A DNA stretch of 63,882 nucleotides, the filler included, from Octopus bimaculoides (taxonomy: Eukaryota): NCBI RefSeq assembly GCF_001194135.2. It is 4 parts of 4 records of this genome, joined end to end, with 100 filler letters (N's around TTAATTAATTAA, not from the genome) between each part and the next. Parts side by side here need not be neighbours in the genome. Positions count along the whole stretch, not along the records: positions 1 to 24,279 come from NC_068992.1; 3 more parts are not named here. The stretch is one strand, 5' to 3'. The translations under genes and the position numbers were made by a program. The notes beneath the pieces are model-generated. The model saw only the letters and a list, made by a program, of their open reading frames with translations. It did no database searches and was not told the origin of the DNA. This document shows positions 1 through 63,882 of this stretch, piece by piece. How positions within the stretch are numbered: position 1 is the stretch's first letter; the number at the start of each line of letters is the position of its first letter.

Positions 1-1
1 A

Positions 2-743
2 TCCAAAGGCGAAACACACAGATATTTAAATAGAGTTTGTTGGACTGAACAAAGACTTATCAACTCGGTGCTACAGGCAGCGGTAGAGCGCAAATGGTCT
101 AAGATAATAACAATCCGTTACTATGACACTGAAGTGAGCCCATTATTTTACGTTCTTTTGATTAAACATGGAATGCAATTGGCTGGAAATATTGTGCTTC
201 CGGAAATAAAGAATGATAAAAACAGTATGCCTACTACGTACTTCCTTGCTGAACTGGTACAAGTTTCAACTATGGGTAGTAAAATAATTTTTTTTTTTGC
301 ACCGAAGTATGTTCAACCCTATGCCTTACGCGAGGCATATATGACTGGCATCTCTTCGTTGCATGGTTTTCAATGGGTGTTATTTGGTGAATATGTCTGG
401 CAATTCCCGTTTGATGATGAAGGTGTATGCAGCGGTGCAGTAAAATGCACACAAGCATTTGCAGGTACAAATTTGATTAGTGAACAATATAATATAAGCG
501 GTTATACTTCATCAGACTGGTTTCGAGTATTCGGTAATTGGTTTGCAGCCGACAAAACTATGTACAAAGGCGGAAGTGTAAGCTACAGATCCAACTATAT
601 TGGTGCAAGAATGGGGCTTGGATACGATGCTGTGCATCTTTATGCAGCCATGCTGGCAAAAATCCTTCGTCAACATCTGACAGCAACCGGTAAACTACAA
701 GCAGATCAATTACGAAATCTAAAGATCCATGGTTTGACTTCTG
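2..743 (+). CDS. Extracellular ANF-receptor / type-1 periplasmic-binding-fold domain of a receptor guanylyl cyclase (partial at both ends, single uninterrupted block)
   Basis: The frame is open from base 2 (SKGETHRYLNRVCWTEQRLINSVLQ...) to the N gap at 744. Motifs YLNRV...W (ERKWSKII), LGYDAVHLYAAML and LRNLKIHGLTSG match the ANF_receptor pattern (R-x-x-p...W-x-x-v, YDAV-x-l-x-A, F-x-GltG). It lies directly upstream of a kinase-homology/cyclase block on the same strand. Confidence 0.8.
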
Positions 744-845
744 NNNNNNNNNNNNNNNNNNNNNNNNNNNNNNNNNNNNNNNNNNNNNNNNNNNNNNNNN
801 NNNNNNNNNNNNNNNNNNNNNNNNNNNNNNNNNNNNNNNNNNNCT

Positions 846-2444
846 GATGATAAAAGGATTATTTCAGACATGGTCAAGTTAACGAAAACTAGACATTGTA
901 ATCTGATCCAATATGGTGGATGCTGTTTGACTTATCCTAATGTCAGCTTGTTCGTGGAAATTGCTGACAAGGGAAGTGTAGCGGATGTACTTGCCAATGA
1001 CACTTTTGAGACTGGATGGGAATTTGGATTTTCATTTTTAAAAGATATATGTTGCGGAATGGAATTTTTGCACGACAATTCTGAAATCAAGACCCATGGA
1101 CGTCTCAAATCTTCAAACTGTTTGGTTGACAAGCGCTGGACTGTACGTCTGTCAGGATTTGGTGCACCGTTTCTTCGTTATGGCAGCTACAGAATCCCAG
1201 ATTCTGAACACTTGTCTAATTTAAAAGATCTTTTTTGGACTGCACCCGAACTACTGAAGGATAACACAAGTCTCGATGGGGTAAAGAGAGGCACACCGCA
1301 AGGAGATGTGTATTCATTTGCTATCATTGCGTGTGAAATTGCGACGAAGGCAAAACCCTACCATTATGAACTGAAACATTTAAGTGAAAAATCCATTTTA
1401 GAACTCATTAAAAATTCGCAGTCACGGGCCAATAAAGATATACGACATGTATGGGAGAGTATTTGTGGACGTAAAATGATTTTTACGAGACCAATTTTAA
1501 GTGACGATTTATTACCAAACAGTAAGCTTTCTAGGAAGCTGTTTAAAAAAATGCTCGAAGAGTCTTGGAATGAGAGAGCATCGTCACGACCGACTTTTAG
1601 TAAGCTTAGCATCATTCTAAATCGAATGCACCCCATTAAAGGAGAGCTCATAGATAGATTAATCCACCGCTTGGAAACTTACTCCAATAATTTAGAAATA
1701 CTCGTAGTAGAAAGAACCAGAGAACTAGAACAAAAAAAAGCTAAGGCTGAGCAATTATTGGGCCAGATGTTGCCACCGAAAGTAGCTTCTGAACTGAAAC
1801 AAGCTGGTAAAGTAATACCGGAATTATTTGAATGTGCCACAGTATTCTTCAGTGATATCGTGAATTTTGGCCGAATATGTAGAGAAAGTAAACCAATGGA
1901 AATAGTTGATTTTTTAAATGAAGTTTATAAAATATTTGACTCTGTTTTAGACGGCTATGATGTTTATAAAGTGGAAACCATCAGCGATTCGTACATGGTA
2001 GTTAGTGGTATTCCAGAAAAGAATGGTGATCGCCATGCAGGAGAAATTGCAACAATGGCTTTAGATCTGATGTCACATGTTACTATACTCCATGTTGACC
2101 CGATGGAAACTGACGTTCTGCAGTTACGAGTGGGTATGCATTCTGGTCCGGTAGTAAGTGGCGTAGTGGGGAAACTAATGCCTAGATTTTGTCTGTTCGG
2201 AGACACAGTCAACACAGCTTCCAGAATGCAGTCTAGTTCTTATGCATTACACATTCAAGTGAGCGAGAGTACTGCAGCAATTCTTGATTCTTTAGGCGGT
2301 TATAAATTAGAATGTAGAGGAAAAAGAGAAGTAAGAGGTCGTGGAGTAATGACAACGTACTGGCTGTGGGGTAAGGACTCATTTATGAAAGAACTACCTG
2401 ATATATCCCTGGCAGTCCCTCTCTCAGAACACAAATTCAAATAA
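846..2444 (+). CDS. Receptor guanylyl cyclase, paralog 1: kinase-homology (pseudokinase) domain + dimerisation coiled coil + class III cyclase domain, 5'-partial, intronless over 1.6 kb
   Basis: The frame is open from the gap edge (DDKRIISDMVKL...) to TAA 2442-2444. KHD motifs: HGRLKSSNC (no HRD Asp), LSGFG (in place of DFG), WTAPELL, GDVYSFAII. Coiled coil: YSNNLEILVVERTRELE...LLGQMLP. Cyclase motifs: TVFFSDI, VYKVETISDSYMVVSG, RVGMHSGPVVSGVVGKLMPRFCLFGDTVNTASRM, with the GTP-specifying Glu and Cys. Confidence 0.95.
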   Translation, partial: DDKRIISDMVKLTKTRHCNLIQYGGCCLTYPNVSLFVEIADKGSVADVLANDTFETGWEFGFSFLKDICCGMEFLHDNSEIKTHGRLKSSNCLVDKRWTVRLSGFGAPFLRYGSYRIPDSEHLSNLKDLFWTAPELLKDNTSLDGVKRGTPQGDVYSFAIIACEIATKAKPYHYELKHLSEKSILELIKNSQSRANKDIRHVWESICGRKMIFTRPILSDDLLPNSKLSRKLFKKMLEESWNERASSRPTFSKLSIILNRMHPIKGELIDRLIHRLETYSNNLEILVVERTRELEQKKAKAEQLLGQMLPPKVASELKQAGKVIPELFECATVFFSDIVNFGRICRESKPMEIVDFLNEVYKIFDSVLDGYDVYKVETISDSYMVVSGIPEKNGDRHAGEIATMALDLMSHVTILHVDPMETDVLQLRVGMHSGPVVSGVVGKLMPRFCLFGDTVNTASRMQSSSYALHIQVSESTAAILDSLGGYKLECRGKREVRGRGVMTTYWLWGKDSFMKELPDISLAVPLSEHKFK

Positions 2445-2546
2445 AGNNNNNNNNNNNNNNNNNNNNNNNNNNNNNNNNNNNNNNNNNNNNNNNNNNNNNN
2501 NNNNNNNNNNNNNNNNNNNNNNNNNNNNNNNNNNNNNNNNNNNNNN

Positions 2547-3281
2547 GAAAGAACAAAAGAACTTGAAAAGAACAAAGCTACAGCAGAACAACTACTTGGC
2601 CAAATGCTTCCAAAGAAAGTAGCGAACGACATAAGAGAAGGAAACAAAATTCTTCCAGAGTATTTTGAAAGTGTCACTGTATTCTTCAGCGATATCGCCA
2701 ATTTCTATATGATATGCAAAGAAAGTAACCCAATCGAGATTGTGAACTTTTTGAATGAGATTTATAATGCATTCGACAAAGTTCTCGATGATTATGATGT
2801 TTATAAAGTAGAAACTATCAGTGACTCATACATGGTGGTGAGTGGTCTCCCAGAGAAGAATGAGAATCGTCATGCGGGAGAGATTGCAACAATGGCTTTA
2901 GATCTGATGTCAATGGTGACCGTGTTTGAAATACCACATATACCAAAATCTACTTTACAATTACGAATTGGAATACATTCAGGACCAGTTGTAAGCGGTG
3001 TGGTTGGTAAACTTATGCCTCGGTATTGTTTGTTCGGAGACACTGTGAACACAGCTTCGAGGATGGAGTCTAGTTGTTACGCTCTGCGAATTCAAGTGAG
3101 TGAGGTTACAGCTGGCATTCTTGAAGAATTAGGGGGATATACTTTGGAATCAAGAGGCCAGATAAATGTGAAAGGGCGAGGGATGATGACAACTTTCTGG
3201 CTTTGGGGAAAAGACACCTTCAAAAAAATGTTGCCGGACCAATCTCTAGCTTTGTCGCTTTCTAAACACAAGTTCAAGTGA
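2547..3281 (+). CDS. Receptor guanylyl cyclase, paralog 2: coiled coil + cyclase domain, 5'-partial, intronless
   Basis: The frame is open from the gap edge (ERTKELEKNKATAEQLLGQMLP...) to TGA 3279-3281. It has the same cyclase motifs and aligns to paralog 1 without indels (69 differences in 244 aa by hand count). Both end in LPDxSLAxxLSxHKFK*. Confidence 0.93.
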   Translation, partial: ERTKELEKNKATAEQLLGQMLPKKVANDIREGNKILPEYFESVTVFFSDIANFYMICKESNPIEIVNFLNEIYNAFDKVLDDYDVYKVETISDSYMVVSGLPEKNENRHAGEIATMALDLMSMVTVFEIPHIPKSTLQLRIGIHSGPVVSGVVGKLMPRYCLFGDTVNTASRMESSCYALRIQVSEVTAGILEELGGYTLESRGQINVKGRGMMTTFWLWGKDTFKKMLPDQSLALSLSKHKFK

Positions 3282-3317
3282 GAAAATTATTTCGATGTTA
3301 ATAATATGAATCTTGAG

Positions 3318-3500
3318 GATGATGATGTCATTGATGATGACGATGCTGCTTGTGGCGTTGGAGTTTATTGAGGATGACGGTGATTATGATAGTAATGATG
3401 GTGATGATGATGATGATGATGATGATAAAAATTACGATTATGATGATGATGATAAAGACGACGGCGACGACGGTTTCTTTGTCATTACCTGTATTAGTGA
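3318..3500. repeat. Degenerate (GAT)n trinucleotide microsatellite 3' of paralog 2
   Basis: Direct reading of gatgatgat runs; this explains the poly-Asp, poly-Met and poly-Ile ORFs at 3313-3618. Confidence 0.9.
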
Positions 3501-3855
3501 TGTTGATGAGAAGGGATATGCATATGCTTCCCAATCTGCAGGGATGATGGGTATCGTTGATCGAATTCATAGAAGTAGTTTGTAACTGGTTTGTCAGTGG
3601 ATCACCTCTGTGCCTCATGAGGGAAATGGAAATTTTGTACTCGGTATGACTAGAAGTGTAGAACTTACAAATTAAATCGATATGACAAAATTGCGCAAGT
3701 CATTTTGTGTGACTCATTATTTCTTCCGAATCCTTGTTATAATAGCAACATCTGAAACACACAGAGCCTCAGCGGCGGCAGCAGCGGCAACAACAACAAC
3801 GACATAAACAACAAGAATATTAATCAGGCAGGATCATTATCTCGCTGTACGAAAG

Positions 3856-3940
3856 GCTTATCGGTATTTCGTTCTGAGTTCAAATTCCGCTGAGGCCCAC
3901 TTTGCCCTTCATCTTTTGAGGGTCTATAAAATAAGCACCA
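3856..3940 (+). mobile_element. tRNA-derived SINE family A, internal fragment
   Basis: ttctgagttcaaattccgctgaggcccactttgcccttcatc matches fuller copies at 8039-8252, 37157-37335 and 54980-55163; contains a B-box-like GAGTTCAAATTCC. Confidence 0.75.
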
Positions 3941-5033
3941 ATCACATGAACATACCCACGGTATATCGATAGATTTGAGAGTTTACGATATATACTCATG
4001 GATGTTTATTGACACACATACATATATACGTATATATGCATATATATATACACACATGCACATATGCGCAGGCACATACATACGCACAGACATACACACG
4101 CTTTCAGAGATCGACTTTGAGAAAGAGTTATTCACTGCGAGGCTGCACTCTTTTTTAATATTCTTGCATCATGAGTTTCTCTCGAATATATACTCAATTC
4201 TTCAAGCTGGATAAGAATGATAGATGACAACTGCATGGCGAAAACGTGGCATAAACTCTCTCGAGATAACGAATTGTCAACAATAGAACTATTGACAAGG
4301 GAAGAAAATATATATAAAGAGAAGAGACCATTCAGGAGTTTGGTAGTAGTTGTTCCTCTTGCGGTTTTTAATTGTTTCCCGAATGAAGAAGGAACATGAT
4401 ATCATCAGAATCAATATAGCACCCGAATATCAAAATTTACCTCGGAGAGGGAACTAAAACTAAAACTAAGGTAATCAAAGGAATTTTCGATTTATAATTG
4501 ATTTTGAACCTATATAAACTTAAAACAGAAAATTTGTCTCTCTGTTTTTCTGCCTTCTGATTGAGTTGAGAAAGATAAATATTTAATTTAAATGAATTTA
4601 AATGAAGTAGTAATTTTCCCTTTTAAGAACAAAAAAATAAAGTTGAAAATGTCAGTTTCGGTGGCGACAATGTTATGAAGTGCAGGCGGCCTGACCTCTT
4701 ATTTCAAAAATGAAATCATAATAATCTATTACCACTCACTCGATCAGTGGTTAGGGATAACTAGTACTTCAAAGCCACATTTACTACTTGATTTCTTTTT
4801 CTTAACGGGAAAATTACTATGCTTTCTTTTTAATCTGCAGTTGTATTGCAAAAATTTTGGATTATGTTTCTTCCCTGTGCTGTCGGATGGCTTGAAATAA
4901 ACTCACGGAAGGGAGTCTTTGTCTGTTTTTTTTTGTCCTTTGAGATTAAGATGATAAAGATTACTATTTTAAATAAAGAAGTATTTTTTTCCTTTCCCGC
5001 CGCGCATCGACATTTTCAACTTGGAGAGATTGT

Positions 5034-5060
5034 AACCCAAGGGATCACGGGTACATCTAG

Positions 5061-5061
<1 letters not shown>
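5034..5061 (+). mobile_element. Helitron-like 3' terminus (decayed hairpin + CTAG followed by T)
   Basis: aacccaagggatcacgggt (imperfect ACCCGTG..CACGGGT stem), then acatCTAG|T at 5057-5061. Confidence 0.45.
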
Positions 5062-5064
<3 letters not shown>

Positions 5065-5136
<72 letters not shown>

Positions 5137-5143
5137 TGTGTGT
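5065..5143. repeat. (TG)n microsatellite
   Basis: Direct reading. Confidence 0.95.
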
Positions 5144-5586
5144 GCAAAGAAAGAAAGTGAGAATGAAAGACCTGTAATCTTTTTTCCTAACCAAAATTGT
5201 GACTGTGTTACTTTATTACCGGTCACCGGAGAAACAGAACTCACCACATGCATGTCTATACATATAAATTTGACATGGGTGATTCTTTCTTATTTTGGGA
5301 TTCATGGTCAAACGGCTGGGTGGAATGGCGCGAAAAATTACACAGATGTGTAGAATCATCCGGTGCTGTTGATTGGCTTTGTATTATTTTTTTTCATAGC
5401 GCCCACGGTTACCGAAATAATCTACTACAATACTACTCTTGTGTTGATGAATGAGAAAGGAATGGGTGATGTCATACTTGGTAGTGGGATGATGAAAAGT
5501 GTACGCTGAAAAAATAAATCAGCGTTTCAATTCTGTGTGAATATATGTGTGTGTATGTAAAAGGGGGGTACGTTGTGTGTGCATGC

Positions 5587-5669
<83 letters not shown>

Positions 5670-6164
5670 TGTGTGTACGTGTCTGCGTGTGCGCTTGGAA
5701 TGGAAGTAGGATTTTGTGTGAAGTCTTTCTATGTAGTGTTTCAGTTATTTGGTTTTCAGTTTCAGATTTTTTTTTTTCTTTTGGTTTTTATATTTTGTGT
5801 AATATTTCGCATTGAGGTTGAGCTACTTAATGTTTGCAGCTATTATTATTTTTTTGCTGTTTTGTTTTTTTGACCTTTGAAAATTTAAAAGATTTTTGAC
5901 CTATTTATTATTTCTTCTAATTTTTGTTTTATCTTTTATGTTTGTTTGTTGCTTTGCAGTTTAAGTTTTGCATCTTTGTTCGCTTATTATTTGGGTTTAT
6001 CTTTTGATTTGGTTGAATCTTTGTTGGTTTTTCTTCTGTTGGTCAGTTATGTTTAGCGTTTTCACTGAAGAAAGTCATTCTATAATTGTTTTTTTAACGT
6101 AAGCGTACCCAAACAAGTCGAATGCTTACACAGAGCAGATTTTACAGCCACATCATACAAACGG

Positions 6165-6193
6165 ACAGGGTGAAACCGGGCTTAACTGCTAGT
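6165..6193 (+). mobile_element. Helitron-like 3' terminus (imperfect hairpin + CTAG followed by T)
   Basis: cagggtgaaaccggg, then cttaactgCTAG|T at 6189-6193, followed by (TA)n. Confidence 0.4.
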
Positions 6194-6589
6194 ATATATA
6201 TATATATTTATCTACAGAACAGTTACAAAAGTAAGTTAATCAAAGCACCAGACTTTCGTCTATGGCTCTTATTCATGCTCCGACTCTTACAAGTGCAATA
6301 AACACTCGGCCTTTGAATCAGTTCTGAACATATATGTATATGGAAGACAAATTTAATTTACAACTTATTCCACGGCTTAGAAAGTAAACAAAATGTAAAT
6401 ATGTAGTTATTAATTTTGCGAACATACACTCATCCAAAAATATAGATAGTGTGACTTATTTAGTTTGATTGACTACATTTTAGCAAAAAAATGAAAGACT
6501 AATAATATTTAAAAACGGAAAATCTACATATCGTTACCCCGCATACGTAGAAACGTGAATAGTAGAATCCATGTCAAAAAAAAAATGTC

Positions 6590-6822
6590 ACAAGAAAAAA
6601 GTCACAGGAGTTTTGGCCGAGGCGGGGCTGTCCGAAAGGATTTGTCCGAGGGGTTTTTGTCATAGTGGGGTTTTGTCCGGATACCATCAATTAGTTGTGA
6701 CTTTATAACCGTCCACCATAAATTAATTATGACATTTTTTCCTGTGACTTTTGTCCTAGCCAAGATCGTGACTTTATTACTGTGTCTTTCTTTTTTTTTT
6801 GCGAATTTATTACCGGTCACCG
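6590..6822. mobile_element. Non-autonomous DNA-transposon / MITE-like element with internal inverted repeat
   Basis: aaaagtcacagga (6597-6609) is the reverse complement of tcctgtgactttt (6740-6752); repeated gggg(t)tttgtc motifs; the terminal motif tttattaccggtcaccg (6806-6822) recurs at 5212-5228. Confidence 0.5.
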
Positions 6823-7207
6823 TATATAGTAAATGCATTTTAAATCAAACGTATTAGACAGTATTTGAAATGTTTAGACTAATGTTCCCATTAAACACTT
6901 ATTGACTGTTCTTAATTAATTATGAAATATTTTATACACAAACAGTCTGTATTAGATAATCTAAGACGGTGTTTATCGTAACTGGCTAAAGTTTTATAAT
7001 GCTCAATTTATAGACAGCAAAAACATGTCCAAGAAATGTTTTGGAATTTCTTCCCCAAGAAATGTTTTGGAATTTCTTCTCCAACATTACTGTCTCGATC
7101 CTTTTCTAGGAAGTCATTAAGCGGCTAGTTATATTCTGATGAGTAGCCAACCAAACATGAAACATATCAGGAGAATCGCGTTTACTTTTCGGTATCTCAG
7201 GTTGTGT

Positions 7208-7246
<39 letters not shown>

Positions 7247-8038
7247 TGCTCGCGCCGGCACTGATGATAAGAACTGTCTTCATTTCATTTATGGTTGAAA
7301 ATTACTTTTCAATGCTGATACATTAGTAACAACACTCTGCGGTTTCAATGTTCTTAGACGAAAGAGAAATCAGGAATGAATTATACAGTAATTGGCTTGT
7401 GTTAAAGCCCACATCTGTTGAAATGTTTTATCATCACAACGTACTTTTTCGTTAAAAACTTGAAACAGAAACAGATTCTTAACTTTAGTATTAGCTTTGG
7501 TGATGAACACAGAAATAGAACACAAAACACAAGTTTATATATTTAACATTATAAATGTTATAATAAATACGGGAATCTATAACAGAAATTCTTCTTTCGA
7601 GCAAAACCATTTAATAATTAGGCCATGAGTAAAATTAAAATCGATTTCTCCATCACCTTACAAAGTGCTTAGCAGTTTTTGAAGGAAGGGAAGAAGAAGT
7701 CGATTCTGTCGACACCAGTAAGGATTGAAAGCATAATCAACCCTGTTGGTATTTGAACTCAGAAGGTAACGACGAACGTAAGCGCCGCTAAGCATTTTAT
7801 CCAGCGTTTTAACGGTTCTACCAGCTCGCCACCTTAAGTACTCTAGAAGTCAGAAGTTCCTGGGAATATAAGCACGCTTTTTGGTGAATAAACTGTACCA
7901 TAAAGGGTCTTTGAAGAGGTATATGCATTGTGATACAGAAACAGCAACTCAGTAAAATACAAACGCAAATAGGTACAGTTTAAATGAAAATGTCTTAATA
8001 AAAACAGTACTCAAATAATAGAAGTTTTCGCTAATATT

Positions 8039-8252
8039 GATTTCAAATTTTGGCACAAGGTTAGCAATTTCAGAGAAAAGGGTAAGTCGATTATATCGAC
8101 TCCAGTGTTCAGCTGGTACTTATTTTATCGATTCCAAAATGATGAAAGGCAAATTCGACCTCGGCGAAATTTGAACTCAGAAAGTAAAAACCGGACGAAA
8201 TACAGCAAAGAATTTTAGCCGGCGTGCTAACGGTTCTAATAGCTCCCCGCCT
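8039..8252 (-). mobile_element. tRNA-derived SINE family A, near full length
   Basis: The reverse strand has an A-box-like and a B-box-like (GAGTTCAAATTTC) head plus the family body ...gaggtcgaatttgcctttcatc...aagtaccagc; at least 10 related copies occur in the window. Confidence 0.85.
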
Positions 8253-8619
8253 GATTGTTTTTTCATAAAGTCCAATAAACGATATTCGTTCAAAAAAGAG
8301 TATCTCTTATAGACATGAAGAGTTAAAAAAACTCTCCCTATTTATCTGTAGACTCACCACTGTTGACCCATCTGTCCCTCTTCTCGTTCTGTCTCCTCCT
8401 ATCACTTCTTGCTCTTTCTCTGCTTCAATCCTCCTTCCCCCACTGAACTGTCTACATTCTCCTTCCACCTAGAAATATATACATACACACACATAAATAT
8501 GAATTGAAAGCAATATTAAGAAAACAAAGATTAATCGCAGTATAAGGCAGATCAGTTGGGGAACTTCATAGACCAAACAGTAGATTACTTATTACACTGT
8601 ATTTATCACGGAACGTAGA

Positions 8620-8742
8620 GACACAATAGCCCAGTGGTTAGGACAGCGGACTCGCGGTCATAGGATCGCGGTTTCGATTCCCAGACCGTGCGTTGTGAGT
8701 CTTTATTGAGCGAAAACACCTAAAGCTCCACGAGGCTACGGC
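8620..8742 (+). mobile_element. tRNA(Arg)-like-headed SINE family B, 5' fragment
   Basis: tagcccagtggttagg (A box), gactcgcgg (TCG anticodon-like), ggtttcgattccc (B box), followed by a non-tRNA body shared with 39418-39798. Confidence 0.75.
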
Positions 8743-8923
8743 TATGAAAAACAAAATACAAAGCCCAGTAACAGCACCGGATCATTCTACACATCTGTGT
8801 AATTTTTCGCGCAATACCACCCAACCGTTTGACCGTGAATCTCAAGACAAGAAAGAATCGGCCATGTCACATTTATATGTATAGATACACACACACACAC
8901 ATCAGTCACATTTGACGCAATAT

Positions 8924-9035
8924 CGTTCTTCAGAATTTGAAATCAGTTAATCACACGCATACATTCACACATACAGACACATTCACACACACATACATAT
9001 ATTAAAGATTAACTGATTTCAAATTCTAAAGAACG
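8924..9035. repeat. Fold-back: 21-bp perfect (29-bp near-perfect) inverted repeat around a CA-rich spacer
   Basis: agaatttgaaatcagttaatc (8932-8952) is the exact reverse complement of gattaactgatttcaaattct (9007-9027); pairing continues for 7 bp beyond one mismatch. Confidence 0.85.
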
Positions 9036-9305
9036 TAGATCATTGTGTCTGTCAGAGATATACTGTTGTTGCGTTTACAAAAGACATGATTGTTTTTCCT
9101 TTTCACCAGATTTGATGTCAAGGACGCCCTATCTTCTATTCAAAAGTTTCTTTCGTTGATGTGAAATATTAAAATGTCATTAATCATTGAAAATAATTTC
9201 CATGCTTGAAATTTACGTGAAACGCAGTCAGGGGTACGTGATGCAAGTCATGTCTAAAGTCGTAGTTGAACTCACACATACTCACTCTACATAGCTAACG
9301 CGCAA

Positions 9306-9338
<33 letters not shown>

Positions 9339-23560: not shown

Positions 23561-23940
23561 TTGGTATCCCGTTTACTCTCTTCATTGACCACAACCTTCG
23601 TATTTCCCATTTTAAATCCGCATAGTTGTTTATTTTTTTCATTTACTTTTACATTGATCCTATTGTCACCGAGGCATGCTATATCAATAATCATGCATAT
23701 TCTTTTTTTATTATTCACCACAACAATGTCCGGTTTCTGATGTCTGGTCGGGTGATCGGAATGGATCATTGCCTCCCACAGGATTTTGCAATTCTCATTC
23801 TCGGTGTCTCCTTCTGGGATTAGGTCACACCACGTCTTTGTTCTTTGTAGGCCGTGATTTCTACAGAGCTCCCGATGGATCATTCTTGCCTCTTTGTTAT
23901 GGCGTCTTTTTATTCGCATTGTGCCAATATCGGGCATTCG
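23561..23940 (-). mobile_element. R4/Dong-like LINE fragment encoding the restriction-like endonuclease region
   Basis: KRRHNKEARMIHRELC...KILWEAMIHSDH...KPDIVVVN...IIDIACLGD (PD..D motif), then frameshifted KINNYADLKWEIRRLWSMKRV; bounded by (TATG)n and (TAT)n arrays. Confidence 0.88.
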
Positions 23941-23941
23941 C

Positions 23942-23943
<2 letters not shown>

Positions 23944-24014
<71 letters not shown>
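23944..24014. repeat. (TAT)n = (TAA)n microsatellite between two LINE fragments
   Basis: Direct reading. Confidence 0.95.
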
Positions 24015-24017
<3 letters not shown>

Positions 24018-24279
24018 TAGTTTTATTTTTATAACGTGCTTTCACTTCACTACCGAGCGCAGCTCTGTGCGCCTTGGGTATGTGCTGTGGTTTGCTGTGG
24101 TGCTCTTATGTTTACTGTATTGAAAGTGTTTTGCGTAGAATGTGTGCAGTACCCAGTAGTGCAATTTTCTGTATGTTATATATATTTGTAAGTCCTGGTG
24201 TTTTTGTTATGTATTTGTCTGAATATTTTTTTATTATACCTAAGGCACCTACTATGATAGGAATTGTTTCTGTTTTTAG
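24015..24279 (-). mobile_element. R4/Dong-like LINE 3' end (ORF C-terminus + 3' UTR running into (AAT)n)
   Basis: Minus strand reads LKTETIPIIVGALGIIKKYSDKYITKTPGLTNIYNIQKIALLGTAHILRKTLSIQ*, the IP(I/V)VVGALG...QK-x-ALLGTA-x-ILR terminus of RLE-type LINEs. Confidence 0.88.
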
Positions 24280-24379
24280 NNNNNNNNNNNNNNNNNNNNN
24301 NNNNNNNNNNNNNNNNNNNNNNNTTAATTAATTAANNNNNNNNNNNNNNNNNNNNNNNNNNNNNNNNNNNNNNNNNNNN

Positions 24380-24380
<1 letters not shown>
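24280..24380. other. Synthetic scaffold linker N44-TTAATTAATTAA-N45
   Basis: The 12-mer carries stop codons in all six frames, is embedded in Ns, and has the same design as 47469-47568 and 62591-62690. Confidence 0.9.
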
Positions 24381-24425
<45 letters not shown>

Positions 24426-24426
<1 letters not shown>

Positions 24427-24690
24427 CCCGGATGCAGTACCAGGCAGTAGCTCTCATGGTTTCTGATCTTAATTGATTGGAAGTGTTATCATGTACATTG
24501 TTTTGCCTTGGTATAAAAGATGGGCTACAGCAAATATTCTGCTTAATACCACAGATTTGCTTCTCAGTTGTTTGACCTTAACCAGTTGAGCATGTCCCTT
24601 GGTGGCTGACGATATGTGCATCTCTGATCATGAGCAGAAGTAGTGGGGGAGCATCATAGCAATGTGTTGAGAGGGATTTTGGGGGGTTTG
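24426..24690 (+). mobile_element. 5' half of the ~550-bp TAA-embedded non-coding element (family D)
   Basis: Reverse-complement match to 35751-36304 and 36369-36914; preceded by (AAT)n. Confidence 0.8.
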
Positions 24691-26234
24691 TGTGTGGAGG
24701 AAGGGAAAATTACGTCAAGATAAACTAGACAGGTATAAAGAAAACCATCTACATGAACAGTCCTGCAGGAGCACAGGAAACGCCAGCAACAGCAAAATAT
24801 GAGGTTAACAATAACTGAAGGGCTGATAATAACTGTATCAGATCAAACAAGCTCTTAGGACAAGACACATGAGGCGAGTGAGAAAGAGAACATCTATGAA
24901 GAGTGCAGATACGACATTATATAGGATGAGATAGTTGCAAATATATCACCTAAATTATGTTTTATAAATATTCTGTATATGAATAAATCTCAAGAACATT
25001 TGTAGATGCAACTGAGGAATAGGACGAAACATGTTTCGTTTCTCTTAAAACTGATCGGGGTACGTTACCTCATTTCCGAACTACTAAAGTTACAAAAAAT
25101 ATTTTTTATGGTAAGAATGAATAAACTATTATGGGTGCAGAAGATCATTTTTACGCAATGGTACAAGTTCTATGGACGGGGTTCAATAAAATAAGAAATT
25201 AATGCAACACCAGGTCCCCCATGAATTACCTCTAAGTATTATGACTTCATTCTGTGCATTATGGATGCCATATTTATCCCGGTTCAATGGAGACATGTAG
25301 TTGATCCATACATGAACACACACACACATGTTCTGTAGACAAAAAAAACCCAGTTTCTTTTGTTTGCATGTTGTAGCTATTTATATTAGTTTTACATATT
25401 CTTTGCTAGATATGTCCGTTGCTCTTCGGTAGATATTTGAAGGCCCCTACTTTCTTGTATTTGCCTTGAATATAGTTTTTCTGTGTCACATTTTTAATGA
25501 TGTATTTTAAATGCAGTCATTATTTTTTTTCTTGTTTCTCTGTCTAGTCTTACTAAGTAATTTCGCGTCCTTAGAGAATATTTTTAACTATAATTTTTTT
25601 CCTGAAGACAGCCAACATACAGATGCTTAGTGCATTTTTTTCTAGTTTTGTTTTTAGCTCCTTTTTAAGTATTAATAATCTGAAGTGCATAACTTGAAGG
25701 CATCCATATACCAAAGATGGTTGAATTACTTGAATTACCCTAAAATAGCAAGTGTAATCGAGCGCTGTCTGCTTCAACACGTTGGTTAAAATGTTAACAC
25801 CAAGTAGAAGCAGATTGGAGAGAGGCACCCTATTGGAATATTCCTCTTCTAATAGATATATAGTTACATTTTATGATTAATTCTTTTGCTTATATCTGCA
25901 GAATTTTCTACCATTTTCATCTGACGGGTTTAATGCACCTGCTATTCTTGGTACTACGAGCTTGTGCAATGTTGGTTTGCTGACCTGTATCGAACAGCTG
26001 CCATCACTTACATAATCAGATCCAGTTAGCCGCAGACTCTATAGTAAAAATCACTACCGCTATCGTTTGGCAGAAGGTTAAACTTCCTTTCTCTAGTTGC
26101 TATTAATACGAAAGCTGTGTGTTATGTGCGATATACTCTAGATTGCACTACCAAGTTGTTCCCTATAATGTAAATATCTTCTTGTTTATATTCTATTATT
26201 TACAGTTCTGGTTATTTAATTTTTTTTTAGCGAA

Positions 26235-26486
26235 GGCGCATGGCTCAATGGTTAGGGATACGAGCTCACACTCATGAGGTAGTGAGTTCGATTCCCGGAC
26301 CAAGCTGTGTGTTTTGTTCTTGAGCAAAACACTTTATTTCACATTGCTCCAGTTCACTCAGCTGTAGAAATGAGTTGCGACGTCACAGGTGCCAAGCTGT
26401 ATCAGCCTTTGCCTTTCTATTGGATAACATTGGTGGCATGGGGAGGCTGGTATCCATGGGCGACTGCTGGTCTCCCACAAACAACC
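26235..26486 (+). mobile_element. tRNA-derived SINE with CORE-like central domain
   Basis: tggctcaatggttagg (A box), gagttcgattcc (B box), then ttgagcaaaacactttatttcacattgctccagttcactcagctgtagaaatg (CORE/MIR-like). Confidence 0.7.
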
Positions 26487-27265
26487 AAGTCAATCAGGTC
26501 CATCGCCAGGGTCATGGGAGTGTCTGAGTTTCTCATCAGCCAGGTAGTGCATGAAGACATTCGGTATTCCTCATGCAAGATAAGAAAGGGCTAATTTTAT
26601 CCCAAGACATCAAGGACAAGAGGAAAGACCGCACAAAATCAAAGCTTCCCCTCCCATCAATCATACTTTGATTTTTCTCAGACGAGAAATATTTCTGTCA
26701 GGATCAAATGGTGAATACACAGAACAACCGTTGGCCTACCGTATCCCCAAAATATGTATCGAGAGTGATAAAAATCAAACATCCGATCAACGTCATGGTC
26801 TTTAGAGTGATCACTAATGATGACTAGTACTGCCCTGGGTCCAGAGGGTGGCTGCTGGAAGAGCCTATGTCTGACAACAGGCCTCTGCACAATGCCACAC
26901 AAGCAAGAGAACCCAGTCATGACTGTCCGACACTTTCTGCGACTACATCACACGTAACATCTGGCCACCTAATTCCCTTGATTATTATGTGTGGGGCGCA
27001 GTTGAGCGAGAGACCAACAAAAGTCCTTGTTACACCAAAGATGACTGAAGGCAAGGATTATGGCAACATTCACCAACTTAAATAAGGAGACCATTCAGAA
27101 GAATTGCAGATTCCGAAGTCGTCTGGAGGCCGTGGTTGAAGCCAGTAGCGATTATCTTGAATAGATTTACTCTTTAGTATTTCAAGATATTTTTATGTAA
27201 TTTTGGTAAATATATAATTTAAAATGAGATTTCAGCATTATTTTCCCTTTTGCCTATTTTAGGTG
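26487..27265 (+). mobile_element. DD37D (maT-type) Tc1/mariner transposase remnant
   Basis: KSIRSIAR...EDIRY, FFSDEKYFCQDQMVNTQNNRW...KHP..VMVF, VLPWVQRVAAGRAYV*QQASA...IWPPN..LDYYVWGAVERETNK...FRSRLEAVVEA; contains stops, frameshifts and deletions. Confidence 0.85.
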
Positions 27266-27698
27266 NNNNNNNNNNNNNNNNNNNNNNNNNNNNNNNNNNN
27301 NNNNNNNNNNNNNNNNNNNNNNNNNNNNNNNNNNNNNNNNNNNNNNNNNNNNNNNNNNNNNNNNNNNNNNNTATATATATATATATATATATATGCATGT
27401 ATATGTATATATATATATATTTATAATATTAGATATAGATATACATACACACATATACACACATACAATCTACACATATATGTATGTAATCAGTGTGTGG
27501 CGTGCGTATGGTACCATCTCTTGATGCCCAAGTTCAAACCACACAGTGTTCATCTTTAATTTTCATCCCACCGAGGTCGATCTGATAAAGTACCGTACAG
27601 AAGTAAATCGATCCTATTGGTTTCATCCATTTCACAATTGTTGGCCTGATGTCTAAATTAGAAAGAATAGCCAAACGTATGTTTACGTCTATATATGC

Positions 27699-27739
<41 letters not shown>

Positions 27740-28255
27740 AAATGAAAGACGGAAGATGGAATATACGGGAATTTATTAATCACAATTTTTTCGACACATC
27801 TATATGCATATGTGTGTGTGTGTGTGTGTGTGTGTATATACATCCTCCCCCCCCCACACACAGACACACACTCATTCGTATATATGTAGCATTGATAAAA
27901 TACTGCAAACATTTATAACATTCAATGCTTTATAGAACATATACGCATTTCTTGAAAATGCCGTTATAGTTACATAATAGTTATTGGAACATATATTAAA
28001 TAATCTTGCAAAAATATCTCTTCTTGTGTTTTATTAATGCTTCTTGTGTTTTATTAATGCTGTAACGTGATTCGTATTCTGCTCACTCGACTATCCCGAG
28101 CTTTGATACCCCGTGTTGTACTGCACTGTATATGGCAGTGGTGTGGCACCCTCTTCTGAGTTCGAACTTTGTTTATGTGTCGCGCTTCACACACAACAAA
28201 TATCCTCTCATCTCATCCCCATCTTTTTGTCTCTCATTCTCAACCTCTCTCTCTT

Positions 28256-28289
<34 letters not shown>

Positions 28290-28356
28290 CCCTTTCTCTT
28301 TCTCCTTCTCTCTCTATCTCTCTCTCTCTCTCTCTCCCCCTCTCTCTCTCCCCCTT

Positions 28357-28390
<34 letters not shown>

Positions 28391-28399
28391 CCACTTTTA

Positions 28400-28590
28400 C
28401 CCACTTCCTATGGAAGCAGTGGGGAACACATGCACAAGATTCTGGAGCCGCCTTGAAGGCGTGGTGGATGCTGAAGACGGCTACTTTGAGTAGACTGTTA
28501 TCTCAAAGCCATAACATATTTAATATTTTTTTATTTTTAAATGATACTTCTATTTTTGGAGAAGATATTGTGTTTTCTATTCCGACATGT
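28400..28590 (+). mobile_element. DD37D-type transposase C-terminal fragment
   Basis: EAVGNTCTRFWSRLEGVVDAEDGYFE*, homologous to the ends of the 26.5-kb and 63-kb copies. Confidence 0.6.
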
Positions 28591-28591
28591 T

Positions 28592-28671
<80 letters not shown>

Positions 28672-29521
28672 GTATATATGCATTATGTATGTGTGTATGT
28701 ATGTGTGTGGATATATGCATGTATTTATGTATGTATTTATGTATATATGTATTTATGTATATGTATTTATGCATATATGTATTTATGTATGTATTTATGT
28801 ATATATGTATATATGCATTATGTATGTGTGTATGTATGTGTGTGGATGCATGCATATATTTATGTATGTATGTATGTATGTATGTATACATGTACATATG
28901 TGCTTATTCCAGTGTGTATGCCTGAATACATATATACTTATCTTACTAAGAGTCATTGAAAAATAGTGACCTTGTGTATGTCAGTAAGAGCTTCCAAAGA
29001 ACATCTAATGGCTTTCGGTGGCTGATTTATTGATAATCGTTTCGAAGATGGATGATGTCCATGGCAGTCTTATGTTCGCTACTAAATATCTATATGACAT
29101 CTAAAGAATCATTGATGATGGGGGTTTTCATGTGAAAGCTTTTCGATGGTATCTATGAATATCTGTCAACTAATCTGAACAAACTTTAAATAAGTTTGTA
29201 ATATATTTATATATAGTAAGTTCAATTATTATATAAGCTCAGTTTGTCTAGCTGCATTGCGTAATGTGTTGAAGTCGGAAGGCACTGATATATATATATA
29301 TATATATTTATCAATTTGTAACAAATATTATTTTTGAAATTTGCTAATTTTCTCTCTGCCTTTCGCTCTGTACCTGCGTACGTACGTACGTATGTATGCA
29401 GAGATGACCGGATGGATGTGTGTATATATATGCATAGAGAGAAAGAGAGAGAGAGAAAGAGAAAGATGTATATATGTATATTAGACATGTGCAAATACGT
29501 TCATTTTCTAATAATTCTGCA

Positions 29522-31385
29522 TGTCATTACGTTACTTAGCCCGTCGGTAACGCTTGCATGTCATTAGAGAAAAAGAGAGAGAAAGAAAAGAGGGACAGAG
29601 AAGCGTCCATGACGTTAGGTAGGGGAAGTGTAATATTTATTATGTGGTTAAAAAAGTTAGTGATGGTATAGAGGAGGCGAGATAAATTATAATTTTAGCA
29701 GAGGTGATAGTGAGGTTAACGAAAGGCAGAGAGAGAGGGGAGAGAGAGAGAAAGGAAGGAGAGAGAGAGAAAGGAGGGAGAGAGAGAGAAAGGAGGGAGA
29801 GAGAGAGAAAGGAGGGAGAGAGAGAGAGAAAGGATGGAGAGAGAGAGAAAGGAGGGAGAGAGAGAGAAAGGAGGGAGAGATAGAGAAAGGAGGGAGAGAG
29901 AGAGAAAGGAGGGAGAGAGAGAGAAAGGAGGGAGAGAGAGAGAAAGGAGGGAGAGAGATGATGATGCTGGTGGTGGTGGTGGAGATGGAGGTGGTGGTGG
30001 TTGTGGAGGTGATGCAGGTGGTGGTGGTGGATGTGGCGGTGGTGATTGGATAGTGAAAATTGTATCTTTTAAATTGAACTAAGTTTCTTTTATATTACCT
30101 ATCACTTAACGCATGCGCGTAAGTGCAATTCCATGAAAGAATCACGCTTATATTCGTGGCAGATATATGTAATTTAACTAAAGGTTGTATCAAATGTATA
30201 GAATATATTTTTCTTTTTGTTTATGGGAAAAAATAAAAAAATAAGAGCGAAAATTTATTTCATGAGTTCTGTCTATTAAGTCTATAAAATTGTGCATAAA
30301 GTATATAAAGTGTATATATAAAGTGCATTAAGTAATCATCGTATTTGAAATTTCTTTCACTTGTCAATGAGTAGCAGATGAGTGACTATCTTTTCATACG
30401 GACAACACAGGCTACGCTTTCAGGTTTCTTGGATAAAGTTTTCAGAAATAACCCAACAGGATTACCATTAATTCCGCTAGTCTTATAATACTTCAGCTTG
30501 TCATTGCGTTACTTAGCCCATCGGTAACGCTTTCACGAGATTAGAAGAAAAGAGAGAGAAAGAAAAGAAGAGAAAAAGAGGGAGAGAGACTCATCCATAA
30601 GTGAGGTGGAGAGAATGTAATTGCAAGGCTTTCACGTGATTAGTTGAGGGGAAAGAGAGGAGAAAGGAAAAGAAAAGAGAAAAAGAGGACAAGGCGAAGA
30701 GTAAGACAGAAAGAAGGAGAAAGAAAAAGTGGATGAGAGAAGCGTCTGTGACATGAGCTAGGGGAATATAGTATTTATTACGTGGTTAAGAAAGTTTAAA
30801 TGCAATTTTAGCAGTGATGATGTTCTGATGATGTGGTTAAAGAAAGTCAGAGAGGGGGAGGAGAAAAAGAGAGAAAGTGGAGAGAGAGAGAGAGAGGTGT
30901 TGATGGCAGTGGTGGTGGAGGGTGTGGTGGTTGTGGAAGAGGTGGTGGTGGTAGTGGTGGTGGTGATGAGTGGATAGTGAAAATTGTATTTTTTAAAATT
31001 GAATTAAGATTTTTTTATATCATCTATCATTTAACGCATAAGTGCAATTCAGTGAAATATTCACGCTTATTTACGTGACAGATATATGAAATTTAGCTAA
31101 CAGTAGTATTATATATATGGGATACTTTCTTTTTTGTGGGGAAAATGGAAAAATAAGAGTGAATATTTATTTTATGAATGTTGTGTATTAAGTCTATAAA
31201 ATTGCGCATAAAGTATATAAAGTGTATATATAAAGTGCATTAAGTAATCATCATATTCCAATTTCTTTCACTTTTCAATGAGTAGCAGATGAGCAACCAT
31301 CTTTCCATACGGACACAACACAGGCTGCGCTTTCAGGTTTTTGGATAAAGTTCACAGAAATAACCTAGCAGTTTTACCAATAATT
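29522..31385. repeat. Diverged tandem duplication of a ~0.9-1 kb unit (29522-30498, 30499-31385)
   Basis: Both units begin tgtcatt(a/g)cgttacttagccc(g/a)tcggtaacgct, contain GA-rich and (GGT)n tracts, and share ~450 bp of unique sequence (ggatagtgaaaattgtat...aagtgcattaagtaatcat...ggataaagtt). Confidence 0.9.
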
Positions 31386-31436
31386 ACGTGAAATATTCAG
31401 GGGTCCTGCTAGTACACATAAATATACATACATACA

Positions 31437-31507
<71 letters not shown>

Positions 31508-31518
31508 ATGTATATATA

Positions 31519-31549
<31 letters not shown>

Positions 31550-31589
31550 GTGTGTATATATATATATATGTCTTTTATATTTTTATCTT

Positions 31590-31735
31590 TTACATGTTTC
31601 AGTCACTGGGCTGCGGCCATGCTGGGGACTGCCTTGAAGGATTTTAGTCGAACGAACCGTATTTTATTGAAATGCTTTAACTGATTCTATTGTTCTCTTA
31701 TGCCGATCAGCTAGTTTACGTGGACAAACATGAAG

Positions 31736-31768
<33 letters not shown>

Positions 31769-32028
31769 GGTACCATGAAGTAGANNNNNNNNNNNNNNNN
31801 NNNNNNNNNNNNNNNNNNNNNNNNNNNNNNNNNNNNNNNNNNNNNNNNNNNNNNNNNNNNNNNNACACACACACACACACACACACACATCCGTCTACTA
31901 AATTCACCTTTAGGGTTTCGTTGGCCCGAAGCTATAGTAGAAGACACTTACCCAAGGTGCAATGTAGTAGGTCTGAAACCAGAGGCATGTGGTTAGGAAG
32001 CAAACTTCTCACCGTACAGATTCGCCTG

Positions 32029-32030
<2 letters not shown>
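31590..32030 (-). mobile_element. tRNA-derived SINE family C with internal microsatellite (interrupted by an N gap)
   Basis: 3' end cagtcactgggctgcggccatgctgggg and head ...cttacccaaggtgc...aagcaaacttct; the same family occurs at 41300-41657, 48029-48355, 56661-56810 and 61051-61415. Confidence 0.8.
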
Positions 32031-32070
<40 letters not shown>

Positions 32071-32517
32071 GGTTTGAATCGAAAGAGGTTGTTATCTCAG
32101 TCTGTAAGTAACTCTCCATTCATTAGGAGTTTTGCCCTGAAGAGATGTTTACCTTTTAAAAGCATAATGCAATCTTAATTGCAAAATATGAATGACGGTA
32201 AGAAATTGAAACGTATGTAGGTGATATTAAATTGACTAGTATAACAATAAATTGATTTTTTCTGTGTTCAAACTCTCCATTTTCCTTATATTATATTATG
32301 CGCTTGCGTGTGTATGCATGTATTAGAACTAGCTATATTAATTTTTATGTTATACATGATAAAAATCCTATTGAAGTTTTGAATATAAACCTATGCATGT
32401 AGGAATTTACGTCATATTTCAACGTATTACATGTCATATACTATATAAGAAAATAAAAATTATATATATATCTGTATGTATATGTATGTATATGTATATA
32501 TGTGTGTATATATTATG

Positions 32518-32582
<65 letters not shown>

Positions 32583-32769
32583 NNNNNNNNNNNNNNNNNN
32601 NNNNNNNNNNNNNNNNNNNNNNNNNNNNTATTATTCTCAAAGACTTTTGATAATCTTTTTCTAAAAAAGTGAAACCGGTTAAGTAAATAAATATTTTTTA
32701 AAAATAAGTGCATTTTCAAACCTTCTTTCATATATATTTCCACTCGTACGGTATACCACAACTTTACTT

Positions 32770-32843
<74 letters not shown>

Positions 32844-33594
32844 ATATACATGCATACACATATATAAATGTATATACACACACACATACATATCTATGTG
32901 TGTATGGAGGTATGTATATATCACATAATATCATATCATATCGCACATGATATATAATACATTGAAATTTTACACATTTTCACGTACATGCATATTTTTG
33001 TATTAACAATTCAATAAATTATATATCATGTCTAACGTAAAAATTTAATTAATGTAAGTTCTTAAATATATATGTTTGCATGAGTGTGTGTCCCTAAGGT
33101 ATCATGGCAAGCATGTTCGTGTTTCAGTACTGAAAAATGCCACACATTATCAATATATATAATACGCTACGTGTCTTTGTATGTATCTACATTTTTTTGG
33201 CAACACTTCAGCGTTTGAAGATTTTGCAATTATTCCATTATTTAAGATTTACTTTCTAAATCATTTTATACGAGCTGGAGTCGTCCTGTTTATTTATTGT
33301 ATGTGTCTCATAATGTCTACTTAAATGGTTTGAAACTTTCTAAATTATCCAACAGCGTCTCTACTTGTATGCTTGTCATTTGTGCTTGAAAGTTCGTTCT
33401 GCTTTCTTAATGCTTGACTAATCTTAACTAATGTATAATAAAATACAATGGCGTTTCGCATTGGTCAAGCTGACAGAAGAAAACTAAAACAACAAACGGC
33501 GTGGGCGTGAGTGACATCCGAAATGCTCGATGCAAGTGAACTGTAGGGGGCGGTTTGACTCAGAAAGAGCGCATGTATGTGTATATGTGTGTGC

Positions 33595-33983
33595 ACGTTC
33601 TCGCCCTCTCTTCGGTAACCGCCTTATTTCCAGGTTTGTTGACGTTCTTTGGCCCCCTCGGTCCCCTGATTTGTCCATGTCTGATTATTTCTTGTGGGGA
33701 AACCTCAAAGCACGTGTGTATGCGCAGAAGCCCCGTACATTGGATGGTTTTGAAGGAAGCTATTCGGGTGGGAAGCCCAAATCGACTGGAGAGAGTGGAG
33801 GCCAACTTCCAAGAACGCCTTCGGAATACATCAATGAAAACGGACACCACATGATGGATGCTGTTTTCCACACTTGATTTTGACAAATGTTAATTCAATA
33901 CGGACACACTAATGCCAATAAAATTTGCTTACATCTAAAATTAATGATTTCGTGAATTTTTCAAAAAACGTCCATCCTCTCTG
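33595..33983 (+). mobile_element. Tc1-like transposase C-terminal remnant
   Basis: LFGNRLISRF..VLWPPRSPDLSMSDYFLWGNLKARVY..KPRTL, frameshift, LKEAIR...LERVEANFQERL...INENGHH. Confidence 0.8.
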
Positions 33984-35706
33984 NNNNNNNNNNNNNNNNN
34001 NNNNNNNNNNNNNNNNNNNNNNNNNNNNNNNNNNNNNNNNNNNNNNNNNNNNNNNNNNNNNNNNNNNNNNNNNNNNNNNNNNNNNNNNNNNNNNNNNNNN
34101 NNNNNNNNNAAGACTACACCCCAAAAGGATCATTTATTAGATTCCTTAAGGGTCGTTCTCATTGTTTATATTTCAAAGGTTTCAAATTTATTTAATTCTT
34201 TACCATTCGATGTCAACATTTCTGTACCCAACTCTAGCCAGCGACTGATCCGTTGGATGTCTGATGTTTGGCACTTCCTCAGGAATGGCTTCCATCAGAA
34301 CAAATTACGAAAAAACACAAATAACACAATTAACGATCATAGCAGATTATTAAAATACCTGACTACAATTCCGCCATGCTGCTTTCATTTGTTTTGTTTA
34401 CTATATACAGGGGAGGTAACTCCTTAATCTTTCCAATTGCTATCGCTCTCCTGTGAATGTCTATTAGATTAATTTGTTTATTTATAGTAGGTTGTTCTAG
34501 TTCTGCTTAGTCACTTTGTATATGTTCCCTGTTTTATCTGATTTCACTAGACCTTTGTTGGTATTCTTTATTTCTCTGATGTATGTATATGTATGTATTT
34601 AGATAGGAATGTACGTGTGTGTATATATATATATGCACACACATATATGGATATATACATACATACGTACATAGAAATATAAGAGTTTTAATGCATATAC
34701 ATTTATACACACACACACACATACACATGCACGCATATGTGTATATATATATAAGCACAAAATTCAGGAGGTACGAGAGGTGAATATATATTTCTTTAAC
34801 CACGTGATATCTTTAGGGTTATAGCCGTTTCGCAACTTCCTCCATTTAGTATTAATTTCAGTACGGAAGAAATTATGCATGCAGTATTTAAATGCTATTT
34901 TGTTGTGTGTATGGGTGAGTGAGTGTGTGTGTGCGCGCGTTCATTCTACGTTCAAAAGGTTAAAAACATCCTGTAGCAAACAGAAGGTACATACATATTC
35001 AATGGCTGTTTTTGTTGTTGTTTAGTCTCAGGTTAGCCATGTTGCAGTCAATGTGAGACAATCTGTGAATGTATATAGATTTTAAGTACCATCCTACGTT
35101 TTTCTGCACAGTTTTCCGTCTATCCAGTTTCTCCCACAAAGATTGGATTAAGTCGAAGATGCCGCGCAGGGAGATCGAATCTTATGCTTTGTGAGTGTGA
35201 AGCGAAATTATTAACCTTTCGGCCATACTGTATCCTAAATATAAACAACAACAACAAAAACAACAACAGCAGCAGCAACAGATTAATCCGACAGTGTAAC
35301 GAGGTTTTCATATTCTGAGCGCAGAAAGAATTTAAGCTGAAGTTTATCCAGACGCACACTGAACGACTATCGATAATTAACTCACAGATAAGTAACTGAT
35401 AATAACTAAGAGTTTTGTCGCCCTCACTTGCCCAAATCAGATTAATTAATATTGGTAATTGAGCTAATGTTTTCTTCTCGCCGCATAAGCATTATTAATT
35501 AATTAATTAATTTTTTTTTTTTGCTTTTATGTCTCTCTCGTCTCTAGTTTATGTACAAGAAGATAAAGAATGAGATCAACGAGCTATTTGCTCCACCACT
35601 CCACGTTACGCTTGGCAAATAATATGTTAATTAGTATTCCAAGTGCTGAATTTCTCGGCTCGGGGGTAGATCATTATCATTATCGTCCTCCTCCTCCTCC
35701 TCCTCC

Positions 35707-35740
<34 letters not shown>

Positions 35741-35750
35741 TATTATTATT

Positions 35751-36304
35751 GAGTGAGAGAGAAGGACATAACATTAAAGTGACACTGGGGTACTAATGTA
35801 CGGAAACCTAATATACCTATCATGACTACTTGTTTGATAAGGGTACACCAGGCACATGCATCACAACCATATGTGCACGACATGGTGAATTCGTACCAAA
35901 ATAAACAGCACATGACCTTACAGGCGGGTCCAATAATAATTTTCTTCAAGTCGAGTAGCTCATCTCGCTCAACAGGTCCCTGAATAGAGATTGTTTAAGG
36001 ATAGTGAACAAAACGGTCATATTTCCAGAGGTGAATTCAACCTCCCCCCACCAAATTGCTCTTGACACATGGCTATGAGGCTCCCCACTACATCTGCTAG
36101 TGATTAGAGATGCACAAATCGTCAGCCACCAAGGGACATATTCCACTGGTTAAGGTCAAACAACTGATAAGCAAATCTGTGGTATTGAGTAGAATATTTG
36201 CTGTAGCCCATCTTTTACACCAAGACAAAACAATGTACATGATAACACTTCCAATCAGTTAAGATCAGAAGCCATGAAAGCCAGTGCCTGGTATTATATC
36301 GGGG
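35751..36304 (-). mobile_element. ~550-bp non-coding element (family D), copy 1, inside a TTA/CAT microsatellite
   Basis: Aligns end to end with 36369-36914; both ends abut (TTA)n; strand assigned from the (AAT)n tail. Confidence 0.8.
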
Positions 36305-36323
36305 AATTTTTATTATTATTATT

Positions 36324-36359
<36 letters not shown>

Positions 36360-36368
36360 ATTATTACT

Positions 36369-36914
36369 GAGTAAGGGAGCAGTGCATACCATCAAAGTGA
36401 CACCGATAAAATATAGGAAAACCCAATATACACATCATGACTACCCGTTTGATAAGGGTACACCAGGTACATGCATCACAACCATATGTGCGTGACATGG
36501 TAATCCCATATCAAGATTAACAGCGCATGACCTTGCAATTGGAGCCGAGTTAGGATTTTCTTCTGGTCGAGTAGCCCATCCCGTTCAAAAGGTCCCTGAA
36601 TAAGAGATGTTTAAGGATGTTAAACGAAACGCGCATGTCTCCAGAAGTGAATTATCCAAACCCCAAAGAATTCCTCTTGACACATGGCTATGATGCTCCC
36701 CGACTACTTTTGCTCATGACCAGAGATGCACATATTGTCAGCCACCAAGAGACATGCTCAACTAGTTAATGTCAAACAACTGACAAGCAAATCTGTGGTA
36801 TTGAGCAGAATATTTGCTGTAACCCATCTTTTGTACCAAGACAAAAGATGACAACACTTCCAATCAGTTACGATCAGAAGTCATGCGAGCCACTGCATAG
36901 TACTGCATCAGGGC
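36369..36914 (-). mobile_element. ~550-bp non-coding element (family D), copy 2
   Basis: Head-to-tail with copy 1, separated only by a (TTA/TTG)n array, and followed by (ATT)n. Confidence 0.8.
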
Positions 36915-49570: not shown

Positions 49571-50224
49571 AAGCCAAGTGAGACCAAAATCCAAGGCCTC
49601 TGCCAGGGATGTAGCCAGCCCACTTATGCGTAACATTCCATCTTTGGAGACTAAACTCCGCTTGCGAAAACCTGTTGAGGCAAGTGAAATCGAAATCGAA
49701 ATCGCACTAAATTTGTAGACTGGCACCCATGCCAACGTCTTCATTGAACACTAAACTTGGCTTGCAAAGACCTGTTGGGGCAAGCGAAAGCGAAATCGTG
49801 ATGGCACCAGTACCAGTAAATCACTAAGAGCACCATCCGAGCACCAGCTGTCTGGCTTTCGTGCCTGTGGCACGTAAATAGCACCATTTGAGCGTGACTG
49901 TTACCAACGTCACCTTCCTGGCACTTGTGCCAGTGGCACGTGAAAAGACATTTGAGCGAGTTCGTTGCCAGTACCGCTGGACTGACTCCTGTGCAGGTGG
50001 CGCGTAAAATACACCATTTCGAGCGTGGCCGTTGCCAGTACCTCTTGACTAGCCTTTGTGCCGGTGGCACGTAAAAGCACCCACTACACTCTCTGAGTGG
50101 TTGGCGTTAGGAAGGGTATCCAGCTGTAGAAACTCTGCCAAATCAGATTGGAGCCTGGTGTAGCCATCTGGTTCACCAGTCCTCAGTCAAATCGTCCAAG
50201 CCATTTGGAAAGCGGACGTTAAAC

Positions 50225-50257
<33 letters not shown>
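49571..50257 (+). mobile_element. SINE-like family F with internal ~65-bp tandem subrepeats and (GAT)n tail
   Basis: Three-plus units of gtggcacgtaaaa.caccattt.gagcgt...gttgccagtacc at 49867-50080; tail ttggcgttaggaagggtatccagctgtagaaactctgcca...cggacgttaaacgatgatgat; reverse copies at 60619-60990 and 62357-62590. Confidence 0.75.
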
Positions 50258-50963
50258 ACTCACAATGGATGTCCTTTAGTTTCTATCTACCAAATCCACT
50301 CACAAAGATTTGGTCAGCCTGAGACTATAGTACAAAACACTTGCTCAAGACACCACACAGTGGAATTGAACCTTGAACCATGTGTCTGGGAAGCAAAGTT
50401 CTTACCACAAAGCCACACCCTTTAGAATATACTTTTAAAATAACAAATTATAATTATCAAATAGAATTATTATTATCAAATCAAAATAACAAATTATAAA
50501 TCTCAAACTGAATGGTCACAGTAAATTGTAGCAGATTTACTTCATTTTTGTCAGATGCTAATTAAATAGAGTTGCCATTTTATTTCTGTCTCACTACATT
50601 AAACTCGTCATACAATGATTGAGCTTAATTATTATATTTCTCGTAAATAAGATCGGTTGAACAAATCTGATTATTACTGATATAATATAGAGATTGTATA
50701 TTGCTAACCATATTCATTAAATCATATCGAGATTTTTAAAGATTTAAGAAATATTTTATTGTGTACATTTTAGGCTGTAGACTGTAAAATGCAAAAGACA
50801 TAAAGCAAAACCATAGCACAAATAACAAGTTTAAATTAATATAATCACATTTCTAATGTTAGAGCACAAAATAAACAAAAATAAAATTTACATTTTATTA
50901 GTTTTGCAATCAAGAAAGACTATTTAACTTACGCATTTTAGATGCTTAAGTAACACTGCTATA

Positions 50964-51174
50964 TGGGGGCGGGGGCTGAAAAGTTCCTGGCTTTGGGTAA
51001 AAGAAAATACAAGAGGATCAGTTAATTATGATTTTATTCAACATATTCCCCTCTCAGATTCACACAATTGTTGCAGCGGCCCTTTTCTAAGCCCTGTAAA
51101 AGAACTTGGATGGTTGAGCCTCCAATCAAGCCTTTCGTGAAACCCTTAAAGCCAGGAAATTTTCAGCCCCTCAC
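50964..51174. mobile_element. Mariner-type MITE with 23-bp TIRs
   Basis: ggggctgaaaagttcctggcttt (50972-50994) versus aaagccaggaaattttcagcccc (51148-51170): one mismatch. Confidence 0.8.
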
Positions 51175-51793
51175 AAGGCATTAGTCACTCCAGGGTTGTA
51201 GTAAAAGACACTTGCCCAAAGTGCCATACAGTAGGACTGAACTCAAAACCACATGGTTACAAAGCAAGCTTCTTAATCATACAGCCATGATGCATCTACC
51301 ATTAGAGCACAAAAATCTATTATCGTTACTCATTTGTATCAGGAAAGAATATTTAACTCAGGCATTTTAGATGCTTAAGTAACAATGATATTTTCTATTA
51401 GTGAATGTCCATAATGTTGTCGCATTTAAACTTGATGGTTTTAAGTTTGGTTTAAAATTAATGTAAGATCTATAGAGGAAAAGGTCCACCCATTCAAGTT
51501 CAACACATAGTTTACCATGACTAAGCTGTCATCTTCTCGAATTAACCTTTTAAAATGCCTCAGACATGCCATATAGCAGGCAAATATCAAGCTTTTAGAA
51601 AATAATAATAATGATAATAATAATAATAATAATAATAATGTCATCCATGATGATTAACAACCAAGTATCAAAGTTTATAATGTGTGGAAAGAGATACTGT
51701 GAGACCTCTGACAAAAGGTTGCTGTCTGCTTTTTCAGAATCAACCAGAGCAAACAAGACCGAGCGCTCTGAGAAGTAAAGCAATAATAATAAT

Positions 51794-52010
51794 CATAGAC
51801 AAATGGTGAATGGAGATTGGAATAGAATGCTCTGTATAGCTTCTACAGAAGGTTTGCTTTTTAGGGCCTGGAAAGATTATCGAGAGGGTTTTAAGCACTT
51901 GAAAGACTATAGAAAGCTTGTGGGTACCTAAGGTTACTGGCAGTAACCTACTACCCACGTAACTTCTACCAGGAATAAGAACAAACCTGCAACAACAATT
52001 GTAATCTGCT
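51794..52010 (+). mobile_element. R4/Dong-like LINE extreme 3' fragment after (AAT)n
   Basis: MEIGIECSV*LLQKVCFLGPGKIIERVLST* (cf. LQK-x-x-LLGTA-x-I-x-R-x-VL); preceded by aataataataat. Confidence 0.65.
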
Positions 52011-52369
52011 CTGCTATAGATGCAAGGCCTGAAATTGTTGGGGAGGGAGCTAGTCAATTATATTGACCCAGTGCTCAATTAGTACTTATTTTACCAACCC
52101 CAAATGGATGACAGGCAAAGTTACCCACAGTGGAATTTGAACCCAGAATGTAAAGAGCCAGAAAAAAATGCCGCAAAGCATTTTGTTCAATAAACTAAAG
52201 GTTCTGCCAGCTCACCACCTGAATAATAATAACAACAACAACAACAACAATAATCCTTTCTACTAAAGGCACAAGGCCTGAAATTTGGGGGGGGGGGAAT
52301 AGTCAATCATATTGACCCCAGTGTTTCACTGGTACTTAATTTATCAACCCCAAAAGGATAACAGGCAAA
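52010..52369 (-). mobile_element. Two SINE family A copies (52010-52221; 52254-52369) separated by AAT/AAC repeats
   Basis: caaggcctgaaatt..gggg...tagtcaat.atattgaccc.agtg...gtactta.ttt present twice. Confidence 0.7.
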
Positions 52370-52923
52370 TAATGAAATATTTGAATATTTATTAATTTGT
52401 ATTTTTATTATAGGTCTTTTTAGTGTATTTACTTATTAAATTTTTCTATATGTGATTGTGGATTTTCATGGATGAATTCAATATTGTGATGTTTTTCTCT
52501 AAATTATACATNNNNNNNNNNNNNNNNNNNNNNNNNNNNNNNNNNNNNNNNNNNNNNNNNNNNNNNNNNNNNNNNNNNNNNNNNNNNNNNNNNNNNNNNN
52601 NNNNNNNNNNNNNNNNNNNNNNNNNNNNNNNNNNNNNNNNNNNNNNNNNNNNNNNNNNNNNNNNNNNNNNNNNNNNNNNNNNNNNNNNNNNNNNNNNNNN
52701 NNNNNNNNNNNNNNNNNNNNNNNNNNNNNNNNNNNNNNNNNNNNNNNNNNNNNNNNNNNNNNNNNNNNNNNNNNNNNNNNNNNNNNNNNNNNNNNNNNNN
52801 NNNNNNNNNNNNNNNNNNNNNNNNNNNNNNNNNNNNNNNNNNNNNNNNNNNNNNNNNNNNNNNNNNNNNNNNNNNNNNNNNNNNNNNNNNNNNNNNNNNN
52901 NNNNNNNNNNNNNNNNNNNNNNN

Positions 52924-52963
<40 letters not shown>

Positions 52964-53829
52964 GCACACACAACTGATTTCTTCCATCAACCAAATCCAT
53001 TCCCAAGGCTTTGGTTAACTTGAGATTATAGTAGAAGCCACCTGTCCAAGGCGCTTTGCAAGTGTCTTCTGCTATTATTTGAATATTTAATGAAAATATT
53101 TGTCACCAATTTGTAGTGAATAACATTGAGTCATTTGAAGTTTCTGGGGTTGGGTTTTATTCTTTAGAACAAACATTTACATTAGTAAGTCTCTCAGGAA
53201 TGTATATGAGTCGAGGCATTGCATGAATTTATCTGGGTTACTTGCTGAAGATTAAACACAGGAGTTGTTTTTTTTTTTCTAAAATAAAAAATAATAATAA
53301 ATAAATAAATTTCAGAAGGTGAAGAAGATATTGTCAACTGACTTGAAACCTGTACAATACTGGGATGCATTCCGAGATTCAGGTTTCAAATTCTAGTCGC
53401 CTGATTCCATAGTCAAATATCTTATCCACTCTGCCGCCGAGCATCTATATTTTGATGGTTTGTAGTGACAATTGTTTGCCAGAGTGAAATTCAAATTTAG
53501 CATTATTATAATTAGCAACAAGTACTTAAAGACAGAACCTCTAAGTACTAAGCCTTTCATAAACACTTCTAGACTCATTACTTAAAGACAATTAATAGAC
53601 TAAACAAAATGTGCAAGTACCAAACGAATCAGAAAGACTTCTAGAATCAGGAAAGCATATTAATTAATTTCAAAGAAAGCAACAAATGATCCTGTCCTAT
53701 CTTTTGGACAAAGAGAAATGAAAAATAAGACCCTTCTCAGCAAAGAATACAACTGGAATGCAATTGGATTGATGGTAGCTGTGATTCAGTGAGAGGAGAC
53801 AAGGAAGTGCACATGGTTCCTTTTCAAAG

Positions 53830-53970
53830 CCTCAAGGGGTTGGTGTGAAGCTGAGGGGGGGTGGGGGTTGATGCAAAGCCAAAGGGATTGATGCGAAGCC
53901 AAGGGGGTCGATGCAAAGCCAAGGGGACTGATGTGAAACCAAGGGGATTGATGTGAAGCCAAGGGGATCA
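53830..53970. repeat. Minisatellite, ~20-bp unit gccaaggggattgatg(c/t)gaa, about 6 copies
   Basis: Direct reading. Confidence 0.8.
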
Positions 53971-54789
53971 TGTATGAGGTTGAGGTGGTGGTCAGCACTG
54001 GCAGCCAGAGCAACATCCAAAGCAGCAATGCCACGTCTGCCAACAGCAGCAACGGCAGCAACAACAATGGTGATGGTGGCGGTAGTGCATCAAGCAGCAG
54101 ACAACAATATCAACAGTTCCAATGGCAACAGTAGCATCAACATTGCAGCTGGAAATAGCAGCTACACCAGCAACAATGGAACCACAAGGATCACGTCAAG
54201 GAATAACAGCGCTGACAGTGACCCCAGCAATAACACATGTGGCAATAACAACAACAACATCAGACCCTGTGTTAATGAAAGAGACAGCAACGGTCCCACC
54301 TGTAACACCTCCTTCATGCACAAATATTTTTTTGTTTGCAAAAGGAATTGACCATGACATATTTCTTCCTCAAGTTGTAGAAAGGTTATGCACCTTCGAC
54401 CATTTGAGTCTGTCAGGTCACTAATACAGCTAAGCACTTTACAGGTGCAAAACCAGTGGTCACTCTCTGACTGGTCATAACAATTAATTTCCTAAGTTGC
54501 CAAGCCTTGCATTGCCTTCTTTTTGCTTCTTCTTCAGTTTTTCTCCTCTCCTCAAAAGTGGATCAACCTAAATGAATTGCTCTTCACCAGGATAGATAGC
54601 CAGCAGCTTCCGTTTCCCAGTGTTCATGCTGATGCCAGCTTAAAGGAGGGAAGATTTCAGTTAGTCTTTGAATCTGCATTTTGGGGCTCAAAGAGGTCAT
54701 TTGCTATTGACAAACCACAGATGACATGTCCTGACCACTTGAGATGATGCTTGAGGAAATTTCAACTGCATGAACTAAAAGTCAGAGGA

Positions 54790-56166
54790 AAACAAAATAA
54801 AATACCTGCATCAGCTTGCTATATAAGCAGGTAGTAATTTTACCTTGTCCTTATTCTTAGTTCAAGTTTTGAAGAGCGCAGTTCGATTTTAACATATTAT
54901 TTCAAAGTTATAATGGAAGTGACAAAAGAGCATATTCGGCATATTTTGCTTTATGAGTTCAATAAAGGTAACAATGCAAGGCGGGTGAAATCCTTAGTGG
55001 TATTTCGTCTGTCTTTACGTTCTGAGTTCAAATTCCGCTGAGGTCGACTTTGCCTTTCATCCTTTTGGGGTCGATAAATTAAGTACCAGTTGTGCACAGG
55101 GGTCGATCTAATCGACTGGGCCCCTCCCCCAAAATTTCGGGCCTTGTGCCTAGAGTAGAAAAGAATGCAATGGAAAGTGTGAGGAATATTAATTCAGTAT
55201 ATGGGGACTGGACAATTAGTGTAAGCCAGTGTCTACAGTGGTTCCAGAAATTCTGAGCCGGAAACTACAGCCTAGAAGAGAAGTCTCATCTTGCAAGATA
55301 TGTAGAGCTCGACCAGGATGTCCTGAAAACTCTGGTGGAACAAAATCTCATCATAACTGTTAAGGAATTAGCAGGGAAGCTTGGATTTGCTCATTCAACC
55401 ATTCATCAACACCTGTGTGCTATCGGAAAAGTCAGCAAATTGGTTCAATGGGTTCCTCACAAGCTAGCCGAGACTAATCGCACACAGAGTGAACGTGTGC
55501 TCTTCTTTGCTGTCACATTTCATGAATGAACCTTTTATGGACTGAATAGTGACTGGTGATAAGAAATGGATCCTCTATAAAAATGTCAAGCATGGAAGAC
55601 AGTGGGTAGAGAAAGAGAAACACCAGCACCCCAGGCTAAAGAAGGTCTTCACCCATGTAAGGTGGTGTTATTTGTTTGGTGGGATATGAAAGGTTTAGTC
55701 CACTTTGAACTTTTAAAACCAAACCAAATGATAGCAAAGGAGATCTATTGTGATGTGAGCAGCTTGAGCAGCTTGAGCGGCTTAAGTCAGTAGTAGATGA
55801 AAAGTGGTTACGAGATGAAAAGTGTTCTTCCATCAGGATAATGCGAAGATGACATTCCAAAGGCTGGAGCAGTTTGAATGGGAAACAATACCCTACCCAC
55901 CACGTTCACTGGACATTGCCCCATCTTCAAAATCATTTGGATAGAAAAAATATGAATTTTGTAGAGAAGGTCAGAACAGTACTGGAGGAGTATTTTTCGT
56001 CACGGACAGTTGAATTTTGGAAGAGGGGCATTGCAAGTCTACCAGATAGATGGAAGAGCATTGTAGAAAATGAAGGAGAGTATATTTTAGGTTAAAAAAG
56101 AACTTTGTTTATATTCATTTTGAAAAATAAAAGAAGTATAAAAAAATGTATTATTTATGAGCTGAC

Positions 56167-56172
<6 letters not shown>
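54790..56172 (+). mobile_element. Degenerate DD34D mariner element (transposase ATG 54913 to TAA 56095), right TIR present, interrupted by a SINE
   Basis: MEVTKEHIRHILLYEFNKGNNA|MESVRNIN..., WVPHKL, VTGD.KWILYKN, LHPCKVVLFVWWDMKG, HQDNA, YPPRSLDIAPS (cf. YSPDLAPS), FWKRGIASLPDRWKSIVENEGEY; right end ...ttatttatgagctgacccaa-TA. Confidence 0.9.
54980..55163 (+). mobile_element. SINE family A inserted in the mariner transposase, 7-bp TSD AATGCAA
   Basis: aatgcaa at 54973-54979 and 55164-55170; removing the SINE and one TSD restores the frame AAT GCA ATG GAA. Confidence 0.9.
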
Positions 56173-56214
<42 letters not shown>

Positions 56215-56660
56215 NNNNNNNNNNNNNNNNNNNNNNNNNNNNNNNNNNNNNNNNNNNNNNNNNNNNNNNNNNNNNNNNNNNNNNNNNNNNNNNNNNNNNN
56301 NNNNNNNNNNNNNNNNATATACATATACATATATACATACATACATACATACATACATACATACATACATACATACATACATACATACATACACATACAT
56401 AAATATACATATATGACACCAGTCTAGTTGAGGTAAATTTTCTATGGTTGAACACCTTTTGCTAATGCTCACCTGATTCCAAGCAAGGTAATATTTCTCC
56501 ATTGCCAAACATAAAACATATTTTCATGAAAAATTGGAAATGAAGGGAACTTCCTGTATGATGATGATGCTCATTTACAGCTATCATATAATATCAAGAC
56601 ACTCACACATATACACAAGCACACATACATATGTCTACATATATACATATATTATAACGT

Positions 56661-56810
56661 AGGCGCGGGCATGGCTGTGTGGTTAGGAAGCTTGCTTCCC
56701 AGCTGCATGGTTTCGGGTTCAGTCCCACCGCGTGGCACCTTGGGCAAGTGTCTTCTGCTATAACCCCGGGCTGACCGAAGCCTTATGATTGAATTTGGTA
56801 GGCGGAAGTT
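56661..56810 (+). mobile_element. SINE family C 5' half
   Basis: aggcgcgggcatggctgtgtggttaggaagcttgcttccc...gggttcagtcccaccgcgtggcaccttgggcaagtgtcttc. Confidence 0.8.
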
Positions 56811-57160
56811 ACTGCCGTGTGTGTATACGTCTGTGTAAGTGCTTGTGCCTCTCTCCCAGAGAGTGAGAGGGGGGATGACAGTAATAATATTTGTCTCTTA
56901 CTAAGAAACAGAAAAGTTTTTATAGGACTCCAAAAGAAGTGCTCAAATATAAATGAGACAAGGATAAATGTTGTTGTATATTGAGTCGTTGACCCGAATG
57001 TAATGTTTTTATTCCGTCACTAATGCTTTTTTATCATATATTTACATATATATATACATACACACACATATATATTTTTTTTAATATGTATATATACATG
57101 TATATATATGTTTATATATCTATACACATATATATGCACACACAAATATATACATACATA

Positions 57161-57191
<31 letters not shown>

Positions 57192-57237
57192 TTCTGTGTG
57201 TGTGTCTGTGTGTGTGTCTGTGTGTGTGTCTGTGTGT

Positions 57238-57307
<70 letters not shown>

Positions 57308-57406
57308 AAATGCACATGCACATGTATGCATGTATCCAAATATAGAAACCAAGTGCCAAAACAGTCAAACTGTCTTACCCATACTAGGATGGAAAACAGA
57401 CACTAA

Positions 57407-57453
<47 letters not shown>

Positions 57454-58252
57454 ATATTCATCTGCTCCATCATCTAAGGTCTGCTTTTCTATGCTAGCAT
57501 GGGTTAGATGAGCGACAAGCCTCTTCCAGTTTCCATTTACCAAACCCATTCGCAAAACTGTGGATAGATCCAGGAGCTGTAGTGGAAGACTCTTTCCCCA
57601 GTGTAAATGTACCACACAGTGGGACTCAGCCCCAAAGCCATGCAGTTGTAAAACCAATCTACTCAACACACAGCCATACCTGTGCCTATCCTTATACCTG
57701 GAAGACTATCGCTGCCTGCATGCAACTGACTGCAAGTAAAATCAATAGAACCAGGTAGTGTTGATGTTGATATGCTCTGATTGTGATGTACTTACTTTGA
57801 CATGCATAAATCAGCAGAGATTGGTGTTGTGTTTGTTATTGGCAACTGAAGGATGGGATTTCTATTATTCCATAAAATGTTGTTGAATAATCAGCTCTGT
57901 AATCAGACTTGAATTAACACACACAACACATACGCATAGATGTATACTCACTTGGGCACATACACCTGTACATACACAAGCACACACACACACACACACA
58001 TAGAGATATACTCACTTGGGCACATACACATATGCATGCACAAGCACACACACACATACAGACACATGCACACACACACAAAATGTTTGTGCACATGCAA
58101 ACATGTGTACACACGTATGCAGACTCATATACACACATACAGAAATGTGTGTACAAACACTTGAACAAAAAAACACACAAAAATGCAAATACACACATAC
58201 AAACATACATACACACATTTGCACACTCACAGACACAAAAATGTACCTCTAT

Positions 58253-58317
<65 letters not shown>

Positions 58318-58358
58318 CTGGCAGGCAGGCAGGCAGGCAGACAGACAGACAGACAGAC

Positions 58359-58409
<51 letters not shown>

Positions 58410-58412
58410 CAG

Positions 58413-58616
58413 ATAGAAACATAGATATGTACTATACACACAAAGCTGCATTTGTGCTTGTATATATACATGCTCATAATATAAAAGGAAACAATGATAA
58501 TGATGGGTGTATGCATAGAAACATAGATATGTACTATACACACAAAGCTGCATTTGTGCTTGTATATATACATGCTCATAATATAAAAAGAAACAATGAT
58601 AATGATGGGTGTATGC
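58413..58616. repeat. 102-bp tandem duplication (58413-58514, 58515-58616), one mismatch
   Basis: Direct comparison; the copies differ at aaagg/aaaag. Confidence 0.9.
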
Positions 58617-58677
58617 ATAGAACAGTGTGTATGTGTATCTGTACCTATATATACATATGTACATACGTATATACATG

Positions 58678-58860
58678 TATGAGGTTTGATCAAAAAAGTG
58701 GTAGGGTTGTTGCTATGGTAATGGAGCTAAAGTATGCAGAGGGAAGCCCCTTGGCACAGACTGATCTCAAACTGTCACACACTAAGTTAGAACATTCTCA
58801 CTCACTTCCATTGTTTATAGCAGTGCCCAGAAGTAAAGTGTGTAGAGTGTGGTCATCTCA
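58678..58860 (+). mobile_element. Possible mariner left end
   Basis: TA-tgaggtttgatcaaaaaagt resembles mariner TIR starts (TACGAGG.TGATCAAAAAGT); no right end was found. Confidence 0.4.
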
Positions 58861-58968
58861 AAAAGAAAATCAGGGTTCCAGCTGCAGAGGATCGATTTTA
58901 TTGTGTTAAGGAAGGCAAAAACTTTTTGAAAAAGTGATGAATTGTGGTTCTAGATAGATAGATAGATA

Positions 58969-59009
<41 letters not shown>

Positions 59010-59817
59010 ACAAACAGACAGACAGACAGGTTGATAGATAGATAAAAATGTACATTAGTGCAAGGGTGCATTTTCATAAAAGAGCAGTATTGTGAGCATG
59101 ACTATGAGTGAGTATATAGTCATGTATATAGAAGATTTCATTATCTGTGTAAACACATATATATGTGTATGCATATAATGTATATGATGTGTGCATGTGG
59201 ATGTATGTGTGTGTGAGTTTCTGCATATCTATTTCAGTCCTGGTAACTGATATGTTTTCATTAGCAACCGAGGCACAAAAAGCCATTCAATGAAACCATT
59301 ATACCTAAGTCATATGCTGCATAAATGCACACCTGCACACACACACACACACACATGCACACACACACACACACACATGCACACACACACACACACGTGT
59401 GCGCACACACACTCACACACACACACATACACACAACATGTACATGCATACAGAGTTTTTAATATATATACAAATATATTCACATACAGTTACATGAAGA
59501 TATACATACAGTTTTCTTCATTTACATATGTAACTACGCATCACAACACACAATAGAGATTGCAAACTTGATAATTTCATAGTCACGTGTGTGTATGTAT
59601 GTGTGTGCACGAACACACGTGTTATGTTTGTGCGTTTATATATACATCAGTTGAGTATATGTGTATGATACACATATATGCATAAATATATCTGTACATA
59701 GATAAATGAATATATGTGTGCAAACATATGTATATATGTATGTATATATACACATTATATGTGTGTGTGTGTGTGTATACATACACACAATATGTGTATA
59801 TATGTATGTGTGTGCAC

Positions 59818-59864
<47 letters not shown>

Positions 59865-59934
59865 CATATATGTATATACATATACATATACATCACACAT
59901 ATATACATATATTATGATGATAATGACAACGATG

Positions 59935-59988
<54 letters not shown>

Positions 59989-60618
59989 CTTAAAGATGGT
60001 ATCTGGCAGTGACATGCACTTACACGAAGAGAGATTATTTAATATATATTTTTGCACAGGAGTAAATGGATAAATAATGAAATCCATATAGAAGAGGAGA
60101 TAAATGAGAGAGGAATGTTTGTGTATCAACAATATAGCAGATTCTGTATTGGTTCCAAACATTTATTGTTACTTTGCCACAAGCTATCTCTTATTGAGTA
60201 GACGTATGATAAAAGCCTTTTAACTGTAAGTATCTGTCTCCTATATGAAGGATTGCATTATCTTATCCCATCTTTTTATACAGACCCAATACATTTAGGA
60301 GCGAATTATCTAATGTGTCTGACACTTTTTTTTTTGACAAGGAAAATGTGTGATGTAAGACAGATTTGGCTGCTTTGTCTCACAAGTCAAAGCAACTATA
60401 TAGAGGCATCATCACTGACATATATATTCATGTGTGTGGGGGCGGGGGACATGAGGAAAATATTAGCTTCTCTTGGAAACAGATCAGGGTTGGTGGCAGG
60501 AAGAGCATCTGGCCATAGAAAATCTGCTTCGATAAAATCTGCCTGCTCCATGAAAGAATGGAGATGCGGACGTTAAATGATGATGGTGATAATATATATA
60601 CATGCATATATCATATAT

Positions 60619-60990
60619 CATCATCATCATCATCATCATTTAATGTCCATTGTCCATGCTAGCATGTGTTGGACTAGCATGTAACCAGAGCTGGAAAGCT
60701 GGGGAGCTACCCCAGACTCCAGTCTCATTTCACATGGTTTCTATGGCTGGATGCCCTTCTTGATGCCAAACACATTACAGAGTGTTCTGGGTGCATTTAC
60801 GTGGCACCACGCAGGTGCTTTTCCATGGACCTGCACAGGTGATTTTACGTGCCACTGTACTGGCACTTTTATGTGGCACCACCACGATTGCTTTGCACTA
60901 CTAGATATATCGGTCTTAACACTTCTACTGCAGAGTACGGATCTTCTTGAACATGGCAAGCCCCAGGTATCTCGATCCTTTGTCACTCAC
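60619..60990 (-). mobile_element. SINE-like family F, older copy
   Basis: (CAT)n, then tttaatgtcc...ttctatggctggatgcccttcttgatgccaa...gtgcatttacgtggcacc. Confidence 0.65.
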
Positions 60991-61050
60991 CTGAAAGGTT
61001 CAGCATCCTGAAGTCGTTAAGATAATTCAAGACTCTGGCACAGATTTATA

Positions 61051-61415
61051 GGCACAGGTGAGGCTGTTTGATAAGAAGCTTGCTTCCTGACCAAATGGTT
61101 CTGTGTGCAGTCCCACTGCATGACACCTTGAGCAAGTGTCTCCTACTATGGCCTTGGGACAACCAAAGCTTTGTGAGTGGATTCGGTTGATGGAGACTGG
61201 AAGAAGCCCAGCATATGTGTGTGTGTATTTGTTTCTCCCCCACCACCACCACTGCTTGACAGCCAGTGTTGGTGTGTTTACATCCCTGTAACTTAGTTGT
61301 ATGGTAAAATATGCCGACAGAATAAGTACTAGGATTTACAGAAATAAGTCCTGGAGTTCAAGGTGGTGCCACAGCATGGCCACAGTCAAATGACTGACAC
61401 AGGTAAGAGATAAAA
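61051..61415 (+). mobile_element. SINE family C, full length, followed by a (TA/CA)n tract
   Basis: Head aggcacaggtgaggctg...; 3' end cagcatggccacagtcaaatgactgacacaggtaagagataaaa. Confidence 0.8.
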
Positions 61416-61489
61416 TATAATATATATATACATACACATACACAGACACATACACACACACACACACTCACACACATACATATATACAG

Positions 61490-61573
<84 letters not shown>

Positions 61574-61578
61574 GTGTG

Positions 61579-61650
<72 letters not shown>

Positions 61651-62356
61651 CATAGGTAAGATAATTCAAGACTCAGTAAACTGTTTGTAATCCAGTGAAG
61701 CAAACTCAAAGTTTATTCACTCGATGAAAAACATTGGGATTGTTTACCTTAAATAGTCCCAGGTTATTCCATATCATTTGATCCGATTAGCCAGAACTTG
61801 GATTATAGAGTGCTTGAACAGTATCTGCCGGGATCCATCACCCCTATCTATCTATCTATCTGTATGTGTGTGTGTGTGTGTGTGTGTGTGGATTTGTGTG
61901 GATTGATTTGAATAGATACATAGATTTATATACATCTATATATACACACATACAAACATACTCTTACACACACATACCTGCACATACACAGACAGACAGA
62001 CACATAGATCGATAGATATTCTATCTATGACTCCAAAAGGATGAAAAGCAAAACCGATCTTCACAGTGACTGAACTCAGAGTCTTGAGAATCACAATTAC
62101 CACAAGGCATTCTACCAATGCTCTAACAATTCTTGCCAGTTCACTACCATATATGGACTCAAATATAATGGAACCCTTATTTTTTAAACCTCAAAATCAA
62201 TATTTTATCTTCCTCCACCCCCCAACACTTTTTTTCTTGGAATATAATGTTACTCTGCAATTTTGATCTTGAAGTTTTGCATTAAATTTCTTACATTAGG
62301 CCAAAGTAAAGGAAAGATATATATTCGTATGTGTATGTATGTGTGTATATATATAT

Positions 62357-62590
62357 CATCATCATCATCATCGTTTAACGTCCGCTTTCCATGCTAGCAT
62401 GGGTTGGACGATTTGACTGAGGACTGGTGAAACCGGATGGCAACACCAGGCTCCAGTCTGATTTGGCAGAGTTTCTACAGCTGGATGCCCTTCCTAACGC
62501 CAACCACTCAGAGAGTGTAGTGGGTGCTTTTACGTGTCACCCGCACGAAAACGGCCACGCTCGAAATGGTGTCTTTTATGTGCCACCCGC
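62357..62590 (-). mobile_element. SINE-like family F 3' part
   Basis: Reverse complement of 50050-50257. Confidence 0.8.
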
Positions 62591-62690
62591 NNNNNNNNNN
62601 NNNNNNNNNNNNNNNNNNNNNNNNNNNNNNNNNNTTAATTAATTAANNNNNNNNNNNNNNNNNNNNNNNNNNNNNNNNNNNNNNNNNNNN
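62591..62690. other. Synthetic scaffold linker N44-TTAATTAATTAA-N44
   Basis: Exactly 100 nt, same design as the other two. Confidence 0.92.
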
Positions 62691-62722
<32 letters not shown>

Positions 62723-62810
62723 CTGTCCGTGTATGTATGTATATGTGTGGATGTATGTGTCTGTCTATGTATATGAATGAATGGATTGTGTGGATAAAAA
62801 TAAACCTTTT

Positions 62811-63795
62811 CTATAATGAACCTTCTGCTTCAGAAACTGTTTCAGTGTGAGATCTAAATTGTCTACACGCTCGAATTAAGTGGTCCTTGTTCATTTTGGA
62901 CACTACCCTAACTATGGCGGCTTTCAAAGAATCTTTTGTATGATGGGCATGTTCATTGACCTCCCTCTCTCTCTCTCAACAGCGCTCCACATGTAATAGT
63001 CCAATGGATTGAAATCCAGAGAATTAGGAGTCCAAATGTTAGGGGTTATGTGATCATGAACATTTTCAGCCATCCATTCCTGCATTACTAGAGCCTTGTG
63101 TGATTGTGCAGAATATTGCTGAAATACATATGGCTTTCCATTGCGTACACTGTCTATCCAGGGTTTAACAACTGTTTCCAGGACCTCAATGTAGGCGGCA
63201 GAGTTAACTTAAAGGCCTTGTGGAAAGAAGTAAGTTGTCATTCCTTACTGACAACCCCTCAAACCATTACAGTTTCAGGAAATTTTCTATGCATAACTCT
63301 TGGAATTTCATGAGAGTCTGCACAAACCCATCAGTCATTTCTTCTAACTTTTTTGATCTTGGTCGAGGTTTTTCTGCTGGATTTTTCAGTTTGTTGAAGA
63401 GCCTTTTAGATCTTATTTAGGTATTTTCTTTTGCTTTTACTGACATAAATTGACCTTTCCTCATCATATAAGACATATCTGATGTCTTCGTAGACATCTC
63501 TGATTATTCCTTGCGATTGATCTCATAGATTTTCTGGTATTGTAATCAATAGTTTGTTGAACTTACTGGTTAACTTCAGGTGTTCTGATGAGTTCAGAGC
63601 GTTTGGAATGCTTTTTGCCCTTTCATACTGGTGTTACGTTTCCATCTTCGGTCTCTAACTTCGTACGAACTTTGTAGACGAAAGACCTAACGACCTTTAA
63701 AACATCTAAGTATTTCTAAATCGCTATGCTCAGCATTTATAGCCACAAAAAGCAGCATACTTCTTCATTTCTTGAGTAAGCTGAGGGTCTGACAT
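62811..63795 (-). pseudogene. Near full-length DD37D (maT-type) transposase pseudogene
   Basis: ATG at 63795 (MSDPQLTQEMKKYA...), RSFVYKVR, KSMRSIAR, MRKGQFMS, DQDQK..RND.W, MHRKFPETVMVL, VNSAAYIEVLETVVKPWID...YVFQQY-(37 aa)-DYYMWSAVERE. There are 37 residues between the second (mutated D>Y) and third catalytic positions; the sequence has stops and frameshifts. Confidence 0.88.
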
Positions 63796-63882
63796 TATTA
63801 TTTTCTGAAACAGAGATTATATAGAGTTAGCAAAAAATGCAACATTGACCAAAAATAAAAGAAGTCCTCAAATGCATTACGT

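What the first reader, a model, noticed from the sequence alone, without database searches (positions are those of the whole stretch)
2..3281. Intronless, tandemly duplicated receptor guanylyl cyclase genes: candidate lineage-specific receptor cluster
Seen: 742 bp of ectodomain, 1599 bp of pseudokinase + coiled coil + cyclase, and 735 bp of a second cyclase are each one uninterrupted ORF. The two cyclase regions are about 72% identical with no indels or stops, so they are long-separated paralogs under constraint rather than haplotypes. Paralog 2 runs without a gap into SINE-bearing genomic DNA, so it is not a stray cDNA. Established: animal receptor GCs (NPR1/NPR2, GUCY2C-G types) normally have about 20 exons with many introns in these domains; expanded receptor GC families serve sensory roles (nematode gcy genes, rodent GC-D/GC-G). 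Inference: a retrocopied or intron-lost receptor GC founded a tandem array with divergent ectodomains, possibly an undescribed sensory or peptide-receptor family in this cephalopod-like genome. Contig breaks inside coding sequence would be expected if further near-identical copies were collapsed.
Basis: partly seen in the sequence, partly recalled or inferred. Interest (0 to 1): 0.75.

Follow-up and report, generated by a model that had tools for sequence, protein, structure and literature searches.

The report
Single-exon octopus receptor guanylyl cyclases, misjoined
The window holds one very long, intron-free octopus receptor guanylyl cyclase gene, broken by assembly gaps. A fragment of a sister gene was wrongly put into one of those gaps, so the "tandem duplication" seen here is an artefact, although the intron-free, clustered cephalopod gene family behind it is real.

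Summary
The three open reading frames are there as described: 2-743, 846-2444 and 2547-3281. The two cyclases are 70.5% identical in DNA and 71.8% in protein, with no indels and dN/dS about 0.06.

The window is Octopus bimaculoides chromosome CM046612.1. An unplaced 1,888-bp contig of the same assembly (LGKD02117532.1) overlaps the end of piece 1 by exactly 49 bp and the start of piece 3 by exactly 49 bp. Joining them gives one uninterrupted ORF of at least 1,088 codons. Contigs from other DNA and RNA runs confirm both joins.

So the ectodomain belongs with the second cyclase (gene A). The 1.6-kb middle piece is a fragment of a paralog (gene B) placed between two 100-N gaps. The tandem pair in this window is therefore a scaffolding artefact.

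The wider inference holds:
- **Family:** gene A belongs to a rare family of giant receptor guanylyl cyclases of about 1,620-1,840 aa.
- **Intron loss:** every cephalopod member examined is a single exon, while the limpet and mussel relatives have introns.
- **Clusters:** in Argonauta hians the genes lie in clusters of three and two.
- **Expression:** genes A, B and the gene B copy B' are in only one of the RNA runs found for this species. The tissue could not be identified.

Function (a ligand-gated cGMP receptor, perhaps in the male germline) is inferred.

The parts
2..743 (+). Gene A, middle of the ectodomain. This is a Venus-flytrap (ANF_receptor type) ligand-binding domain. It is a 743-bp contig, with a 1,399-N gap upstream and a 100-N join downstream.
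   Evidence: The frame is open with 0 stops. ANF_receptor scores 17.9 bits alone and 26.1 bits, above the Pfam cut-off, once joined to L002. The last 49 nt are identical to the first 49 nt of LGKD02117532.1. Contigs from runs X2, X6, X11, X15 and X16 continue past 743 with that contig's sequence.
744..843 (.). 100-N scaffold join. It is not a true adjacency. About 1.79 kb of gene A (the unique part of LGKD02117532.1) belongs here.
844..2446 (+). Misplaced 1,603-bp contig, a fragment of paralog gene B. It holds the kinase-homology domain (about 855-1607), the coiled coil (about 1608-1820), the cyclase domain (about 1821-2366), the stop at 2442-2444 and 2 nt of 3' UTR. Its true position and orientation are unknown.
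   Evidence: Pfam domains are. In every run the sequence before 844 is ...AAAAAGATTAATAGTAGGACAATTCCTC (KKINSRTIPP, the juxtamembrane part of a B-type gene, as in P0020), not an ectodomain. It is 71-76% identical to Argonauta genes g2 and g3 and groups with them.
2447..2546 (.). 100-N scaffold join. It is not a true adjacency.
   Evidence: Piece 2 ends with a stop codon, and piece 3 starts in the middle of a coiled coil.
2547..3281 (+). Gene A 3' end: the end of the coiled coil, the cyclase catalytic domain (about 2658-3203), a short tail and the stop at 3279-3281.
   Evidence: Guanylate_cyc scores 7.9e-64. The first 49 nt are identical to the last 49 nt of LGKD02117532.1. Loose ends before 2547 in X2, X15, X16 and X18, and a 1,232-nt RNA contig in X25, match that contig. 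The catalytic motifs are kept.
3282..3422 (+). Gene A 3' UTR, at least this far. It runs into a (TGA)n microsatellite at 3369-3453.
   Evidence: An RNA contig of X11 covers 3164-3422. X11 depth is 0 at 3485-3752, where DNA runs have single-copy depth.

Best explanation
Shown: the window comes from Octopus bimaculoides chromosome CM046612.1. It contains one receptor guanylyl cyclase gene (gene A) with no intron in any sequenced part.

Gene A starts about 1.96 kb upstream of the window with a signal peptide. It then runs through a 1,399-N gap, window 2-743, about 1.79 kb that the assembly left on the unplaced contig LGKD02117532.1, and window 2547-3281.

The 1,603-bp piece at 844-2446 is a fragment of a different, long-diverged paralog (gene B). 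Inferred: the chromosome-scale scaffolding put it between the two halves of gene A. The apparent tandem pair is therefore an artefact.

Shown: both genes belong to a rare family of giant receptor guanylyl cyclases of about 1,620-1,840 aa. The domain order is signal peptide, about 500 aa of tandem beta-sandwich domains, a Venus-flytrap ligand-binding domain, about three EGF-like repeats, one membrane span, a kinase-homology domain, a coiled coil, and a class III cyclase. Every cephalopod member examined is a single exon. The limpet and mussel relatives have introns.

Inferred: one ancient retroposition or wholesale intron loss in the cephalopod stem was followed by local duplications. Those duplications gave types A, B and C, then the recent near-identical pairs A/A' and B/B'. 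The near-identical pairs broke the short-read assembly inside coding sequence.

Inferred mechanism: an extracellular ligand binds the fast-evolving ectodomain of a dimer. The signal passes through the pseudokinase and coiled coil, and the cyclase, which keeps every catalytic motif checked, makes cGMP. Expression is confined to one tissue. My best guess for that tissue, not shown, is testis or sperm.
For: - **Source.** One search gives GCA_001194135.2, CM046612.1.
- **Bridge contig.** L002 (LGKD02117532.1, 1,888 bp) overlaps window 695-743 and window 2547-2595 by exactly 49 nt each. The merged sequence is one ORF of 1,088 codons ending at the stop at 3279-3281.
- **Domains of the merged protein.** Pfam finds ANF_receptor, EGF-like repeats, the kinase-homology domain and the cyclase in order.
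- **Independent support for the joins.**
  - Loose ends after 743 and before 2547 match L002 in the runs listed for parts 2-743 and 2547-3281. These cover this species (X2, X6 and, after 743 only, the RNA run X11) and related species (X15, X16, X18).
  - A 1,232-nt RNA contig (X25) crosses the L002-to-piece-3 join.
  - Both junctions align without indels to full-length homologs.
- **N-terminus.** An ORF at L001 7174-7732 starts with a signal-peptide-like sequence and is 46.7% identical to Argonauta g2 residues 2-131. The gap leaves room for about 472 aa, against 412-414 aa in homologs.
- **Family.** A full phmmer scan of 1.84 billion representative proteins with piece 1 finds only 13 hits. Most are 1,620-1,840 aa, and piece 1 aligns at about residues 545-845. 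The named ones are from Argonauta hians, Sinanodonta woodiana and Strigamia maritima.
- **Single exons in cephalopods.** Gene length equals three times (residues + 1), or one tblastn match covers the whole protein, for seven genes. These are three genes in L004, two in L006 and one each in L005 and L007.
- **Introns outside cephalopods.** Lottia has at least 10 exons. The Sinanodonta gene spans 185 kb.
- **Orthology.** In a neighbour-joining tree gene A pairs with Argonauta g1, and B/B' pair with g2/g3. In Argonauta, g1 lies head to head with g2.
- **Extra copies.** Two sequence variants at 1344-1535 each have single-copy depth in four runs. Contigs at 1708-2075 and 2779-3193 have about twice single-copy depth. 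The variant matches P0020.
- **Constraint.** dN/dS between A and B is about 0.06. The motifs FFSDI, ETISDSYM, CLFGDTVNTASRM and HGRLKSSNC are kept.
- **Expression.** X11 covers the coding sequence at depth 60-430 and has none at 3485-3752. Other RNA runs of the species lack it.
Against: - **A/A' ambiguity.** Because near-identical copies exist (A/A'), the merged gene A could mix pieces of two copies. The exact 49-nt overlaps show that the contigs are neighbours in the assembly graph. They do not prove one physical molecule in this individual.
- **Hidden sequence.** The 1,399-N gap hides about 1.2-1.4 kb, so an intron there is not excluded.
- **Position of gene B.** Its true position was not determined. 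It may well lie next to gene A, in which case a cluster exists here after all.
- **Cause of the 100-N joins.** That they come from Hi-C scaffolding rests on my memory of how this assembly was built.
- **No retroposition hallmarks.** No poly(A) remnant is seen after the stop.
- **Untested points.** Tissue and ligand are unknown. The organism behind ENA sample ERZ21867824 is unknown.
- **Tree quality.** The tree is a simple neighbour-joining tree without support values.
Confidence: 0.85

Rival explanations
1. The window holds two adjacent genes in the same orientation. Gene 1 is the ectodomain (2-743) plus the kinase-homology domain and cyclase (846-2444). Gene 2 is represented by the second cyclase (2547-3281).
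For: The order of the pieces in the deposited chromosome. In Argonauta, A-type and B-type genes really are neighbours, so a cluster in this region is plausible.
Against: - Piece 1 and piece 3 are linked by an unplaced contig with exact 49-nt overlaps into one ORF.
- In contigs from six DNA or RNA runs across four species labels, the sequence after 743 is that contig's, not piece 2's upstream sequence.
- The sequence before 844 in all runs is a B-type juxtamembrane region.
- About 330 residues (end of the ligand-binding domain, EGF repeats, membrane span) would be missing between pieces 1 and 2.
Confidence: 0.04
2. The intron-free pieces are not genomic. They would be cDNA or transcript contamination, or dead processed pseudogenes that the assembler picked up.
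For: Contigs end inside coding sequence. The pieces are short, and there are no introns.
Against: - DNA runs from several individuals carry the pieces at one to two times single-copy depth.
- Piece 3 continues into DNA that is absent from RNA.
- Related species carry colinear DNA contigs.
- A gap-free Argonauta locus has complete single-exon genes set in genomic DNA.
- dN/dS of about 0.06, intact frames and abundant RNA argue against pseudogenes.
Confidence: 0.02
3. The two cyclases, or the B and B' variants, are diverged haplotypes of one locus rather than paralogs.
For: Two variants appear at 1344-1535 in every run.
Against: - A and B differ at 29.5% of nucleotides with saturated synonymous sites.
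- A and B each have their own ortholog in Argonauta.
- B and B' each sit at full single-copy depth in runs from different individuals (X1, X2, X3, X6), which fits fixed paralogs rather than alleles.
Confidence: 0.03

Closest known systems
Animal receptor (membrane) guanylyl cyclases: NPR1/NPR2, GUCY2 types, and the sea urchin sperm resact/speract receptor. NCBI names the product of contig LGKD02117532.1 'resact receptor, partial'.
   Same: The core is the same: an ANF_receptor-type ligand-binding domain, one membrane span, a kinase-homology domain with HGRLKSSNC in place of the catalytic loop, a coiled coil, and a class III cyclase with the Glu and Cys of guanylyl cyclases and the metal, Asn and Arg residues. 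Identity to vertebrate NPR2 and GC-G is about 40-42% over the intracellular part.
   Different: - About 600 more residues.
- An N-terminal block of about 500 aa of tandem beta-sandwich domains with no Pfam match.
- About three EGF-like repeats between the ligand-binding domain and the membrane.
- A single-exon gene instead of many exons.
- The ligand-binding domain is so diverged that only 13 representative proteins match it.
Argonauta hians 'atrial natriuretic peptide receptor 1-like' proteins GAB1605938.1, GAB1605939.1 and GAB1605771.1
   Same: Same family and architecture, also single-exon. GAB1605938.1 (g1) is the likely ortholog of gene A. GAB1605939.1 (g2) and its neighbour g3 are the likely orthologs of gene B. 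The genes lie in clusters of three and two.
   Different: Identity is 41% in the ligand-binding domain and 79% in the cyclase. The recent duplications (g2/g3 against B/B') appear to be independent in each lineage.
Lottia gigantea LOTGIDRAFT_123262 and Sinanodonta woodiana KAL3862181.1
   Same: These are the closest non-cephalopod relatives. The Lottia protein is sister to the cephalopod clade in the tree and 49-52% identical over the intracellular part. The Sinanodonta protein shares the N-terminal block, ligand-binding domain, EGF repeats and kinase-homology domain.
   Different: Both are multi-exon. Lottia has at least 10 exons over about 10 kb. The Sinanodonta gene spans 185 kb.
Expanded sensory receptor guanylyl cyclase families: nematode gcy genes, rodent GC-D and GC-G
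   Same: Lineage-specific duplication of receptor cyclases with fast-evolving ectodomains and restricted expression. This comparison rests on established knowledge, not on a test here.
   Different: The copy number is small here (about 4-6 in Octopus). No evidence places these genes in sensory tissue. The gene structure and ectodomain architecture differ.

Membership tests
Receptor guanylyl cyclase (membrane GC) | Extracellular ANF_receptor / periplasmic-binding-protein type I ligand-binding domain | tested here: met
   PF01094 scores 26.1 bits against a cut-off of 25.4 on the merged gene A. The profile also hits Venus-flytrap domains of T1R, mGluR and GABA-B receptors and of NPR-C and NPR-A in the PDB.
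Receptor guanylyl cyclase (membrane GC) | Single membrane span between the ectodomain and the kinase-homology domain | tested here: met
   There is a hydrophobic stretch ILLTSGLIFLVACFFIYFF in the L002 part of gene A, between the EGF repeats and the kinase-homology domain. I read it by eye and ran no topology predictor.
Receptor guanylyl cyclase (membrane GC) | Kinase-homology (pseudokinase) domain lacking the HRD catalytic Asp | tested here: met
   PK_Tyr_Ser-Thr scores 3.8e-24 (gene B) and 4.3e-31 (gene A). Both have HGRLKSSNC where kinases have HRDLKxxN.
Receptor guanylyl cyclase (membrane GC) | Class III cyclase domain with metal-binding Asp residues, the guanine-specifying Glu and Cys, and the Asn and Arg | tested here: met
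   Guanylate_cyc scores 4.8e-60 and 7.9e-64. FFSDI, ETISDSYM and CLFGDTVNTASRM match the NPR2 motifs YFSDI, ETIGDAYM and CLFGDTVNTASRM.
Receptor guanylyl cyclase (membrane GC) | Ligand-stimulated cGMP synthesis | not testable with these tools
   This needs an enzyme assay.
Tandem gene array in this window | Two or more paralogous genes physically adjacent on one DNA molecule | tested here: not met
   In this window the adjacency is produced by a misplaced contig. It is met in Argonauta hians, with three genes in 24.9 kb and two genes in 12.3 kb.
Retrogene (retroposed gene copy) | No introns, where close relatives have them at conserved positions | tested here: met
   Seven cephalopod genes are single-exon. 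Lottia has at least 10 exons and the Sinanodonta gene spans 185 kb.
Retrogene (retroposed gene copy) | Poly(A) remnant and target-site duplications at the insertion | tested here: not met
   No A-rich tract follows the stop at 3279-3281 or the RNA-covered 3' UTR. Decay is expected, because the event predates the split into types A, B and C.
Retrogene (retroposed gene copy) | A multi-exon parent gene still present in the same genome | not tested
   No tool searches the octopus genome itself.

The most novel reading that the evidence does not exclude
Cephalopods replaced a multi-exon ancestral gene with a retroposed, single-exon giant receptor guanylyl cyclase. It then diversified in local clusters and is expressed in a single tissue. 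In this reading that tissue is the male germline, and types A and B are sperm receptors for egg-derived or oviduct-derived attractants. They would be the cephalopod counterpart of the sea urchin resact/speract receptor. Their beta-sandwich and Venus-flytrap ectodomain would evolve fast under sexual selection.
Probability: 0.25. Interest if true: 0.7.

Novelty: new variant of a known kind. Interest (0 to 1): 0.5.

Why it matters
- **Assembly correction.** This corrects a specific error in the reference octopus chromosome. Gene A is split, 1.79 kb of it sits on an unplaced contig, and a paralog fragment occupies its place. Gene models here are therefore truncated or chimeric (a 524-aa call, a 225-aa call, and 'resact receptor, partial').
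- **Gene structure and evolution.** A 5-kb single-exon receptor gene family in a lineage whose relatives keep many introns is a clear case of ancient retroposition or wholesale intron loss. It was followed by duplication under constraint.
- **Unusual receptor.** The ectodomain (about 500 aa of beta-sandwich domains, a Venus-flytrap domain and EGF repeats) is unusual for receptor guanylyl cyclases. I found no paper describing it.
- **A testable candidate.** With single-tissue expression and a fast-evolving ligand-binding domain, the family is a concrete candidate for a cGMP-coupled receptor of an unknown cephalopod ligand.

Tried and rejected
- **Word-indexed protein searches.** Searches with the merged ectodomain and with an N-terminal family alignment returned only one protein each. 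That index misses this family. The full phmmer scan was what found it.
- **Laying reads on loci.** I confirmed the joins from loose ends on the window instead.
- **2026 raw DNA runs.** X23 and X24 are sampled too thinly, and mostly give partial matches, to say anything.
- **Tissue of the positive RNA run.** It could not be decoded.
  - I considered that 'organism B' might be Octopus maya testis data.
  - The text and supplements of that paper mention no guanylyl cyclase, so this stays a guess.
- **Literature.** Searches for octopus or cephalopod guanylyl cyclases, resact receptor, intronless or single-exon receptor cyclases and sperm chemotaxis found nothing relevant. The 2015 genome paper is not held.
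- **Readings rejected.** I rejected haplotypes, cDNA contamination and a paralog inserted inside gene A. The reasons are given under rival explanations.


Full report
**1. What is in the sequence**

Frame 2 is open from 2 to 743. The frame from 846 is open to a TAA at 2442-2444. The frame from 2547 is open to a TGA at 3279-3281. The other frames of each piece carry 16-56 stops.

Pfam gives a weak ANF_receptor match for piece 1. It gives a kinase-homology domain plus Guanylate_cyc (4.8e-60) for piece 2, and Guanylate_cyc (7.9e-64) for piece 3.

The last 245 codons of piece 2 align to piece 3 end to end with no indel. Identity is 70.5% in DNA and 71.8% in protein. Differences concentrate at third codon positions (53%, against 20% and 16%). 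dN is 0.20, dS is saturated, and dN/dS is about 0.06.

**2. Where it comes from, and the gaps**

The window is Octopus bimaculoides assembly GCA_001194135.2, chromosome CM046612.1.

The region has two kinds of gap. Some have odd, estimated lengths (1,399 N just upstream of the window, then 366, 148 and 611 N further on). Two are exactly 100 N, at 744-843 and 2447-2546. From memory, 100-N gaps are what the later chromosome-scale scaffolding of this assembly inserts between older scaffolds. I could not check that.

On this reading, 844-2446 is a free-standing 1,603-bp contig dropped between two larger scaffolds.

**3. The decisive result**

One homolog of piece 2 is P0043, which NCBI calls 'resact receptor, partial [Octopus bimaculoides]'. 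It sits on an unplaced 1,888-bp contig of the same assembly, LGKD02117532.1 (L002).

- The first 49 nt of that contig are identical to window 695-743.
- Its last 49 nt are identical to window 2547-2595.
- Piece 1, L002 and piece 3 together form one uninterrupted ORF of 1,088 codons ending at the stop at 3279-3281.

Pfam reads the merged protein in order as ANF_receptor (now above the Pfam cut-off), EGF-like repeats, a kinase-homology domain and a cyclase. A hydrophobic membrane span, read by eye, lies between the EGF repeats and the kinase-homology domain.

Equal overlaps of 49 nt at both ends are what contigs cut at forks of a de Bruijn graph look like. That is my inference.

Independent data agree.
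- Contigs from X2, X6 and X11 (this species) and from X15 and X16 (related species) continue past 743 with the L002 sequence, ACCTTGAACTTGATAAGAATGGAAACCG...
- Contigs from X2, X15, X16 and X18 arrive at 2547 with the L002 sequence, TATTCTAGTAGTTTAGAAGTTGTTGTTATT.
- A 1,232-nt RNA contig (X25) of a related species crosses the L002-to-piece-3 join.
- In every run the sequence before 844 encodes KKINSRTIPP, the juxtamembrane region of a B-type gene, as in P0020.
- Both junctions align without indels to full-length homologs.

So the ectodomain belongs with the second cyclase (gene A). Piece 2 is a fragment of another gene (gene B), sitting where L002 should be. The tandem duplication as drawn in the window is a scaffolding artefact.

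**4. The whole gene**

Upstream of the 1,399-N gap, an ORF at L001 7174-7732 begins with a signal-peptide-like MKHLRLLFILFNFLPSNNG. It is 46.7% identical to the N-terminus of the Argonauta homologs.

The gap leaves room for about 472 residues, and homologs have 412-414 there. Gene A is therefore about 1,740 codons long, with no intron in any sequenced part.

**5. The family**

A full phmmer scan of 1.84 billion representative proteins with piece 1 finds only 13 hits. Most are proteins of 1,620-1,840 aa in which piece 1 aligns at about residues 545-845.

The named ones are three Argonauta hians proteins ('atrial natriuretic peptide receptor 1-like'), a Sinanodonta woodiana protein and Strigamia maritima T1JDE2. 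Three more come from ENA records; at least two of these are from assembly ERZ21867824, whose organism is unknown.

The first 500 or so residues have no Pfam or PDB sequence match. An AlphaFold2 model (mean pLDDT 77.5, pTM 0.68) is almost all beta strand. Foldseek matches it to multi-domain beta-sandwich proteins such as nucleoporin gp210, alpha-2-macroglobulin and complement MG domains, S-layer proteins and filamin. Overall TM-scores are low, as expected for beads on a string.

The architecture is signal peptide, about four beta-sandwich domains, a Venus-flytrap domain, about three EGF-like repeats, a membrane span, a kinase-homology domain, a coiled coil and a cyclase.

**6. Intron status and clustering**

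Every cephalopod gene examined is one exon. Either the gene length equals three times (residues + 1), or a single tblastn match covers the full length.

| Locus | Source | Genes |
|---|---|---|
| L004 | Argonauta hians, 24.9 kb, no Ns | three: 967-5970 (-), about 9890-14860 (+), about 18526-23505 (+) |
| L006 | Argonauta hians, another chromosome | two in tandem: 10001-15046, and an uncalled copy at 17325-22319 |
| L005, L007 | ENA assembly ERZ21867824 | one each |

DNA contigs of three related octopus species are colinear with pieces 2 and 3.

Outside cephalopods the relatives have introns. The closest named one, Lottia LOTGIDRAFT_123262, has at least 10 exons over the kinase-homology to cyclase region. 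The Sinanodonta gene spans 185 kb.

A neighbour-joining tree puts Lottia as sister to a cephalopod clade. It pairs gene A with Argonauta g1, and B/B' with g2/g3. The A/B split therefore predates the Octopus-Argonauta divergence.

In Argonauta the A-type and B-type genes are head-to-head neighbours. Gene B may well lie close to gene A in Octopus too, which would also explain why Hi-C scaffolding pulled its contig here. That last point is inference.

**7. Copy number in Octopus**

- The contig covering 1-371 has single-copy depth in four runs.
- Contigs at 1708-2075 and 2779-3193 have about 1.6-2.4 times that depth.
- At 1344-1535 two variants, differing at 8 positions, each have single-copy depth in four runs (X1, X2, X3, X6).
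- The variant matches P0020 (A0A0L8GP06), a B' gene about 96% identical to B.
- At 80% likeness or above, depth is 2-5 times single copy. There is also a B-like copy with internal deletions that is absent from RNA.

The family is therefore at least A, A', B and B' plus a decayed copy.

**8. Selection and activity**

Genes A and B keep FFSDI, ETISDSYM, CLFGDTVNTASRM and HGRLKSSNC, the motifs of active receptor guanylyl cyclases.

Against the Argonauta ortholog, identity is 41% in the ligand-binding domain, 57% in the kinase-homology domain and 79% in the cyclase.

Against a closely related species, I counted nonsynonymous and synonymous codon changes.

| Region | Nonsynonymous : synonymous codons | Rough dN/dS |
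|---|---|---|
| Ectodomain | 20 : 8 | about 0.8 |
| Cyclase | 5 : 9 | about 0.2 |

Synonymous divergence is similar in the two regions. The counts are small and the lists may be incomplete.

**9. Expression**

Run X11 (RNA, 2015) covers all three pieces at contig depth 60-430. Its depth is zero at 3485-3752, where DNA runs have single-copy depth, so it is real RNA. Genes A, B and B' are all present in it.

No other RNA run of the species listed by the index holds these sequences, and two 2026 runs gave no reads on them. RNA runs of two other species labels (organisms B and E) also hold them. Tissue labels are hidden from me.

Testis or sperm is my best guess, for two reasons from general knowledge: retrogenes are often testis-expressed, and receptor guanylyl cyclases are sperm chemoattractant receptors in echinoderms. 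It is not shown.

**10. Verdict**

The intron-free, lineage-specific, locally duplicated family is real and apparently undescribed in the papers I could search. The arrangement in this window, however, is an assembly artefact, and the expansion is modest.

It is a new variant of a known kind, the receptor guanylyl cyclase, distinguished by its gene structure and its ectodomain.

Noticed in passing
L004 967-5970 (-), Argonauta hians BAAFZT010000048.1: The annotated protein GAB1605938.1 (1,001 aa) is truncated. The frame stays open for 677 more codons upstream and includes a signal-peptide-like start. The real product is about 1,667 aa on a single exon.
   Followed up: yes
L006 17325-22319 (+), Argonauta hians BAAFZT010000045.1: An uncalled second C-type receptor cyclase gene lies 2.3 kb downstream of GAB1605771.1. 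It is 65% identical to that protein over 1,678 aa in one tblastn match.
   Followed up: partly
P0126, P0134 and P0123 (C-type and another family branch): These members have degenerate catalytic motifs. Examples are RYTLFGDTMLIAATM, RYTLFGETMQIAATM and RFCVLGKTIDIALKM in place of RYCLFGDTVNTASRM. They may be inactive as homodimers or act as pseudo-cyclases. Types A and B keep the motif.
   Followed up: no
window 846-1874, as seen in run X6: A 1,051-nt DNA contig is about 85% identical to gene B, with internal deletions (skips 1235-1363 and 1486-1874). It is absent from RNA run X11, so it is probably a decayed family copy.
   Followed up: no
window 664-665: In X2 and X11 a contig matches gene A up to 664 and then diverges (ATCGGACATCAAGTGACAGCGACCGGAGAA against CTTCGTCAACATCTGACAGCAACCGGTAAA). 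It is an expressed A-like copy with a mosaic of identical and diverged segments, which would fit gene conversion.
   Followed up: no
window 1079-1505: B and B' differ mostly by amino-acid-changing substitutions in the kinase-homology domain loops (16 nonsynonymous against 4 synonymous codons). That is unusual for such recent copies.
   Followed up: partly
window 3369-3453 and 3753-4000: A (TGA)n microsatellite lies in the 3' UTR. Just downstream is a high-copy repeat (SINE-like by eye; depth about 10,000 in DNA runs against about 16 for single copy).
   Followed up: partly
window 16260-17795 (-) and 19326-19610 (+): There are mobile-element remnants. One is a Gag-like ORF with a weak zinc-knuckle match on the minus strand. 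The other is a piggyBac-type transposase fragment (DDE_Tnp_1_7, 2.4e-07).
   Followed up: partly
window 5065-5144, 5574-5691, 9537-9902, 10429-10576, 11770-12380: Long (TG)n tracts are present at 5065-5144 and 5574-5691. By the ORF translations alone (not checked with a repeat finder), the three further assembly gaps appear to be flanked by simple dinucleotide and tetranucleotide repeats.
   Followed up: no
ENA assembly ERZ21867824 (L005, L007): An assembly filed among ENA metagenome records carries two full-length family genes on contigs of 98 kb and 144 kb. It looks like an unlabelled cephalopod genome; the organism was not identified.
   Followed up: no
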